A model generated the notes under the pieces. That model was not told where the DNA came from. It searched no databases and saw nothing but the letters and a program-made list of their open reading frames with translations. Made by a program: the position numbers and the translations under genes. 64,000 bases of DNA, taken from contig CDROCS010000882.1 in assembly GCA_977020255.1 (NCBI GenBank), positions 62,001 to 126,000 on the forward strand. Reading direction: 5' to 3'. Origin of the DNA: Obrimoposthia wandeli (taxonomy: Eukaryota). Below are positions 1 to 64,000 of this stretch, piece after piece; positions within the stretch are counted from its first letter, which is position 1, and every line of letters begins with the position of its first letter.

Positions 1-1735
1 AGTAGACAGCGTCTTGCTACGGACACAAAAATAAATACCCGCAATGATTTTTTAGCGACTAACCATTTTGAAGAAAAGTTAATTATTAATTTAAATCAAA
101 ATCTTGCTGCAGACCTAAGCATTTAGATACTATACGCTCACAGGTGAACAACTTGAGCATTGATAGTGCAAAAGCTTACTGCTAAGTCATAAGCAGCAAT
201 ATAAACGCTAAATTACTTTCTGTTTCGACTTTGATAGCAGAGTTGAGTAGAGACGCCAATATAACCAAACAAACCATCGCTTATTATAACTTCCTCCAAG
301 GTAAAGAGAGAGCTGGAATTGAACGCGCTGTGTTAAGTAGTACCTTTTCGCTAGATGAATTCAAAAGCGGTGGCAAGTCTGTTAAATTTATTGGCTTGAC
401 ACAGCAAATACCTATATGGCTAATTTTTTAGCATTTACGACGCCTGAAAATATCGAATATTATAAAGAGGAAATGGCTCACCCAGCAGTTAAAGAAGTCA
501 TGAAACTTCGTGAGATAGCAGAAAGTAATACCGCGAACTTTAATGTTGATGCCATACACTGGTTTAAACAAGCAACACTGAGAATAGGTCAGTTAAAGAA
601 GGTTGAAAGCCGTATCAGTCATTTACTTTCATTGGCACAAAGCTCTCATGCTAAGGCATCTAATACTTTATTACTCGATGTTGCCTTGACAATTATTGTC
701 GTAATGTTGGTAATTTTCATTACTATTGTGTCGATTAGAGACTTAACTTCATTGCAAAAAGAATTGACTCCATAAGTTATGGGCTGGAATAGAGAGCAAA
801 ATGACTTAATTGCAAGAACAAAGTTATTAGGCAGCAGTGAGCTTGGTCAAATATCTATCGCGCTCAACCTGACTTTAGAGCAGTTTTCTAAAACTATTCA
901 AGAAATTTCCACTTCAAGTTTGACCCTTTCTGCGGCTGCTGAAGAAACGTCGACCACGTGTGAATATAACGCTCAAACATTAACAGATCAGCAAGAAGAA
1001 ATTGGTGTTATCGCGGCCGCTGTAGAAGAGTTGTCGGCCACAGTGAAAGAAGTGGCAACAAACACACAATTAACATCAGACTCTGCTAAAGAGGCTGATG
1101 TGCAAGCTCAAAATGGCCTTAAGGTTGTGCAAACGTCTTATCACTCCATTGAAGTGTTGTCGCAAGAAATTGATAGCTTAGCTCAGCAAATTAATAATTT
1201 ACACAAAAGTAGTGGTGATATTACTAAAGTGGTTGACGTTATTAAGTCTGTCGCCGAGCAAACTAATTTATTAGCACTTAATGCGGCTATTGAAGCAGCA
1301 AGAGCTGGCGAACAAGGACGTGGTTTTGCAGTAGTTGCAGATGAAGTCAGAACATTAGCGCAGCGCACACAACAATCTACTTCTGAGATTGAATCGTTTA
1401 TTAGCTCTTTACAAACCGATGTCAATGCAGCCCATCAAGTTATTGAAGACAGTCAAAAGAAAGCCAATGACGCAGTTGATAACTCGAAAAATGTTGAGCA
1501 TACCCTAAGAGAAATCACAGTGGCTATTAGCCATATTTTTTCAATGACGGAGCAGGTTGCTACCGCCATTGAAGAGCAATCGATAGTGACGCAAGACGTT
1601 GCGCAAAATATTGTTAGTATTGAACATAAATCGACTGAAACAGCCACGGGTGCTACGCAAATAGCAGCAACAGCGAAAGAGCAAGCCTATCTTGCAACGT
1701 CAATGCAAGATTTAGCTAATAGGTTTATCGTTTAA
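1..1735 (+). pseudogene. Disrupted NIT-domain methyl-accepting chemotaxis protein (5' end outside window); signalling half 779..1735 is still an open ORF
   Basis: NIT-like segments in successive frames (LDTIRSQVNNLSIDS; YYNFLQGKERAGIERAVLS; IHWFKQATLRIGQLKKVE), a TM helix near 690-735, in-frame TAA at 773-775, then MCP signature [37 protein letters not shown]-type sequence. Confidence 0.8.
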
Positions 1736-1740
1736 AGCCA

Positions 1741-3613
1741 ATGTTGAGAGTGAGTAATAAAAATAAACTGATAGTAAGCTTTGTAACTCTCTTACTTATC
1801 GGTTTGATAGCGTCAACAACCGTTGCTTATTTGCATGTAAAATCAGGGTTAGAAGTGGCAATTCAAGGTGAATTGCAACTTAAAGCGAAATTTGTTGCTG
1901 CGGAACTAAATCACTGGACTAAAGGAACAATAGAGCAAGTTGATCATTTTGCATTACACCTTGAATTTTTAGATGATGACTTCCAACAACAGCCTAATGT
2001 CGATTTTTTTCTGAAACAACACCCTAATGATTATGCACTTGAACATTTAGGTTACGTTATTGACCGCAATGGTTTTTATCGTATTAATGATTGGCAACCA
2101 CCCAAGGGATACGACCCAAGAAATCGACCTTGGTATATTGAAGGGAAATTGGCGAACACCGCAAGATTTGGTAAACCTTATATCAGTGTGGGTTCAGAGC
2201 CGGCAGCTTGGTTAGCTGTGACTGCACCGATTAAAAAAGAGGGCAAGTTTATTGGCCTAGCAGCGGCCCATATTCGCTTTAATTATGTGTTGTCCATGTT
2301 ACGTGATCTTGATGTCGGCATGATGGGGAAAGCATTTCTAGTTGATCAATACGGTAACCTTGATTTACCTAGCATTCAAAATATTGACTTATTGTGGCTA
2401 CAAGATGTTAAAAGCCTTATCAAACTTAGCATTACTGGCGATTTAGCTTCAGCGTCAGACTCTTCTGAACAACTTTTTTATATCACAAAATCTATTGACC
2501 ACATTTCAAAGTCGCATTGTCTTTTGCGGTACCCAAAAAAGCGATAGCACAAAAATCTATCAGGATACCTTACTGTTAAGCACAAAGTTTTTAATTATTT
2601 TTCTAACGATTATGATCTCATTATATTTATCTAATCGACATTTACTCGCTCCTATATTTAATTATCTTGAACTAGACAGTGTGACGCATTTACCTAGCAA
2701 AAAACATGCTAAGCAACAAATATCGCAAGAGTTTTTACAATCAGGAAAGCCAGGACGTTTATTGATTATTAATATGGAAAACTTTAATCGTATAACGGCA
2801 ACATATCCTGCTGAGCACGTTAGTTTACTGCAAAATATGATAAAAGATCGTATTCAAACGCAATTATCAACACGCTCTTTATTAGGGAATTTTTCTGAAA
2901 GTCGTTATATTGCCTATTATCAATTAAGTGATGATGCTAACAATGAACTGTTGACTATCATTGCCGCTGAACTCGCTAAATTATATGAAATTGCTAGTGG
3001 TGAAATTTATTGTAATTTTAGAATGGGCGTATGTGATTTCCCCGCGCATGGTAAGGATGTTGAAACGCTCATCGATAATGCCTTCTCGGCATTAGCCAGT
3101 GTTAATCGACAAGACAACAATAGCTTTGCTGTGTTTACACCAAAAATTAATCAGCAGTTTCATGATGCTCAGCAAATTCATAATGCAATGAAAAAAGGTC
3201 TTAATGCTGAGGAATTTACCATGGTTTATCAACCACAGGTAAGTCGAACATCGGGAACGATGTTTGCCGCTGAGGCTCTCGTTCGATGGTACTCCGCAAC
3301 GCTAGAACGCAGTGTATCTCCAGTTGAGTTTATTCCCATTGCAGAATCCAATGGCCTAATGGTGTCATTGGGAAACAGTATTATTAAACAAGTGTTTTCT
3401 CAGATATCACAGTGGAATGAGCAGGGACTAGCTATTGCTAAAATTAGTATTAATATCTCACCTCAGCAGTTGTTAGCAGAGCATTTTTTCGAAAATTTAA
3501 TGAGCAATATTGAACAGTTTTCTGTCCCACCTGCACAAATCGAATTGGAAATAACCGAAACATCTTTATTAAAAGACCCTAATACCAGTATTGCCATTTA
3601 TCGCTTGAGCTAA
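1741..3613 (+). pseudogene. Frameshifted and 3'-truncated Cache-sensor / degenerate GGDEF / EAL protein
   Basis: ORF 1741..2547 has TM plus dCache motif YDPRNRPWY; ORF 2495..3613 has TM, a GGDEF-like region lacking the motif, and EAL (EALVRW, FIPIAE, INISP, LEITE) that stops before DDFGTGYS; frame changes at 2500-2580. Confidence 0.75.
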
Positions 3614-3776
3614 GTAAATAATCAACTTACTGCTATAGTGAACTGCTATGAACTGTGGAGCTGTTATTTACCAATCTTTACGGTCTCTGACTTATCTTTA
3701 CATTCGATTAGTTATACTAATTTTTCAGGCGCTTATGCGTTGATAATCTTCTTCTATCACTTATCGGAAATATTTA

Positions 3777-4298
3777 ATGCGCTTATCAAAATTAACATCT
3801 GTCGCTGTAATAACAATGGTGTTCGTTCTTTCATCTTGTTCTTCAAGTGTCGACCGACCAGATAAAAAACCTATTGTGTATCAAGAGTTTTTAGAAACAA
3901 AAATACTGCCTGATGGGTCAAAGATTTTTAATTTCTCCTTAGTCATGTCAAAACGTAATAAAACAGTTGGAGGTTATCAAGAAAATGAAGCCTCAATCTC
4001 AGATACTCAAGAACGGGATGGTGACGGACAAAGAAAAGGTGGCAAAGGAAATAAGCAAGGGCAGAAAAAGGGAGGTGAAAGACCAAGATCATCAGAGTCC
4101 AAACGAGGGTTAAAAATCGACGCCTTACAAACTCACTTTCAAGAACGATTGGATAAGTTAAAAATACTGAAAATGTTTTGTCGAGAGGGATACTTTATTC
4201 TAGATGAGTTTGTTGATGTTAAAGAAATAAGCATTAAAGCTGAATGTAAAGATGGTGCGTCAAGCGATGACTACACTAAGTTTACCAAGGCTAGTTAA
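3777..4298 (+). CDS. Hypothetical lipoprotein with G/K-rich low-complexity segment
   Basis: Signal peptide with lipobox FVLSSC; 173 aa ORF followed by a hairpin at 4307-4332. Confidence 0.7.
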   Translation: MRLSKLTSVAVITMVFVLSSCSSSVDRPDKKPIVYQEFLETKILPDGSKIFNFSLVMSKRNKTVGGYQENEASISDTQERDGDGQRKGGKGNKQGQKKGGERPRSSESKRGLKIDALQTHFQERLDKLKILKMFCREGYFILDEFVDVKEISIKAECKDGASSDDYTKFTKAS

Positions 4299-4467
4299 TG
4301 TTATATCGCTCAATGGATATATTCATTGAGCGGGATATCAAACACAGCGTGAGCAGTTGCCAGTTAATATTATCTAAACTTATGTATTCATTAGTCAATA
4401 TGAATAATGCACATCATTTTCGAACAATATCCTAGCAACAAGATCAATTGGTATGATATTTAGCTAT

Positions 4468-4998
4468 TCAGGACTTACTTCTCTCAATTAAACGACGTTT
4501 CTCTATTGCCATTGGAGTAATGTCTTTATCTAGTTTTTTCTCTAATCCTAAAGCAAAATAAACTTCTGCCATTAAGAATAAAGGGCCAATGATTAAGCCC
4601 ATAATATCATCCATAAAAGCGGGTTTAGCCTTTTCGTAAATATGACCGATAAATTGGATGATCCAACCGATGACAAAGATTGCTATGGCTATCCATAGCG
4701 CATTCTCCATCGCTGACACTAAGCTTGCAAGGTAGATGTTCGCGGCCAAATACAGCGTCATGGCAAGCGCTAACTTAATATGTAATTTAAAATAGTAAAG
4801 TAAGGTTATTGTCAGGAGAACAATAGCTGGAGTATAAGTAATTGTTGTATTTGCAACATTTATCGTGAAAGTATTGAGACTTAATAACACGGTTACAGCC
4901 CAAACAATGAGAGGAATACCGACAAAATGGCTAGTAATATTGTGTTTATTAAAGTGTACACTTTTATAGTTTGATAGTTGTTCTTCGACTGTTTTCAT
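4468..4998 (-). CDS. DUF962 / Mpo1-like membrane protein
   Basis: Motifs YKSVHFNKHN..HFVGIPLI and GWIIQFIGHIYEKAKPAF. Confidence 0.85.
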   Translation of the reverse strand: MKTVEEQLSNYKSVHFNKHNITSHFVGIPLIVWAVTVLLSLNTFTINVANTTITYTPAIVLLTITLLYYFKLHIKLALAMTLYLAANIYLASLVSAMENALWIAIAIFVIGWIIQFIGHIYEKAKPAFMDDIMGLIIGPLFLMAEVYFALGLEKKLDKDITPMAIEKRRLIERSKS

Positions 4999-5270
4999 GA
5001 CAGTTCCTCGTTATTATGATTCTAAATTCCAGACAATAGTACTGAATTTAAGCGCTAAAATATAATCGCAAGTTATGACTTATAAGTAAAGACATCAGAC
5101 CAGACTCAATGGGCAATATACCCCAAAAAGGTTTTTTATTTCTTAACTTGAGTTATGAATAATGAGTGTTTTATGTTTGAGTCATATCAGCAGCACATAA
5201 CATATGATGATAATTAGAGTGAAGCTAAGTTAAGGGCATGCACTCTCAATTTTTGATCTTATGCCATTAT

Positions 5271-5380
5271 CAAGGCGAAATATTGATGAACAACGGGCAA
5301 CTTATTGCTCTTTTAACGTTGATAATCGGATAAAGGCGAATATTGAGCAAGTACTGCTTACCTTGGGTTCAGATGACTTA
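5271..5380 (-). repeat. Dispersed miniature repeat, inverted copy of 12401..12509
   Basis: caaggcgaaatattgatgaa...gagcaagtactgcttaccttgggttcagatgactta aligns along its length with the reverse complement of 12401-12509. Confidence 0.75.
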
Positions 5381-5496
5381 TCCTCGCAAAATAAGTATCA
5401 GTGCAACTTGACTGAACAGATGATTATATTTGCTGTATTGCAGTTGCCACGTCTTACTCATACAATAACGTTATTAGTTATTGATAAAGTTATATT

Positions 5497-5841
5497 ATGT
5501 CTTCAGATAAATTCGGCGAAAGCCTTAATTATAAACGCCAAGAGCAAGGCTATCGCGACCGAGCCTTAAAATTATACCCATGGGTTTGTGGTCGCTGCGC
5601 CCGCGCATTTGAATATTCTAATATTAGAGAATTAACCGTGCATCATGTTGACCATGATCACACAAACAACCCTAATGATGGTAGTAACTGGGAACTTTTG
5701 TGCATTTATTGTCACGATAACGAACATGCGAAATACACCGATCATGCTAATTATCAAACAGAAGTTAAAGCAGGTGACACTAATCAAGACACTGCTACTT
5801 ATAATCCGTTTGCCGATCTTAAGTCATTATTGAAAAAATAA
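5497..5841 (+). CDS. yajD: YajD-family HNH nuclease
   Basis: YRDRALKLYPWVCGRC..LTVHHVDHDHTNNPNDGSNWELLCIYCHDNEH; C-terminal ATYNPFADLKSLL. Confidence 0.9.
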   Translation: MSSDKFGESLNYKRQEQGYRDRALKLYPWVCGRCARAFEYSNIRELTVHHVDHDHTNNPNDGSNWELLCIYCHDNEHAKYTDHANYQTEVKAGDTNQDTATYNPFADLKSLLKK

Positions 5842-5882
5842 TGACTTAAAGACGGCTACATTACATAAAAAGGAAGTTAAAA

Positions 5883-6830
5883 GTGGCAGGTGCTAGTTTA
5901 TTAACCTTAATTGACGACATCGCGACGATTCTCGATGACGTTGCTATTTTATCGAAAGTCGCCGCTAAAAAAACGGCAGGTGTACTGGGTGATGATCTAG
6001 CTTTGAATGCGGAACAAGTTTCAGGTGTGAAGGCTGACCGAGAGTTACCGGTCGTTTGGGCCGTGGCAAAAGGCTCGTTTCTTAATAAATTAATTTTAGT
6101 GCCTTCTGCTTTATTAATTAGTGCTTTCGCACCGCCATTGATCACAGTTTTATTAGTGATTGGTGGGCTGTTTCTTTGTTTTGAGGGCTTTGAAAAGGTT
6201 TCACATAAATTTTTTCATAGCAAAGAAGCGTTAGCAAAAGAACATCAAGCAGTCATTAAAGCTGTCAGTGACGAAAGCGTTGATGTTGTTGCGCTTGAAA
6301 AAGAGAAAATCAAAGGTGCTATTCGTACGGATTTTATTCTCTCAGCAGAAATTGTCGTGATTGCGCTTGGCTCTGTTAAAGAAGCCGCTTTTGAAACACA
6401 AGTATTGGTTATTTCGGCCCTCGCTATAGCGATCACCATCGGTGTATATGGACTTGTTGCCGGTATTGTTAAATTAGATGACCTTGGTCTCTACTTATTG
6501 AGGAAGTCGGTGTCAGGGCGCTTTAATGCGCTACAAAGAACGGTTGGTCGAGGCTTATTGATTTTTGCGCCAATGTTAATGAAATTACTGACTATCGTTG
6601 GCACCATTGCAATGTTTTTAGTTGGTGGCGGCATTATAGTGCACAGTTTTTCATGGCTTAGTACGCAGTTTCATCACTTTGAACATTGGCTGAACCAATA
6701 CATAGGTAGTTTTTCAAACAGTATTTTACCTATATTACTTGATGGTGTTATCGGCATTATTGCAGGAGGGGTAGTTTTGGCAATGGTAACGATTATTTCA
6801 CGTTTAAAAAAGCAGCAAAAAAAGCTGTAA
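5883..6830 (+). CDS. DUF808 (YedI-like) inner membrane protein
   Basis: MAGASLLTLIDDIATILDDVA, KKTAGVLGDDLALNAEQV, GAIRTDFILSAEI. Confidence 0.9.
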   Translation: MAGASLLTLIDDIATILDDVAILSKVAAKKTAGVLGDDLALNAEQVSGVKADRELPVVWAVAKGSFLNKLILVPSALLISAFAPPLITVLLVIGGLFLCFEGFEKVSHKFFHSKEALAKEHQAVIKAVSDESVDVVALEKEKIKGAIRTDFILSAEIVVIALGSVKEAAFETQVLVISALAIAITIGVYGLVAGIVKLDDLGLYLLRKSVSGRFNALQRTVGRGLLIFAPMLMKLLTIVGTIAMFLVGGGIIVHSFSWLSTQFHHFEHWLNQYIGSFSNSILPILLDGVIGIIAGGVVLAMVTIISRLKKQQKKL

Positions 6831-6968
6831 TAGAGAATGACTTAAATTGATTTAAAACAAGTTTTTCAATGTTCTAGCGAATAAATTACAAATTAGTTCA
6901 TTTTTGCTATTGTTTTTTGTTGTTGTAGCCCAGAGTATATAATTGAAGACAACAAAAAAGGTAGCAAT

Positions 6969-7304
6969 ATGAAAATAATTATTTCTGGACATCACGTTGA
7001 GATCACCGAAGGCATTAATCAAGCAGTTGAAAACAAATTTGCCAAAGTTGCTAAACATTTCCCGAGCTTAATGACATTAGATGTCATTATTACCGTAGAG
7101 CCACATCAGCAAAAATTAGAAGTTTCTACCACTTATGAAGGAGCTACTGTATCAGTCAATGCTGCTGACAAAGAATTATATGCTGCTATCGCTAGTTCGG
7201 CGAGTAAGCTTGAAGCTGCACTTGCACACCGTAAAGGCGTATTGTTAGCGAAGCAAAAACAAAAGTATGAAGTTGAACAATCTAATGCTTTTGAAAGCCC
7301 ATAA
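6969..7304 (+). CDS. Ribosome hibernation promoting factor (HPF/RaiA family), stand-alone paralogue
   Basis: MKIIISGHHVEITEGINQAVENKFAKV..ELYAAI S30AE-type pattern. Confidence 0.85.
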   Translation: MKIIISGHHVEITEGINQAVENKFAKVAKHFPSLMTLDVIITVEPHQQKLEVSTTYEGATVSVNAADKELYAAIASSASKLEAALAHRKGVLLAKQKQKYEVEQSNAFESP

Positions 7305-7331
7305 TATTAATTCTCAAACAATTTTATAAGG

Positions 7332-7357
7332 AAAAAGGCCGTATTACGGCCTTTTTT
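7332..7357 (+). terminator. Intrinsic terminator after the HPF-like gene
   Basis: aaaaaggcc-gtattac-ggcctttttt. Confidence 0.85.
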
Positions 7358-7578
7358 AATGCGCTGAAGAAAACGTTTAAGAAAAAAATATCACTATTTA
7401 TTGTCGATATAAGCCTAACTAACGTGTCTTCAATACAAAAACGAAGCTTGCTGAGCTTATTTTTATGACAATGAGATCAAATAATGGATATTTTGATAAT
7501 GTTTACGTAAAATAAGGTTATTGGCTTTATTTAGAAAATAGAATTATAAAGCGTACTTTATACCCTCCAAGGAATTCC

Positions 7579-7872
7579 ATGAAAAAAACATTCGAGTTAA
7601 CTCACCCTAAAATTAAAATTGATAGAATGGTTGAGTCAGTGAAACACGAAGTTAAAAAATATTTAAAACGTGAGCGCAACAAAACGTTACCTGAAGGTGC
7701 TGATTATTGGGATTTCGATTGTAAAATTGGTAAATCAGCACAAACGGCTGATGTGATCCATGTTGCGACGATTAGTCAACAGATAGATACGCTGCTCACT
7801 GAAGGTGTAACATCATTTTATCTTGAAGTACTCGTTAAGCCGGCTATCCGTACTTTTGAAGAAAAAGAATAA
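7579..7872 (+). CDS. DUF6172-family small protein
   Basis: MKKTF..HPKIK..VKHEVKKYLKRERNKTLPEGADYWDFDCKIG pattern; RBS aagga upstream. Confidence 0.7.
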   Translation: MKKTFELTHPKIKIDRMVESVKHEVKKYLKRERNKTLPEGADYWDFDCKIGKSAQTADVIHVATISQQIDTLLTEGVTSFYLEVLVKPAIRTFEEKE

Positions 7873-7896
7873 TACTTTCTAGTCCTAGCTAGTAAG

Positions 7897-7931
7897 AAAG
7901 CCCTGCTATGAAAACACCGCAGGGCTTTTTT
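7897..7931. terminator. Probably bidirectional terminator between convergent genes
   Basis: aaagccctgc-loop-gcagggcttttt. Confidence 0.75.
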
Positions 7932-8046
7932 GTATCTAAGGGAAAGAAAAAACATATAACGTAAATTATTTACCACGCCTATCAACTCTTCTCAACTTAT
8001 TATCGCTAATAACCGTTGTTAGTATTACTCATCTTAAAATAACGTA

Positions 8047-8970
8047 CTAATAGCCGATTAAACCATTAATATGCGCCACCGCACTACGACCTAAAGCGCC
8101 AAGTGAGTACCCACCTTCTAGCACCGAAACAATGCGTCCTTGTGCATATTTATCAGCAATATCTTTAATTTGATCCGTTACCCAACGGTAATCTTCATCA
8201 ACCAAACTTACCTGTGACATTTCGTCTTCAACATGTGCGTCGAAGCCTGCAGAAATAAATACCATCTGTGGTTTGAATTTATGTAAAGCAGGTAACCAAG
8301 TGTCTAGAATCGCTTGACGAAAATCAGCACTTTTTGTTGTAGCATCTAGTGGTGTATTAATGATTGGCGGCTTTGTACTCTCTTGAATTTCAAAAGGGTA
8401 AAAAGGGTATTGATAAGTAGAACAAAATAAATAGCCTTTTTTATTTTTAATAATATCTTCAGTGCCATTACCATGATGCACGTCAAAATCAACAATAGCG
8501 ACGCGTTTAAGTTTGTATTTTTCTTTTGCGTAAGCAGCAGCAATAGCAACATTGTTAAAAAAACAAAACCCCATACCTTTGTTATGTTCGGCGTGATGGC
8601 CAGGGGGACGAGTTGCGCAAAATGCAGATGAAATTTCTTGTGACATCACAAGATCTACTGCGTCTTTGGCTGCACCCGCTGATAATAAAGCCGCATTAAG
8701 CGTATTCGAGTTCATTATGGTATCGTCATCAACTCGATAGGTACCTTCAGTTGGCGCATTACTAAATATTGATTCGATGTAGTCTTTATCATGAGCTAAA
8801 TAAAGCAACTCTCTATCAATGGGTTTTGCATTAAACTGTCGCAGCACATAATCTAAACCACTTCGAATGAGCTGATCTTGAATCGCGGCCATACGCTCTG
8901 GTGCTTCAGGATGATGATCACCCATATGATGGGTTAAGCATTGGTGGTGACTGATTACGCCAACGGTCAT
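8047..8970 (-). CDS. Zn-dependent histone deacetylase-family protein (AcuC/HdaH-like); start set at MTVGVISHH
   Basis: HPEAPER, RPPGHHA, GFCFFNNVA, DFDVHHGNGT, SAGFDAH, VLEGGY; RBS AAGGA before ATG at 8970. Confidence 0.93.
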   Translation of the reverse strand: MTVGVISHHQCLTHHMGDHHPEAPERMAAIQDQLIRSGLDYVLRQFNAKPIDRELLYLAHDKDYIESIFSNAPTEGTYRVDDDTIMNSNTLNAALLSAGAAKDAVDLVMSQEISSAFCATRPPGHHAEHNKGMGFCFFNNVAIAAAYAKEKYKLKRVAIVDFDVHHGNGTEDIIKNKKGYLFCSTYQYPFYPFEIQESTKPPIINTPLDATTKSADFRQAILDTWLPALHKFKPQMVFISAGFDAHVEDEMSQVSLVDEDYRWVTDQIKDIADKYAQGRIVSVLEGGYSLGALGRSAVAHINGLIGY

Positions 8971-9100
8971 AGTTAGTTCCTTTATATAACAAGCAAGTGA
9001 TGTTTTAGCGCTAGCTTGTACGCAGTTTGTGATTAAATATTTATTAGTGTTTGTATTAGTAAACGTATTTTTATTATTAGTACGTTTACTCCTCGTCACT

Positions 9101-10936
9101 TTACAAGGTATAAGCCAAACTAACCTCATCATAATCTTCGGATGGTTTTCTTAAAAAACCTGCATTTTCAAAGACTTTTAACATAGGCGCATTATCCCGT
9201 CTGACACAAGCAATGAGCTGGTCTAAACCACGGATCCTCGCAATAGCAATGAGCTCAGATAACAAGGCTTTTGCCATACCTTTACCACGTTTACTTTCTT
9301 TAATAACAAAAGCGACTTCGGCGCTATTACTTGCTTCAAGATAGTAATAACGCGCAACCGCTTGAATAGACTCACCTAAATGATCTCGTTCTGTTAAGCA
9401 CAAGGCTAAATCGACATGCTGATTGACACTGACTAAGTTACACGATTTCTCGCGAGTCATTTGTGTTGCATGATGGTTGTAGCGCATCATTAACGTTTCT
9501 TTATTATGAGAATAAAAAAACTCTTGTAGTTTTCGTTCATCCGCCGGCGCTAATGGTCGAAGAAAGTACTCTAGATCTGCAAAAGTGAAACGTTTCATCT
9601 CAACGTTGCCCAACTCAGGCACTGAGGTTGGGGTGTTTTCTTGGTACTCAGGCACCCAATAATGTTTGCGAACATCTTTAAGTAATTGATCGCGAAATTT
9701 AGGGTGCGCAATGCGAATTAACTCCAGTGAGCGCTCGCGAATGCTTTTCCCTTGTAGTGACGCAATACCATATTCTGTTACCACATAAGAGACATGACCA
9801 CGTGAGGTAACCACGCCGCCACCTTCAGTAATATGTGCCACGATACGTGATATTTTGCCGTCTTTGGTAGTTGATGGCAGGGCAATAATAGGCTTGCCAC
9901 CTTTGCTCAGTGAGGAGCCACGAATAAAATCAACTTGACCACCAATACCACTATAAAAGTGATAGCCAATAGAGTCAGATACGACCTGACCCGTTAGATC
10001 GATTTCGATGGCGCTATTGATAGAAACCATTTTTTCATTTCGGGCAATGTTGACCGGAGAATTAACATGCTCACTTGGATAAAATTCAACATGAGGGTTA
10101 CCATCAACAAACTTATATAAGCGTCGAGTACCGACACAAAAACTCACTACGGTTTTACCTTTATGAAAGGTTTTTTTCCGGTTGTTGATCACACCTGAAA
10201 GCATTAAGTCGATAATACCATCGGAGAGCATTTCACTGTGTACACCTAAGTCTTTGTGATTGGCTAAATAGCGCAGGACCGCGGATGGAATTTTTCCCAT
10301 ACCAATTTGAATGGTCGCGCCATCTTCAACTAGCATTGCTACGTATTGACCAATCTGCTCGGTGGCTCGATCAATTTCTGGCTCTGGCATTTCAGGTAAA
10401 TATTGTTTCATCGTCATATGTGCATGAATTTGGTTCATGTGCACAAAACTGTGACCATTAGTACGTGGCATTTTCGGGTTTATTTGTGCGATAACATATT
10501 TTGCTTTTTTTATCGCGGCTGAAACGATGTCAACACTGACCCCTAACGAGCAATAACCATATTCATCGGGAGGGCTGACCATGATCAAAGCAACATCTAA
10601 GGGGAGAATATTTTCGTTAAATAACTTTGGAATTTCAGATAAAAAAGATGGCGTGTAATCTGCTCGCCCTTCATTGATCGCTTGTCGAATTTTGTCACCA
10701 CCAATAAAAAAAGCATTTACTTTAAATAAATCCTGGTGCTTTCGATCTGCCCAAACGTTGTCTGATAGGGTGAGAATATGCACGGCTTCAATGTCATGTA
10801 GGCCCGCACTATTGGCAATAAGATCATCAATGAGCGCGTTAGGCACTGCAGCGTTAGAGCCAATGAAAATTCGATTACCTGATTTTATATACTGAGACCA
10901 GTCAATTGCAGACTTGTCTTTTCGTTTCAATTGCAT
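9101..10936 (-). CDS. Acetyl-CoA hydrolase/CoA-transferase family domain fused to a C-terminal Pat-like GNAT acetyltransferase
   Basis: DGATIQIGMGKIP, DLGVHSEM (catalytic Glu position), SGIGGQVDFIRG, VVTEYGIA; then LRPLAPADE..QEFF, SAEVAFVI..RGKGMAK..RRDNAPMLKVFENAGF. Confidence 0.9.
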   Translation of the reverse strand: MQLKRKDKSAIDWSQYIKSGNRIFIGSNAAVPNALIDDLIANSAGLHDIEAVHILTLSDNVWADRKHQDLFKVNAFFIGGDKIRQAINEGRADYTPSFLSEIPKLFNENILPLDVALIMVSPPDEYGYCSLGVSVDIVSAAIKKAKYVIAQINPKMPRTNGHSFVHMNQIHAHMTMKQYLPEMPEPEIDRATEQIGQYVAMLVEDGATIQIGMGKIPSAVLRYLANHKDLGVHSEMLSDGIIDLMLSGVINNRKKTFHKGKTVVSFCVGTRRLYKFVDGNPHVEFYPSEHVNSPVNIARNEKMVSINSAIEIDLTGQVVSDSIGYHFYSGIGGQVDFIRGSSLSKGGKPIIALPSTTKDGKISRIVAHITEGGGVVTSRGHVSYVVTEYGIASLQGKSIRERSLELIRIAHPKFRDQLLKDVRKHYWVPEYQENTPTSVPELGNVEMKRFTFADLEYFLRPLAPADERKLQEFFYSHNKETLMMRYNHHATQMTREKSCNLVSVNQHVDLALCLTERDHLGESIQAVARYYYLEASNSAEVAFVIKESKRGKGMAKALLSELIAIARIRGLDQLIACVRRDNAPMLKVFENAGFLRKPSEDYDEVSLAYTL

Positions 10937-11007
10937 AATTTGTCTCTCGTATTTATACCAATTGAAATAAACAATTGATCATTTTAAGGCGGTTTAAATC
11001 TCCAATA

Positions 11008-11125
11008 ACTGCGTTACTTTCAATCACAATAGCTAGCTATTACTCGGCAATATGCTCCTGCATTGCGCTAATGACTTACATCCATGTAAGAATCAATCAA
11101 GCGCCTTATTCTTGAAAATTTACCC
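11008..11125 (+). repeat. Hairpin-type intergenic repeat module (GCGTT...AATAGCTAGCTATT...GCCTT)
   Basis: ctgcgtt, palindrome aatagctagctatt, ttacatccatgtaa hairpin, gcgccttatt; resembles 12459-12509. Confidence 0.45.
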
Positions 11126-11222
11126 TCGTTTAACATTGATCGATAACTTATTACATTTGGTATTACATGTCATGACCAACCGCAGTGAACATACTGTCGG
11201 GATCTGAGTCTGCGTAGATCAA

Positions 11223-11258
11223 TATAAGCTACTTACTATAAGCTACTTACTATAAGCT
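11223..11258. repeat. 14-bp tandem repeat TATAAGCTACTTAC, about 2.6 copies
   Basis: tataagctacttac tataagctacttac tataagct. Confidence 0.9.
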
Positions 11259-11440
11259 CTAATAAAATTACTCTAAGTTCTAATTAAAATTAAGTCGACT
11301 CTATCTAAGTATGCACTATTGAATAAGTTATTTGTTGATAAGAGTCAAACCTTATAGCTGTTTAAATTAAATATTTAACTTTCAAATTGTTCGGTCATTA
11401 ATTATTGTGTTAACGACGAAATACAAAAAAGGTGTGTTAA

Positions 11441-12304
11441 ATGCTAAAAATGAATGTCATTATTTTCTTGAAATACTTAATTTTATTGTTGGTATTAAAT
11501 TTAACATTCCCCGTTTTTGCACAATCGACAGATGCATTACATCCTGTTAACGAACTGACCAAAAAGCCAACATGGGAAGCGGGTTTATTACTCGCCGGCT
11601 TTAATAGCCCGTTATATCCAGGGGCAGAAAATAGTCATACTAAGTTATTACCGGTACCTTTTGTGATTTATCGTGGCGAGCACCTACGTGTAGGGGAAGA
11701 AGGCGTTATTAAAGCGATGGCAATTGAGAAGCCTCGCTTTAAAGTTGATTTATCATTAAGCGCCGCTTTTAATGCCAGCTCTGATGATTCAACTGCACGC
11801 GAAGGCATGCCAGACTTAGATTTTATATTTGAGGTAGGGCCTGAGGTCAGCTTTATGTTGGGTGATAGTATCGAAAGTGAGACTTGGCTTAATTTGCAAT
11901 TTCGCAAAGTACTCTCAACGGACTTCTCCGGTATTGATGATCGAGGTTATATTTTTCAGCCAGAAATATCGTATCAGGGCGAGCAACTCTTTAGTGCAAA
12001 GGATAGTTTTAAATTTACTTTATCACCGATGTTTGCCACTAAAAAAACACACCAATATTTTTATCAAGTTGATGAAGCGTTTAGTAATCCAGAGCGTGCT
12101 TTTTATCAAGCCAAAGGAGGCTATTTAGGAACCGAAGTCACCTTAGTTAACCGCTTTGAGGCACGTGACGATATCACGATACTTTTTAGTACTAAGTTTG
12201 GCTTTTATAATGGTGCCGCAAACGAGGATAGTCCTTTGCTTAAAAAGAATATTAATTATGCTGTTGGCATTGGTGTGAAATGGACATTGTTTCAGCGTAG
12301 TTAG
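11441..12304 (+). CDS. MipA/OmpV-family outer membrane protein
   Basis: Signal peptide; SPLYPGA..LPVPFVIYRG, REGMPDLDFIFEVGPE; C-terminal alternating beta strand YAVGIGVKWTLF. Confidence 0.85.
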   Translation: MLKMNVIIFLKYLILLLVLNLTFPVFAQSTDALHPVNELTKKPTWEAGLLLAGFNSPLYPGAENSHTKLLPVPFVIYRGEHLRVGEEGVIKAMAIEKPRFKVDLSLSAAFNASSDDSTAREGMPDLDFIFEVGPEVSFMLGDSIESETWLNLQFRKVLSTDFSGIDDRGYIFQPEISYQGEQLFSAKDSFKFTLSPMFATKKTHQYFYQVDEAFSNPERAFYQAKGGYLGTEVTLVNRFEARDDITILFSTKFGFYNGAANEDSPLLKKNINYAVGIGVKWTLFQRS

Positions 12305-12400
12305 TCATTCAGGCAAGTAGATATTCGTGCATGAAAACATGCTTCAGTATGCCATAGTACTAGTGTGGTGCTACGTCATAAAACTATCTAAAGCAATCGT

Positions 12401-12615
12401 TAAACAACCTGAATTCTGGATAAGCAGCACTTGCTCATCTTCCCTTTTAAGCCATTATCTGCGTTAAAACGTGGATAAATAGCTCGCTATTCATCAACGT
12501 TTTGCCTTGAAAAATAAAATTGGGTGATGGTGTCTATTAGTTCACCTTTGCTATAGTATTACTTTTCACCAAGCTTTTGATTCACTTGAGTATCAAGTAC
12601 TCATTAATCCAGAGG
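12401..12615 (+). repeat. Dispersed miniature repeat (MITE-like) containing a GCGTT-hairpin-GCCTTG module
   Basis: Begins taaacaacctgaattc; 12401-12509 homologous to 5271-5380 (inverted); internal palindrome aatagctcgctatt; right end uncertain. Confidence 0.65.
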
Positions 12616-12687
12616 CAGAACAATAAAATTGGGCTTTTTAATGTGAGCACTCATCCTAAATAAGGTTGAGTCTACGCGTAGCAATAA

Positions 12688-13857
12688 TTAGCCAAAAATA
12701 TTACGCATTAAAGTAATTGCTTGATCAACGGTTTTGCCGTCTTTTACACTATTAACAATCGTGCTGCGCATATTGATAATATATTCAGGAATATCATCAC
12801 TAGCAAAAGCTTTATCAACAATGGCTTCGGCTGACGCTTTACTGCGTTTAACCGCTTTAGCAACACCAATTTTTACTTTCTTAGGTTTATCACGCATACG
12901 TACGTAGTTTGAGTTTTCTGCCAGCGAGTTATCCGCAAACAAAAACAAATCAATTAATATCGCACGATTTTGCCAAAGTTTGAGCTCAGCTTCATCGCTT
13001 GGCATTTCACTACGCCACCATTGTGTGCTTCTGATGCTGGTGATCATTTCATGCCAGTAATCATCAAAGCTTTGATTGTTTAATTTTATTAAACCTAAGC
13101 CTTGCGAAAGCATATCAATTTTACTGCTATTTAAAGCAACAAACTGATCGGGACGACGCATAGCTAATAGTCGAGTAGCAGGGCTCAGTGGTGCTTTTTC
13201 TTCGCTAGCATGCGCAGCAAATATAGCTTTGTAAGCGTCGATAAAGTTTTGATAATGTACTAAAGTAACTTCGCCTTCCAAAGGGATATGATCCAAGGCG
13301 AGATCAAATGCCTGTGGGTGAGAATTTAATAATTGATGAAAGGTTTTTGCACCGCGAGTGCCTGCAAACCATTCAACATCAAATTCATAAACACTGATAT
13401 CATGCTGAGCACCATGTTTACCGGCAAAGGCCAATCTGTCTTCGTCGATCATATCAGCTAGTTTATCACCACGTATATTGGCAATATAATCTAATAACTT
13501 CAGTCTTTCAGGTAAAGCTTGTAATGTGGCATTTTCTTCAACAAAACCAACAAACACTGGCCAAGGAATAACGCGCGCCATTTTCAATTGGCAGGCACTA
13601 ACACCACAAGATAATGCTTCTTGTAGTTTCTTTAATGGTTTTTCTTGGCTCGTCTCTAATAAATCACGGTTGACTTCATGTAAACAAATTCGATACAGCT
13701 CTCTACACCAGTTTAGAAAATTATCAGGGTGATTTTCTACTTTTACAGCCATTAAATTAAGACTAAGATCAGCAACAAATGACAAGGCATTTTGATAAAT
13801 AGTTTGTTCGGTCGCACTAAGCGACATGGCATTAGGAGAGGTAAGTAATTTTCTCAT
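12688..13857 (-). CDS. Conserved hypothetical protein with ATRLLAMRRPD motif
   Basis: 389 aa ORF with no signal peptide; the motif block resembles the C-terminal domain of some PLD/HKD-family nucleases (from recall). Confidence 0.7.
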   Translation of the reverse strand: MRKLLTSPNAMSLSATEQTIYQNALSFVADLSLNLMAVKVENHPDNFLNWCRELYRICLHEVNRDLLETSQEKPLKKLQEALSCGVSACQLKMARVIPWPVFVGFVEENATLQALPERLKLLDYIANIRGDKLADMIDEDRLAFAGKHGAQHDISVYEFDVEWFAGTRGAKTFHQLLNSHPQAFDLALDHIPLEGEVTLVHYQNFIDAYKAIFAAHASEEKAPLSPATRLLAMRRPDQFVALNSSKIDMLSQGLGLIKLNNQSFDDYWHEMITSIRSTQWWRSEMPSDEAELKLWQNRAILIDLFLFADNSLAENSNYVRMRDKPKKVKIGVAKAVKRSKASAEAIVDKAFASDDIPEYIINMRSTIVNSVKDGKTVDQAITLMRNIFG

Positions 13858-14562
13858 GAAACAGGGATTTCCGACGGTAAAAATTTAAAAATAGGGCGGC
13901 ATGATACGTGTAAAATAGTCTAACGCAAGTGATAAAGGTTAATTTATTAGATAAACGTATTGTTGCTGTTTAAATGTACGGTTCTTGCTGTTGTTCTATG
14001 CTTTTTTGCTTTGCATATTGTATGGGCTAGCAGATAAAAAATTTGTATAGAAATGGCTTTTAGCTTGAACAGACGTCAATTGTTGTTCTTTACCAAGTAG
14101 AAAATGCTTTGCTTGTACCTGTATTTGGGTTAATTAGATGTATCAATCGAGATTAAGTTAACTTAACTTAGCCTAAAATCAACCGAAGTTTAGCTAAGTT
14201 AGCATGTAAATCCTGTGATCAGATAAGGGATACTTGCGTAAAACTCAACATTCAATTGATATCATATAAAGTTAGAGCACAAACTAGGGCAGCAAGCATG
14301 CTTGAGTAAGATTGCAATAGTTTTCGATCACTGACGATAAAGAAAATATGAGGTGATAATTATCACTATAGAGCGATATTATACCAACGGGTATGAATGA
14401 AAAAATACGAAATACAAGTAAATAACAAAATAATTCATTTACGAAATTATCACAAAGCCATGCTAGTTAAGTTAGTTAACAGGTTATAGTGGCGTTATTG
14501 ATTTCGACATCTAAATTTAAGAGATATTGTTCATGATAAGTATTGATAAGTTCTGTAAAGGG

Positions 14563-15337
14563 TTGACGAAAAGCATCGGCGTATTGTGTTTATTGGCCAG
14601 CTTTACTTTAATGTCTAAGACAATGGAACAACTGGGGGCACGGCAAAAGCACATTTAGGTAATTCAGCTATCTTAGTGCAATCGGCGCAGACCAAAGTAT
14701 TATTTGACAATGCATTTTGGAATTCTTGGTGCTGAAGATATTTTTCTTGCTGGCTGGCACCCTATGACAAGATGAATTATATTTTCATCAGTCATGCCCA
14801 CGATGATCATTTTTCTGCAATTGATTTACTCAATTATTTAATCAACACCAAAGCACTTTATCGCTTCAACAAGCTTATTGAAAGCCAACCGCGTTAGATT
14901 TTTGAGTCAAGGTGAAAGCGATATTGCCCAGAGTGCTTCACGGTTATGGCGAATGGCTTGGCTGCAAATAATAAATCATACTAAGCTTGCTGTGCGCATT
15001 CACGCTTATTGCCTCTGTCAAGCTTACTGCGAAAATATGGTTTTAGAGTCAATTACCTTCGTGACAACTCAAGATACACATGCATGCAGATCAATCTGAT
15101 GACGAGCATTATTTACCTTATAAAGCTTATTGGCAAAAGCAAGTGACTGATACTGCATTCCCACCTTATTGGTTTTTCTATTCAGCGGAAGGGTGCGATA
15201 TTTTGCATGAAATTATTAATGCCACACACCATGTTGCTGTACATGTACCCGTCGTTATTCCTCAACGCCTTATTGAAACTAAGCAGCCTTATTTTTCAAC
15301 TTCGGGGCAAGTAATAAAGCTTAAAATGCAGGAGTAA
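14563..15337 (+). pseudogene. Decayed secreted MBL-fold metallo-hydrolase
   Basis: Fragments in different frames: signal-like KSIGVLCLLASFTL; HLGNSAILVQSAQTKVLFD; YIFISHAHDDHFS (HxHxDH at 14793-14810); AVRIH; HADQSDDEHYLPYKAYWQ..AFPPYWFF..HHVAVHVP. Confidence 0.75.
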
Positions 15338-15541
15338 CGATTAAGTTAACACTTGTTTTTACAGCGATAAATCAGTATTGTGATTTCTGGTATGACCACT
15401 ATTGCTTGGCGGTTAATTTAGACACTAGCGCGGTCATTAATAGCAATAGCAGACTTTCAGAGTCAGACAATCAAAAGCAAGTGAAAATGCCAGTGTCGCT
15501 GTCAGGTCAATCAATAGCTAATCGTTTAGGATTAAAATGTA

Positions 15542-16429
15542 ATGCAACAAGCGTCAATCTTTATTAGTGATGGTGCAGACCAACTTCATTTGCGCCATAT
15601 TTGGAAAAAACCCGGTGGCGTGCCTATTTTTATGTTGCATGGCTTAATTGAAAACGGCTATATTTTTTATACTGAAAAAGGTAAAGGTTTAGCCTGTTTT
15701 TTGGCGGAACAAGGGTTCGATGTTTATGTTGGCGACTTACGTGGCAGAGGTAAAAGCAGACCGGCAATTAATGCTAAATCAAAATTTGGCCAGCATGAAG
15801 CGATCACTCGAGATATTCCACTATTTTTAGAAAAAATACAGCAGTTAAATACGCAAAAAATTCACCTTATTGCCCATTCATGGGGTGGGGTGCTTATAAC
15901 CAGTTTCTTAGCACGCTATCCTCATTGGCTTGACAAGGTACTGAGTAAAACTTGCTTTGGTACTAAGCGAATTGTTACGGCTAAAACCCTTGAAGCGTAT
16001 TTCAAATTAGGCTTTATGTGGCGTTATATTGCACCAATGTTAGCAAAAAAACAGGGCTATTTTGATGCCAAAAAGTTTCGTTTTGGCTCTGATAGTGAAA
16101 CGCAACAGTCATTACTAGAAAGCATTGCATGGGTGATCCCAGGTCAATGGCATGATCAAAGCGACGGTTTTGACTATTACCATGCCGCCGAAAATATACA
16201 CTGGCCACCTACTTGGCATTTCACGGGAATTAATGACCGAGCATTAGGCCATAGGCAAGACGTACAGCTTTTTATCAATGAAAGCAGCAATAATGCGGCA
16301 AAATTTTCTGTGTTATCAAAAAAGGCAGGTAGCCTAGTCGATTATGACCACATTAATATTTTGACTCATGCACAAGCGGTTAATGACCATTTTCCACAAT
16401 TATCGTCTTGGCTAAAACAGCAGAGTTAA
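15542..16429 (+). CDS. Alpha/beta-fold hydrolase
   Basis: MLHGLIEN, GFDVYVGDLRGRG, nucleophile elbow AHSWGG, late His in YDHINIL. Confidence 0.85.
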   Translation: MQQASIFISDGADQLHLRHIWKKPGGVPIFMLHGLIENGYIFYTEKGKGLACFLAEQGFDVYVGDLRGRGKSRPAINAKSKFGQHEAITRDIPLFLEKIQQLNTQKIHLIAHSWGGVLITSFLARYPHWLDKVLSKTCFGTKRIVTAKTLEAYFKLGFMWRYIAPMLAKKQGYFDAKKFRFGSDSETQQSLLESIAWVIPGQWHDQSDGFDYYHAAENIHWPPTWHFTGINDRALGHRQDVQLFINESSNNAAKFSVLSKKAGSLVDYDHINILTHAQAVNDHFPQLSSWLKQQS

Positions 16430-16482
16430 TTTTAGACGTTAACGTATAACGCACATTTACATTGTCATTATTTTTAGCGCTA

Positions 16483-17856
16483 TTACTCATCTTCAATTAT
16501 TTTCATCGCCTCAATATTAATAATGGTTGAGCGATTTAGGGTGATTTTAAAGCGTTGGGTTTGTTGTAGGTCTTGCTTATCTGTTTGCATTAATACCACA
16601 TTTATTTGGTAACGACGTTCAACGGCTTGTTTGGCAATTTTACTGCCATCAAGCGTATACAAACGACCTTCGCCTTTCTTTAGAAAACGAATAAAAGGTG
16701 TTAAATTAAAATAGATACGTTGTTGAATTTCATCGTAACCAGGTAAAAAACTTTTTGCGTTTACTTTGGTATCACTGCGAAAATGCAGTAGCTGCGCCGC
16801 TTGCTTATTTTGTTGTCGACGAGTTTGAAATAGTTTGTCTACTTGCTTAGGTAAATCTTTGTTAAGTATATACTCAAGCCAAATAGTTTGGCTGGCCACA
16901 CGACTTTTATTGACGCTATTACTATAAATGTTTTTCCATTTTGGCAGGCCTTTTTGGATACTACGCCAAATAATGCGGGTAATGTCTTCTTTGAATATTT
17001 CCCTTAAGCCATATATAACACCGAGCATACCAACCAAAGCAATAGTTATTTCGGTAAAGTTTGCTCTAGCACTTAATACCAGCATCATTACAAAAGTCAT
17101 AATGATAGCGGTGACTGTACCGCGCACAACACGTTTTAAATTACTGTTCAGGTTTTTGGTTTCTTTTTGAAATACAACACCATATTCGGTTAACCTTTGC
17201 AGTAGTCTCATTTTGTTAGTGATTCGGTTTGGATCCTCTATGGTCACTTGAGAATTATATTGGTTACTCTCTCGATATTCATTTTCGCTGCGACATAAGG
17301 CAAATAAGAAATTTCTCTCTGTGGCAAATTCACTGCTTTTCGGTCCTCGAGATAGTAACTTTAAAAATGATTGTTCTACCTCCCAGCTTAAATAATTGTC
17401 AGCATTTTCGAAAAATGATCTCAGCTTTTGATCGGGTGGGGTATATCTTCGTAATTTTTTAAGTAAAGCAGTAATTTGTTCTGCGAGCACAATTGCTTGA
17501 GGGTAAAATTCTTCGCTTTCCTTAAGCTTAATGGTCTGTTTAATATCAGTATCTAGCGCAATACGAATTTGATAGGAAAATAAATTAAGATTTAAGCGAT
17601 AATCGGCTTGCTCGCCTTTTTTTTGGCTAATAAAACGACTGCGAACTAACGGCAAATGCAGTTGGTCAGAATAATAAGCACTGTGATTTTGTATACTGCT
17701 ATGAAAGTAGTGTTCTTCAGTTAATGTTTTTGAACTAATGCCCATTTCTACCGGCAAAGAGAAATAGAGGTCGAGCCGTTGATGGTCACTCGGTAATAGT
17801 TGGTAACTAACTTTTATAGAAAGATTTTCGTCTTGGATGAGTGTCGTGTTATTCAC
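16483..17856 (-). CDS. Hypothetical protein with two central TM helices
   Basis: 457 aa uninterrupted ORF; hydrophobic VTAIIMTFVMMLVL and ITIALVGMLGVIYGL. Confidence 0.7.
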   Translation of the reverse strand: MNNTTLIQDENLSIKVSYQLLPSDHQRLDLYFSLPVEMGISSKTLTEEHYFHSSIQNHSAYYSDQLHLPLVRSRFISQKKGEQADYRLNLNLFSYQIRIALDTDIKQTIKLKESEEFYPQAIVLAEQITALLKKLRRYTPPDQKLRSFFENADNYLSWEVEQSFLKLLSRGPKSSEFATERNFLFALCRSENEYRESNQYNSQVTIEDPNRITNKMRLLQRLTEYGVVFQKETKNLNSNLKRVVRGTVTAIIMTFVMMLVLSARANFTEITIALVGMLGVIYGLREIFKEDITRIIWRSIQKGLPKWKNIYSNSVNKSRVASQTIWLEYILNKDLPKQVDKLFQTRRQQNKQAAQLLHFRSDTKVNAKSFLPGYDEIQQRIYFNLTPFIRFLKKGEGRLYTLDGSKIAKQAVERRYQINVVLMQTDKQDLQQTQRFKITLNRSTIINIEAMKIIEDE

Positions 17857-18292
17857 TTATACTTTTTGCTCCCTATTATTGTATTTTTTTGACCTAAGGT
17901 GTTATTAAATAGATAATTAACTACACTATAATTACATTTCGTCGCAAGTTCACGTAATACTATCTTTTTATCATACGCTATTTTAATGTCATGTTTTAGC
18001 TTTTAACACGATTATCATTCACTTAATTTTTATACCGATTTAGTCGATGGTGATAGTGAGAAAAATAAAATCATTTCGTTTTGTGAAGGTTTATTTTTCC
18101 TGTTTAAGCGTTTGAAATGCCAATAAAGTTTAATGATTGATGTTAATACCCTCTATCGTTTTGTTCGATAAAATAATCAATTTATTTTAACACCAGATCA
18201 AAATAGCTGCACTGTGTAAACTGTGTAATTAACCTTGACATTAAAGCGCGAAAATTTAGAATTGTTGGCAGGTGACAAGTTAGTGTTAAGCA

Positions 18293-18318
18293 CTGCATTT
18301 TCAAGTGGTTTGGGTATA
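18293..18318 (+). repeat. Solo right end of the ERIC-like element family
   Basis: ctgcattttcaagtggtttgggtata resembles ctgcatcttgaagtgaaacgggtat at 33976-34000. Confidence 0.5.
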
Positions 18319-18469
18319 CCATTGTTTCAGGCATATTTCTTTTCTGAGGAGCAGGGACAGTGCTCTGTTCCTCATATCGCTTTTTCTTATCTACATTGAG
18401 CGTATTTTACATTGACGGTTCAGCCAATTTTTCTTGAATAAATCTATATTCTTTAGGTAATGGAGTATT

Positions 18470-21400
18470 ATGCAAAATAGCATTTCTGAAATCTTTCAAT
18501 ATTCGAATGATAGTTTACTAACAGCGTCTGCACATGATCCGTGGTTAGTGCTTTTATCGATATCTATCGCAATATTTGCCTCTTTTATGGGCTTTCAAGT
18601 TGCTTCTCAGGCGGCCACTAGCTCTACTGTTCGTAAGCATGTCTCGCTTTTTATTGGCAGTGTCGCCTTAGGCGGTGGTGTTTGGTCAATGCATTTTATT
18701 GGTATGTTAGCACTAGAACTTTGCACTAATGTTTCTTATCGTTTTGATTTAACAACTATTTCTATTTTTCCTGCGATCGCAGCGTCTTGGATTGCACTCA
18801 ATTTGCTCACTCGTGATAACTTGCGTATGTTCCAATTAATACTTGGAGGTGTGCTCGTTGGTGCTGGTATTGGCACTATGCATTATGTTGGTATGGCTGC
18901 TATGGAGATGTCATTATTGCTACGTTACGATTTAGTCATGTTCTGTGTTTCTATATTAGTTGCGGTAATATTGGCTATTTTATCACTTTGGATAAGTTTC
19001 GGTCTTGAGCATTTTGGCAAAACGAAGCTGAGTCAAACAACAAAAACAATCATTTCAAGTTGTGTCATGGGAGCGGCAATCTCTGGTATGCATTATACCG
19101 GTATGGCCGCTGCGCGATTTGTATTACCTCCAGGGCTTGAAGTGTCAGAACAGACGGGGCAAATATCGCTTTATTTAGCCTTAGGCATTACGGCTATTAC
19201 GGTTTTTATTATAGGTTTAGTGCTAGCGGTTAATTTAGTTTTTGGCTATAAAGATCAGTCGGCTATTGCCAAGCAAAATGAGAAACGTCTCAGTGCGACA
19301 ATGGATACCGCTGTTGATGGCATTATTACGATTAATGCCAGCGGTATTATCATTAGTGTTAATAAAGCCGTGACGAAAATTTTAGGTTGGCATGAGAGCG
19401 AATTACTTGGCGCTAGTGCCGCTATGGTGGCTCCCGAATCCCTTAAAGACAGTTTCGTTCAATATATCGATAACTATATTAGCACGCGTGTGGCTAGAAT
19501 TATTGGTACTGATCATGAGCTTGATATCATTGCTAAAGATGGTGAGAAAATACCGGTGCGCTTGGCCATTGGTCATATTGAATTAAACCACCAACACTTG
19601 TTTGTTGCGTTTATTACTGATCTTCGAGAACGACGTAAAATGGAAGCGAAAATCAGAAAAAGTGAATCGCTAATTCGAGCGTTACTGACAAATATTCCGG
19701 GTATCGCTTATCGCTGTATCGATACACCAGGTTGGCCAAATCTATTTATTAATGATGAAGTTGAAAATATTATCGGTTATCCCGCCAGTGATTTTTTATT
19801 GCCTGAGCCTAAACGAAGTTTGGGCGACTTTATTCATCCCGATGACTTGCATGTTATCGAAGCGTTAGACTTACATCATGCCAACGGGTACCACGTTGAG
19901 TTCAGGTTTATTGATCGCTACGGCTCAATAAAATGGATGCTAGGATATGGCCGTGCAATTAAAGTAGAAAATATCGAAGAGTATTGCCTTGATGGCTTTA
20001 TTATGGATATTACTGAGCGCAAAAAAATGGAATCAGAGCTTATTACTGCTAAAGAAACTGCCGAGCATGCCGCTGAAACACGCTCCGCTTTTTTAGCGAA
20101 TATGAGTCACGAAATTCGTACTCCGATGAATGCTGTTATTGGCTTTAGCGATATTCTTTTAGATGAAGACCTAACCGATACGCAGCGAAAACACCTGAAT
20201 ACCATTAATCAGTCTGCTAAATCGTTATTACATATTCTAAATGATGTGCTTGATAGCGCTAAATTAGATAAAGGAAAATTTCAACTGGAATATCGCGACT
20301 TTTCGTTGGTAGAAGAAGTTGATGCAGTAGTTTCTACATTATGGCTGCAAGCTCAAAACAAAAGCTTAGAGTTGATTTTGAACATCCATCCTGAGGTTCA
20401 AGGCTATTTTAACGGTGTCCCTGACCGTATTCGGCAGGTGTTGACCAACTTAATAGGGAATGCAATCAAATTTACCGAACGAGGTAAAGTCAGTATTGAT
20501 ATCAGTAATAGCACTGATGGTGTTATTACGTTTGCGATTAATGATACGGGTATTGGCATGACGGCTCCGCAATTAGCGACGATTTTTGATGCCTTCGCAC
20601 AAGCAGACGAATCGATGAGTCGACGCTTTGGGGGAACGGGGCTTGGAACAACCATTAGCAAGCAGCTCGTTGAGTTAATGGGCGGTAATATCTCTGCGAC
20701 TAGTGAGGAAGGGCGAGGTTCAGCCTTTACTTTCAGTTTACCACTGAAACCGGTAGCTATTTCAGTGGCCGAAAATACCGAACTTAAAGCTCATGTTTTA
20801 CCAAAATTACATATTTTAGTGGTTGATGATATTGATCATAATATTGACTTATTAACCTTACTACTGAAACGTCATGGCCATAATGTTATGGAAGCACGTG
20901 ATGGCGAACAAGCGCTATTACAAATGAAAAATAATATCCTTGATGTAGTCTTAATGGATATTCAAATGCCGGTCATGGACGGTTTGACTGCCGCAAAACT
21001 ACGCCGAGAGTTTGAAATAGAACAAGGCTTAAGCCGACTACCGATAATCGCCCTCACCGCTAGTGTTTTACCACAAGATCGAATCTCTGCTGAAGAAGCT
21101 GGCATGGATGGCTTTGCCAATAAACCTATTGATATGAAACACCTGAATAATGAAATATCGAAAGTATTAGATTTCGTTGAACTGCCTGAGAGTGAACCAA
21201 AGCATGTCGATAAAACGACTCTTATTGTAGATCTGGAAAAAGGTATTGAACTGTGGGGGTCTAAAACTAATCTTTACACGCAAATTTCTCGTTTTATCAA
21301 GCAGGCTGAAGTTGATGTTTTTGCACTTAGGCCACTATTTTTGCAGCAAGATTTTCAAACACTACAACAACAGTGTCATAAGCTTAAAGGTGGAGTAGGT

Positions 21401-21814
21401 AACTTGGCATTGAATCGTTTTATGGCTCTCTTTGATGCCCTGGAGCAGTCAAGTAAAGAGAAAAATTTAGATGTTGTAGAGAGCAATATAGCGAAAGTTG
21501 TTGCTGAATTTCATATTATTGAAAACTGTGTCAACAATATGAGTGCGAAAACTAACGCTCTACCTGACACTGAATACATTGAAGGCAGTGCTGCTCAGGC
21601 TAATATTAGCGATGTGGCTGATATTTTACAGCAGCTTGAACCTTATGTGAGTAACAATGAGTTTAATGAAGCTTTGTTAGATCAACTTGAGAATTTGGCC
21701 TATCTTAAACCTAGTGAGATAAACAGCATTATAAATGCATATAATAATTTTGAATTTTCTTTGGCAACAGAAAAAATTAAAGCACTGATGAATGTCATTG
21801 AACGAATAGAATAG
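18470..21814 (+). CDS. Hybrid sensor histidine kinase: MHYT - PAS - PAS - HisKA/HATPase - REC - HPt
   Basis: Three MH(F/Y) motifs; [14 protein letters not shown]; N/G boxes ([22 protein letters not shown]); receiver [11 protein letters not shown]; HPt [11 protein letters not shown]. Confidence 0.93.
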
Positions 21815-21837
21815 CTAAGAATAAGGGAGTAGGTAAA

Positions 21838-22821
21838 GTGCGAAAAACCGAACAAACTGTGTTAATTGTCGACGATGAACCAACCAACTTGCGTGTGCTG
21901 AATCAAATACTTAACGATAGCTATAAACTTATTTTTGCGAAAAGTGGCAAAGAAGCGTTACGTTTAGTTGAAAAAGATCGACCAGATTTAATACTTCTTG
22001 ATGTCATGATGCCAGACTTAACTGGTTATGAAGTTTGTGAGTATTTAAAACAACAAAAACAGTTTAAATCAATTCCTATCATTTTTATTACCGCGTTAAG
22101 TGATCCTGATGATGAAGCAAAAGGTTTAAATCTTGGTGCTGTTGATTATATCTCTAAACCTATTTCACCAGCAGTAGTAAAAGCACGTGTTAAAACACAT
22201 TTATCTTTAGTTGATGCTGAAGAGCTAAGAAGAACTCGATTACAGGTAATTCAGCGACTCGGTAGAGCCTCTGAATACAAAGATAATGAAACGGGTATGC
22301 ATGTTATGCGTATGAGCCATTATGCGAAGGTTATTGCCTTAGGTTATGGTTTTTCTGCTGAAGAAGCTGACAATTTATTTAATGCTGCGCCAATGCATGA
22401 CATAGGGAAAATAGGTATTCCTGATAGTATTATGCTTAAACCGGGTAAGCTAACGAGTGAAGAGTTTGCTGTGATGAAAACACATCCGGAAATAGGCGCT
22501 GAGATATTAGGCGCGTCAGACTCGGACTTAATTGAACTAGCAAAACTCGTCTCGTTAACCCACCATGAAAAGTTTGATGGCACGGGTTACCCGAATCAAC
22601 TTAAAGGCGATAATATTCCTATTGAAGGACGAATAGTAGCGTTAGCCGATGTATTTGATGCGCTAACCAGCATTAGACCTTATAAAAGTGCGTGGTCTAT
22701 AGAAGATGCTATGGCGCATATTCATAATGAAAAAAACAAGCATTTTGATCCTCAACTTGTCGAAGTATTTGAACAACAAATGACACAAATACTTGAAATA
22801 AAGGAACGTTGGAAAGATTAA
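21838..22821 (+). CDS. Response regulator with HD-GYP c-di-GMP phosphodiesterase domain (RpfG-like)
   Basis: REC LLDVMMPD; MHDIGKIG; HHEKFDGTGYP; RPYK. Confidence 0.93.
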   Translation: MRKTEQTVLIVDDEPTNLRVLNQILNDSYKLIFAKSGKEALRLVEKDRPDLILLDVMMPDLTGYEVCEYLKQQKQFKSIPIIFITALSDPDDEAKGLNLGAVDYISKPISPAVVKARVKTHLSLVDAEELRRTRLQVIQRLGRASEYKDNETGMHVMRMSHYAKVIALGYGFSAEEADNLFNAAPMHDIGKIGIPDSIMLKPGKLTSEEFAVMKTHPEIGAEILGASDSDLIELAKLVSLTHHEKFDGTGYPNQLKGDNIPIEGRIVALADVFDALTSIRPYKSAWSIEDAMAHIHNEKNKHFDPQLVEVFEQQMTQILEIKERWKD

Positions 22822-22988
22822 TATACTTATGAAAAATTCGGTGTTATTTCAATGGTTCGATAGTATTAACAAAGCAGTTTGGCAGATTTGGGAATAACGA
22901 CTCAACATTCGACGGCGTGCAGTTGAATATTGAATAATAGTGACATTAAAGTTTTATAACGGCTAATTTTTTTGTGAGGAGTACAGAG

Positions 22989-23294
22989 ATGAAAATGGTT
23001 TATAGTCATGAAAACTTATTTTTGGTTACTAATGCTAAAAATATTATTGAATCAACAGGTATTGAAACTTTTCTTAAAAACGAATTTGCTCAAGGAGCAG
23101 TAGGAGAAGCTTCTGCTTTCGACTGTTGGCCTGAAATTTGGGTGCTTGATGATAATGACTATGACAAAGCAAAGTCGGCCATAGAAGCTTCACAAAAATC
23201 AGTGAATATGGTCGATTGGATTTGTAATAAATGTCTTGAAAAAAATGGCGCATCATTCGAAATATGCTGGCAATGCAGTGAAGAACAAGGGTAG
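22989..23294 (+). CDS. DUF2007 putative signal-transducing protein with C-terminal RanBP2-like Zn finger
   Basis: LKNEFAQGAVGE..WPEIWV; WICNKC..NGASFEICWQC. Confidence 0.8.
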   Translation: MKMVYSHENLFLVTNAKNIIESTGIETFLKNEFAQGAVGEASAFDCWPEIWVLDDNDYDKAKSAIEASQKSVNMVDWICNKCLEKNGASFEICWQCSEEQG

Positions 23295-23484
23295 CAATGA
23301 TTTAATAGTGCTTGATAATTTTGCTATTCAATTTTTTATCATAGAGTTACTGAGTTACTGCGGTATTAATGACTTAGACCGTTGTTGCTATGCTATCTTA
23401 ATAATTGTTGAAATCGACAATATGATATTAGCGTAAACGGTTATTTAAACGAAGGAACGTTTGCATCAAAATGGAGTTTATAAA

Positions 23485-25359
23485 ATGGTTTTAGTTACAC
23501 GAGTATTTACGCTTAGCCTTCTCATTTGTACGTGCTTACTTTTTTCTGCGCTTGCATTTAGCGAAGCTTTTATTAATGAAGTGAACAGTGATAAAACGCT
23601 CAATGATAAGGAAATCAGCAATAAATCGCCTGATCAAAAAGCTATTGCACAGTATGAAGCGCTAAAAAAATTACAAAATATTAATACAGATGCCAATCGT
23701 CTTTTTGTTAAAAGTTTACTTAGTAAAGTGAGCGACCCCCGCTATAACAACTTACAAGCCCCTATTTATGCTTATATTGCCCGATTAAATGTTAATGATG
23801 GTAATTGGCATGACGGCAAAAATTATCTCGAAGTCGCCATTGCTCGATTAGATTTAGTTGAAGATAATACGCTATTGCTTGAATCACTTGAAAATATTAG
23901 TTGGATTTATTTCATTCGAGGTAATTATTCTGACGCCATATTATACGTACAAAAAATGACTGAACTTGCATATTCGACTGATGATATTAGTGGTCAAATC
24001 ACGGCCTTAAATCGTCTAGCATTAAGTTATATAGAATTAGAGTTTTTTGAGTTGGCGATTGACCCTTTGAAAAAATCGCTCGTGCTAGCGAGAAAAAATA
24101 AAGACGTTGATAATGAGTTTCTCGCTGTATTGTATTTAATTAATGCTCAACTTAATATTGATAATGTTGATGTACAAGAAACATTAGCATTGACCTTAGT
24201 CGCAGAGAATATTCCTTCAACGTTAAACAACAGTGATGGCTATTTAGCGCGCTTGAAGGGCTTGGTAAATCAACAGATAGGAGATCACGATAAGGCAGAA
24301 CAGTGGTTCACACTCGCTGAAAAGAAAGCAAAAATAAATCATGATGTGCGTTTATTACAAATGATCAGCAAAAACCTGTCAGAACTTTATTTAGTGAACA
24401 ACAAGCTGTTACTCGCGCTTGATTATGCTATAGCAACATTAGAATATAATAATCAAATGGGGCATAAAAATACTCGTGCAGCCATTCATTACTTATTGAG
24501 TGATATTTATCAGCAGTTAAATGATGATGAAAACTCATTAAAATATCTACGTGCATATACCGAATATCAGCATTCGCAAAACGATAAAGATACGATCAGT
24601 ATCATTACCACTATGGACAAGCGTTTAGATGATATTAAACGATTGCAGAAAATGGCAGAGCTTGATAATGCACTATTAACCAATAAGGTGATGGCGCAAG
24701 ATAATGAGAATACACAACAATTTTTTACCTTTATTATCATTGCTTTGTTGTTGATTTTCTGTTCTTTTATTGTGGTGTTTGTGATTCATCATCGCATGTT
24801 AAAAGCACAGCTTATTTTATCAATGAAAGACGAATTAACCGGTATTTATTGTCGAAATTATTTAAAGAATTATTTACCAGCCGTACAGTCACGATTTGAA
24901 CGAGAAACAAATGAAGATTTATCTTTAGGTGTGTTAATTATTGATTGTGATGACTTTAAATTTATCAATGACACTTTCGGGCATGCTGGCGGTGATAAAG
25001 CGTTAAAAGCGATTGTGGATACTATTAATGGTGAAATTAGAGAGCAAGATTTACTGCTGCGCTGGGGCGGTGATGAGTTTGTGGTGATTTGCGAGTCGGT
25101 GAGTCAGACACAAATGCGCGAATTTGCAAAACGCATTATCGCTAGTATTGGCGATATGTTGATAGAATATGATGAGGCAACACTGTTAGTCACTGTTTCT
25201 GCAGGTTTTGCTTTACATGATAGAAACGTAACTTTTGATTTTGATGGCTTGATAAATGTGGCTGATGAATTACTGTTAGCGACAAAAAAATCAGGTAAGA
25301 ATAATTATTTAGGTAATCAGCGAAATAATTTAAATACAGGTAATTTTTCCAATTGTTAA
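23485..25359 (+). CDS. TPR-repeat membrane-anchored diguanylate cyclase
   Basis: Signal peptide, helical TPR-like region, TM, DELTG..IDCDDFKFINDTFGH..RWGGDEF; RBS ggag at 23473. Confidence 0.88.
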   Translation: MVLVTRVFTLSLLICTCLLFSALAFSEAFINEVNSDKTLNDKEISNKSPDQKAIAQYEALKKLQNINTDANRLFVKSLLSKVSDPRYNNLQAPIYAYIARLNVNDGNWHDGKNYLEVAIARLDLVEDNTLLLESLENISWIYFIRGNYSDAILYVQKMTELAYSTDDISGQITALNRLALSYIELEFFELAIDPLKKSLVLARKNKDVDNEFLAVLYLINAQLNIDNVDVQETLALTLVAENIPSTLNNSDGYLARLKGLVNQQIGDHDKAEQWFTLAEKKAKINHDVRLLQMISKNLSELYLVNNKLLLALDYAIATLEYNNQMGHKNTRAAIHYLLSDIYQQLNDDENSLKYLRAYTEYQHSQNDKDTISIITTMDKRLDDIKRLQKMAELDNALLTNKVMAQDNENTQQFFTFIIIALLLIFCSFIVVFVIHHRMLKAQLILSMKDELTGIYCRNYLKNYLPAVQSRFERETNEDLSLGVLIIDCDDFKFINDTFGHAGGDKALKAIVDTINGEIREQDLLLRWGGDEFVVICESVSQTQMREFAKRIIASIGDMLIEYDEATLLVTVSAGFALHDRNVTFDFDGLINVADELLLATKKSGKNNYLGNQRNNLNTGNFSNC

Positions 25360-25491
25360 TTCTTTTTTGGTAACGCCATATAAAAAGCTTAATTTAATGA
25401 TAACCTTGATAGAATTATACTTTGCAGAGCCGCGAAGAATGGTTATGCTTCGCAACCAGCGATAAATATCTAAGGGTAATAAAAATAACTA

Positions 25492-25833
25492 ATGCGTAAA
25501 TCAGATAAAAAAATGGATAATCAAATTATTAAAGCGTTAACCGACGTTTGCCATTCAGCATTAGAAGATATCGATGGCTTTGAGTGGTTAACACATACTG
25601 TTAATTTTGATAAATTTCCAGAAAGCTTAAAAATTGTTTGTGTTTTTGACAGTCATATTAAACTGGCAAATTATATAAAATCATCAGATAACCATCATCT
25701 AACATCACTAATTGAGCACAGCCTTAGCAATATTGGTATAAAACTCAAAAATGCTAAGAAACAAATCACGCTTGATAGCGAAGAACATTGCGCTTCGCAA
25801 CATGATGGAAATTGGCGTCAAAGGCTATCATGA
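25492..25833 (+). CDS. Conserved small hypothetical protein
   Basis: MRKSDKKMDNQIIKALTDVC..GFEWLTHTVNF..FPESLKIVCVF..CASQHDGNWRQRL. Confidence 0.7.
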   Translation: MRKSDKKMDNQIIKALTDVCHSALEDIDGFEWLTHTVNFDKFPESLKIVCVFDSHIKLANYIKSSDNHHLTSLIEHSLSNIGIKLKNAKKQITLDSEEHCASQHDGNWRQRLS

Positions 25834-25896
25834 GGTAACACCCTTTATTAAGGGTCTTTTAAAACTTATTAAAGTCAGTAAAAGGCCTTTAGCTGA

Positions 25897-26076
25897 TTAA
25901 AGGCTATTAAACAACGATAATGCAATGGCGCACATAATTAATCCAACAACCACATCGATAACTCTCTTGACTTTAGCTTGGTTTAGCCAAGGTGACATTT
26001 TTGCCGCAGCGCCCGCCAAGCCATAAAACCAAAGTATCGATGCCAGCATAGTACCAACAGCAAAAGCTATTCTGCA
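25897..26076 (-). pseudogene. 3' remnant of a LysE/ArgO-family amino-acid exporter
   Basis: AFAVGTMLASILWFYGLA..KRVIDVVVGLIMCAIALSL matches the ArgO C-terminus; no room for the N-terminal two thirds before the divergent GNAT gene. Confidence 0.75.
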
Positions 26077-26105
26077 GTAAATAATCAAATAATAAGGAGA
26101 GCAAT

Positions 26106-26597
26106 ATGAGTAACCTAATCGTTAGAAAAGCCACAGCTGCTGATGCAGGCATTTTATTTCAGTTTATTAAAGATCTCGCCATTTATGAAAAAGCGGAAGA
26201 TGAAGTATTAGCGACAGAGCAAAGCCTCAAAGAAACTATTTTTGCTCAGGACAGCCATGTCTTCGCTTTAATTTGCGAGCTTGATGGCGTTGCTATCGGT
26301 TCAGCCATATACTTTTTTAACTATTCTACGTGGCTAGCAAAGTCGGGACTTTATTTAGAAGATTTGTATGTAATGCCAGAATATCGTGGCAAAGGGGCAG
26401 GCGTAAAGCTTTTAAAAACGATGGCAAGTATTGCTAAAGACAAGGACTGCGCAAGGTTTGAGTGGAGCTGTTTAGACTGGAACACGCCATCAAGAGAGTT
26501 TTATCATTCGTTAGGCGCTGTCGCTCAAGAAGAGTGGGTTAGCTATCGAATGACAGGTAAAACACTCAGTAATTTTGCAGCTGATCTGACTGAATAA
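26106..26597 (+). CDS. GNAT N-acetyltransferase (SSAT/diamine acetyltransferase-like)
   Basis: FFNYSTWLAKSGLYLEDLYVMPEYRGKGAG..RFEWSCLDWN. Confidence 0.9.
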   Translation: MSNLIVRKATAADAGILFQFIKDLAIYEKAEDEVLATEQSLKETIFAQDSHVFALICELDGVAIGSAIYFFNYSTWLAKSGLYLEDLYVMPEYRGKGAGVKLLKTMASIAKDKDCARFEWSCLDWNTPSREFYHSLGAVAQEEWVSYRMTGKTLSNFAADLTE

Positions 26598-27420
26598 TCG
26601 TCACACCTTTTTGAGGATTCTCAGCATAAGCTAACATAGCGCTTGCGACTTTTTTCGCTTTAATTATTTGATATTTCTTAGGAATGAGAAAAGCGAAGGC
26701 GCTCATGATGATAGTACCAAGTTGCTCGCCTAGACGATACTCGCTACGTTGACCTGTTAACATCGATGGACGGAATATACCCAGATGCTTAAAGCCAATA
26801 TTACGTAAGCTTGACTCTACCTTTCCCTTGGTTCGATTATAAAAGATAGCTGACGATTCATTGGCCGCCATTGCGGTAACGATGGCAAATACTGATGTTT
26901 CTTGTTGGCTGAAATGTTTGGCGATAATTAAGGGGTAGTGGTAGTCGACTTCAGTAAAAGCCGCTTTTGAACCGGCTTTTTTTATCGTGCTCCCCAAAGT
27001 GCAAAATATGTCGTCAATACTTGCTAAGTTATTACTTGTCACGCTACGGTCACTAGTTTGAGAACGCGTATTTTTTCTGTCTAGGCTCTGAGTATGTTTC
27101 TGAGGAATAATATCTGTATGGATGTGAGCCCAAGCCTCACTTTCATGGAGATCACTAGCACTGCAAACACTTGTTTGCCTATCAGGAGTCAATGATCCTC
27201 TTGAGTTCAATTCCTCAGCTAGATGACTAAAGTCCACCTGCCATTGTTCGAGTTTAGCATGTTCTAAGTTGAGAGGCTTACGCACCAAAGCGATAACTTT
27301 ACTGTAAGAGTCACTCGCTAAAAGTTGCATGAGTAAGTGCTGACCAATTAAACCACTGGCACCAACAATTAAAGCCACTTTCTGCTTTTCTTTTTTATGC
27401 TCATTAAGGTCAGTTGTCAT
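26566..27420 (-). CDS. NAD(P)-binding Rossmann protein (YraR/HTATIP2-like) with an in-frame insertion of about 60 aa
   Basis: ALIVGASGLIG, IFCTLGSTIKKAGS, FYNRTKGKVE, IFRPSML. Confidence 0.85.
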   Translation of the reverse strand: MTTDLNEHKKEKQKVALIVGASGLIGQHLLMQLLASDSYSKVIALVRKPLNLEHAKLEQWQVDFSHLAEELNSRGSLTPDRQTSVCSASDLHESEAWAHIHTDIIPQKHTQSLDRKNTRSQTSDRSVTSNNLASIDDIFCTLGSTIKKAGSKAAFTEVDYHYPLIIAKHFSQQETSVFAIVTAMAANESSAIFYNRTKGKVESSLRNIGFKHLGIFRPSMLTGQRSEYRLGEQLGTIIMSAFAFLIPKKYQIIKAKKVASAMLAYAENPQKGVTIIQSDQLQNY

Positions 27421-27751
27421 ACTATTCATCAGCACAGTCGTATTCTAAAGAACTACTATACCATGTGGTATGACTTAGAAAACAGGTCTTAACGAGATAG
27501 ATGTATGATTTTAAGGTGAAGCTAGGCTGGGCAGTAACATACTACAAAATGTCTTTAAACAGGAAAAGAGCAAGCCCACTAGCCGTTAAACAGCAACAAC
27601 TCAGTATGTTTAATTGTTGGAGCCGCTTGTCCTACAGCAGAGGTTACCGAAACCTTAATCGCACCGGTATGAATGTGATGGGCATCTTGCTTTAATTGCC
27701 ATTAATTACGCTATGTATCACTGTTAAATTAAAAACCAATAAACACAATGC

Positions 27752-27789
27752 AATAAAAAACCAATTACGTTATGTAATTGGTTTTTATT
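27752..27789 (-). terminator. rne terminator
   Basis: aataaaaaaccaattac-gttat-gtaattggtttttatt. Confidence 0.8.
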
Positions 27790-27832
27790 TTTTAACTCTC
27801 TAGAAAATATTTCTAAAGATTAGCGGAACAAC

Positions 27833-30800
27833 TTAATCAAGTGTTGGCTTAGTTGCACCTGCCGAATGTCGACTAGTTGCATTGCTAACAAGGGCTGTCT
27901 TACCTGATGTGCTATGCGAAGTTCTTTGCTCGTTTGCGACGAAATCACGTGGGATAACACCGCTGCTAACAATAGTTTCTGGCTTAGCCATAGGAGCTGA
28001 CGCTTTCCCTGATGATTTACGTGCTGCTGCCTTCACTGTACGTTTAATATTTTTAACTTTAGCACGTACTTTTTTAGGTTTTTCTTCAGCGATAATAGGC
28101 TTATCTTCAGTTGTCGTTGTTACAGCTTCTATCGCTGGTGTTGAAACATCCGTTTCTACTTCAGAAGTTTCTTGTGCTGGCTGCTCGATAGAAACTGTTT
28201 CTTCTACCTTAGCATCTGCAACTTTTTCTTCTGTAACCGGTGTTTCAGCTATTTCACTGCTAACTTTCACTGGTGCTTCGACAACTGGAGCTGGAGTTTC
28301 AACAACCGGTGCTGATACAGCTTCAGGCTTAACATCTTCAGTTGTTTGCTCTGTAGCTTTAGCATCGGTAGCAATAACTGCTGCTTCTGGCTCATCAAAT
28401 GGTAAGTTCTGTTGAACTTCATTTCTTGAGTCATTAATTACTTCAGCTAATGCGTCAGCTTGCACTTGTTGAACTTGCTCAACAGTGGGCTTTGATTCAG
28501 TTACTTCATTTGAAGTGCTATCTGCTGGAGTTGAACTCTGCTCCGGGTAACGAGCTGTTACTGGATCTTCAGTTATTTCAGTAGCGGCTTCTGCTTCTGC
28601 ATCTGCATTTTGTCTACGACGTTGACCGTGTGCTCGCATATGACGAGGAGAACGACGACTTCTTGGGCGTTGCTCTTCTTTTGCCTTGTTAGCTGAAGTA
28701 TCAACATTTCCAGTCTCAGTAGTATCTACTGCCGATGCTTGTTCAACTGTAGCTGCTTCAACCTTAGGCACTTCAACTGTAGGTGCATCAACAATATGAG
28801 TTGTTTCAATAGCTTTGTTTTCAGGTGCTTGAGCTTTAACTTCAGTACCATCAACATTTTTATTTTCAACATGGGTATTGTTTTTAACATCGCTATTAAC
28901 ACGCACTTTCTTACGATTGTTACGACGTTGACGACGTTCAGCTACTTTTTCTTCCTTAGGCTTTTGAACACGTTCTTTTTGCGGCTTAGGCGTTGTTACT
29001 GCTGCTTCTACATTTTGCTTAGTCGCCGTGTTGTCATTACTACTTTGCGGCTTACGTTTGTCGTTACGGTTTGTGTTGCGGGTATCATTAACACCTTCAG
29101 CACGGTTTTCGTTACGCGAGTCATTGCGTGAATCATTACGATTATTACGACGTTGACCTTGGCGACCACGTTGTGGACGACGTTCGCTATTGCGTGCAGT
29201 AGCCTCTGGCGCTTTTTTCAGTTCTGGTTTAACTTCTTCTTTTGCTTGCGTAGCAAAAAGAGATTTAATCCAAGATATAGCACTCGTTAGTAAGCTTTCT
29301 GTTTCAGCTTTAACTTCTACAACAGGCACAGGCTCTTGTTTTTTAGGTGCTTGCTTAGGTGACGACATACCTTGTAATAAAGGTTCATCGCGTTTACTGA
29401 CTTCTTTATCGAACTTAGGCATTACAGCTTCTTCAGGCACTGCTTGCTTAATTGCCATGTCATAGCTGGCTTCTTCGATACCTTCGTCTTTTCTGACGCG
29501 GATAACTTCATATTGCGGTGTAACCATATTAGGATTAGGAATAATCAGAATATTGACACTATGATGTTTTTCGATATGAAATACAGAGCGACGTTTTTCG
29601 TTTAATAAATACGTTGCAACAGGAACAGGCACTTGTGCTTGTACTTGTTGAGTATTGTCTTTAATGGCTTCTTCTTCCATCAAACGCAATACTGACAATG
29701 CTAAAGATTCAACACCACGAACATGGCCGGTACCACTACAACGAGGACAAACACCTTGGCTTGTTTCGCCAATAGAAGGGCGTAAACGTTGGCGTGACAT
29801 TTCAAGTAATCCAAAACGTGAAATACGACCTAATTGAATGCGTGCTCTGTCTTGTTTCACGGCATCGCGCATTCTATTTTCAACTTCACGTTGATGGCGA
29901 ACAGGCGTCATATCGATAAAATCGATAACCACTAGACCGCCCAAATCACGTAAACGTAATTGGCGAGCAATTTCTTCTGCGGCTTCTAAGTTTGTGTTGA
30001 ATGCTGTCTCTTCTATATCACTACCTTTTGTGGCGCGGGCAGAGTTAATATCGATAGAGGTTAAAGCTTCTGTCGGGTCAATAACGATTGAACCACCAGA
30101 TGGCAAGCGTACTTCACGTTGAAAGGCCGTTTCAATTTGCGTTTCAATTTGATAATGAGTAAATAAAGGTACGTCATTATTGTAAAGTTTAACTTTACTT
30201 AAAAAGTCAGGTCGAACAATTTCGATGTGCTTTTTCACACTTTCGAAGATTTTAGGACGATCAATTAATACTTCACCAATATCACGACGTAAGTAATCAC
30301 GAATAGCACGTAAAATAACGTTAGTTTCTTGATGAATTAAGAACGGAGCAGGGCGGCTCGCACCGGCTTCTGATATGGCGTTCCAATGATGCAATAGAAC
30401 GTTTAAATCCCATTCAAGTTCTTCATACTCTTTGCCTACACCAGCGGTACGAACAATTAAGCCCATGCCTTTAGGAAGAGTAAGTTTACTTAATGACGCT
30501 TTTAAATCTGTACGTTCATCACCTTCGATACGGCGAGAAATACCACCAGCACGAGGGTTATTTGGCATAAGTACTAGGTAGCTACCTGCAAGACTGATAA
30601 AGGTCGTTAACGCAGCACCTTTTTGGCCACGCTCTTCTTTATCAATTTGAACGATAACTTCTTGCCCTTCACGAAGTACTTCTTTGATATTAGGACGGCC
30701 TTGGAAGCTGTAGCCCTTAGGGAAGTATTCACGGGCGATTTCTTTCATTGGTAAGAAACCGTGGCGATCAGCACCATAATCAACAAACGCCGCTTCTAAC

Positions 30801-30955
30801 GACGGTTCAATACGGGTGATTTTAGCTTTATAGATATTTGATTTTTTTTGTTCGTGACCAGGGCTTTCGATATCTAAATCGTAAAGTTGTTGACCATCGA
30901 CAAGTGCTACACGCAATTCTTCTGATTGTGTAGCATTAATTAACATACGTTTCAT
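27833..30955 (-). CDS. rne: Ribonuclease E
   Basis: [23 protein letters not shown]1 and catalytic IDINS / IDFIDM motifs, Zn-link CPRCSGTG, amphipathic [14 protein letters not shown], Arg-rich and acidic scaffold. Confidence 0.99.
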
Positions 30956-31250
30956 AGTTTGTGTGACTCATTTTTAGTCACAACACACCATTGCTTAGAA
31001 CACAAAGTAATCTTTCGCTATGGTAACAGCAACTTGTCAACCTCACGGGTGTCAATCTTACTACGCCATATTACGCAGCAAGCTGTTAAAAATTCTGATT
31101 TTTTAATATAACTGCGGTGTTTACACCACAGTGAAATTGTTTCTTTATGTGCTCAGCCTGTGTGCTGTGCGCAACAGATAATTAAGTGCTTCGTTAATTT
31201 TAGTTCGATATTTTTATCGTGTTTTCTAATAAGTTAACGATTGAAAATGT
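30956..31250 (-). promoter_or_regulatory. rne 5' UTR autoregulatory leader (boundaries approximate)
   Basis: Minus strand has ATGGCGTA (31069-31062) and CCGTGAGGTTG (31048-31038), both recalled from the E. coli rne leader. Confidence 0.6.
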
Positions 31251-31594
31251 GACTTAATTTTTTCTGTTTAATTACATAATTGCTTTATTGCGCCGGACAA
31301 TATGTTTATGCGTTATGTTTTGACAAGTTACACGCGTCAAATTCGCAATAGGCCTTACTGCTAATATCTAGACAATGATGTTTGATAAAATTGTCTCATA
31401 GTAACGTGGCCGCATTTTGCCTCTTACGTCTCGCTTAAAGCATCCTTTTTGCTTGTTACGGCTAAAATGTAGCGGTAACCACTCTATTATCACACTTATT
31501 TATAGATAAGCCAATTAAATCCTAGTTTTAATTGGCCGTAATTAGAAAAAAATATGTTAAACTGCAGGTAATTATAGTTCCTAGTAAAACTGAT

Positions 31595-31642
31595 ATGACA
31601 GATAGCCCAAAACCCGAGATGACAGATAGCCCAAAACCTCAA
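31595..31642 (+). repeat. 24-bp tandem duplication of the rluC start (MTDSPKPE MTDSPKPQ)
   Basis: atgacagatagcccaaaacccgag atgacagatagcccaaaacctcaa. Confidence 0.92.
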
Positions 31643-32581
31643 GTTAGATTTTTCACGGTAGACAGTGAGGATGCTGGCCAACGTATTGATAATTTTTTAG
31701 TGAAAACACTAAAAGGCGTGCCTAAGAGTATGCTTTATCGTTTACTGCGCAAAGGTGAAATACGCGTCAATAAAAAACGTACCAAGCCTGAGTATAAGTT
31801 AGTTGATGAAGATATTATTCGTGTTGCACCTATTCGTGTTTCAGAAAATACCAATACAGTTTCTACACAGTTAAACGTTGTTGCGAACTTAGAGAAACAA
31901 ATATTATTTGAAGATGAACGCTTAATTGTTATTAATAAACCTTCAGGTATGGCCGTACATGGTGGCAGTGGTTTGAGTTTTGGTTTGATTGAAGCGTTAA
32001 GAGCTTTGCGACCTGATGCCCGCATGTTAGAACTTGTTCATCGTCTCGATAGAGATACGTCAGGCTGTTTAGTCGTTGCCAAAAAGCGCTCGGCTTTGCG
32101 CCATTTACATGAGCAATTAAGAAATAAAACCGTACAAAAGTTTTATCATGCTTTGGTTAAAGGCCGTTGGTCGGCTAAATTAACGCGTGTGACTGAAAGC
32201 TTGAAGAAAAATGATTTGAAATCAGGTGAGCGAGTTGTTGTTGTAGATAACATCAATGGCAAAGAGTCTGAAACACGCTTTAAAGTTATTCAACACTATA
32301 AAAATGCAACGTTAGTTCGCGCTTTCCCGGTAACGGGTCGTACGCATCAAATACGTGTTCATTGTCAAACTAAAGGGCATTCTATTGCCTGTGATGCAAA
32401 ATATGGGCATGAAGATTTTGATTACGAAATGAAGACATTGGGTTTGAAACGTTTATTTCTTCATGCAGCGAGCATTGAGTTTACTCATCCTTTAAGCAAC
32501 GAACGCATAAAAATAGAAGCGCCATTAGAGCCTTCACTTGAAAAAGTATTAAAAAAATTAACGAAGTCAGAAGCTCAGTAG
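31595..32581 (+). CDS. rluC: 23S rRNA pseudouridine(955/2504/2580) synthase RluC; start at 31595 or 31619
   Basis: S4 domain GQRIDNFL, HRLDRDTSG, TGRTHQIRVH; divergent from rne. Confidence 0.97.
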   Translation: MTDSPKPEMTDSPKPQVRFFTVDSEDAGQRIDNFLVKTLKGVPKSMLYRLLRKGEIRVNKKRTKPEYKLVDEDIIRVAPIRVSENTNTVSTQLNVVANLEKQILFEDERLIVINKPSGMAVHGGSGLSFGLIEALRALRPDARMLELVHRLDRDTSGCLVVAKKRSALRHLHEQLRNKTVQKFYHALVKGRWSAKLTRVTESLKKNDLKSGERVVVVDNINGKESETRFKVIQHYKNATLVRAFPVTGRTHQIRVHCQTKGHSIACDAKYGHEDFDYEMKTLGLKRLFLHAASIEFTHPLSNERIKIEAPLEPSLEKVLKKLTKSEAQ

Positions 32582-32738
32582 AAGGTCAGTAAGTGTGTAT
32601 CTCTTTTGCTTAACTGTCGAGCACTGCGATTAAAGTAGAGCTTGAACGTCATGTTAAGTTAAGCATACGACATAGTTATCATAAACGTCATACGTAATCT
32701 CGGCGTTAAAATTAATCGTGACGCTAAATGAGAACATT

Positions 32739-32786
32739 AAAAAGCTCAGTAAAGGAGGGTAGCCCCATTCTTTACTGAGCTTTTTT
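32739..32786. terminator. Bidirectional terminator between rluC and the CBS gene
   Basis: aaaaagctcagtaaag...ctttactgagctttttt. Confidence 0.8.
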
Positions 32787-32830
32787 ATTTAATTATCCTT
32801 TTGCTTTCCTAATAGCTGATATAAATAAGT

Positions 32831-33028
32831 TATACCCGTATTACCTAAATATGAGGTACTCAACACCTTAAGTTCAGCTTAATCACGTAAAAGTCGCTAA
32901 TCAATGGGCGGGGATGTTGGTTGAAATAGCTGTTCGATGCAAGCCAAGTTAGCCAAACCTGGCAGGTTAAAGAACGTTAAAGCCATTTTTATATTCGATT
33001 ATTTATTCAACAGTTAATAAACCAGTAT
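32831..33028. repeat. Possible degenerate TATACCC-type miniature element
   Basis: Starts tatacccgtattacct; no clean matching right end found. Confidence 0.3.
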
Positions 33029-33101
33029 GCTCACTTGTATATTCAATATCGTTTAATTGCTAACAATGACTAAGCGAGCACTGCTTCGTTGGCTGTAATG
33101 A

Positions 33102-33677
33102 TTACATTGAGCTGGCTTTTTGATGGACAACATCATAAACCGAACCAAATGATTGTTTAACATTTAAGTCCATATTGATATGCAGTTTCCTTGCTATATC
33201 ACTAGATGAGATTACGCCCCGAATATGATGACTTTCTCTATCCAGTACTAGGCAATGGCGAAGTTGATAATCTTCTAACGTTGCCACCACATCACCAACA
33301 GATGCCCGTAGCAATTCGTTGTAGTCAAAGGCATGGAAACCTGATTTAGGGATCATTAGGTCTTTGACTAATACATCTTCACGAGCAATACCTTTAGATA
33401 ATTTTGCAACAATATTTTGTTCTGATAATTCATTGGTACTAATAATACCAATGAATTCATCATTTTCAGCAACGACAATGTTCATTCTAACGTGCGTTTT
33501 TAACATCAATTGTAATGCTGTTATCGCCATCGTTTCTCCGTCAATCATTAGTGCTTTATGAACTTTAAAATCAGTAAATATTTCTACCGCGGGTGATTCT
33601 AAATTAATTTCTTCAAATTGCTCTGGAGATATAATGTTGTCTGTAGCTTCTAAGTTAACTAACTGTAATTTTTTCAT
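33102..33677 (-). CDS. CBS-domain protein
   Basis: ESPAVEIFTDFKVH, IGIISTNEL, VLVKDLMIP, HIRGVISSSDIARKL. Confidence 0.85.
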   Translation of the reverse strand: MKKLQLVNLEATDNIISPEQFEEINLESPAVEIFTDFKVHKALMIDGETMAITALQLMLKTHVRMNIVVAENDEFIGIISTNELSEQNIVAKLSKGIAREDVLVKDLMIPKSGFHAFDYNELLRASVGDVVATLEDYQLRHCLVLDRESHHIRGVISSSDIARKLHINMDLNVKQSFGSVYDVVHQKASSM

Positions 33678-33737
33678 ATGTGCCTCTAAATTTTTCTATG
33701 CACTTGTTACCAGTATGTTGACTGGTTGATAGGGTCT

Positions 33738-34000
33738 ATACCCGATCCACTTTAAAACGCAGATTTCAGCAAGTCGATAACGGGTTAGCACCAAGGCATT
33801 GATTGAAGGGAATAGTCATTCTATTCTCGAAATCAATAATGCCTAAGATGATCCGTTATCGGCTTGCCCGTGGGGCGCTATGCTAGAAAATCAGTCCAGC
33901 GTTGCGATACTTGATAAGGGAGTGACCATTATCAAGTATCGCGCCTTGGGCTAAATTCCTAGCTTAGCGCTGAAACTGCATCTTGAAGTGAAACGGGTAT
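33738..34000. mobile_element. ERIC-like miniature inverted-repeat element (about 263 bp)
   Basis: Imperfect TIRs atacccgatccactttaaaacgcagatttcagc / gctgaaactgcatcttgaagtgaaacgggtat; nested internal hairpins; no ORF. Confidence 0.75.
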
Positions 34001-34274
34001 TTACAAATGCTAATAACTATATTTCAATAATGAATAACGCTGTGCTTATTGAGTTGAACTGCCTATCTAAAACCAACTTACTGTAGTAACTGATAACGTT
34101 TAAATATCAGATGGATTTTAAATAACCCTAACGGGTACAATCAGGTGTCTTAAGCCGTTTATTTAGCGCTGGGCTTAATAGTATTAACTGTTGCGAACTC
34201 AGACTCAGCAATTGGACTATGCTCTTTCGATAAATAAAGAATAAATAGAATAATCCTCAACGTAAATTTGCATG

Positions 34275-34571
34275 TTATGCAATAAATGTGGATTGAAAAA
34301 TAATGAGTGGAGGTGCTCTAGAATGAAAACTTTGAAAGTAGGATTGAACAATGAACGGATTAAAGTAACTTAACTTTATATTTCTATCTGGTGACAATTG
34401 AACAAGTACTGAAAGTAACAATGCTGGGCTGTCAAAATCCAGATTATCAGTTTGTTCAATTTCTACAATATTTGTTTCGGTAAAATTTAAACCACTTAAA
34501 GAGACTAAGCCTGTTTCATTAGCTGAAACCGTCGGTAGTAGCATACTTATAATGAAGAGTAATTTAAACAT
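34275..34571 (-). CDS. Small signal-peptide protein with near-C-terminal RAPP motif (candidate ribosome arrest peptide)
   Basis: MFKLLFIISMLLPTVSA...FQSFHSRAPPLIIF; RAPP codons at 34319-34308. Confidence 0.6.
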   Translation of the reverse strand: MFKLLFIISMLLPTVSANETGLVSLSGLNFTETNIVEIEQTDNLDFDSPALLLSVLVQLSPDRNIKLSYFNPFIVQSYFQSFHSRAPPLIIFQSTFIA

Positions 34572-35031
34572 CGCTTAAACAAACTTAAAGTAAATGATAG
34601 TCATACTTTAAGTTATGGAGCAGTGTTAAGTGTAATTCAAGCTAAAAATACAAATATTACGCATCAGTTACAATATATAACATTGTAGTGAATGTGGCTC
34701 TGCTTAAGAAAGGAGGCACCACATTATTATATAAACATGATAAAAAGAATTGGCCCTTTAACACAATCGACCCTATAACAAAATCTGGGTAACGGCCTAT
34801 CATTTATATTCTTTTACTTTCAAATCGAGAGAGTATTATTTTGTAGCAGCTAGTGATTAAAGTAGAATGACAAGTAATGCTATGCCCCCATTACTTGCTT
34901 TTCAAGTTAAGCCCTAGCTTCATACAAAGCAATTTATTACGTGCTTGGGGGCGTGCAAGTGAGTGTTCAAAAAACAGTGTAGCTAAGCCTCCAATTATCA
35001 CCCTGTAAGCAGTAGGTTAGGTCACTCAGTA

Positions 35032-37674
35032 TTAATCTATATCTTCACTTTCATCTTGCGACTCGTATTCTTGCTCTATCGTTGGTAAGCCATCTTTTGC
35101 TGCAAAATATATACTAACGGGCTCAGAATAGTTTGGTACATCATCATAACTGAACACAGAATAATATTTTTCGACATTTGCATTCGCAAAGTTATCATAG
35201 GTAAAGTTATCTGGACCCCCATAAAGCTTAACGCCATCAATAGGTGATTTAGGTGGGTGAAAACGATTCCTTACCACTATATTACCTACAAAGTCAGTGT
35301 CACTCGGATTATCCCACATGAGTTTTGTCATGCCATTTTCTAGCATAGTTGATAAATTAGACGCTGATTTAATAGGGTTTTTTCTTCGTTCAATATACTC
35401 AATAACCAATTCAGGCAATTGCTTATCACCTTCACCACACCAACTAACAAATTCATCATATTCAGTTGATGAAGCCGTGGCTCGAATAATAAAGTAACAA
35501 GGTTGATTTTTTTTATGTAAATTTTCTAGATCTTGTCGACAGTAGCTGTCAAACATAAAATGATGAGTCTTCTTTTCTTTCAATTGTTGGTTGCTGACTT
35601 CATAGCCAATGAACTCTTTTTTCTCTCGCTCTTTAACACTTTTAAAATCTATATCTTTTAGCGCTGCAAGTTCAATCGTAAAGCGAATATCTTTTTGTGT
35701 ATTTAATGCCGACATATTACGCATTATTAAATATGCATTAGTGATGACTGTCCTATCGGGCTCTGGTAAGGTCTCAAGTGTAAATGCCATTTGACCATAG
35801 ATGATCTCGCCTTGTTTATCAAAACCAGATCTTAATTTGTTCTCGACAAGTTTATCAATGGTGATGGTGTTTAATGCCGTAGGCGATAATTTAATTTCTT
35901 CTGGCGTACGGCTATAAATTAAATGCAAATTAGGTCGGTAATGAATACCTGCACCAAATTTTCCATAACCAATATCGAATTGCATAATTTGAGAGTCGGC
36001 ACCTAACGGTAATGTTCTGGGTCCTTCCACACGCAATAAAATTTTACCTGACTTAATCGCTTTTTTTAATAATAGGCGTTCCGTGATATTAAACGGCCAC
36101 TCACTCCAAATTCCTTGTGTGAGTTGATCAGAGGTAACCGCTTGCCCAAGCGTTTGCATGGGGGTCGCTTTATTTATTTGCTCGAAACAAGTGATATCGG
36201 TAACGTCATTAAAATCCAGTAAAGAAATGCTCCATTCGCCAAAACTTTCAACTTTGGCATTCACACGATTCATTGGGTATAACGAAAAATGGGCTAATTT
36301 AATCATCGCATCATCAGGAATATTATTCAGATCGAAAACAATAACACCATAGCAAATACCTCTGCGTTTATTTACGCCAACAAACAGTGAGTTATGACCG
36401 AAATGCTCACAATTTTTTTCTGTGTTATATTGGCTAACATAGCCAACCTCTTGATTAGTTGGAAACAATGCTCGCGAAAAGTCGTCTCTTGCTAATTGTG
36501 TTTTTACTTTTAACTCAGGGCTAAAAGGAGACTTTAAACTGTTAACACGATCAACGGCTCGAATATTGTAATAATAGTTTTGGCCACTTTTTAGCTGCAC
36601 ATCACTAAATGAAAGACCTCGCGTTATCGCGAGTAATGTTTCATCGCAACACGCCGATTTTAGCTGTTGTGAACGATATATTTCGAAGTTAACTTCTAAA
36701 TTTTTATCATAGTGCCAACTAAGTTCGGTGCTCGTACTACCAATATTAACAATAGAAAACTGCTCAGGCCTTTTTGGTGCAAGCTCGGAGTAACTTATTG
36801 CCTCGGTCAGGGCATGCAAAACTGCCGGGATATTTTCATCAACGCTCTGCGACATGTTCACTAAATAATCTGGAATGTTACGCGTACCAACCTCAACTAC
36901 GACAGCTAAAATTCCCAAAGAATAATAATATTCTCTGCCGCTGCCATGAATTAGGTTAGCGGGTGGTTTTCCGCGGTGGATACCATATTTTTTGCCCGTT
37001 ACTTTGAATATTTCACGATTCATATTGGCACATAATATATTCAAATCGGTACCATCTAACTCTGTTTCATGATTAAACTTATGAGCAGGGAAGAATACAT
37101 TCCCTTGAGAGTGATAATCTAACGCCAAGGTAATGTTTTTATGTGTTAAAACAAAATCACGAATAGCACAAGACTCAGGCTCAGAGAAAGCTTCAGGGCC
37201 CGCATAAGTATTCAAACTTGTATCTGCATTATGTTTAAATCTAATAGAAAAATTTCGGTTTAAATCAACACCGTAACTTCCATCATGATTTTTTCTTCTG
37301 TTTTTTCGCCAGAAAGAAAAATGATTACGTGAATATTCAAAACCATCGGGGTTTAAGCAAGGCACCATATAAAGTGTATTGCGCGTCAACGCCTGCTTTA
37401 GCTTTGGATTAAATTTATAATTGTTAATAACGTAATCAATAAATTTAATTGCCAGTTCATTCCCGATCCATTCCCTAGCATGGACTGTTCCGGTGTAGAG
37501 CAAGGCGGGTTTATGATCGGCATACTCAACATCTAATGATATGGTGACCAGCACAATTGGTCTTTGCTCCCAAGTTTTACCAATACAACGTAGCCGAATT
37601 AAATGCGGATTTTCTGCCATGCTTTTTTCAAGAAACGCTAGTGTTTGCTGATAAGATGCATATTGCTTTTTCAT
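35032..37674 (-). CDS. M14 zinc carboxypeptidase with FN3-like and further C-terminal beta domains, no signal peptide
   Basis: HARE, NPDG, WRKNR, GVDLNRNF, FSEPES, DYHSQG, VEVG; FN3-like LSW..FEIYRS..YYYNIRAVD. Confidence 0.88.
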   Translation of the reverse strand: MKKQYASYQQTLAFLEKSMAENPHLIRLRCIGKTWEQRPIVLVTISLDVEYADHKPALLYTGTVHAREWIGNELAIKFIDYVINNYKFNPKLKQALTRNTLYMVPCLNPDGFEYSRNHFSFWRKNRRKNHDGSYGVDLNRNFSIRFKHNADTSLNTYAGPEAFSEPESCAIRDFVLTHKNITLALDYHSQGNVFFPAHKFNHETELDGTDLNILCANMNREIFKVTGKKYGIHRGKPPANLIHGSGREYYYSLGILAVVVEVGTRNIPDYLVNMSQSVDENIPAVLHALTEAISYSELAPKRPEQFSIVNIGSTSTELSWHYDKNLEVNFEIYRSQQLKSACCDETLLAITRGLSFSDVQLKSGQNYYYNIRAVDRVNSLKSPFSPELKVKTQLARDDFSRALFPTNQEVGYVSQYNTEKNCEHFGHNSLFVGVNKRRGICYGVIVFDLNNIPDDAMIKLAHFSLYPMNRVNAKVESFGEWSISLLDFNDVTDITCFEQINKATPMQTLGQAVTSDQLTQGIWSEWPFNITERLLLKKAIKSGKILLRVEGPRTLPLGADSQIMQFDIGYGKFGAGIHYRPNLHLIYSRTPEEIKLSPTALNTITIDKLVENKLRSGFDKQGEIIYGQMAFTLETLPEPDRTVITNAYLIMRNMSALNTQKDIRFTIELAALKDIDFKSVKEREKKEFIGYEVSNQQLKEKKTHHFMFDSYCRQDLENLHKKNQPCYFIIRATASSTEYDEFVSWCGEGDKQLPELVIEYIERRKNPIKSASNLSTMLENGMTKLMWDNPSDTDFVGNIVVRNRFHPPKSPIDGVKLYGGPDNFTYDNFANANVEKYYSVFSYDDVPNYSEPVSIYFAAKDGLPTIEQEYESQDESEDID

Positions 37675-37697
37675 AATTTCCCTTAACTTATTAACCG

Positions 37698-39128
37698 CTA
37701 AAAATATTTCTGTTTATCATTCGCGTATTCAATAGCAATAGTTTGCTGCCAATGTAAAACGATGGTGTCTAGCTTCTTTTCTTTGAGGTTTTTAACTTGT
37801 AGAAAGTGATAGGGGTGTAGATTTAAAGCATCAAGTGTCCCTTGAACGCCTAAGGTCGAAATAATTGATAAAGATAGCTGCTTCCCTATACCTTTTACTG
37901 ATTGAAAAAAATCATTTAGCTGCTTTTCATCTAAATCAATAAAGGGCTGTGTTTTCTCTTTTAACGCTATGGATTCATTGTCTTCTAGGCCGCAATCATT
38001 AATTAATGCTTGCTTATTTTCAATCACACTTTGCTGAGACTGTGATAAGTAGTTGTCTTGAAAATTCCAGTATTCACTAGGCCACTCTTCAAATGCTCGT
38101 AACTCAACAGGTAGCATCTGATATTGCTCTTTTGAGAGTAAGGCAAGATTATCTGAGCAGTCTTCACTCGCGGTATATTCTCCAAAGGTAATATGACGCA
38201 TTGTTCGCAGCAGCTGACTGTTTAATTTTCCCAACTCTTCCCAATTGTAGATTGGGATATTGGGCTTACTGGCTGTTTTAGGAGACAACATCCACATAAT
38301 ATATTGTCCTATCCAGTCTCTAATATATGGGAACGCAGCGAAAGCAGTAGCACATTCAAGAATACGGAACTTACCATCATACCCCTGTGCTATATCGCAC
38401 GCCCAATACTCGGCATTTGAAAACTTAGAAGCTTTTACTGCAATATCTAGTGCTTCTTTTGGGACATTAGCATAATCAATAGCACCGCCTTGACTCGTGT
38501 TAGTCAGCCATTCACCTTCAGGTGGGCGTCGCCAAAAGGCGCAAACAGGCTTATGCCCCACTAGCATAATGCGTATGTCTGCAACCATAGGAACAAACTC
38601 TTGCACATAAATAGGGTGGTAACGTTTTTCAGCAAGCAATAGTTTTACTTGTTGAACGTTATCGACTTTATGTACAAAGTAGCCACCGTAATTGGATGGA
38701 CCATATGATTTTTTTATAATTTTGGGGTATCGACAGTTTTCAAGATAATCTAAGGCTGCTTTTTTATCGTAAAAAACATCTGTTCTAGGTATGGGGAGTT
38801 GATATTTTTTGCAAAAATTGGTCACATTTTCTTTAGATTTATTTGAGAACTGCGCGTCAAGCGACGGGATAAATTTTACCTTTGGTAATGCTTTTGAAAT
38901 TTCACGAAAAGTTTCATACGCAGTTGCAGGTATATTGCCTATCAATATATCTATCTTCTTTAGCTTAACTTCATTTATAAAGCGTTTTTTATCCTTTCCC
39001 CAGTGATAAACCACTGATTCTATTTTAGTTGGCCAGCCTTTAAAGTTAGAAGCGTTAAAAAAACGTAAAACATGATCGAGATAAACAAAACCTAATTTTG
39101 GTAATTCTTTAGAGTGTTCCTGTTCCAT
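37698..39128 (-). CDS. RimK-like ATP-grasp protein with C-terminal helix-hairpin-helix domain; start set at MEQEHSKE
   Basis: IIKKSYGPSNYGG, YVQEFVP, DIRIMLVG, WLTNTSQGG, WACDI, RILECA; C-terminal FQSVKGIGKQLSLSII..VKNLKEKK. Confidence 0.8.
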   Translation of the reverse strand: MEQEHSKELPKLGFVYLDHVLRFFNASNFKGWPTKIESVVYHWGKDKKRFINEVKLKKIDILIGNIPATAYETFREISKALPKVKFIPSLDAQFSNKSKENVTNFCKKYQLPIPRTDVFYDKKAALDYLENCRYPKIIKKSYGPSNYGGYFVHKVDNVQQVKLLLAEKRYHPIYVQEFVPMVADIRIMLVGHKPVCAFWRRPPEGEWLTNTSQGGAIDYANVPKEALDIAVKASKFSNAEYWACDIAQGYDGKFRILECATAFAAFPYIRDWIGQYIMWMLSPKTASKPNIPIYNWEELGKLNSQLLRTMRHITFGEYTASEDCSDNLALLSKEQYQMLPVELRAFEEWPSEYWNFQDNYLSQSQQSVIENKQALINDCGLEDNESIALKEKTQPFIDLDEKQLNDFFQSVKGIGKQLSLSIISTLGVQGTLDALNLHPYHFLQVKNLKEKKLDTIVLHWQQTIAIEYANDKQKYF

Positions 39129-39159
39129 AGTATATTTCCAATGTTGTTTAAATTTTAAA

Positions 39160-40065
39160 TTAATCCTGTGTGACACGAGTGATTAAATCGACAATCTTAT
39201 TAATTTTTAACTTATTAAATGCTAATCCTAATTGCTGTTGCTCAGGTGTTGCAAAGGCTGGAATACCGTTAATTTCAAGCACGACATATTCTTCGCGCTC
39301 TAAATCATAAATGAGATCGACGCCAGCTATTTCTAAGCCAGTAATCGCCGCAGCTTTAATGGCTATCGCGATGGCCTCATCACTTGGCTCTCGCAAAAAA
39401 ATGCTACCGCCGCTGGTAATGTTTGTTTTCCAACTATCTTTTGGGGCTTGCCTGCCATAACAACCGACATATTGGCCATCAACTATATCGATACGATAAT
39501 CCGTCATATCATAATTAACGTATTTTTCGACATAAAAATAAGGAATATTGGTCTGCTCTAGAAAAGGAAAAAGCATGTCGAGTGCACGTTCATTCTCAAT
39601 TTTAACAATTCCCATACCGCCCCAACCATCAGTAGGCTTATATATCAAACGATCTCCCCAATCTTTTAAGGTTTTCTTAAGCCCTTTTTTATCACCACGC
39701 CTTAACATTTTGTATTCTGGCGTTATCACACCCGCTTGATTCAATTTATGGGAGGTTCTGAACTTATCTTCAGTGAGTGCAAAAGAAGTAAAATTATTCA
39801 AACAAGGAATAGTTTCATTGAGTGTTTGATATAAATACATTTGATACTGCGTTTGCTTACCGGCGTTATATGAAAAAAAAGCATCAAGCTCTTCCATCGC
39901 GGTACCGCGACATATTATTCGGCCATTGGTCGCTCTTGCATTGGTCAAATTTAAATCACTAACCACCGCAATATCACGTTCTTCTAGCTGATGAATTATT
40001 TCATTTTGAATAATTTCACCGCCACCATTTTTATACATCCACATACCTACTTTGCACTTAGACAT
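39160..40065 (-). CDS. RimK/LysX-family ATP-grasp amino-acid ligase
   Basis: EDKFRT, LIYKPTDGWGGMGIV, YVEKYV, DYRIDIV, WKTNITSGG, AGVDL, VLEINGIP. Confidence 0.88.
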   Translation of the reverse strand: MSKCKVGMWMYKNGGGEIIQNEIIHQLEERDIAVVSDLNLTNARATNGRIICRGTAMEELDAFFSYNAGKQTQYQMYLYQTLNETIPCLNNFTSFALTEDKFRTSHKLNQAGVITPEYKMLRRGDKKGLKKTLKDWGDRLIYKPTDGWGGMGIVKIENERALDMLFPFLEQTNIPYFYVEKYVNYDMTDYRIDIVDGQYVGCYGRQAPKDSWKTNITSGGSIFLREPSDEAIAIAIKAAAITGLEIAGVDLIYDLEREEYVVLEINGIPAFATPEQQQLGLAFNKLKINKIVDLITRVTQD

Positions 40066-40153
40066 TGTTCACCCTTTTATTAAAACAGCAGATTTCCATA
40101 TGATATCGACAGAGCTTATTCATTTTTTGTACAACATTTCATTGCTGTTAATT

Positions 40154-40187
40154 AGCGTAAATCGCCGTTGTTACTAATATATGACGA
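40154..40187 (-). promoter_or_regulatory. Pho-box-like site plus -10 facing the ATP-grasp operon
   Basis: TCGTCATATATTAGTAAC (13/18 to CTGTCATAWAWCTGTCAY), 10-nt spacer, TACGCT. Confidence 0.45.
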
Positions 40188-40205
40188 AACAGCTTTGTCT
40201 AAAAA

Positions 40206-40239
40206 CCTTCATAAATCTGTCGTCATACAGCCTTATAAA
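40206..40239 (+). promoter_or_regulatory. Pho-box-like site plus -10 facing the M20 peptidase
   Basis: CCTTCATAAATCTGTCGT (15/18), 10-nt spacer, TATAAA. Confidence 0.5.
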
Positions 40240-40276
40240 ACCGATGAAATAACCCAAATGTTGGATTATTTAAGGA

Positions 40277-41410
40277 ATGAAGATGTCTCAATCTCTCGAT
40301 CGGGTGCAAACAAGTGATTTCTCTGAGTTATCAGAGCTAATTCAAATAAACTCATATACAAAAAACAAAGCAGGTGTTGATAAGGTTGCCCAAATTTACT
40401 CGGCATGGATGCTAGCGTTAGGCTTTAAAGCCGAGCGTTACTGTCGCGAAATTATTGGTGACCACGTACTTTACCGCTCTCCCTCAGCTACCGGTAAGCG
40501 GGTTTTATTATTAGGACATTTCGATACGGTATTTCCGCCTAACACTTTTGAAGGTTTTTCAGAGGACAACGAATGGGTTTACGGCCCAGGAACATGTGAT
40601 ATGAAAGGGGGGAATTATGTTATTCTCAAAGCACTTAGGCATGTGAAAAGTATGCATGGTGAGATTAAAAACATCGATGTCCTTATGGTAAGTGATGAAG
40701 AAACAGGGAGTGACGATAGTAAACATGTAACAGCAAAAATAGCCAAAAACTATGAACTATGCTTAGTTTTCGAGGCTGCTGGGGTAGAAAATGAAATCGT
40801 CATAGCACGTAAAGGAGTTGCTACATTTCATATTGATATTAAAGGTAAAGCTGCTCATGCAGGTAATCATTACAGTGATGGTGTCAATGCTAATTTAGCA
40901 GCAGCGCATATGATCATTGAACTATCGTCTCTGACGCGATCTAGCTTTGGTACCACAGTCAATGCCGGAAAAGTTACTGGGGGCATTGGCGCTAATACTA
41001 TTTCGCCTAAGGCATCGATTAGTGTTGAAGCAAGGTTCACCAACAACGTAGAAAAGGATCGAGTTTTGAGTGAAATTGAACGCATAGCCACAACTTCATA
41101 TGTTAGGGGAACTAAAACCACATTTTCAGGCGGATTACAGCGTGATGTAATGCAAGCCAGTAGTAAACAAATGCTATTAATTACCCAACTTGAAGAAATT
41201 TTAGGACAGCCATTTAAGCTCGAGAAGCGAGGAGGTGTCAGTGATGCGAATGTAGTGTCTGCTTTAGGTATACCAACCCTTGATGGTTTTGGTCCATATG
41301 GAGACGGTGATCACACCATTAACGAACGTGCGAGTAAAAAAAGTTTACTGCAAAGAATTGATGCCGTAGGCAAAATTTTATTAGCATTTAACGGCGTGAA
41401 TGCTGATTGA
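40277..41410 (+). CDS. M20-family metallopeptidase, carboxypeptidase G2-like; start may be 40283
   Basis: LLGHFDTVF, GPGTCDMKGG, SDEETGS, VFEAA, GKAAHAG, GGVSDAN, DGFGP..DHT. Confidence 0.9.
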   Translation: MKMSQSLDRVQTSDFSELSELIQINSYTKNKAGVDKVAQIYSAWMLALGFKAERYCREIIGDHVLYRSPSATGKRVLLLGHFDTVFPPNTFEGFSEDNEWVYGPGTCDMKGGNYVILKALRHVKSMHGEIKNIDVLMVSDEETGSDDSKHVTAKIAKNYELCLVFEAAGVENEIVIARKGVATFHIDIKGKAAHAGNHYSDGVNANLAAAHMIIELSSLTRSSFGTTVNAGKVTGGIGANTISPKASISVEARFTNNVEKDRVLSEIERIATTSYVRGTKTTFSGGLQRDVMQASSKQMLLITQLEEILGQPFKLEKRGGVSDANVVSALGIPTLDGFGPYGDGDHTINERASKKSLLQRIDAVGKILLAFNGVNAD

Positions 41411-41855
41411 GTGAATTAAAAGTAGCCACTTAAACATAGCGCACCCTAGAACAGCATGGTTTTGTTAGCAAAATTGAAGAGGTACAATCTTGGAAGCGGG
41501 TATAGAGGCATCGTATTGTGAACTGTATTCGACTCGATGTTATTTTCGAATCTAACTATGCTCGCTAATTATCTATTGTTTTATTAACGTCTATCAAGCT
41601 ATAGGTTAACCCCGTAATCACTAGTCTACTGGATTAACCTCATTACTTTAAAAAAATTGTTCGCTTCAAATGTTGCCGCTATATAGAGATATCGTAAAAG
41701 AGGCTTTGCTAGTGCTGCATATTTACCTAAATTATGTTGTAAGCTAAATGTATAAATAAACTTTTGCTATACGCTTAATACTTAGAGACTCAATAACGTT
41801 GTATTGTCGACTGTAATGTTGATAAATGGCTAAGCGCGCTCATACTAAAATGTTG

Positions 41856-42449
41856 TTAAGTTGCTTGTTCAGCTAAAACATCGACACCGTGTTGCTTTAA
41901 TAGCTCAACGAGTTTGATCAAGGGTAAACCGATCAATGTATTTGGGTCATCACCTTCTAGTTTTTTGAATAAGCAAATACCTAATCCTTCACTCTTAAAA
42001 CTACCCGCACAGTTATAAGGTTGTTCAGCATGCAGGTAATTTTCGATATCACTAAGTGAAAGTTCATTAAAATGAACTAAGAAAGGTTCTATTACAGCCG
42101 TGGTGTAATCTAAACCGCTATCATAAACACATAGACCAGTATAAAAGGCGACGGTCTTATTGCTAAATTTTGTTAGTTGCTTAACCGCATTTTCAAAATT
42201 ATGAGGTTTACCAAGAATTTCACCATCACACATAGCAACTTGATCTGAACCTATAATTAACGCATCAGGGAATTCAACAGCAACCGCTTTCGCTTTTTCA
42301 ATGGCTAGACGTTTCACTAATTCAATGGGAGATTCACTTTCTAAAGCCGTTTCATCAACATTGGGTTTAGCACATTCAAACTCAAGATTAAGTTTCGCCA
42401 AAATCTCTTTGCGAAAAGGGGAGGTAGAGCCTAAAATTAGTTTTTTCAT
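41856..42449 (-). CDS. yceF: Maf-family nucleoside triphosphate pyrophosphatase YceF
   Basis: LILGSTSPFRK, IIGSDQV, GKP, CAGSFKSEGLG, LIGLPLI; divergent from yceD. Confidence 0.93.
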   Translation of the reverse strand: MKKLILGSTSPFRKEILAKLNLEFECAKPNVDETALESESPIELVKRLAIEKAKAVAVEFPDALIIGSDQVAMCDGEILGKPHNFENAVKQLTKFSNKTVAFYTGLCVYDSGLDYTTAVIEPFLVHFNELSLSDIENYLHAEQPYNCAGSFKSEGLGICLFKKLEGDDPNTLIGLPLIKLVELLKQHGVDVLAEQAT

Positions 42450-42568
42450 CAATATCACTCAAAATATAAACAGATTGAAGTTAATATATGGGCTATCTTG
42501 AATTTTTAAACAAATTTAGCTATTTTTCTTTTGACACAAGCTAGCAGGCACTTTATTATGCGCGCCTT

Positions 42569-43081
42569 ATGAAAAATCTTAAACTCCCGATAACGATAGA
42601 CCCATCCAGAAGCGCACAGCGAAAGTTAGTGTGTAACGGATACTTTGAAGTATCTGGGATGGATAGATTGCTTGCTGTGTGTGATGCACGAAGTGAGCAT
42701 GTGCAAGTCAATGCCAAATTTGATGTGGATGAACAGGGTTTGATAGCAATATCAGGCACCTCATCGGCAACGGTAGGGTTAACTTGTCAGCGATGTACTG
42801 AAGAGTTCGATCTGTTATTAGAAGTAGATTTTACTTTTAGTCCAGTGAAAGACGTGGAAGCTGAAGCTGAGTTGCCGTCATACTATGACGCAATCGAATT
42901 AGATGAAAATGGTGAGATTAACCTGCGAGAGTTAGTGGAAGATGAGTTTTTACTCGCTATTCCATTAATTCCAAGGCACTCAATTAAAGATTGTCAGGCT
43001 CCGTCTGATAGTGTTTGGGGCGAGTTGCCGGAAGAGCTAGAGAAACCGAATCCATTTGATGTATTGAAAAAACTTAAGTAG
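42569..43081 (+). CDS. yceD: 23S rRNA accumulation protein YceD (DUF177)
   Basis: LTCQRC, LVEDEFLLAIP, KPNPFDVLKKLK; upstream of rpmF. Confidence 0.93.
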   Translation: MKNLKLPITIDPSRSAQRKLVCNGYFEVSGMDRLLAVCDARSEHVQVNAKFDVDEQGLIAISGTSSATVGLTCQRCTEEFDLLLEVDFTFSPVKDVEAEAELPSYYDAIELDENGEINLRELVEDEFLLAIPLIPRHSIKDCQAPSDSVWGELPEELEKPNPFDVLKKLK

Positions 43082-43120
43082 TTAATTATTAACTAATAAC
43101 CAAATTTTTAGGAGTAGGCA

Positions 43121-43291
43121 ATGGCAGTTCAAAAGAGCAAAAAGTCTCGTTCAAGACGTGGCATGCGCCGTTCACATGACGCAGTAACGGCAACGCATTT
43201 ATCAACAGATCCAGTATCTGGTGAAACTCACCGTCGTCACCATGTAACAGCTGATGGCTTTTACAAAGGTGTTAAAGTAATCAATAAGTAA
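43121..43291 (+). CDS. rpmF: 50S ribosomal protein L32 (56 aa, missing from the ORF track)
   Basis: [56 protein letters not shown]; RBS ggag. Confidence 0.98.
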
Positions 43292-43306
43292 TCTGTAAAG
43301 ATTACC

Positions 43307-44335
43307 TTGATTAATCTAACCATCGCGTTAGATGTTATGGGGGGCGATCAAGGCCCCCACGTAACACTTTCTGCTGCAATTCTCGCAGTAGAAAACCTTC
43401 CCAACCTTCACTTACTTTTGTGTGGTGACGAAACAGTCATTGTTAAAGCACTTTCAGAAAAACAGTTTTACCCTCATCCTAGAATAACCCTATTTCCTAC
43501 AACACAAGTCGTTGAAATGGATGATAAGCCTATTTTTGCCTTGCGTAATAAAAAGCAATCCTCAATGCGTAAAGCATTGGACTTGGTGCATGATGGCCAA
43601 GCACAAGCTTGTGTGAGTGCCGGTAATACCGGAGCACTCTTTTCAATGGCTCATTTTGTCTTAAAAACCTTACCGGGTGTAGAACGTCCAGCATTAATTT
43701 CTGCCTTGCCAAGTAATAAACCCGACCAGCATGTTTTTATGCTGGATTTAGGGGCGAATGTTTTTTGTGATTCGAATGTCTTGTATCAATTTGCCATTAT
43801 GGGCTCTGTCATGGCGAAAGAAGTCGACGGTATCGAAAATCCGAAAGTTGCATTGTTGAATATGGGTGAAGAAGACAACAAAGGTAGTGATCATATTAAG
43901 CAAGCTGCCAGCTATTTGCAGGCAAATGATGAGATTAATTACATCGGCTTTATAGAAGGTAATGATATTTTTACTAACAAAGCTGATGTTATCGTTTGTG
44001 ACGGCTTTGTTGGTAATGTGGCGTTGAAAACTTGTGAAGGTGTGGCAAGAATGGTCTACATGCAGCTACAAGAAATCATCAAAAAGCACTTTTTAGCGAA
44101 AATAATGGGTAAATTGTTATCAAGTACCTTAAAAAAGCTGTTTAAACCCATGAACCCCGACCAGTATAACGGTGCAAGTTTGATAGGATTGCGCGGTATT
44201 GTGGTGAAGAGCCATGGTAACGCCAATATAACGGCTTTTTATACCGCTATTATTGAAGCTGTTACCGAAGTTGAGCGCCAAGTACCTGCAAAAATTAAAG
44301 ATAAGCTTGAGCATGGTTTATGTCATAAAGAATAA
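43307..44335 (+). CDS. plsX: Phosphate acyltransferase PlsX
   Basis: [38 protein letters not shown]. Confidence 0.97.
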
Positions 44336-44448
44336 TTTTTTTTTGAACATGAATGTTGTGTGAATAAAGCTTAAAGAATTACAGCGGTGCAGAACATTGA
44401 ATGATTTGCGCTGTCATAGTTAAAAATCAAATATAATTAGGTCTAATA

Positions 44449-45384
44449 ATGCAAAATAATTTAGCGTTTGTCTTTCCCGGTCAAGGTTCGCAGTCTCTAG
44501 CGATGTTGGCAGATTTTGCTGAGCATGAAGTGGTACAAAGTACGTTTACAGAAGCATCTTCGGCATTGGGTTACGATTTATGGCAATTAGTTCAACAAGG
44601 CCCTGTTGAGAAGTTAAATCAAACTAACTTTACTCAACCTGCACTATTAACAGCAAGTGTCGCACTATGGCGCTTATGGCATGCTAAATCATCGGTAACG
44701 CCGGCCTTATTGGCGGGTCACAGTTTAGGTGAGTACTCTGCATTAGTATGTGCAGGTGTATTGTCTCTAGCTGATGCCGTTACATTAGTAGAAAAGCGTG
44801 GTGAATTTATGCAAGCATCGGTACCTGAAGGTGTTGGTGCTATGGCGGCTGTTATTGGTCTTGATGACCAAATCATCATTGAAGCCTGCTTAAAGGCGGC
44901 TGATGATGAAGTTGTTTCTGCGGTGAATTTTAATTCGCCTGGTCAAGTGGTGATCGCTGGCCATAAAGCAGCGGTTGAACGTGCTGGTGTATTATGTAAA
45001 GAAGCGGGCGCAAAACGCGTGTTGCCTTTACCTGTTAGTGTGCCATCACATTGTGCCTTAATGAAAGATGCCGCTCAAAAACTAGCCGAAGCATTTAACA
45101 ATGTCACGTTTAATGAACCCAATATCCCCGTGGTTAACAATGTTGATGTAATCGCCGAAACATCGGTTGATGCTATCAAAACAGCGTTAATCAAACAGTT
45201 GTATAGTCCAGTGCGTTGGACCGAAACTGTTCAGTATTTAGCACAACACGGTGTTAATAATGTTATTGAAGCAGGACCGGGTAAAGTATTACAAGGTTTG
45301 TTGAAACGCATTGATAAAACCATTAGTTGTCAAACTGTTAATGACACAGCGTCATTAACTAAAGCCTTAGCTTCAGTCGAGTAA
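44449..45384 (+). CDS. fabD: Malonyl-CoA:ACP transacylase
   Basis: FPGQGSQ, GHSLGEYS, VSVPSHC. Confidence 0.98.
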   Translation: MQNNLAFVFPGQGSQSLAMLADFAEHEVVQSTFTEASSALGYDLWQLVQQGPVEKLNQTNFTQPALLTASVALWRLWHAKSSVTPALLAGHSLGEYSALVCAGVLSLADAVTLVEKRGEFMQASVPEGVGAMAAVIGLDDQIIIEACLKAADDEVVSAVNFNSPGQVVIAGHKAAVERAGVLCKEAGAKRVLPLPVSVPSHCALMKDAAQKLAEAFNNVTFNEPNIPVVNNVDVIAETSVDAIKTALIKQLYSPVRWTETVQYLAQHGVNNVIEAGPGKVLQGLLKRIDKTISCQTVNDTASLTKALASVE

Positions 45385-45389
45385 ATTAT

Positions 45390-46124
45390 ATGTTTTCATT
45401 AGAAGGTAAAGTCATCTTAGTTACAGGTGCAAGTCGTGGTATTGGTAAGGCTATCGCCTCACAACTTAAAGCCCTAGGTGGTAATGTTATCGGTACAGCA
45501 ACATCTGAGCACGGTGCAGCCAATATTAGTGAGTATTTGGGTGAAGGGCAGGGGTTAGTCTTAAATGTTACTGATGATGCCTCAATTAGTGCCATGTTTG
45601 ATTTAATCAAAGAAAAGCATGGTGCAATCGATATTTTGGTCAATAATGCGGGTATAACACGTGATAATTTGATGATGCGCATGAAAGATGATGAATGGAA
45701 TGATATTATTGATACTAATCTGACGTCTGTTTTTAAAATCAGTAAAGCGGTGCTACGCGCTATGATGAAAAAGCGTAATGGCCGTATTATTAATATTGGT
45801 TCAGTGGTTGGTACTATGGGTAATGCTGGGCAAGTTAACTATGCGACTGCAAAAGCTGGTTTAATTGGTTTTACTAAATCATTGGCTCGTGAAGTAGCTT
45901 CTCGTGGCATAACAGTGAATACAGTCTCTCCTGGTTTCATTGATACTGACATGACACAAACGTTGACTGATGAGCAAAAAGAAGGCATTTTTGCACAAGT
46001 TCCGGCAAATCGTTTAGGTAAGCCTGAAGAAATTGCTCATGCTGTTGCTTTCTTAGCATCTGATTCAGCAGCATATATTACGGGCGAAACATTGCACGTA
46101 AATGGCGGTATGTACATGGTTTAA
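45390..46124 (+). CDS. fabG: 3-oxoacyl-ACP reductase
   Basis: VTGASRGIG, NNAGITRD, YATAK, VNGGMYM. Confidence 0.98.
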   Translation: MFSLEGKVILVTGASRGIGKAIASQLKALGGNVIGTATSEHGAANISEYLGEGQGLVLNVTDDASISAMFDLIKEKHGAIDILVNNAGITRDNLMMRMKDDEWNDIIDTNLTSVFKISKAVLRAMMKKRNGRIINIGSVVGTMGNAGQVNYATAKAGLIGFTKSLAREVASRGITVNTVSPGFIDTDMTQTLTDEQKEGIFAQVPANRLGKPEEIAHAVAFLASDSAAYITGETLHVNGGMYMV

Positions 46125-46288
46125 CAAGAGTTCGCTTTTTGCTTACTTTGTGTTAGATTTGAATAAATAATAAACTGCCTACAGGTTTGACCAGCGAGAA
46201 AGTAAAATTAGAAGCTTGCATGGTTGGCATTTGGCGAATAAACTACACACAATTCTGAAAAATTGTATTTTCTAGTAAAGGAAAAAAA

Positions 46289-46522
46289 ATGAGTACTATC
46301 GAAGAACGCGTTAAAAAAATTACTATTGAGCAACTTGGTGTAAGTGAAGATCAAGTAAAAGTTGAAGCTTCATTTGTTGATGACTTAGGTGCTGACTCTT
46401 TAGACACTGTTGAATTAGTAATGGCGTTAGAAGAAGAATTTGATACTGAAATTCCAGATGAAGAAGCTGAGAAAATTACAACAGTTCAAGCAGCAATCGA
46501 TTACGTTACTGCTAACCAGTAA
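46289..46522 (+). CDS. acpP: Acyl carrier protein
   Basis: [20 protein letters not shown]. Confidence 0.99.
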
Positions 46523-46544
46523 TAGTAAACGAATGTGATTGATT

Positions 46545-46577
46545 TCAGGCGGTTTAATTACCGCCTGATTTGTTTTT
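46545..46577 (+). terminator. Terminator after acpP
   Basis: tcaggcggt-ttaatt-accgcctga followed by tttgttttt. Confidence 0.8.
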
Positions 46578-46683
46578 ATTGTTTGAAAAATATTAATTAC
46601 TTTTTTAATTCATAAATAAGTGGTTTAGATTAGTTCTATATAACACCCGCTATTATTCAATTCTATCGGAGGCAGCAAATCTC

Positions 46684-47916
46684 ATGAGACGCGTTGTAGT
46701 TACCGGTCTTGGCATGCTTAGCCCTTTAGGCAACAGCCCTGAATCAACCTGGCAAAACTTATTACTTGGCAAAAGTGGTATTTCTGACATTACCCATTTC
46801 GATACGTCAGCGTATCCAACACGGTTTGCAGGTTTAGTTAAAGATTTTGATGCACAAGACTATATGGCTCGTAAAGAAGCCAAAAAAATGGATTTATTTA
46901 TTCAATATGGCGTTGCCGCTGGCGTGCAAGCTATTAAAGACTCTGGTTTAGATATCACGGAAGAAAATGCTCAACGGATCGGTGTAGCTGTCGGCTCAGG
47001 CATTGGTGGTTTAGGCCTTATTGAAGAAAATCATGCCAAGTTATTAAAAAATGGCCCTCGTAAACTGTCGCCATTTTTTGTTCCTTCTACCATTATCAAC
47101 ATGATTGCGGGCCATTTATCTATTATGTTTGGTCTTAAAGGCCCAAATATTTCTATTGTTACGGCTTGTACCAGTGGCGTACATAACATCGGACATGCCG
47201 CGCGTATGATCGCCTATGGTGATGCTGATGCTATGGTTGCTGGTGGTGCAGAAAAAGCTTCCACTACATTAGGTATGGGCGGTTTTGGTGCTGCACGTGC
47301 TATGTCGACACGTAATGATGCTCCACAAGAGGCTTCACGCCCTTGGGACAAAGACCGAGACGGTTTTGTGTTAGGCGATGGTGCTGGTGTGCTGGTACTT
47401 GAAGAATACGAACATGCGAAAGCACGTGGTGCAAACATTTATGCTGAACTCGCTGGTTTTGGCATGAGCGGTGACGCATATCATATGACTTCACCTCCGG
47501 CAGATGGTGCTGGTGCTGCCTTAGCGATGAAAAATGCCATTAATGATGCCAAAGTTGATATTGCTAAAATTGGTTATATTAATGCACATGGTACTTCAAC
47601 ACCTGCAGGTGATATCGCTGAAACCAATGCCGTTAAATCTGTTTTTGGTGATTTAGCTCATCAGGTTATGGTGGGCTCGACTAAATCAATGACTGGCCAT
47701 TTATTGGGTGCTGCTGGTGCAGTAGAAGCAATCTTTAGTATTCAAGCATTAGCTAATGGTGCTGTACCGCCAACGATTAATCTAGATAATCCTGATGAAG
47801 GTTGTGATCTAGACTATGTTGCTCATACTGCACGCGATGCCAATTTAGATTATGTTTTGTGTAATTCATTTGGTTTTGGTGGCACTAACGGCTCACTGAT
47901 CTTTAAAAAAATCTAA
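46684..47916 (+). CDS. fabF: Beta-ketoacyl-ACP synthase II
   Basis: [30 protein letters not shown]. Confidence 0.97.
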
Positions 47917-47987
47917 ACGCTGTAACACAGAAGTGATATTATAGGATCAAGGGTATTTATTTTAATACAGCTTGAATTCAAAAGCTT

Positions 47988-48024
47988 AAGCCTGAATACT
48001 GACTTTATGTATTCGGGCTTTTTT
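47988..48024 (+). terminator. Terminator after fabF
   Basis: aagcctgaatac-loop-gtattcgggctttttt. Confidence 0.8.
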
Positions 48025-48042
48025 ATGGTAATTATTACAATT

Positions 48043-48825
48043 ATGGCATTAAGTTTTGTAAACGGAAAAATAGCTGACTCAATCGCCATTAGTGATCGTG
48101 GCTTAGCCTATGGCGATGGTTGTTTTACCACCGCACTTATTATGGCTGGCAAGGTCGTTATGTTAGCGCAGCATCTACAGCGTTTAGTTCAACAAAGCCG
48201 ACAACTGGGGTTACCATCGTTTGATGTTGATGTGCTAGCAACAGATATGCTGATGGCGAGTGAAGGCATTGCTAAGGGTATTGTAAAAGTTATTATTACC
48301 AGCGGCAGTGGTGGACGTGGCTATTCACGTATTGGCGTAGCGCAGGCGAGCGTGATCATCTCCGTGCATGACTATCCGAACATTTATCCACAATGGCAAA
48401 AAGAAGGCATCTGTGTTGGTATTAGTGAACTAAAACTGGGCATTAATCCGATGCTAGCGGGTATTAAACACTTAAATCGTTTAGAGCAAGTGCTGTTAAG
48501 AGCTGAATTAGATAAACGTTCGGAGGACGACCTCCTCGTTAGTGATATTAATGGCCATGTTATTGAATGTTGCAGCGCGAATGTTTTTTGGTTAACGACA
48601 GGGCAATGGCAAACGCCACAGCTAACAACGGCTGGTGTGGCAGGGCTGATGCGAGCAAATATATTGCAAAACAACCATAATATCGAACAGGGGAATTATT
48701 CCCTCTCAACTCTGGTTAATATCGACGCTATGTTTATTACTAATGCCATTTTAGGTATAGTGCCGGTCAAGTTATTTAATGGTAAAAAACTTGATATTTC
48801 TCTGGTTCAACTTATAAAAAGATGA
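48043..48825 (+). CDS. pabC: Aminodeoxychorismate lyase
   Basis: DRGLAYGDGCFTT, GIKHLNRLEQV, ECCSANVF. Confidence 0.93.
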   Translation: MALSFVNGKIADSIAISDRGLAYGDGCFTTALIMAGKVVMLAQHLQRLVQQSRQLGLPSFDVDVLATDMLMASEGIAKGIVKVIITSGSGGRGYSRIGVAQASVIISVHDYPNIYPQWQKEGICVGISELKLGINPMLAGIKHLNRLEQVLLRAELDKRSEDDLLVSDINGHVIECCSANVFWLTTGQWQTPQLTTAGVAGLMRANILQNNHNIEQGNYSLSTLVNIDAMFITNAILGIVPVKLFNGKKLDISLVQLIKR

Positions 48826-49859
48826 AAACTACATTGCAAAATTTACCCGTTATGGTGAGAAGAACGTTAATTACCTTAGTCATATTTTTGTTATTGGCTA
48901 TTGCTGCACTGGTTACGGTCGTGACACTATCTCAAATGAAAGTTCAACAGCCATTAACCATCGAGCAAACCGAGTTTATTACCATTAAACCGGGCACTTC
49001 ATTTAATGCTTTTTCAAAGCAACTGATCAGTAAAGGTTGGTTAGAAAATCGTTTTTGGTTGCGTAGCTATGTCAAGTTTAACCCTGAACAAAGTAAAATA
49101 AAGTCAGGTACCTATCAGGTACGAGCAAATATGTCTGTACTTGAGCTGCTTAATTTAGTGGTATCAGGTAAAGAATATCAATTTTCAATTACTTTTATTG
49201 AAGGGAGTACTTTCAAGCAAGTGCTAGCACAGTTAGCACAGCATCCGCATATAACACAGCAACTGGCTAATTTAACGGTAGCTGGCGTTGCAAGAAAACT
49301 CGCTATTTCGCAAGATAATCCAGAGGGTTGGCTTTACCCTGATACGTATGCGTTCACGCAAGATACCAGCGATATCAGCATTATTAAACGTGCTTATGAT
49401 AAAATGCAAAATGAATTGAATAGCCAATGGCAAAATAGAGCGCAAGGTTTACCCTATAAAACGCCTTATGAAGCATTGATCATGGCGTCAATTATTGAAA
49501 AAGAAAGTGGTCGTCATACTGAGCATCCTCGTATCGCTTCGGTATTTATTAATCGCTTAAATAAAAAAATGCGCTTACAAACCGATCCAACCGTTATTTA
49601 TGGCCTTGGTGAACGTTACCAAGGCGATATAACCTATGCACATTTACGCGAAAAAACAGTTTATAATACTTATAAAATAAAAGGCTTACCGCCAACACCT
49701 ATTGCTTTACCCGGAGCTCAGGCTTTAGAAGCTGCTATGCAGCCAGAAATCAGCGACTATTTCTATTTTGTCAGTAATGGTGCCGGTGAACATATATTTT
49801 CAAAGAATTTAGCCGATCATAACCGTGCGGTAACTAAGTATCAGCGTAAGAAAAAATAG
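48822..49859 (+). CDS. mltG: Endolytic transglycosylase MltG
   Basis: EGWLYPDTY, ASIIEKE, LQTDPTVIYG, GLPPTPI. Confidence 0.95.
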   Translation: MKTTLQNLPVMVRRTLITLVIFLLLAIAALVTVVTLSQMKVQQPLTIEQTEFITIKPGTSFNAFSKQLISKGWLENRFWLRSYVKFNPEQSKIKSGTYQVRANMSVLELLNLVVSGKEYQFSITFIEGSTFKQVLAQLAQHPHITQQLANLTVAGVARKLAISQDNPEGWLYPDTYAFTQDTSDISIIKRAYDKMQNELNSQWQNRAQGLPYKTPYEALIMASIIEKESGRHTEHPRIASVFINRLNKKMRLQTDPTVIYGLGERYQGDITYAHLREKTVYNTYKIKGLPPTPIALPGAQALEAAMQPEISDYFYFVSNGAGEHIFSKNLADHNRAVTKYQRKKK

Positions 49860-49898
49860 CGTTAATTGTTAATTACACATATTTTGGAAAAATTAAAA

Positions 49899-50531
49899 AT
49901 GAATAAAGGTAAGTTTATTGTTGTCGAAGGCATAGAAGGCGCAGGCAAATCTTCAGCAATTTGCGTTATCGAAGCGGTGTTAACTCAACATAGCATCCCT
50001 TTTATAAAAACACGTGAACCCGGTGGCACACCATTAGCTGAGGCATTACGTGATATCGTTAAGTCAGCCTGTCATGATGAAGAACTCACACAAGAAACAG
50101 AGTTGTTGCTAATGTATGCCAGTCGAAGTCAATTACTCGCTAATCGTATTTTACCTGCGTTAGCAAAAGGGACTTGGGTTATTGGTGACCGCCACGATTT
50201 GTCATCACGCGCCTACCAAGGTGGTGGAAGACAATTTGATGATAAAATAATGAATGCAATTGCCGATGTGACATTAAAAGGCTTTACCCCTGACTTAACG
50301 CTTTATCTTGATATTTCACCAGAGCTAGGTCTTGGTCGTGCACAAGCACGTGGTGAATTAGATCGTATCGAATTAGAGAAAATTGAATTTTTTGAAAGAG
50401 TGAGAAATAAGTATTTAGCCTTAGCACAAGCCTCTGAAACAACTGATATTATCGATGCTAGTCAAGATATGCCCGCTGTGCATAACGATGTTGCGAAGGC
50501 TGTTGAAGCTTTCATTAATGGTCCAGGGTAA
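49899..50531 (+). CDS. tmk: Thymidylate kinase
   Basis: VEGIEGAGKS, TREPGGT, DRHDLSSRAYQG. Confidence 0.97.
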   Translation: MNKGKFIVVEGIEGAGKSSAICVIEAVLTQHSIPFIKTREPGGTPLAEALRDIVKSACHDEELTQETELLLMYASRSQLLANRILPALAKGTWVIGDRHDLSSRAYQGGGRQFDDKIMNAIADVTLKGFTPDLTLYLDISPELGLGRAQARGELDRIELEKIEFFERVRNKYLALAQASETTDIIDASQDMPAVHNDVAKAVEAFINGPG

Positions 50532-50534
50532 TCA

Positions 50535-51470
50535 ATGAAAACGTGGTTACTGAATGTTCAGCAACAGCTATCGCGGCAAATTCGTGATAACAAACTTCCT
50601 CATGCGTTATTGCTATCAGGAGTCTCTGGTGCCGGTCAGGAAGATATTGCCCATTGGCTGGTTAATGTCTTGTTATGTCAAAATTTAAGAACAGATAATG
50701 ACGTTTTTATTTTCCAACCTTGTGGTCATTGCAAAACGTGTCAGCTGTTTGCTAATAATAGCTATCCCGATCATCTCTCTATTGTTAATGACAAAAGTAC
50801 TATCGGCGTTGACGCTATACGTAAGTTAAGTCAATTTTTTGAGAGAACAGCTCACATCGGACAAGCAAAAACAGCCGTGGTTAACCATGCTGACACCATG
50901 ACAATTTCAGCAGCTAATGCTTTATTGAAAACCTTAGAAGAGCCAACATCAGACAGTTATATTATTTTGACAACCGATAGTAGCGATACGTTACTACCCA
51001 CGATTATTAGTCGATGTCAGAAAATTGAAATACGCCCGCCTGTAGGCGATAAATTACTTGCTGAATATAGTAAGCAAGGTGATGATGCGTTTATTAACCT
51101 TAGTCACTTGAACGAATTAACTGACGAAGCTGCTGCGGTGGAATTTTTAGCCTTTCGTGATAAGGTCGAACAATATTTATATAGCGGTCAATGTCGCGCT
51201 GAAATACTCACCGTTTTGGTTAGTCATCAGGAAGGTTATCGTTGGCTAGAAAAAGTCCTTGTCGATGTCATGCGCGCACAATGGGGCTGGAAATTGCAAC
51301 ACCAGCAAGCAGATCCGAGTCATGTTGTTGATAAACAAACCTTGTGGCTAATATATCAGTTAGTACAGAAGGCAAACACCAAATTAAAGACCTTAGTGCA
51401 AGTAAATCGACAATTCTTAAGCGAAAAGCTACTGAGCGATATTAGTACTGTAGCCAAGGCCAGCAGGTAA
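50535..51470 (+). CDS. holB: DNA polymerase III delta' subunit
   Basis: HALLL, CGHCKTC, AANALLKTLEEP, LPTIISRCQ. Confidence 0.93.
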   Translation: MKTWLLNVQQQLSRQIRDNKLPHALLLSGVSGAGQEDIAHWLVNVLLCQNLRTDNDVFIFQPCGHCKTCQLFANNSYPDHLSIVNDKSTIGVDAIRKLSQFFERTAHIGQAKTAVVNHADTMTISAANALLKTLEEPTSDSYIILTTDSSDTLLPTIISRCQKIEIRPPVGDKLLAEYSKQGDDAFINLSHLNELTDEAAAVEFLAFRDKVEQYLYSGQCRAEILTVLVSHQEGYRWLEKVLVDVMRAQWGWKLQHQQADPSHVVDKQTLWLIYQLVQKANTKLKTLVQVNRQFLSEKLLSDISTVAKASR

Positions 51471-51524
51471 AAACAATGTGTAAAATATGCATGAAAGCAA
51501 CGAGTAGACAATAGAGGGATTATT

Positions 51525-51851
51525 TTGGAAAATATTAACCTTGAATTTATTTCAGACCGTGATTTATATCAGTCATACATGCCTTTTATGAAAAATGGTG
51601 GCTTATTTATTCGCACTACTGAGCAACTTGCATTAGGCACTGAGGTGAACTTAATTGTTACACTACCTGATGCTTTAGAATCATCGCAGGTCAAAGGGAC
51701 GGTTTCTTGGATAACTCCGGTGGGTGCACAAAATGGTACGCCAGCGGGGATCGGTGTAAGCTTTGTTGAAGACCCTGATAATATACGTAATCAAATTGAC
51801 AAATCGATTGGACGTTTATTGAATTCACCAGAGCCAACGTTATCAATGTAG
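51525..51851 (+). CDS. pilZ: PilZ-domain protein (holB-linked type IV pilus PilZ)
   Basis: YQSYMPFMKNGGLFI, SWITP..GIGVSF; position between holB and tatD. Confidence 0.85.
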   Translation: MENINLEFISDRDLYQSYMPFMKNGGLFIRTTEQLALGTEVNLIVTLPDALESSQVKGTVSWITPVGAQNGTPAGIGVSFVEDPDNIRNQIDKSIGRLLNSPEPTLSM

Positions 51852-51918
51852 CACGCGTTGTTACCTTAAAATAGCGCTACTTTAATCATAAATTTTTATA
51901 CTAATATTAAGCACACTC

Positions 51919-52713
51919 GTGCGGAGTAACCTTGTGTTCATAGATTCCCATTGTCATTTAGACCGTTTAAAACTCGAAGATTTTGACAATAATTTAGATA
52001 ATGTCATCAATGCCGCCTTAACAGCAAAGGTCAATACCTTATTATGTGTCAGCGTTACCATAGAAGAATTTCCGGCTATGGCAGAAAAAACAGCCAAGTA
52101 CGATAATGTTTGGCTAACTTGCGGCGCGCATCCGTTAAATCAAGATGACGAAATCGATCCAGAACAGTTAAGTCAACTAGCGACACACCCTAGAGTTATC
52201 GCTATTGGTGAAACTGGTTTAGATTATTTTTATGCACCAGAAACTAAAGCGGTACAACTTGATTCTTTTCGTAAACATGTTCGTGTTGCTAACCAGTTAA
52301 ACAAACCCTTGATTATTCATACGCGTGATGCCCAAGAAGACACCTTAGCCATGCTAAGAGAAGAGAACGCAGCAAACGTTGGCGGAATTTTACATTGCTT
52401 TACCGAAAGTTGGGAAATGGCCGAACAAGCCATTGCGATGGGTTTTTATATTTCTTTTTCAGGCATTGTAACCTTTAAAAATGCTGCTGCGCTCAGAGAC
52501 GTAGCCAAAAAAGTACCTGCAGATCGCTTTTTAATTGAAACTGACGCACCCTATTTAGCGCCCGTACCGCATCGTGGTAAGCAAAACCAACCTGCTTACG
52601 TAGTTGAAGTGGCCAAGCACCTTGCGAGTATTCGCGGGACATCGGTTGAGGAAATTGCTCAGCAATCAAGTGAGAACTTTCACCGTTTATTTCCAATGAC
52701 TCAAACAGATTGA
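51919..52713 (+). CDS. TatD-family (YcfH-like) hydrolase; start may be GTG at 51934
   Basis: FIDSHCHLD, IGETGLDY, IIHTR, LHCF, ETDAPYLAP. Confidence 0.93.
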   Translation: MRSNLVFIDSHCHLDRLKLEDFDNNLDNVINAALTAKVNTLLCVSVTIEEFPAMAEKTAKYDNVWLTCGAHPLNQDDEIDPEQLSQLATHPRVIAIGETGLDYFYAPETKAVQLDSFRKHVRVANQLNKPLIIHTRDAQEDTLAMLREENAANVGGILHCFTESWEMAEQAIAMGFYISFSGIVTFKNAAALRDVAKKVPADRFLIETDAPYLAPVPHRGKQNQPAYVVEVAKHLASIRGTSVEEIAQQSSENFHRLFPMTQTD

Positions 52714-52738
52714 TTTTATAGAGAGAATATTTATAGGC

Positions 52739-52773
52739 AAAAAACAGCCCAAAACTACTGCTAGTTTCGGGCT
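52739..52773 (-). terminator. Minus-strand intrinsic terminator with no annotated minus-strand gene
   Basis: agcccgaaacta-gcag-tagttttgggct-gtttttt on the minus strand. Confidence 0.75.
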
Positions 52774-52915
52774 AAGGGAATGGCTCAAAAAGAGATGAGC
52801 CTGCGCTAATAAACTGTCAAATTTATCGAACGGTCAATAATAAACACAACAACACTTAAACATCAATTCCTCTGCTAAGAGGCTAGCGAGCAACAGGTGG
52901 ATAACTTACCCGTTG
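52739..52915 (-). ncRNA. Candidate trans-acting sRNA (about 175 nt) with GcvB-R1-like GU-rich seed
   Basis: Minus-strand TTGCAT-16-TACACT promoter, two 5' hairpins, GTGTTGTTGTGTTT at 52855-52842, 12-bp terminator with U tract. Confidence 0.55.
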
Positions 52916-53164
52916 AATTAAGTGTAGTGTAAGCTTTTATAAATGCAAAGTTAATTTTTCTTAGTTTATCTTTTTGATATTTAAATGATTGTTTTTTTGT
53001 TTGATCCCTGAGGTTACTTAACTTAAAAACGGTTTATGTATCACTTGTCTACTATTTTTACTGGCCTTTGGCTGTATTTACCGTGCATAACTCGACTAGG
53101 TAATATGAGTTTATTGTGTCATGATATTTCTCATTAATAAAAATGAAAACAGAAGAGATCTGAT

Positions 53165-54394
53165 TTGTTAAATCGTATTTGGAGTGGCTTTTTCTTCGTT
53201 GCCTTTATTTCCTCTATTGTGCAGTGGCTGGTGTTTGACCAAGTATTGGTTTTTGAAGAAATGGTTACAGCCATTTTTGATATGTCTCGGGTCACTGTTG
53301 AAATTGCTATTGGCTTAATTGGGATTTTAAGTTTTTGGCTAGGCATGATGAAAATAGCTGAGCATGCTGGTCTTATTGATAAACTCGCACAATTTATTTC
53401 TCCGTTATTTGTTCGTCTTATGCCTGGCGTGCCAAAGGGTCATCCCGCGATAGGTTCAATGACTATGAACTTGTCAGCAAATTTTCTAGGATTAGACAAC
53501 GCTGCCACACCGCTTGGTTTAAAAGCCATGCAAGATTTACAATCGCTAAATCAAAAAAAAGACACCGCTTCTAATGCGCAAATACTTTTTTTAGTACTCA
53601 ATACCTCGTCAGTAACGTTATTTCCGGTCACTGTTTTCGTTTATCGCGCCCAACAAGGCGCGCAAAATCCCACTGATGTTTTTGTGCCGATAATATTAGC
53701 AACATTTGCCTCGACTCTCGTCGGATTATTTACGGTGGCATTCGTGCAAAAAATTAAAATTGCTCAGCAGGTTATTTTACTTTATTTATCGGCCGGCATT
53801 GCCCTCATTGGTGGTGTTGTTGTTTATTTTAGTACCTTAAGTACACAGCTGTTGGCGCAACAATCTTCTTTGATGGGAAATTTGTTAATATTTAGTACGT
53901 TGATCAGTTTTATATTTTTCGCCTTAAAACGTAAGGTTAATGTTTATGACAGTTTTATTGAAGGCGCTAAACAGGGCTTTGATACGAGTATAAAGATTAT
54001 TCCCTACCTGTTAGCTATGTTGTGTGCAATCGGGGTATTTAGAGCCAGCGGTGCTTTAGATATTCTGGTGGACGGTATACGACAACTTGTTTTATTTTTT
54101 AATGGTGATATCCGCTTTGTTGATGCTTTACCTACTGCATTTATGAAGCCTTTAAGTGGCTCAGGTGCCAGAGCTATGATGATTGAAACCATGAACACTC
54201 ATGGCGCTGATTCATTTGCTGGTCGTTTGGCTTCGATTGTACAAGGCTCGACAGAAACTACATTTTACGTGCTTGCGGTTTATTTCGGCTCAGTTGGCAT
54301 TCGTTACTCTCGTCATGCTTTAGCTTGTGGACTGATTGCTGATGTGGCAGGTATAACCGCAGCCATTGGCGTTTGTTATTGGTTTTTTGGTTAA
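53165..54394 (+). CDS. Fused SpmA/SpmB nucleoside-recognition (Gate) membrane protein
   Basis: ANFLGLDNAATPLGLKAM, KPLSGSGAR, QGSTETTFYVLAVYFGSV. Confidence 0.9.
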   Translation: MLNRIWSGFFFVAFISSIVQWLVFDQVLVFEEMVTAIFDMSRVTVEIAIGLIGILSFWLGMMKIAEHAGLIDKLAQFISPLFVRLMPGVPKGHPAIGSMTMNLSANFLGLDNAATPLGLKAMQDLQSLNQKKDTASNAQILFLVLNTSSVTLFPVTVFVYRAQQGAQNPTDVFVPIILATFASTLVGLFTVAFVQKIKIAQQVILLYLSAGIALIGGVVVYFSTLSTQLLAQQSSLMGNLLIFSTLISFIFFALKRKVNVYDSFIEGAKQGFDTSIKIIPYLLAMLCAIGVFRASGALDILVDGIRQLVLFFNGDIRFVDALPTAFMKPLSGSGARAMMIETMNTHGADSFAGRLASIVQGSTETTFYVLAVYFGSVGIRYSRHALACGLIADVAGITAAIGVCYWFFG

Positions 54395-54463
54395 TGTCCT
54401 TAATTTGGGGCTAATGCGCTGACTAATGCACTTAACTAATGTAATAAGTATAGTAAACATCAG

Positions 54464-54725
54464 ATTGTCGACAGTTTTTTGTTTTTATTGAAGATGTTAG
54501 TATGCAACCTTTAGCGACCACAAAAAGCGCTTGTGTCGTATTAATCTCTTTTTATAACAAGTGCTTATGTTTTATTTTCATCAGGTTTGGTCGTTTTTCA
54601 TTTCATTTTTTAATAAATTTTACGACTAATGTCTAATGGGTATTGTCGACAATATTCTGTTTTTACGTTGACTAATAGCCATATGTCGCTATCATTACGG
54701 CATTGTTTTTAAAAGTGTCGACAAT
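54464..54725. promoter_or_regulatory. Three ATTGTCGACAAT-type operator palindromes (54464-54475, 54641-54654, 54714-54725)
   Basis: attgtcgacagt; perfect tattgtcgacaata; agtgtcgacaat just before the GntR start. Confidence 0.75.
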
Positions 54726-54726
54726 A

Positions 54727-55407
54727 ATGGCGTTAGACAATCCTACAGCTCAAACCGCAGTGACTACTGCAGATAAAGTATTTGAACAAATGCTACATGC
54801 CATTGTTAATGGCACCATCAAAGCGGGCAGCAAAATTAGTGAGCCCGAACTCGCCAAAAACTACCAAATTAGTCGCTCAACACTGCGTGAAGCGTTAAAT
54901 CGTTTAGAAAAATGTCATTTAATTGAGCGTAAAGCCAATGTTGGTTCGCGTGTCGTTGAATGCTCAATTGCCGGACTGTTAGAAATTTATGTCGTGCGTG
55001 AAGCTCTCGAAGGCATGGCTTGTCGTCAAGCGGCAATAAATATGACTGAAGATGAAATTATTGACATGCGCGCTATGCTCAAACAACATGCCAGTGCCAA
55101 AGCATTGCGTGATGGTATTTCATATTACCAAGAAGAAGGCGATTTAGACTTTCACTATAAAGTGATACTCGGCAGTCATAATCAACAACTGATCAATATT
55201 CTTTGTGGCCAACTTTATCACCTTGTTCGTATGTACCGTTGTCAGTTTGGTATGAATAGCCCACGGGCAACTAAAGCTTTTGATGAACATTCTCGCATTA
55301 TTGAAGCCATTGCCGATCGTGATGGTGAGTTAGCTGAAATGTTAATGAGGCGCCATATTGCGGCCTCAAGAAAAAATATTGAAAACAAAATTGCTCGACA
55401 ACAATGA
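54727..55407 (+). CDS. GntR/FCD-family regulator of the methylcitrate operon
   Basis: KISEPELA..ISRSTLREAL wHTH, FCD DLDFHY..EH..IIEAI; first gene before prpB. Confidence 0.9.
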   Translation: MALDNPTAQTAVTTADKVFEQMLHAIVNGTIKAGSKISEPELAKNYQISRSTLREALNRLEKCHLIERKANVGSRVVECSIAGLLEIYVVREALEGMACRQAAINMTEDEIIDMRAMLKQHASAKALRDGISYYQEEGDLDFHYKVILGSHNQQLINILCGQLYHLVRMYRCQFGMNSPRATKAFDEHSRIIEAIADRDGELAEMLMRRHIAASRKNIENKIARQQ

Positions 55408-55437
55408 TGTTGAGCGTTTGTGTTATAGCAAACTATT

Positions 55438-55480
55438 TAACTTAACTTAACTTAACTGAATTCAACTGAATTAACTCAAC
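55438..55480. repeat. Degenerate 5-bp (TAACT/CAACT) microsatellite
   Basis: taacttaacttaacttaactgaattcaactgaattaactcaac. Confidence 0.7.
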
Positions 55481-55533
55481 GGGTTTGAATTTAACTTAAT
55501 TAGCACATTACATGATTAAAAAAGGATAAAGCA

Positions 55534-56424
55534 ATGACTAAACAATTATCTCCTGGCGCGAAGTTTCGCCAAGCTTTAGCAAATAATAAACCCTTGCAAG
55601 TAGTCGGTACTATTAATGCGTATTGCGCCATGATGGCCGAGCAATTAGGTCATCAAGCCATTTATTTATCTGGTGGTGGTGTGGCTAATGCTTCTTATGG
55701 TTTACCTGATTTGGGCATGACATCGCTTAATGATGTGATTGCTGATGTACAACGTATTACCAGTGCATCAAGCCTACCTTTATTGGTTGATATTGACACG
55801 GGTTGGGGTGGCGCTTTTAACATCGCGAAAACTATTCGCGATATGGAAAAAGCCGGTGCTGCAGCGGTGCATTTAGAAGATCAAGTGGCGCAAAAACGCT
55901 GTGGTCATCGTCCAAATAAAGAAATTGTTTCAACGGCTGAAATGGCTGATCGTATCAAAGCGGCGGTTGATGCTCGTAACGATAAAGACTTTTTTATCAT
56001 GGCGCGCACGGATGCTTTTGCTCAAGAAGGTTTAGAAGCGGCACTAGAGCGTGCAAAAGCTTATGTTGCTGCTGGCGCTGATGGCATTTTTGCTGAAGCA
56101 GTAAAAACAGAAGCGCATTATCGAGCTTTTACTGAAGCACTTGACGTACCTGTATTAGCTAACATTACTGAGTTTGGTCAAACAGAGTTGTGGAATAAAG
56201 CACAGTTAGGTGAGTGGGGCTGCGCTATGGTGCTTTACCCATTATCAGCATTTCGAGCAATGAATAAAGCCGCAGAATCGGTTTATAAAACCTTGCTTGA
56301 GGATGGCGATCAAAAAGCGGAAATAGATAATATGCAAACACGCATGGATTTATACGACTATCTTGGTTACCACGATTATGAACAAAAACTTGATGTTTTG
56401 TTTTCTGAAGGCAAAAACAAGTAG
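55534..56424 (+). CDS. prpB: 2-methylisocitrate lyase
   Basis: [35 protein letters not shown]. Confidence 0.97.
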
Positions 56425-56550
56425 TTTATAAAAGCTAAGCTTATAAAAATAAGATTAGAAAAAGTAGATTCATAGAAAATAAACTCATAGAAAATAAATT
56501 TTAATCTTTAATGGCATATTTCAGCGGTTAAAGGACAAGAGGAGAGGATC

Positions 56551-57675
56551 ATGACAGAGAAAAAATTATCAGGTGCAGGTTTACGTGGTCAAAGTGCTGG
56601 CGAAACAGCGTTATGTACCGTAGGAAAATCAGGCTCAGGTTTAACTTATTGTGGTTACGATATTGCTGATTTAGCTGACAACGCAACCTTTGAAGAAGTA
56701 GCTTATTTGCTTTTCAATGGCGAATTGCCTAATGAAAAAGAATTGGCGGCCTATAAAACTGAACTATTGGCCATGCGCGACTTGCCACAAGCATTAAAAG
56801 AAGTGCTTAAGCTTATTCCAAAAGAAACGCATCCAATGGATGTTATGCGCACTGGTTGTTCATTTTTAGGTAACTTAGAGCCTGAAAATGACTTTAGCGA
56901 ACAAAACCGTGCTGCTAACCGTTTGTTATCAGCATTTCCTGCGATTATGTGTTATTGGTATAAATTCTCTCATGACGGTGTGGAAATTGACTGTACGTCA
57001 GATGAAGCATCGCTTGGCGGACACTTTTTACGTTTGTTAAATGGCGAAAGCCCGTCAGTCCAGCATGAACGTGTTATGGATGTATCATTAATCTTGTATG
57101 CTGAGCATGAATTTAACGCTTCTACATTTACGGCCCGTGTTTGTGCCTCAACGTTGTCTGATATGTTCTCATGTGTAACGGGCGCTATCGGTACCTTACG
57201 TGGACCACTGCATGGCGGCGCTAATGAAGCGGCAATGGACATGATTGAAACTTTTAGCTCGCCTGCTGATGCTAAAGAAAAAATGGCCGGTATGCTTGAG
57301 CGTAAAGAAAAAATTATGGGCTTTGGTCATGCGGTTTACAGCACATCAGATCCACGTAACGTTATTATCAAAGCCTGGTCTGAAAAGCTAGCAGCGGAAA
57401 ATGGCAATACCTCGTTGTACGACATCTCTGTCGCATGTGAAGAGTTTATGTGGGACAGTAAAAAATTATTTTGTAATGCTGACTTTTTCCATGCTTCAAC
57501 ATACAACTATATGGCTATTCCAACGAAATTATTTACCCCAATCTTTGTTTGTTCGCGTTTAACGGGTTGGGCTGCTCATGTCATGGAGCAACGTTCAAAT
57601 AACCGTATTATTCGTCCTTCTGCTGATTATATTGGAGCAGAGCCGCGTAAGGTTGTGGCAATCTCACAACGATAG
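56551..57675 (+). CDS. prpC: 2-methylcitrate synthase
   Basis: GLRGQSAG, YAEHEFNASTF, GPLHGGANE, MGFGHAVY. Confidence 0.96.
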   Translation: MTEKKLSGAGLRGQSAGETALCTVGKSGSGLTYCGYDIADLADNATFEEVAYLLFNGELPNEKELAAYKTELLAMRDLPQALKEVLKLIPKETHPMDVMRTGCSFLGNLEPENDFSEQNRAANRLLSAFPAIMCYWYKFSHDGVEIDCTSDEASLGGHFLRLLNGESPSVQHERVMDVSLILYAEHEFNASTFTARVCASTLSDMFSCVTGAIGTLRGPLHGGANEAAMDMIETFSSPADAKEKMAGMLERKEKIMGFGHAVYSTSDPRNVIIKAWSEKLAAENGNTSLYDISVACEEFMWDSKKLFCNADFFHASTYNYMAIPTKLFTPIFVCSRLTGWAAHVMEQRSNNRIIRPSADYIGAEPRKVVAISQR

Positions 57676-57700
57676 TTTTACGGAGTGTTTTTCACAATTT

Positions 57701-57754
57701 CAGTGTTAGAAAGTACTGGCATAGCAAATACTATGCGTCGAACATTCTGCCTTG
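57701..57754 (+). repeat. G(C/T)GTT-hairpin-GCCTTG module between prpC and acnD
   Basis: cagtgtt agaa..gcatag caaata ctatgc..ttct gccttg. Confidence 0.5.
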
Positions 57755-57861
57755 AATGAGTAAAAAATTCCTGCGTCATTAACTTAAATATATGAATAGA
57801 GGAGTACATTAAGTGAATAACTTTGCTTGTGCTCCTTTTTCGCTATAAATGTGGAAAGATT

Positions 57862-60492
57862 ATGAATTACGATTATCGCAAACCCTTACCCGGTTATAAG
57901 CACAATGGCCTCACTATCGACTTCTTTGATACTAGAGAAGCGATTGATGCCATAAAGCCCGATGCTTATAAAACGCTACCTTACACCTCTCGGGTATTGG
58001 CTGAACAATTAGTCCGCAGATGCGATCCTGCAACCTTAACCGACGCGCTTAAGCAAATTATTGACAGCAAGCAAGACTTAGATTTTCCATGGTATCCAGC
58101 ACGCGTGGTGTGTCATGATATTTTAGGTCAAACCGCTTTAGTTGATTTAGCTGGTTTGCGTGATGCTATTGCTGAGCAAGGTGGTGATCCTGCAAAAGTA
58201 AACCCAGTTGTACCAACGCAATTAATTGTCGATCATTCTCTTGCGGTTGAAGCGGCGGGCTTTGATAGCGAAGCGTTTGATAAAAACCGCGCAATTGAAG
58301 ACCGACGCAATGAACAGCGTTTTCATTTTATTGAGTGGACTAAAACCGCCTTTAAAAATGTTGATGTTATTCCAGCGGGCAACGGCATTATGCATCAAAT
58401 CAATTTAGAAAAAATGTCACCGGTTATTCAAGCGCGTGATGGTGTCGCTTTTCCTGACACGTGTGTTGGCACCGATAGCCATACGCCGCATATCGATTGC
58501 TTGGGTGTTATTGCTATTGGTGTTGGTGGTTTAGAAGCTGAAACCGTAATGTTAGGTCGCCCGTCAATGATGCGCCTACCTGATATTATTGGTGTAAAGC
58601 TGACTGGCAAACGCCAACCGGGTATTACTGCCACTGATTTAGTGTTGGCCATTACTGAGTTTTTACGTAACCAAAAAGTTGTTTCTAGCTATTTAGAATT
58701 TTTTGGCGAAGGTACGAAAAGCTTAACCATTGGTGACCGAGCGACTATTTCGAACATGACACCAGAATACGGTGCATCGGCAGGTATGTTTTATATCGAT
58801 GAACAAACCATTGATTATTTAAAGCTTACTGGCCGTGAACCAGAGCAAGTTGCCCTAGTTGAAACGTATGCCAAACATACCGGGCTTTGGGCTGACGATT
58901 TAGTTGAAGCGCAATATCCGCGTGTTATCGAATTTGATTTATCAACCGTAGGTCGTAATTTAGCGGGTCCTTCAAACCCACATCGTCGTTTAGCAACAGC
59001 AGATTTAGCCGCGAAAGATATTGCTAAAGACTTAGCGGCCTGTAAAACACAAGAGGCAGAAGGGTACATGCCAGATGGTGCGGTTATTATTGCCGCTATC
59101 ACTTCTTGTACCAATACCTCTAACCCGCGTAACGTAGTTGCGGCTGGTTTAATCGCTAAAAAAGCCAATGAACTTGGCCTAGTGCGCAAGCCTTGGGTTA
59201 AATCATCATTTGCACCCGGCTCAAAAGTGGCCAAGCTTTATTTAGAAGAAGCGGGTTTGCTCTCTGAAATGGAAAAATTAGGTTTTGGTATCGTCGGTTA
59301 TGCCTGTACTACATGTAATGGTATGTCTGGTGCGTTAGATGCTAAAATTCAACAAGAAATTATCGACCGTGATTTGTATTCAACGGCGGTATTATCGGGT
59401 AACCGTAACTTTGATGGTCGTATTCATCCCTATGCTAAACAAGCATTTTTAGCGTCACCACCGTTAGTGGTTGCTTATGCCATTGCCGGTACCATTCGCT
59501 TTGATATTGAAAAAGATATTTTAGGACAAGATCAACAAGGTAATGACATTACCTTGAAAGATATTTGGCCAAGTGATGAAGAGATTGATCGCATTGTTGC
59601 CACTTGCGTTAAGCCTGAGCAATTCAAAAAAATCTACACGCCTATGTTTGATTTAGGTGCTTTTGAGCCAGCTGAAAGTCCGTTATATGCATGGGACGAA
59701 ACTAGCACCTATATTCGTCGCCCGCCTTACTGGAATAAAGAGGGGGAAGGTGCATTAGCCGGTGAGCGTACCATGAAAGGTATGCGTCCATTGGCGGTGT
59801 TAGGCGATAACATTACTACCGATCATTTATCACCGTCAAATGCCATTCAACTTAACAGTGCTGCTGGCGCATATTTGCATAAAATGGGCTTGCCAGAAGC
59901 TGATTTTAACTCTTACGCAACGCATCGCGGTGACCATTTAACGGCGCAACGTGCAACGTTTGCTAACCCTAAATTGTTTAACGAAATGTGTCGTGACGAA
60001 AACGGTGAAGTTAAACAAGGTTCGCTTGCTCGTATAGAGCCTGAAGGCACTGAATCACGCATGTGGGAAGCGATTGAAACCTACATGCAACGTAAACAAC
60101 CGTTAATTATTATTGCCGGTGCAGATTATGGTCAAGGCTCATCACGTGATTGGGCAGCTAAAGGTGTTCGCTTAGCGGGTGTGGAAGTTATTGTATCGGA
60201 AGGTTTTGAGCGAATTCATCGTACTAACTTAGTCGGCATGGGGGTTTTACCATTAGAGTTTATCAAGGGTGAAACTCGTCATACTTACAACATTGATGGT
60301 ACTGAAACTTTTGATGTCGAAGGTACAACGGCTCCTGGTGCCGCCATGTCTGTTGTTATGACGCGTCGTAATGGCGAAACCGTGACCATTGCCGTTAAGT
60401 GTCGATTAGATACGGCAGAAGAAGTTTCTGTTTACGCCGCAGGCGGGGTATTGCAGAAGTTTGCTAACGATTTCTTGGAATCTAATACCTAA
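57862..60492 (+). CDS. acnD: Fe/S-dependent 2-methylisocitrate dehydratase
   Basis: CHDILGQTALVDLAGLRD, DSHT, ITSCTNTSNP, CTTCNGMSG, GSSRDWAAKG. Confidence 0.96.
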   Translation: MNYDYRKPLPGYKHNGLTIDFFDTREAIDAIKPDAYKTLPYTSRVLAEQLVRRCDPATLTDALKQIIDSKQDLDFPWYPARVVCHDILGQTALVDLAGLRDAIAEQGGDPAKVNPVVPTQLIVDHSLAVEAAGFDSEAFDKNRAIEDRRNEQRFHFIEWTKTAFKNVDVIPAGNGIMHQINLEKMSPVIQARDGVAFPDTCVGTDSHTPHIDCLGVIAIGVGGLEAETVMLGRPSMMRLPDIIGVKLTGKRQPGITATDLVLAITEFLRNQKVVSSYLEFFGEGTKSLTIGDRATISNMTPEYGASAGMFYIDEQTIDYLKLTGREPEQVALVETYAKHTGLWADDLVEAQYPRVIEFDLSTVGRNLAGPSNPHRRLATADLAAKDIAKDLAACKTQEAEGYMPDGAVIIAAITSCTNTSNPRNVVAAGLIAKKANELGLVRKPWVKSSFAPGSKVAKLYLEEAGLLSEMEKLGFGIVGYACTTCNGMSGALDAKIQQEIIDRDLYSTAVLSGNRNFDGRIHPYAKQAFLASPPLVVAYAIAGTIRFDIEKDILGQDQQGNDITLKDIWPSDEEIDRIVATCVKPEQFKKIYTPMFDLGAFEPAESPLYAWDETSTYIRRPPYWNKEGEGALAGERTMKGMRPLAVLGDNITTDHLSPSNAIQLNSAAGAYLHKMGLPEADFNSYATHRGDHLTAQRATFANPKLFNEMCRDENGEVKQGSLARIEPEGTESRMWEAIETYMQRKQPLIIIAGADYGQGSSRDWAAKGVRLAGVEVIVSEGFERIHRTNLVGMGVLPLEFIKGETRHTYNIDGTETFDVEGTTAPGAAMSVVMTRRNGETVTIAVKCRLDTAEEVSVYAAGGVLQKFANDFLESNT

Positions 60493-60697
60493 AGGTTGAT
60501 TGGTAATAATAACGCCAATGGTTGTGCGGATATTTAATTTTGGATGTAAATCTAGATATAAATTACGCACGACTAAATTATTATTACTCAACGGTATATA
60601 CATGACTAATTTTAAGACTAAGGTCATGAAATTTATCAGCAGTAAATAGTTTCTATTTGCTGCTTTTTATTAAGAATAAGTAAAAAAGGCGCTCGTT

Positions 60698-61906
60698 ATG
60701 TCTCATGTTCCTCAAGTACACTTACCTCAAGTAAAAGTTCCTGCTACCTATATGCGTGGTGGCACATCAAAAGGTGTGTTTTTTAATTTAGCTGACTTAC
60801 CAGAACGTTGCCAAGTCCCAGGACCAGCGCGCGACAATATGCTACTTCGTGTTATAGGTAGCCCAGATCCTTACGGTAAACAAACTGACGGTATGGGCGG
60901 TGCAACCTCAAGTACGAGCAAAACGGTTATTTTGGCTAAAAGTGAAGTGCCTGATCACGATGTAGATTATTTGTTTGGCCAAGTCGCTATTGATAAAGCG
61001 TTTGTTGATTGGTCGGGTAATTGTGGCAACTTAACCGCAGCGGTCGGCTCATTTGCCATCAATGCTGGTTTAGTTGACTCGTCACGTATCCCTGAAAATG
61101 GTGTTTGTATTGTCCGTATTTGGCAGAAAAACATTGCCAAAACTATTATCGCACGTGTTCCTATCACAAATGGCCAAGTTCAAGAAACTGGTGACTTTGA
61201 ACTTGATGGTGTTACCTTTCCTGCAGCAGAAGTACCTGTGGAGTTTGTTGCGCCTGTTGACCCATCTGAGGCGATGTTTCCCACCGGTAATGTTGTTGAT
61301 GAACTTGAGGTACCTGCTGTTGGCGAGTTTAAAGCGGCAAAATATCAAGTGACGATGATCAATGCTGGTATTCCCACTATTTTCTTAAATGCTGAAGATA
61401 TTGGTTATACAGGCACAGAGTTGCAAGAAGCAATAAATAGTGACGATGCGGCATTAGCTCGTTTTGAAACTATTCGTGCGGCTGGCGCGATTAAAATGGG
61501 CTTGATTAACGATGTCTCTGAAGCGGCTGCACGTCAACATACCCCGAAAGTGGCCTTTGTTAGCGGCGCTAAAGACTATGTAACATCAAGCGGTAAAGCG
61601 GTTCTAAGTACAGATATCGACTTGCATGTGCGTGCATTATCCATGGGGAAATTACATCATGCCATGATGGGCACAGCAGCAGTGGCTATTGGCGCTGCAG
61701 CGGCAATACCAGGCACATTAGTGAATGTAGCCGCTGGCGGCGGTGACCGCGATGCCGTGGTATTTGGTCATCCGTCAGGCACACTAAAAGTGGGCGCTCA
61801 AGCATCACAGATTAATGCGCAGTGGACGGTAGATAAAGCTATTATGAGTCGAAGCGCGCGTGTATTGATGGAAGGTTGGGTACGTATTCCACAAGATTCA
61901 TTTTAA
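60698..61906 (+). CDS. prpF: 2-methylaconitate cis-trans isomerase
   Basis: YMRGGTSKG, GGATSSTSK, GNCGNL, GKLHHAMMGT, SRSARVLMEG. Confidence 0.96.
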   Translation: MSHVPQVHLPQVKVPATYMRGGTSKGVFFNLADLPERCQVPGPARDNMLLRVIGSPDPYGKQTDGMGGATSSTSKTVILAKSEVPDHDVDYLFGQVAIDKAFVDWSGNCGNLTAAVGSFAINAGLVDSSRIPENGVCIVRIWQKNIAKTIIARVPITNGQVQETGDFELDGVTFPAAEVPVEFVAPVDPSEAMFPTGNVVDELEVPAVGEFKAAKYQVTMINAGIPTIFLNAEDIGYTGTELQEAINSDDAALARFETIRAAGAIKMGLINDVSEAAARQHTPKVAFVSGAKDYVTSSGKAVLSTDIDLHVRALSMGKLHHAMMGTAAVAIGAAAAIPGTLVNVAAGGGDRDAVVFGHPSGTLKVGAQASQINAQWTVDKAIMSRSARVLMEGWVRIPQDSF

Positions 61907-62059
61907 TCGATGTTTTTCGTTTCAAAAAAGTAGAAAGTGTGCGGTTGTAGCTAGTGTTGATCACTTTGATGTTCATTTTACTGTCGCTTTACATTAGTTT
62001 TGTATTTATTTTAATGTGCACTGGCTTTATGTACAGTGCCCATTGATTTCCCGCTTTAT

Positions 62060-62092
62060 TGTAGAAAGGCGGATTTAATCTGCCTTTCTACA
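62060..62092. repeat. Near-perfect palindrome whose left arm is repeated at 62192-62210
   Basis: tgtagaaaggcggatttaatctgcctttctaca; gaaaggcggatttgatctg at 62192 is 18/19 identical. Confidence 0.8.
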
Positions 62093-62221
62093 TTGGTTTA
62101 TTCATGGGTTGATAATAAGTTATTGAATGTAAATATTAAGTTATGTATATTGATTTGAATAAATATTCAATAGATGGGTTTTTCGCTTGTGGAAAGGCGG
62201 ATTTGATCTGTCTAATAAGCT

Positions 62222-62724
62222 GTTAGGGTTCATAAACTAGCATGGTGTTGCTGAACGCCAGGGGATTATCATATATATATTATCGGTAGGTCCATATTTT
62301 TTTGACGGTAAACATGCAACACCTGGGTTATTTTTAGGTATATCTTAAAATTGAATCAGACCCCTATTTTCTCCTGAGAATAATGAAGACAATGTAAAAC
62401 CAATTAAAAAAGAATCTTTTGAAAACTCATTTCAAAGACAGGAATATAGAGTTAGAAAATTCAATTAATGTTTTAAGATGGAAAATAGAGTTCGGTGCAA
62501 TCGCAACTCAAAAATTAAGCAGGTATGCGGCTATATATACTTTGGATTGGGCACTGCTTGTTTGCTATCTTCTTTTATTTCAGGCTTTTTCGTGGTTGGG
62601 TTCGTTATATCTTATTCTGCATTTTTAATTGTTTATGTATTAGAGAAGATAGCTGGTGAACGCAATGCTTGAAGAGTAATAAAAAACGGTTACAAAAACG
62701 TATAAGCCGTTAGCTCACCCTAAC
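62222..62724. other. AT-rich cassette-like segment bounded by inverted GTTAGGGT / ACCCTAAC sites
   Basis: gttagggt at 62222-62229 and accctaac at 62717-62724; outer perfect 15-bp inverted repeat 62175-62189 / 62813-62827. Confidence 0.5.
62478..62672 (+). CDS. Small hydrophobic hypothetical protein inside the cassette-like segment
   Basis: 64 aa with two hydrophobic stretches; may be a fragment. Confidence 0.35.
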   Translation: MENRVRCNRNSKIKQVCGYIYFGLGTACLLSSFISGFFVVGFVISYSAFLIVYVLEKIAGERNA

Positions 62725-62875
62725 AATAAGAATAGCTATTTGTTGGACAAGAGCCTGCTTTATATAGTAAATAGCGTGATTGATTTTCATTGGCCTTGTA
62801 TGTACAAGAAGCCAAGCGAAAAACCCAATTCAGTTATTTACGCATAGAATGTTTGAGCGTTTGCTGGCAAATTTA

Positions 62876-63893
62876 TTAGCCAGCCCTAATGACGCCCGTA
62901 TCAGATCTGATGCTGACAGCACGGACAAACCTACACGGACAAACCCGTTTTGCTTTCTTTTGGGTTTGAATGCTTATGGTAATGAAAACTCGGTTAATAA
63001 AAAGCCGTATCAATAATAGCTCGAGGATAAGAGACCATAGTCTCGAACACGCTAAAATTCCTTTAGGTATGCCAAGTATCAGCATGGGTAGCGTACGTGT
63101 TTCAGTTTTTTTAGTGGTGCTATTTGTATAACGAAAGGTGACGTTTTTATGGTCATGGCTGATAATATCTTTGTCCGCTAATACACCACGATAAAGGTAT
63201 CTTGAAAGGTATTTTAACGCAGGCAGACCATAGCCCACCTTTTTACAATTGACGACCCATTGCTTTGGCATGATGTTAATGTCTTTCAGCGATAATTCAG
63301 ACTTGCGACTCACGCGGGGCTCGCCATACCTTAGCGAGTGCCTTCGCATTAAACAAATAACCCGGCTTGCCTTGCTTCCACTGCTTACGTTTTGCATCAT
63401 AACCGCCATTGGGCACGATGATATGTATATGAGGATGCAGCTCACGTCTTCTGCTGTGGGTATGTAAAACACTCGTAAACCCTATTGTCCCTAGCTTATT
63501 ACGTCGTGCAAAGTCTTTTAAGATTGACGCGCTGACACTAAACATTATTTGATATAGGGCTTTAGGTCGCTTGCGAGCTAACGCTCTTAACTCATAGGGC
63601 AAGGTAAAGGTTGTCATGTAATATTGCACAGGTAAGCGTTTTTGTTTTTGTCTTTCAAGCCACGTTGACGTTGTGCTTTGCTGACATTGTGGGCAGTTTC
63701 TATGACCACAAGAAAGCGCTTGGCTCTCATGATGCTCACAAGCTGAGCATGCCCATAATGATTGACCTTGTTGCCCCGTTTTACATGACAGCATGGCAAA
63801 AATCGCTTGGCGCATATCATGTGATAGTTGACGGCTATACTGAGTTTCAAGGGCTTGATGATGTTGACGTAGTAACGCGATAAAGGTACTCAT
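62876..63893 (-). pseudogene. IS91-family (Y2 HUH) rolling-circle transposase, frameshifted and internally deleted
   Basis: Zn-binding CSAC..SCGHRNCPQC, HUH region LHTHSRRRELHPHIH, Y2 motif YLSRYLYR in a second frame; frame break near 63310; ATG at 63893. Confidence 0.88.
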
Positions 63894-64000
63894 TTTACCG
63901 ACCATGTAATGGTCAATTTATCTGTTAATTGATTTACCGCGCGTGACATATCACGTTGTTTAACTTTCGTGAGTTGTGTGTAGCGTGCCGTGGTGTTGAG
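63890..64000 (-). CDS. C-terminus of a tyrosine recombinase (partial), stop overlapping the transposase ATG
   Basis: LNTTARYTQLTKVKQRDMSRAVNQLTDKLTITWSVK*; TTARY is the catalytic Tyr context; ATGA overlap. Confidence 0.75.
   Translation of the reverse strand, partial: LNTTARYTQLTKVKQRDMSRAVNQLTDKLTITWSVK

What the first reader, a model, noticed from the sequence alone, without database searches (positions are those of the whole stretch)
35032..41410. Two ATP-grasp ligases plus two carboxypeptidases: candidate undescribed peptide-tagging or polymer build-and-trim system
Seen: tight minus-strand operon (gaps 31 and 23 bp) of a RimK-like ligase, an ATP-grasp-HhH protein and an M14 carboxypeptidase, divergent from a CPG2-like M20 peptidase; none has a signal peptide. 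Known: RimK/LysX ligases add Glu or other residues to C-termini or make poly-Glu; eukaryotic tubulin glutamylation uses ATP-grasp TTLL writers and cytosolic M14 erasers; CPG2 removes C-terminal Glu. Inference: a cytoplasmic reversible (poly)aminoacylation system acting on a protein, cofactor or storage/anionic polymer, apparently under phosphate-type control. Substrate unknown.
Basis: partly seen in the sequence, partly recalled or inferred. Interest (0 to 1): 0.85.

Follow-up and report, generated by a model that had tools for sequence, protein, structure and literature searches.

The report
Conserved two-ligase, two-peptidase marine cassette
Four neighbouring genes (two ATP-driven amino-acid ligases and two zinc peptidases) travel together as a unit in several hundred marine bacterial species and most likely build and trim chains of glutamate inside the cell when phosphate is scarce; nobody has described the system, and what it acts on is still unknown.

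Summary
It consists of M14 carboxypeptidase (35032-37674, -), ATP-grasp-HhH "AG2" (37698-39128, -), RimK-like "AG1" (39160-40065, -) and a divergent CPG2-like M20 (40277-41410, +). Gaps are 23 and 31 nt, and none has a signal peptide.

All 80 related loci fetched carry the same genes in the same order where the contig reaches. They come from about 535 species genomes that encode AG2, spanning Gammaproteobacteria, Campylobacterota and Bacteroidota. No other neighbour, small ORF or Pfam family is shared, so this is a self-contained four-gene cassette.

- **AG2:** an isolated family (580 bits or more within it, about 80 bits to any other ATP-grasp). An invariant E-C-A replaces the Mg-binding ExN.
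- **M14:** M14A-type, with an invariant Arg at the position-255 specificity site, which predicts removal of acidic C-terminal residues. It also carries FN3 and CBM96-like modules.
- **M20:** keeps every CPG2 metal ligand.
- **Regulation:** Pho-box-like sites with correct spacing to -10 hexamers face both arms.

No curated family, defence model or paper covers the cassette.

Best reading (about 0.4): a Pho-induced cytoplasmic glutamyl-chain build-and-trim module. The acceptor is unknown. It is a new variant of the writer/eraser kind (RimABK, TTLL/CCP). The scan did not report it on other DNA.

The parts
40277..41410 (+). M20 metallopeptidase, CPG2-like, 377 aa, cytoplasmic
   Evidence: Pfam Peptidase_M20 plus M20_dimer. 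Best PDB match is carboxypeptidase G2, 1cg2, E 2.5e-27. The aligned di-zinc ligands and general base are all kept: H81, D108, E141/E142, E166, H346. It is below every NCBIfam equivalog cut-off. It is present next to the ligases in 77 of 80 loci; the three exceptions have contigs that end before it.
40066..40276 (.). Divergent intergenic control region, 211 nt
   Evidence: Sequence. The region holds one of only two matches with 3 or fewer mismatches to the E. coli Pho-box 18-mer in the whole 64-kb window (0.35 expected). No Rfam element was found.
40206..40223 (+). Pho-box-like 18-mer facing M20, followed after 10 nt by a -10-like TATAAA at 40234-40239
   Evidence: 3 mismatches. The geometry is read directly from the sequence.
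40170..40187 (-). Pho-box-like 18-mer facing AG1 (5 mismatches), followed after 10 nt by a -10-like TACGCT at 40159-40154
   Evidence: The equivalent site, GTCA-N7-TGTMAY, is conserved at the same position in Colwelliaceae, Alteromonas and Pseudoalteromonas. Mean best mismatch over 75 loci is 4.96, against 6.65 in shuffles.
39160..40065 (-). AG1: RimK/LysX-class ATP-grasp ligase, 301 aa, canonical metal site (D250, E264, N266)
   Evidence: Pfam RimK. NCBIfam MptN 124.7 bits, rimK_fam 119.9 bits (cut-off 143.4), S6 ligase 42 bits (cut-off 331). PDB matches are RimK, ArgX and LysX. Found in 80 of 80 loci.
38259..39128 (-). AG2 ATP-grasp module (aa 1-290), strongly basic, with invariant E258-C259-A260 in place of ExN
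   Evidence: hhalign places AG1 E264-I-N266 against AG2 E258-C-A260. Net charge is about +10. The closest folds are LysX, ArgX and RimK. The family is isolated: 580-785 bits within it, about 80 bits to anything else.
37935..38258 (-). AG2 disordered acidic linker (aa 291-398), containing the motif EEWPSExWNxQ at aa 347-357 (nt 38058-38090)
   Evidence: pLDDT below 50. Net charge is about -10. EEWPSE is exact in 74 of the 85 AG2 proteins checked and differs by one residue in 8 more, but is absent from the divergent subclade.
37698..37934 (-). AG2 C-terminal helix-hairpin-helix domain (aa 399-476) and stop codon
   Evidence: pLDDT about 90. RuvA-domain-II and RecD2 N-terminal hits. HHH_5 or HHH_3 is present in all subclades, and is ComEA-like in the divergent ones.
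36784..37674 (-). M14A-type carboxypeptidase catalytic domain (aa 1-297), with no signal or pro-peptide
   Evidence: Pfam E 1e-51. VIA Z 32 to procarboxypeptidase B and carboxypeptidase T. Zn ligands H65, E68 and H188, plus R123, N139, R140 and E261, are invariant. R247 aligns with CPB Asp255. The motif GSGREYY occurs in 79 of 79 homologues, and the Arg is kept in divergent members.
35089..36783 (-). M14 C-terminal modules: FN3 (aa 298-395), beta-sandwich (about aa 396-588), CBM96-like beta-sandwich (aa 589-761), FN3-like (about aa 762-862)
   Evidence: Model mean pLDDT 80. VIA Z about 13 to FN3 domains, Z 16.1 to a chondroitin-sulfate-binding CBM (8wab) and Z 14.3 to the alginate-binding CBM96 (7vbo). 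Sub-threshold DNRLRE hit at aa 412-469. Atlas features point to CBM96. Many invariant residues.
35032..35088 (-). M14 acidic C-terminal tail (aa 863-880, net charge -10) and stop codon
   Evidence: The tail is present in Colwelliaceae, Alteromonas and Photobacterium but absent in most Pseudoalteromonas and in Campylobacterota, so it is not a universal feature.

Best explanation
This is an autonomous, horizontally mobile four-gene module that works in the cytoplasm to build and trim chains of an acidic amino acid, most likely alpha-linked L-glutamate.

Shown:
- The four genes are inherited as one unit.
- All four proteins lack export signals.
- AG1 has a complete RimK/LysX-class ATP-grasp site.
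- M14 and M20 have complete catalytic sites.
- M14 carries Arg at the residue that sets C-terminal specificity.

Inferred:
- AG1 is the main ligase. It would activate a carboxylate as an acyl-phosphate and add Glu.
- AG2 is a basic ATP-grasp paralogue with a degenerate Mg site, an acidic disordered linker and a DNA-binding-type HhH tail. It partners AG1 and either places the first residue or acts as a targeting or priming subunit.
- The 880-aa M14 enzyme, held on its substrate by FN3 and CBM96-like modules, removes C-terminal Glu/Asp one at a time.
- The CPG2-like M20 enzyme removes the last acyl-linked Glu or splits the short leftovers.
- In Alteromonadales both arms are probably switched on by PhoB under phosphate limitation.

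My preferred acceptor is a free or enzyme-primed oligo/poly-glutamate, that is, a phosphorus-free polyanion or nitrogen/carbon store, rather than an S6-type protein tag. The evidence does not settle this.
For: Unit:
- All 80 loci from three phyla keep the genes in the same order where the contig reaches.
- Divergent members place all four genes in one co-directional operon, with AG1 and AG2 overlapping.
- Among 59 distinct genomic contexts there are 152 different neighbour families and none is enriched.
- No conserved small ORF accompanies the cassette.
- The AG2 tree shows cross-family and cross-phylum transfer.

Chemistry:
- Both ligases match the RimK, MptN, LysX and CofF alpha-L-glutamate ligase models best and the LysX, ArgX and RimK structures best.
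- M14 R247 aligns with CPB Asp255. Position 255 sets specificity, and Arg255 in CPO gives acidic specificity (PMC9925722). The Arg is invariant.
- A second basic residue, H198 or K199, lies at about position 207.
- M20 keeps all CPG2 ligands. CPG2 releases C-terminal Glu (established knowledge).

Polymer lean:
- The cassette functions after transfer between phyla, so its substrate must be universal or self-supplied.
- The exopeptidase carries tandem beta-sandwich binding modules, as polymer-degrading enzymes do.
- RimK itself makes poly-alpha-glutamate, and a dedicated eraser sits in its operon (PMC11957791).

Regulation: Pho-box-like sites lie 10 nt upstream of -10 hexamers on both arms and are conserved across Alteromonadales genera.

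Expression: contigs 95-99% identical over all four genes occur in a marine metatranscriptome. This is weak evidence, because DNA carry-over is possible.
Against: - There is no biochemical or genetic evidence of any kind. The amino acid added is inferred from family resemblance and from the eraser's pocket.
- AG2's ExN Asn is replaced by Ala in every member, so it may not catalyse ligation.
- M14 lacks the Tyr248 equivalent (N240), and the loop around it is modelled poorly.
- The CBM96-like domains are not basic (pI 5-6), which does not favour binding of a polyanion.
- The nearest structural relatives of the ligases modify protein C-termini, and the HhH tail suggests a nucleic-acid-bound target. 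Both points favour the protein-tag rival.
- The Pho motif is weak outside Alteromonadales.
Confidence: 0.4

Rival explanations
1. A protein-tail writer/eraser. The ligases add Glu to the C-terminus or to a Glu side chain of a conserved host protein, such as ribosomal protein S6 or a nucleoid or ribosome-associated protein. The HhH tail brings AG2 to the nucleoprotein. M14 shortens the tail and M20 removes the branch or last residue. This would resemble RimABK or TTLL/CCP.
For: The closest folds are LysX, ArgX and RimK, all of which act on protein C-termini. AG2 has a basic catalytic module suited to an acidic tail. A DNA-binding-type HhH is conserved in every subclade. M14 has Arg at position 255, as Glu-removing carboxypeptidases do. 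RimK with a co-operonic eraser is a precedent.
Against: No target gene or small ORF travels with the cassette. The cassette crosses phyla, so the target would have to be universal. Both ligases fall far below the S6-ligase model. The large multi-module exopeptidase plus a second peptidase looks like more than is needed to trim a single tail.
Confidence: 0.25
2. Small-molecule glutamylation. The ligases add one or two Glu residues to a carboxylate-bearing metabolite or cofactor, as MptN, CofF or the mammalian RIMKLA/B enzymes (NAAG, beta-citrylglutamate) do. M20 and M14 recycle the product.
For: The best NCBIfam hit for both ligases is MptN, and CofF also scores. CPG2-type enzymes cleave Glu from non-peptide acyl groups (established knowledge). 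The substrate could be a universal metabolite, which would fit the horizontal transfer.
Against: All scores are far below the equivalog cut-offs. An 880-aa exopeptidase with FN3 and CBM-like modules and a DNA-binding-type tail on AG2 are hard to explain for a small soluble substrate. No transporter or precursor gene is linked.
Confidence: 0.12
3. Recycling or remodelling of peptidoglycan-type peptides. Ddl-like ligases would rebuild stem peptides that have been cut by an MpaA-like M14 enzyme and a DapE-like M20 enzyme.
For: Ddl structures appear among the fold hits for AG2. MpaA and Csd4 are M14 relatives. DapE is an M20 relative.
Against: M14 is much closer to CPB and CPT (Z 32) than to MpaA or Csd4 (Z 17-18). 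M20 is closer to CPG2 than to DapE. Ddl NCBIfam scores are negligible. No murein-recycling genes are linked.
Confidence: 0.05
4. A conflict system: either an anti-phage defence or synthesis of a peptide antimetabolite by two L-amino-acid ligases, with the peptidases providing self-protection or activation.
For: The cassette is mobile, self-contained and sits in variable genomic contexts. Pairs of ATP-grasp ligases build Trojan-horse peptides in other bacteria (established knowledge).
Against: There is no meaningful PADLOC hit (only a sub-significant 13-bit JetA match on M14). No defence, warhead-biosynthesis or exporter genes are enriched nearby. The cassette is absent from phages and from true plasmids. 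The Pho-type promoters point to a physiological role.
Confidence: 0.05

Closest known systems
RimABK of Pseudomonas (RimK S6 poly-glutamate ligase with co-transcribed eraser RimB and the phosphodiesterase RimA)
   Same: A bacterial RimK-class ATP-grasp Glu ligase is encoded in one operon with a dedicated enzyme that removes the added glutamates. RimK also makes free poly-alpha-glutamate (PMC11957791, PMC7343187).
   Different: Here the erasers are two metallo-exopeptidases (M14A-type and M20) rather than a retropepsin-like endopeptidase. There are two divergent ATP-grasp proteins, one with an HhH tail and a degenerate metal site. There is no cyclic-di-GMP enzyme. Both ligases score far below the S6-ligase model.
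Eukaryotic tubulin glutamylation (TTLL ligases and CCP deglutamylases)
   Same: ATP-grasp writers are paired with M14 carboxypeptidase erasers that are specific for acidic C-terminal residues. The split into initiation and elongation, and into chain shortening and branch removal, is a plausible template for two ligases and two peptidases.
   Different: The ligases are RimK/LysX-class, not TTL-class (no TTL Pfam hit). M14 is A/B-like without the CCP N-terminal domain: Z 32 to CPB against 21-23 to CCPs. The second eraser is M20.
LysW/LysX/LysK amino-group carrier pathway
   Same: A LysX-like ATP-grasp occurs together with an M20 hydrolase. LysX and ArgX are the best structural matches for AG2. 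The main-clade AG2 motif EEWPSE recalls the LysW tail EDWGE; that comparison is from memory and is a lead only.
   Different: There is no LysW-like small ORF and no LysZ, LysY or LysJ genes. Scores are far below the LysX and LysK cut-offs.
Cyanophycin system (CphA synthetase, CphB cyanophycinase, dipeptidase)
   Same: A cytoplasmic amino-acid polymer made by ATP-grasp chemistry, with the synthetase and the degrading peptidases clustered. Accumulation under phosphate limitation is known for cyanophycin (established knowledge).
   Different: There is no Mur-ligase-like M domain. CphA scores are only 16-44 bits against a cut-off of 850. The peptidases belong to different families.
Carboxypeptidase O, carboxypeptidase T and carboxypeptidase G2
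   Same: The M14A fold and catalytic residues are shared, and Arg sits at position 255 as in the acid-specific CPO. The M20 di-zinc site matches that of CPG2.
   Different: Those enzymes are secreted or periplasmic. Here both proteins lack signal and pro-peptides. M14 carries a 580-aa C-terminal extension and lacks the Tyr248 equivalent.

Membership tests
RimK, ribosomal protein S6--L-glutamate ligase | Score above the NCBIfam equivalog NF007764 (cut-off 331 bits) or at least the rimK_fam subfamily TIGR00768 (cut-off 143.4 bits) | tested here: not met
   AG1 scores 42.4 and 119.9 bits; AG2 scores 26.2 and 71.6 bits.
RimK, ribosomal protein S6--L-glutamate ligase | Complete ATP-grasp catalytic site (ATP-binding Lys, and metal ligands D, E-x-N) | tested here: met
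   AG1 has D250, E264 and N266, all invariant. AG2 has D245 and E258, but Ala260 replaces the Asn in all members. The feature is therefore met for AG1 only.
RimK, ribosomal protein S6--L-glutamate ligase | Adds Glu to the C-terminus of S6 | not testable with these tools
   This needs an in vitro assay or proteomics. The rest of the genome could not be searched for rpsF or for a canonical rimK.
LysW amino-group carrier system (LysX/ArgX) | A LysW-like small carrier protein and the LysZ, LysY, LysJ enzymes encoded alongside | tested here: not met
   No ORF of 18-90 aa is conserved across genera in or beside the cassette. No other conserved neighbour exists.
TTLL/CCP glutamylation system | TTL-type ATP-grasp domain (Pfam TTL) in the writer | tested here: not met
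   Pfam gives only RimK, GSH-S_ATP and generic ATP-grasp families.
TTLL/CCP glutamylation system | M14D cytosolic carboxypeptidase with an N-terminal beta-sandwich domain | tested here: not met
   The catalytic domain starts at residue 1 and is closest to CPB and CPT (Z 32). CCP structures score Z 21-23.
M14A/B carboxypeptidases with acidic specificity (CPO-like) | Zn ligands HxxE...H, the carboxylate-binding residues R127, N144 and R145, the catalytic E270, and a basic residue at position 255 | tested here: met
   H65, E68, H188, R123, N139, R140, E261 and R247 are invariant. The Tyr248 equivalent is Asn240, which is not conserved.
Carboxypeptidase G2 (M20 glutamate carboxypeptidase) | Di-zinc ligands and general base conserved, and score above the NCBIfam glutamate carboxypeptidase model NF004788 (cut-off 349 bits) | tested here: inconclusive
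   All ligands align, but the score is 188 bits, below the cut-off. CPG2 is periplasmic, whereas this protein has no signal peptide.
Cyanophycin synthetase | ATP-grasp G domain fused to a Mur-ligase-like M domain (TIGR02068, cut-off 850 bits) | tested here: not met
   Scores are 44 and 16 bits and there is no M domain.
Graspetide / RiPP ATP-grasp systems | A precursor peptide gene next to the ATP-grasp gene | tested here: not met
   There is no conserved small ORF. Scores against the RiPP maturase models are 17-21 bits against cut-offs of 350-425.
Known anti-phage defence systems (PADLOC) | A significant match to a defence-system protein model | tested here: not met
   There is no meaningful hit. 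The cassette is absent from phage records.
Pho regulon member | A PhoB-type box (two TGTCA-like half-sites 11 nt apart) replacing the -35 element, about 10 nt upstream of the -10 element | tested here: met
   Boxes at 40206-40223 (+) and 40187-40170 (-) are each followed after 10 nt by a -10-like hexamer. Only 2 such matches occur in 64 kb, against 0.35 expected. The site is conserved in Alteromonadales and weak in other groups. This is sequence-level evidence only; induction was not tested.

The most novel reading that the evidence does not exclude
The cassette makes a phosphorus-free cytoplasmic polyanion, poly-alpha-glutamate, when phosphate runs out. Synthesis would be primed on Glu side chains of AG2's own acidic linker (the EEWPSE motif), in the manner of glycogenin, and kept on the nucleoid by the HhH tail. 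The polymer would stand in for polyphosphate or RNA as a cation buffer or as a nitrogen/carbon store. M14 would then degrade it processively and M20 would remove the branch residue when phosphate returns.
Probability: 0.1. Interest if true: 0.9.

Novelty: new variant of a known kind. Interest (0 to 1): 0.68.

Why it matters
Reversible glutamylation is a major regulatory code in eukaryotes. In bacteria it is known essentially only for RimK and ribosomal protein S6.

This four-gene module has no curated family and no paper that I could find. It is present in roughly 500 species-level genomes of ecologically important marine bacteria: Alteromonas, Pseudoalteromonas, Colwellia, Photobacterium, Endozoicomonas and Sulfurovum relatives.

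If it builds and trims glutamate chains under phosphate limitation, it would reveal one of two things. One is a new bacterial protein-tail code. The other is a new storage or polyanionic polymer tied to phosphorus stress in the ocean.

It would also supply new enzymes: a cytoplasmic acid-specific M14A carboxypeptidase, and an ATP-grasp with an unusual metal site.

The system is compact and the proteins look soluble and cytoplasmic, so the question can be tested directly.

Tried and rejected
1. I looked for a fifth conserved gene or a small carrier or precursor ORF. Clustering of all ORFs of 60 aa or more, and of ORFs of 18-90 aa in and beside the cassette, found only shadow ORFs or synteny limited to Pseudoalteromonas.
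2. I tested the M14 acidic C-terminal tail as a built-in substrate. It is absent from most Pseudoalteromonas and from Campylobacterota, so I rejected it as a universal feature.
3. I looked for functional hints in neighbouring genes. A Pfam scan of 64 flanking proteins from different contexts found no family in more than 3 of them.
4. Defence system: no meaningful PADLOC hit, no phage copy, and only a 2.1-Mb Photobacterium replicon among plasmid records.
5. Riboswitch or leader RNA: no credible Rfam hit.
6. Literature: six searches found no description of the cassette. The Iyer/Aravind amidoligase survey, under the PMC id I recalled, is not held in the library, so I cannot exclude that the gene neighbourhood was listed there. 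The supplementary tables of a Pseudoalteromonas phosphate-limitation study did not mention these genes.
7. I tested whether the beta-sandwich modules of M14 are basic polyanion binders. Their pI is 5-6, so this is not supported.
8. A search with the M14 C-terminal 566 aa returned, among the 120 best hits shown, only orthologues of similar length (including a few fragments), nearly all with the same M14 domain. It gave no independent clue.
9. The AG2 structure model is only moderate (mean pLDDT 66). No multimer prediction was available to test contacts between AG1, AG2 and M14.

Full report
**1. Observation**

ORF listing and translation give four genes:
- An 880-aa protein at 35032-37674 (-).
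- A 476-aa protein at 37698-39128 (-). Its start is the ATG at 39128; the mechanical ORF from the GTG at 39176 overlaps the upstream gene.
- A 301-aa protein at 39160-40065 (-).
- A divergent 377-aa protein at 40277-41410 (+).

Pfam assigns Peptidase_M14 (aa 12-266, E 1e-51), RimK-type ATP-grasp to both middle genes, and Peptidase_M20 plus M20_dimer to the divergent gene. In NCBIfam no protein reaches any curated cut-off. Both ligases hit MptN, rimK_fam, LysX and CofF best. The M20 hits an uncharacterised hydrolase model and 'glutamate carboxypeptidase' best. The tail of the second ligase gives weak RuvA and RecD2 helix-hairpin-helix hits.

None of the four proteins has a hydrophobic N-terminus. 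M14 and M20 both begin where the mature forms of their secreted relatives begin.

The flanking genes are housekeeping genes: rne, rluC, a CBS protein, maf, yceD, plsX, fabD and fabG.

**2. The four genes are one conserved, self-contained cassette**

A scan of one genome per GTDB species found 535 places that encode a relative of the ATP-grasp-HhH protein, which I call AG2. In all 80 loci fetched, the order is M20 (divergent), AG1, AG2, M14.
- In one Crocinitomicaceae locus M20 lies downstream instead.
- In the few loci with a missing gene, the contig ends before it.

The carriers are Colwelliaceae, Alteromonadaceae, Pseudoalteromonas, Photobacterium, Veronia, Endozoicomonas and relatives, Shewanella marina, Sulfurovum and other Campylobacterota, and one Bacteroidota MAG.

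None of the window's flanking genes recurs in any locus. Clustering of all ORFs shows no fifth conserved gene. Among 59 distinct contexts there are 152 different neighbour families, and no Pfam family occurs in more than 3 of 64 flanking proteins. No ORF of 18-90 aa is conserved across genera.

An exhaustive profile search shows that AG2 is an isolated family. Its full-length representatives score 580-785 bits, and the next full-length ATP-grasp proteins score about 80 bits. The three most divergent representatives still sit beside AG1 and M14. In one of them all four genes form a single co-directional operon, with AG1 and AG2 overlapping.

The AG2 tree mostly follows genera but shows transfers:
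- Veronia falls inside Pseudoalteromonas.
- Shewanella marina falls inside Photobacterium.
- A Bacteroidota copy sits beside an Alteromonadaceae copy.
- A Campylobacterota clade sits among gammaproteobacterial clades.

The cassette is absent from phage records. Among plasmid records it occurs only on a 2.1-Mb Photobacterium replicon. The window itself groups with Colwelliaceae.

**3. The individual proteins**

*AG1* is a standard-length RimK/LysX-class ATP-grasp with the full metal site, D250, E264 and N266. It is not an S6-ligase orthologue: it scores 42 bits against a cut-off of 331.

*AG2* has four parts:
- A strongly basic ATP-grasp module with net charge about +10. Its closest folds are LysX, ArgX and RimK.
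- A profile-profile alignment places its invariant E258-C259-A260 against the E-x-N of AG1. One of the three canonical metal ligands is therefore lost in every member, while the nucleotide-binding motifs are kept.
- A disordered acidic linker of about 110 aa, with net charge about -10. It carries the motif EEWPSExWNxQ, which is conserved across the main clade including the other phyla but not in the divergent subclade.
- A confidently folded HhH domain, present in all subclades and ComEA-like in the divergent ones.

*M14* was modelled with mean pLDDT 80. Structural comparison gives the following:

| Residues | Module | Best matches |
|---|---|---|
| 1-297 | M14A/B catalytic domain | Z 32 to procarboxypeptidase B and carboxypeptidase T; Z 21-23 to cytosolic carboxypeptidases; Z 17-18 to MpaA and Csd4 |
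| 298-395 | FN3 domain | Z about 13 |
| 589-761 | beta-sandwich | Z 16 to a chondroitin-sulfate-binding CBM; Z 14 to the alginate-binding CBM96 |

There is another beta-sandwich before the CBM96-like one, and an FN3-like domain after it. This is consistent with a sub-threshold DNRLRE/CBM96 hit and with language-model features.

The Zn ligands and catalytic residues are invariant. An ungapped HMMER alignment to carboxypeptidase B places the invariant Arg247 at Asp255. Residue 255 sets specificity in this subfamily: hydrophobic residues for CPA, Asp for the base-specific CPB, and Arg for the acid-specific CPO (PMC9925722). The motif GSGREYY is found in 79 of 79 homologues, and the Arg persists in divergent members. 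A second invariant basic residue, H198 or K199, falls at about position 207.

I therefore predict removal of C-terminal Glu or Asp. There are caveats. The Tyr248 equivalent is Asn, the local pLDDT is low, and the alignment confidence there is moderate.

*M20* aligns with carboxypeptidase G2 (E 2.5e-27), and every zinc ligand and the general base are kept.

**4. Regulation and expression**

The 211-nt divergent intergenic region holds one of only two matches in the 64-kb window with 3 or fewer mismatches to the Pho-box 18-mer, against 0.35 expected.
- That site, at 40206-40223 (+), is followed after exactly 10 nt by TATAAA and faces M20.
- A second, weaker box at 40187-40170 (-) is followed after 10 nt by TACGCT and faces AG1.

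Over 75 loci, the best Pho-box match in this region averages 4.96 mismatches, against 6.65 in shuffled sequence. Conserved sites lie at the same position in Colwelliaceae, Alteromonas and Pseudoalteromonas. The matches are poor in Photobacterium and Campylobacterota.

This is sequence-level support only.

No Rfam element was found. Scans for promoters and terminators found no more sites than in shuffled sequence, and no convincing terminator within the operon.

A marine metatranscriptome holds contigs 95-99% identical over parts of all four genes, including one that spans the AG1/AG2 junction. This is weak evidence of expression.

**5. Interpretation**

What is firm:
- The module is autonomous and under strong purifying selection.
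- It contains one complete RimK/LysX-class ligase and a partner paralogue.
- It contains an acid-specific-looking carboxypeptidase with binding modules.
- It contains an intact CPG2-like hydrolase.
- All four proteins are cytoplasmic.

The simplest chemistry that uses all four parts is ATP-dependent addition of Glu (or Asp) to a carboxylate, followed by stepwise removal. M14 needs a peptide with a free C-terminal acidic residue. The CPG2-type M20 can take the last acyl-linked Glu or short leftovers.

Because the cassette works after transfer between phyla and brings no substrate gene with it, the acceptor must be universal or supplied by the cassette itself. I lean towards a free or enzyme-primed oligo/poly-glutamate. 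The reasons are the intrinsic poly-alpha-glutamate activity of RimK, the polymer-style modules on M14, the pairing of an exopeptidase with a finishing peptidase as in cyanophycin turnover, and the Pho link.

The protein-tag reading remains a serious rival, because of the LysX/RimK-like folds and the HhH tail. AG2 may be an adaptor rather than a second writer.

**6. Comparison with known systems and novelty**

The nearest described system is RimABK. More distant analogues are TTLL/CCP, LysW/LysX/LysK and the cyanophycin system. The cassette fails the defining features of each of them (see the membership table).

I found no curated family, defence model or paper that covers it. One relevant survey could not be read.

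I class it as a new variant of a known kind (an ATP-grasp writer with dedicated peptidase erasers), of substantial but unproven interest.

Noticed in passing
window 38058-38090 (-), AG2 aa 347-357: The short motif EEWPSExWNxQ sits inside an otherwise variable, disordered acidic linker. EEWPSE is exact in 74 of the 85 AG2 proteins checked, including Campylobacterota and Bacteroidota copies, but is lost in the divergent subclade. It recalls the LysW C-terminal tail recognised by LysX (from memory). It may be a docking or priming site.
   Followed up: partly
window 35035-35088 (-), M14 aa 863-880: M14 ends in a tubulin-like acidic tail with net charge -10. Similar tails occur in Colwelliaceae, Alteromonas and Photobacterium copies but not in most Pseudoalteromonas or Campylobacterota copies.
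   Followed up: partly
window 53946-53963 (-): This is the only other match in the window with 3 or fewer mismatches to the Pho-box 18-mer. Its gene context was not examined.
   Followed up: no
L063:4044-6624 and L066:12111-13961: In an Endozoicomonas MAG the M14 gene is split into two ORFs. In Shewanella marina it is truncated at 643 aa. These could be decay of the cassette or errors in draft assemblies.
   Followed up: no
L082:5921-12182 (also L083, L084): A divergent subclade has all four genes co-directional (M20-AG1-AG2-M14). AG1 and AG2 overlap by 17 nt, and the HhH tail is ComEA-like. This suggests translational coupling of the two ATP-grasp proteins.
   Followed up: partly
window 33102-34571: The CBS-domain gene and the 98-aa signal-peptide ORF downstream of M14, which are the subject of another note, have no counterpart in any of the 80 related loci. 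They are not part of the cassette.
   Followed up: partly
It would be worth checking whether it co-occurs with this cassette, as a possible side-chain ligase for a cyanophycin-like polymer.
   Followed up: no
window 35420-41410, run X14: A marine metatranscriptome contains contigs of a close relative, 95-99% identical, covering parts of all four genes. One 993-nt contig runs from 30 nt upstream of the AG1 start codon to the first 26 nt of AG2.
   Followed up: partly

What the first reader, a model, noticed from the sequence alone, without database searches (positions are those of the whole stretch)
52739..52948. Unannotated antisense-oriented sRNA between tatD and spmAB with a GcvB-R1-like seed
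Seen: a strong terminator whose U tract is on the minus strand although both neighbours are plus-strand; a sigma70-like promoter about 175 nt upstream; 5' hairpins (caacgggt/acctgttg, cctct/agagg); single-stranded GUGUUGUUGUGUUU. Recall: the same 14-mer is in the E. coli GcvB R1 seed, which pairs with CA-rich translation enhancers of amino-acid transport mRNAs, but gcvB is normally beside gcvA, which is not here. Inference: a relocated GcvB homologue or a convergent Hfq sRNA.
Basis: partly seen in the sequence, partly recalled or inferred. Interest (0 to 1): 0.7.

Follow-up and report, generated by a model that had tools for sequence, protein, structure and literature searches.

The report
Colwellia SdsR small RNA, not GcvB
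The minus-strand element between the tatD-like gene and the spmAB-like gene is the Colwellia copy of SdsR/RyeB, a well-known stress-induced regulatory small RNA, probably with a longer front end, and its 14-base match to E. coli GcvB is peculiar to this strain and a 98%-identical relative, so the finding is largely ordinary.

Summary
There is a strong minus-strand terminator (52774-52739), a promoter about 175 nt upstream, two 5' hairpins, and GUGUUGUUGUGUUU (52855-52842), which is identical to part of E. coli GcvB region R1.

The GcvB interpretation does not hold. Rfam places the 3' 100 nt in SdsR/RyeB (RF00111, 46.6 bits, cut-off 38), and GcvB gives no match even at E=10. The same RNA lies convergently behind the tatD/ycfH gene in Shewanella, Ferrimonas, Thalassotalea and Colwellia. 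It was found in 107 of 121 genomes sampled from the same GTDB family.

In 21 Colwellia-group sequences the best-conserved block is TTGCAT-16 nt-C-TACACT-TAA, a sigma-S-type promoter like that of E. coli sdsR. It predicts a transcript of about 175 nt starting at 52914. That is hairpin 1, a conserved UUGCUCGC, hairpin 2, an A/U-rich C-poor linker, then the SdsR core (UUAGCGCAGGCUC, stem-loop, terminator).

The 14-mer sits in the variable linker. It is absent from every relative except a 98%-identical genome (13 of 14 bases), and it is not predicted to be single-stranded.

No transcript data could be obtained. Verdict: a new member of a known family, possibly a long 5' variant. Interest is low.

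The parts
52943..52948 (-). -35 hexamer TTGCAT of the conserved distal promoter
   Evidence: Read. TTTGCATTT is nearly invariant in 21 Colwellia-group sequences.
52918..52927 (-). Sigma-S-type extended -10: C(-13) TACACT TAA
   Evidence: CACTACACTTA is nearly invariant in 21 sequences. It has the same CTAYNCTTAA layout as the E. coli sdsR promoter CTATTCTTAA. The role of C-13 is from PMC3333887.
52914..52914 (-). Predicted transcription start (A, seventh base after the -10); not mapped experimentally
   Evidence: Inferred from promoter geometry. Hairpin 1 begins at this base.
52892..52914 (-). 5' hairpin 1 (AACGGGU / ACCUGUU, 9-nt loop)
   Evidence: kept in 13 of the 14 closest sequences with at least 5 different stem sequences; 78% of cells paired, 2 pairs changed on both sides.
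52886..52893 (-). Conserved motif UUGCUCGC between the hairpins; candidate lineage-specific seed
   Evidence: GCUCGC is present in 16 of 21 Colwellia-group sequences, in Thalassotalea and in other long-form family members. A seed function is inferred.
52869..52882 (-). 5' hairpin 2 (CCUCU UAGC AGAGG)
   Evidence: the stem sequence differs between relatives but the hairpin is kept.
52825..52868 (-). Variable A/U-rich, C-poor linker; likely Hfq-binding or RNase E entry region
   Evidence: Composition over 14 sequences is U 45%, A 30%, G 18%, C 7%. The sequence is poorly conserved. The function is inferred by analogy with Salmonella SdsR processing (PMC5137417).
52842..52855 (-). GUGUUGUUGUGUUU, identical to part of E. 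coli GcvB R1; found only in this strain and, at 13 of 14 bases, in a 98%-identical relative
52800..52824 (-). Conserved single-stranded core AAAUUUGACAGUUUAUUAGCGCAGG; UUAGCGCA is the universal SdsR seed
   Evidence: AGCGCA is invariant from Colwellia to Shewanella and Ferrimonas. It aligns to the UUAGCGCACGGCUC consensus of RF00111. Seed role is from PMC5137417.
52782..52801 (-). SdsR stem-loop 2 (GGCUCA ... UGAGCC)
   Evidence: 97% of cells paired, 2 pairs changed on both sides.
52739..52774 (-). Rho-independent terminator: 13-bp stem plus U tract
   Evidence: 97% of cells paired, 5 pairs changed on both sides.
52740..52838 (-). Extent of the Rfam RF00111 (SdsR_RyeB) match
   Evidence: 46.6 bits, gathering score 38.
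51919..52713 (+). TatD-family hydrolase gene (ycfH-type, after tmk, holB and pilZ); convergent with the sRNA and the conserved synteny anchor
   Evidence: Pfam PF01026, E=9e-87. The same arrangement is seen in relatives.
53165..54394 (+). Gate-domain (SpmA/SpmB-like) membrane protein gene downstream
   Evidence: Pfam PF07670.

Best explanation
The element is the Colwellia orthologue of SdsR (RyeB). SdsR is the sigma-S-dependent, Hfq-associated trans-acting small RNA first described in E. coli and Salmonella.

Shown here by sequence:
- The 3' ~100 nt (52838-52740, minus strand) carry the family's conserved seed UUAGCGCA(C)GGCUC, stem-loop 2, the pyrimidine-rich spacer and the terminator.
- The gene sits in a position conserved across Shewanella, Ferrimonas, Thalassotalea and Colwellia, convergent with and just behind the tatD/ycfH gene.
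- The only deeply conserved promoter lies about 112 nt upstream of the seed. It is a sigma-S-type element (C at -13, TACACT, TAA).
- RpoS and Hfq genes are present in close relatives.

Inferred:
- Transcription starts near 52914 when RpoS is active (stationary phase or stress). The primary RNA is about 175 nt, with two extra 5' hairpins flanking a conserved single-stranded UUGCUCGC.
- RNase E cuts in the A/U-rich linker, as it does in Salmonella SdsR, and releases a short form with the universal seed near its 5' end.
- Both forms pair with target mRNAs through Hfq and repress them. UUGCUCGC may act as a lineage-specific additional seed.

The GcvB-identical 14-mer is a strain-level variant of the variable linker. 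It is not a conserved seed.
For: - RF00111 match at 46.6 bits against a cut-off of 38.
- RF00111 lies in the same place behind ycfH in Shewanella, Ferrimonas, Thalassotalea and Colwellia loci.
- 107 of 121 sampled genomes of the GTDB family have one copy.
- 17 of 22 Colwellia genomes match the 226-nt unit, 12 of them over nearly its full length.
- The promoter block TTTGCATTTATAAAAGCTTACACTACACTTA is nearly invariant in 21 sequences, while the linker varies.
- The E. coli sdsR promoter has the same CTAYNCTTAA form. C-13 is known to confer RpoS dependence (PMC3333887).
- Hairpins 1 and 2, stem-loop 2 and the terminator are kept with changes on both sides. 87% of cells are paired against 29-54% in slid controls, and 11 pairs have double changes.
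- In the wider family the CTACACT box sits 35 to 105 nt upstream of the AGCGCA core, so a variable-length 5' domain is normal for this RNA.
- RpoS and Hfq are found over curated cut-offs in three Colwellia genomes.
- Two seeds and RNase E processing are documented in Salmonella (PMC5137417).
Against: - No transcript evidence exists. The one metatranscriptome found holds contigs of a 90-95% relative over neighbouring genes but none over 52576-53679. Contigs cannot show absence.
- The start site is inferred only.
- A window-specific sigma-70-like site (TTGATG-18-TATTAT, 52866-52837) could give a ~95-nt RNA instead.
- RNAalifold did not recover the 5' hairpins on the MAFFT alignment.
- The synteny differs from the yebY synteny described for enterobacteria.
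- The Rfam score is moderate, and the first 30 model positions align without real similarity.
Confidence: 0.78

Rival explanations
1. A short, E. coli-like SdsR of about 95 nt is made from a proximal promoter (TTGATG-18-TATTAT, 52866-52837). The 14-mer would then lie in the promoter spacer and never be transcribed. The conserved upstream block would be a separate regulatory site or a second promoter.
For: The promoter scan finds this site at 9 of 12 matches. The Rfam model begins at 52838. TAnnnT elements recur around -33 from the seed in several relatives.
Against: The proximal site is not conserved, even in the closest genera-level relatives. It lacks the C at -13. The region upstream of it keeps two hairpins through compensatory changes, which points to selection at the RNA level. 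The distal sigma-S-type box is nearly invariant and sits exactly 7 nt before hairpin 1.
Confidence: 0.14
2. One reading: a relocated GcvB homologue, or an sRNA whose GU-rich 14-mer works as a GcvB-R1-like seed on CA-rich sites of amino-acid transporter mRNAs.
For: The 14-mer is identical to E. coli gcvB bases 75-88. No Rfam GcvB reaches the cut-off in 22 Colwellia genomes, although a gcvA orthologue of 67-68% identity is present. The niche could therefore be open.
Against: There is no RF00022 match even at E=10. The gene is not beside gcvA. No R2-like ACUUCC motif is present (read). The 14-mer is absent from all relatives except one 98%-identical genome with 13 of 14 bases, and relatives have A/U-rich filler there. 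Its predicted unpaired probability is only 0.28. A single low-complexity match noticed after the fact is weak evidence.
Confidence: 0.04
3. The RNA acts mainly in cis as one half of an SdsR/RyeA-type antisense pair. Read-through from the convergent tatD/ycfH gene, or a plus-strand promoter, would give the antisense partner, and the two RNAs would destroy each other.
For: No plus-strand terminator follows ycfH before the sRNA. RF00101 (RyeA) matches the plus strand in several relatives above the cut-off. The RyeA-SdsR interplay is documented in E. coli (PMC6610125).
Against: The RyeA model largely mirrors SdsR, so these hits are not independent. In the window it scores 27.2 bits against a cut-off of 37. 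SraC/RyeA is poorly conserved and judged non-essential for SdsR control (PMC3333887). This reading would add to the trans-acting role rather than replace it.
Confidence: 0.1

Closest known systems
SdsR / RyeB (Rfam RF00111) of E. coli and Salmonella
   Same: Conserved seed UUAGCGCA(C)GGCUC, stem-loop 2, pyrimidine-rich spacer and Rho-independent terminator. Sigma-S-type -10 with C at -13 and a TAA extension. An A/U-rich single-stranded stretch lies upstream of the seed, where RNase E cuts in Salmonella. RpoS and Hfq are present in the host lineage.
   Different: The predicted primary transcript is about 175 nt rather than about 103 nt. It has two extra 5' hairpins and a lineage-specific UUGCUCGC motif, and the 5' domain shows no similarity to the enterobacterial stem-loop 1 seed. 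The gene lies behind tatD/ycfH rather than behind yebY. The seed lacks one C (GCAGGCUC rather than GCACGGCUC). Nothing has been tested experimentally in this lineage.
GcvB (Rfam RF00022)
   Same: A 14-nt G/U-rich stretch is identical to part of E. coli R1. Both are sRNAs of the Hfq-dependent type with a Rho-independent terminator.
   Different: There is no covariance-model match, no gcvA neighbour and no R2 region. The stretch is not conserved in relatives and is not predicted to be single-stranded.
ArcZ and RprA (other processed RpoS-network core sRNAs)
   Same: A long primary transcript whose most conserved seed lies in the 3' part and is exposed by RNase E processing. This analogy is drawn in PMC5137417.
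   Different: There is no sequence relationship, and processing here is inferred only.

Membership tests
SdsR/RyeB (RF00111) | Covariance-model score at or above Rfam's gathering score | tested here: met
   46.6 bits against 38, full model 1-100, at 52838-52740 on the minus strand.
SdsR/RyeB (RF00111) | Conserved single-stranded seed UUAGCGCACGGCUC upstream of stem-loop 2 | tested here: met
   UUAGCGCAGGCUC at 52809-52797. AGCGCA is invariant across Colwellia, Thalassotalea, Shewanella and Ferrimonas.
SdsR/RyeB (RF00111) | Stem-loop 2 plus a Rho-independent terminator, with covariation | tested here: met
   97% of cells are paired in both helices, with 2 and 5 pairs changed on both sides.
SdsR/RyeB (RF00111) | Sigma-S-type promoter (C at -13, extended -10) | tested here: met
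   C-TACACT-TAA at 52927-52918 is nearly invariant in 21 sequences and has the same form as E. coli CTATTCTTAA. It lies about 70 nt further from the seed than in E. coli.
SdsR/RyeB (RF00111) | RpoS-dependent accumulation in stationary phase, and Hfq binding | not testable with these tools
   Only the presence of rpoS and hfq genes in relatives could be shown. RNA data were uninformative.
SdsR/RyeB (RF00111) | Length of about 100 nt with 5' stem-loop 1 carrying the first seed | tested here: inconclusive
   The predicted start at 52914 gives about 175 nt with a different 5' domain. The start site is not mapped.
SdsR/RyeB (RF00111) | Position downstream of yebY (enterobacterial synteny) | tested here: not met
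   Here and in Shewanella, Ferrimonas, Thalassotalea and Colwellia the gene lies behind tatD/ycfH. The yebY synteny was described only for enterobacteria, so it does not define the family outside them.
GcvB (RF00022) | Covariance-model match | tested here: not met
   No RF00022 match in 52600-53250 at E up to 10, and none in the whole window at the gathering score.
GcvB (RF00022) | Divergent neighbour of gcvA | tested here: not met
   The neighbours are a TatD-family gene and a Gate-domain gene. In relatives gcvA lies 68 kb (G001) to about 800 kb (G012) away.
GcvB (RF00022) | Conserved G/U-rich R1 seed | tested here: not met
   The 14-mer is present but is not conserved in any relative beyond a 98%-identical genome.
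GcvB (RF00022) | Conserved R2 region (ACUUCCUGU) | tested here: not met
   There is no CUUCC in 52948-52739 on the minus strand (read; consensus).

The most novel reading that the evidence does not exclude
In Colwelliaceae, SdsR would have grown a structured 5' domain of about 70 nt that carries its own conserved seed (UUGCUCGC), which would make it a three-module regulator. In this strain the linker would also have drifted into a GcvB-R1-identical G/U tract that lets SdsR repress amino-acid transporter mRNAs. The genus keeps gcvA but has no recognisable GcvB, so this would be partial functional replacement of one core sRNA by another.
Probability: 0.06. Interest if true: 0.6.

Novelty: new member of a known kind. 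Interest (0 to 1): 0.25.

Why it matters
The finding corrects a tempting misreading. An exact 14-base match to a famous seed turned out to be strain-level noise inside a known RNA.

It also extends SdsR, usually treated as an enterobacterial core sRNA, to cold-marine Colwellia and its relatives (Shewanella, Ferrimonas, Thalassotalea and the GTDB family of Colwellia). There it has a different conserved gene neighbourhood (behind tatD/ycfH).

It suggests that the 3' seed module is ancient, while the 5' module varies in length (the sigma-S box lies 35 to about 170 nt from the seed) and carries lineage-specific motifs. If confirmed by transcript mapping, this would be a useful case of modular sRNA evolution. 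It would not be a new kind of system.

Tried and rejected
- **Own-genome searches.** Rfam GcvB and SdsR found a true GcvB next to gcvA on contig C1209 and a second SdsR on C5499. The assembly is 1.35 Gb and holds 41 TatD-like genes from many organisms. These hits therefore cannot be assigned to the window's bacterium, and I dropped them as evidence.
- **Transcript evidence.** The single run search gave one marine metatranscriptome (9% of words) and one probable source DNA run. Laid contigs cover neighbouring genes of a 90-95% relative but not the intergenic region. This is uninformative in either direction.
- **RNAalifold on the MAFFT alignment.** It recovered only the 3' helices. Per-sequence folding and a hand-given structure were needed for the 5' hairpins.
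- **GcvB-like RNA upstream of Colwellia gcvA.** There is no Rfam hit at E up to 1 and no G/U-rich R1-like tract. An 88-aa ORF lies there instead.
- **Literature.** Searches for SdsR in Shewanella, Pseudoalteromonas, Colwellia or Alteromonadales found nothing specific.
- **Small ORF hypothesis.** AUG at 52863 preceded by GAGGA would encode MFKCCCVYY. I rejected it as a conserved feature because the AUG is missing in several relatives.
- **Target prediction.** I did not attempt it for the seeds, because no annotated genome of this strain is available to the tools.

Full report
**What is there**

The 451-bp gap between a plus-strand TatD-family gene (51919-52713, PF01026) and a plus-strand Gate-domain SpmA/B-like gene (53165-54394, PF07670) was read on both strands. 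The TatD-family gene is the last of a tmk-holB-pilZ-ycfH-type row.

The minus strand carries a 13-bp G+C-rich hairpin followed by a T run (52774-52739). GTGTTGTTGTGTTT is at 52855-52842 and occurs once in the window.

I fetched the annotated E. coli K-12 gcvB. The same 14 bases are there, at bases 75-88 of the RNA.

**What it is**

A scan of the whole window against Rfam gives exactly one match at curated thresholds. It is SdsR_RyeB (RF00111) on the minus strand at 52838-52740, at 46.6 bits against a cut-off of 38. A relaxed scan of the gap (E up to 10) adds only the mirror-image RyeA model on the plus strand (27.2 bits, below its cut-off of 37) and noise. GcvB does not appear at all.

The alignment shows the family's signature. 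That is UUAGCGCA-GGCUC, stem-loop 2, the CAUUCCCU spacer and the terminator.

**Source organism**

The TatD-family protein is 90% identical to one from an uncultured Colwellia MAG. The next hits are Colwellia and Thalassotalea.

The assembly that holds the window is 1.35 Gb and contains 41 TatD-like genes on many contigs. It is a mixture of organisms. The genuine GcvB-gcvA pair on contig C1209 and a second SdsR on C5499 cannot be credited to this bacterium.

**Conservation**

In loci fetched through the TatD-family protein, RF00111 lies in the same place: convergent with and just behind the gene. This holds in three Shewanella, Ferrimonas, Thalassotalea and four Colwellia-group genomes.

In a sample of the GTDB family that contains Colwellia, 107 of 121 genomes have one match. 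In the genus, 17 of 22 genomes match the 226-nt unit. Twelve match over nearly its whole length, and one is 98% identical.

**The promoter and the 5' end**

I aligned 21 Colwellia-group sequences. The best-conserved block is not in the RNA body. It is TTTGCATTTATAAAAGCTTACACTACACTTA, that is TTGCAT (52948-52943), 16 nt, then C-TACACT-TAA (52927-52918).

The E. coli sdsR promoter, read from the annotated record, is CATCTATTCTTAAAG followed by the start site. Both fit CTAYNCTTAA. The C at -13 is the base shown to give RpoS dependence in Salmonella (PMC3333887).

The seventh base after the -10 is A52914, and hairpin 1 starts exactly there. The distance from the -10 to the seed is 91-136 nt in 19 of the 21 sequences; the other two are 66 and 169 nt.

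In other genera of the family the same CTACACT box lies 35 to 105 nt upstream of the AGCGCA core. In E. coli it lies 48 nt upstream. A 5' domain of variable length therefore seems normal for this RNA, and Colwellia is near the long end.

**Structure**

The predicted transcript has these parts, 5' to 3':
- hairpin 1 (52914-52892)
- a conserved UUGCUCGC (52893-52886)
- hairpin 2 (52882-52869)
- an A/U-rich, C-poor linker (7% C against 19% overall)
- the conserved AAAUUUGACAGUUUAUUAGCGCAGG
- stem-loop 2
- the terminator

Thirteen of the 14 closest sequences keep hairpin 1. They do so with at least five different stem sequences, and hairpin 2 likewise.

On a 13-sequence alignment with a structure I supplied, 87% of cells pair, against 29-54% when partners are slid. 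Eleven pairs show changes on both sides. Compensatory change in the two 5' hairpins argues that this region is selected as RNA, and so that it is transcribed. RNAalifold alone found only the 3' helices.

**The 14-mer**

The 14-mer lies in the variable linker. The 98%-identical relative has 13 of 14 bases. All others have unrelated A/U-rich sequence there.

In the folded full transcript its mean unpaired probability is 0.28, because it pairs with the SdsR core. I conclude that the match to GcvB R1 is a chance or very recent feature of a low-complexity stretch, and not a seed under selection.

No Colwellia genome (0 of 22) has a GcvB above Rfam's cut-off, although gcvA orthologues of 67-68% identity are present. 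Nothing GcvB-like lies beside them.

**How it most likely works**

Shown:
- family membership by sequence and structure
- a conserved sigma-S-type promoter
- rpoS and hfq genes in three close relatives, above curated cut-offs

Inferred from the enterobacterial work (PMC3333887 and PMC5137417):
- RpoS-dependent transcription in stationary phase or stress
- Hfq binding
- RNase E cleavage in the A/U-rich stretch upstream of the most conserved seed
- repression of several mRNAs by base pairing

The conserved UUGCUCGC is a candidate extra seed specific to the lineage. Other genera of the family carry CUUCUCCC at the corresponding place.

**What could not be shown**

Transcription itself could not be shown. 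The one RNA data set found is a marine metatranscriptome stored as contigs. It covers neighbouring genes of a 90-95% relative but not 52576-53679. This says nothing either way.

A window-specific proximal promoter-like site (52866-52837) leaves room for a short form. In that case the 14-mer would not be transcribed at all.

**Comparison and novelty**

This is SdsR, a known family, detected by the public model at its curated threshold. I found no paper describing it in Alteromonadales.

The tatD/ycfH synteny differs from the yebY synteny reported for enterobacteria. The longer 5' domain with its own conserved motif is a modest, untested variation.

I rate it a new member of a known kind, with low interest.

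Noticed in passing
G000 contigs C1209:28949-29138 (L001) and C5499:41514-41608 (L002): The assembly holding the window is a 1.35-Gb mixture with 41 TatD-like genes. It also holds a canonical GcvB (81 bits) beside a 302-aa putative gcvA (LysR-type; Colwellia orthologues are 67-68% identical), and a second, higher-scoring SdsR (71 bits). Both probably come from other bacteria.
   Followed up: partly
L148:680-1500 (genome G012, upstream of gcvA); genus search: Colwellia genomes keep a clear gcvA orthologue (67-68% identical) but none of 22 has a GcvB above Rfam's cut-off. The gcvA upstream region holds an 88-aa ORF with a hydrophobic N-terminal stretch rather than an sRNA with a G/U-rich tract.
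   Followed up: partly
L098, about 60 nt upstream of its RF00111 stem-loop 2: One family member carries three tandem copies of a 22-nt unit (CACAAGTTACAGTTTATTAGCG). The SdsR seed region is therefore triplicated within one gene.
   Followed up: no
Loci L084-L113 and L012: The 5' domains of SdsR in this family fall into at least two motif classes. GCUCGC or ACUCGC occurs in the Colwellia/Thalassotalea-like long forms. CUUCUCCC occurs in many shorter forms. This suggests lineage-specific first seeds joined to one universal second seed.
   Followed up: partly
window 52863-52834 (minus strand): Inside the predicted sRNA, an AUG preceded by GAGGA opens a 9-codon ORF (MFKCCCVYY) that spans the 14-mer. 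A similar AUGUUUAGA start is seen in some relatives, but the AUG is missing in others, so it is probably not a conserved peptide.
   Followed up: partly
window 52814-52841 (plus strand): A promoter-like site CTGTCA-16-AATAAT on the plus strand overlaps the conserved UUUGACAG of the sRNA. It could start a transcript antisense to the sRNA's 5' domain, running toward the Gate-domain gene. No plus-strand terminator follows the tatD-like gene.
   Followed up: no
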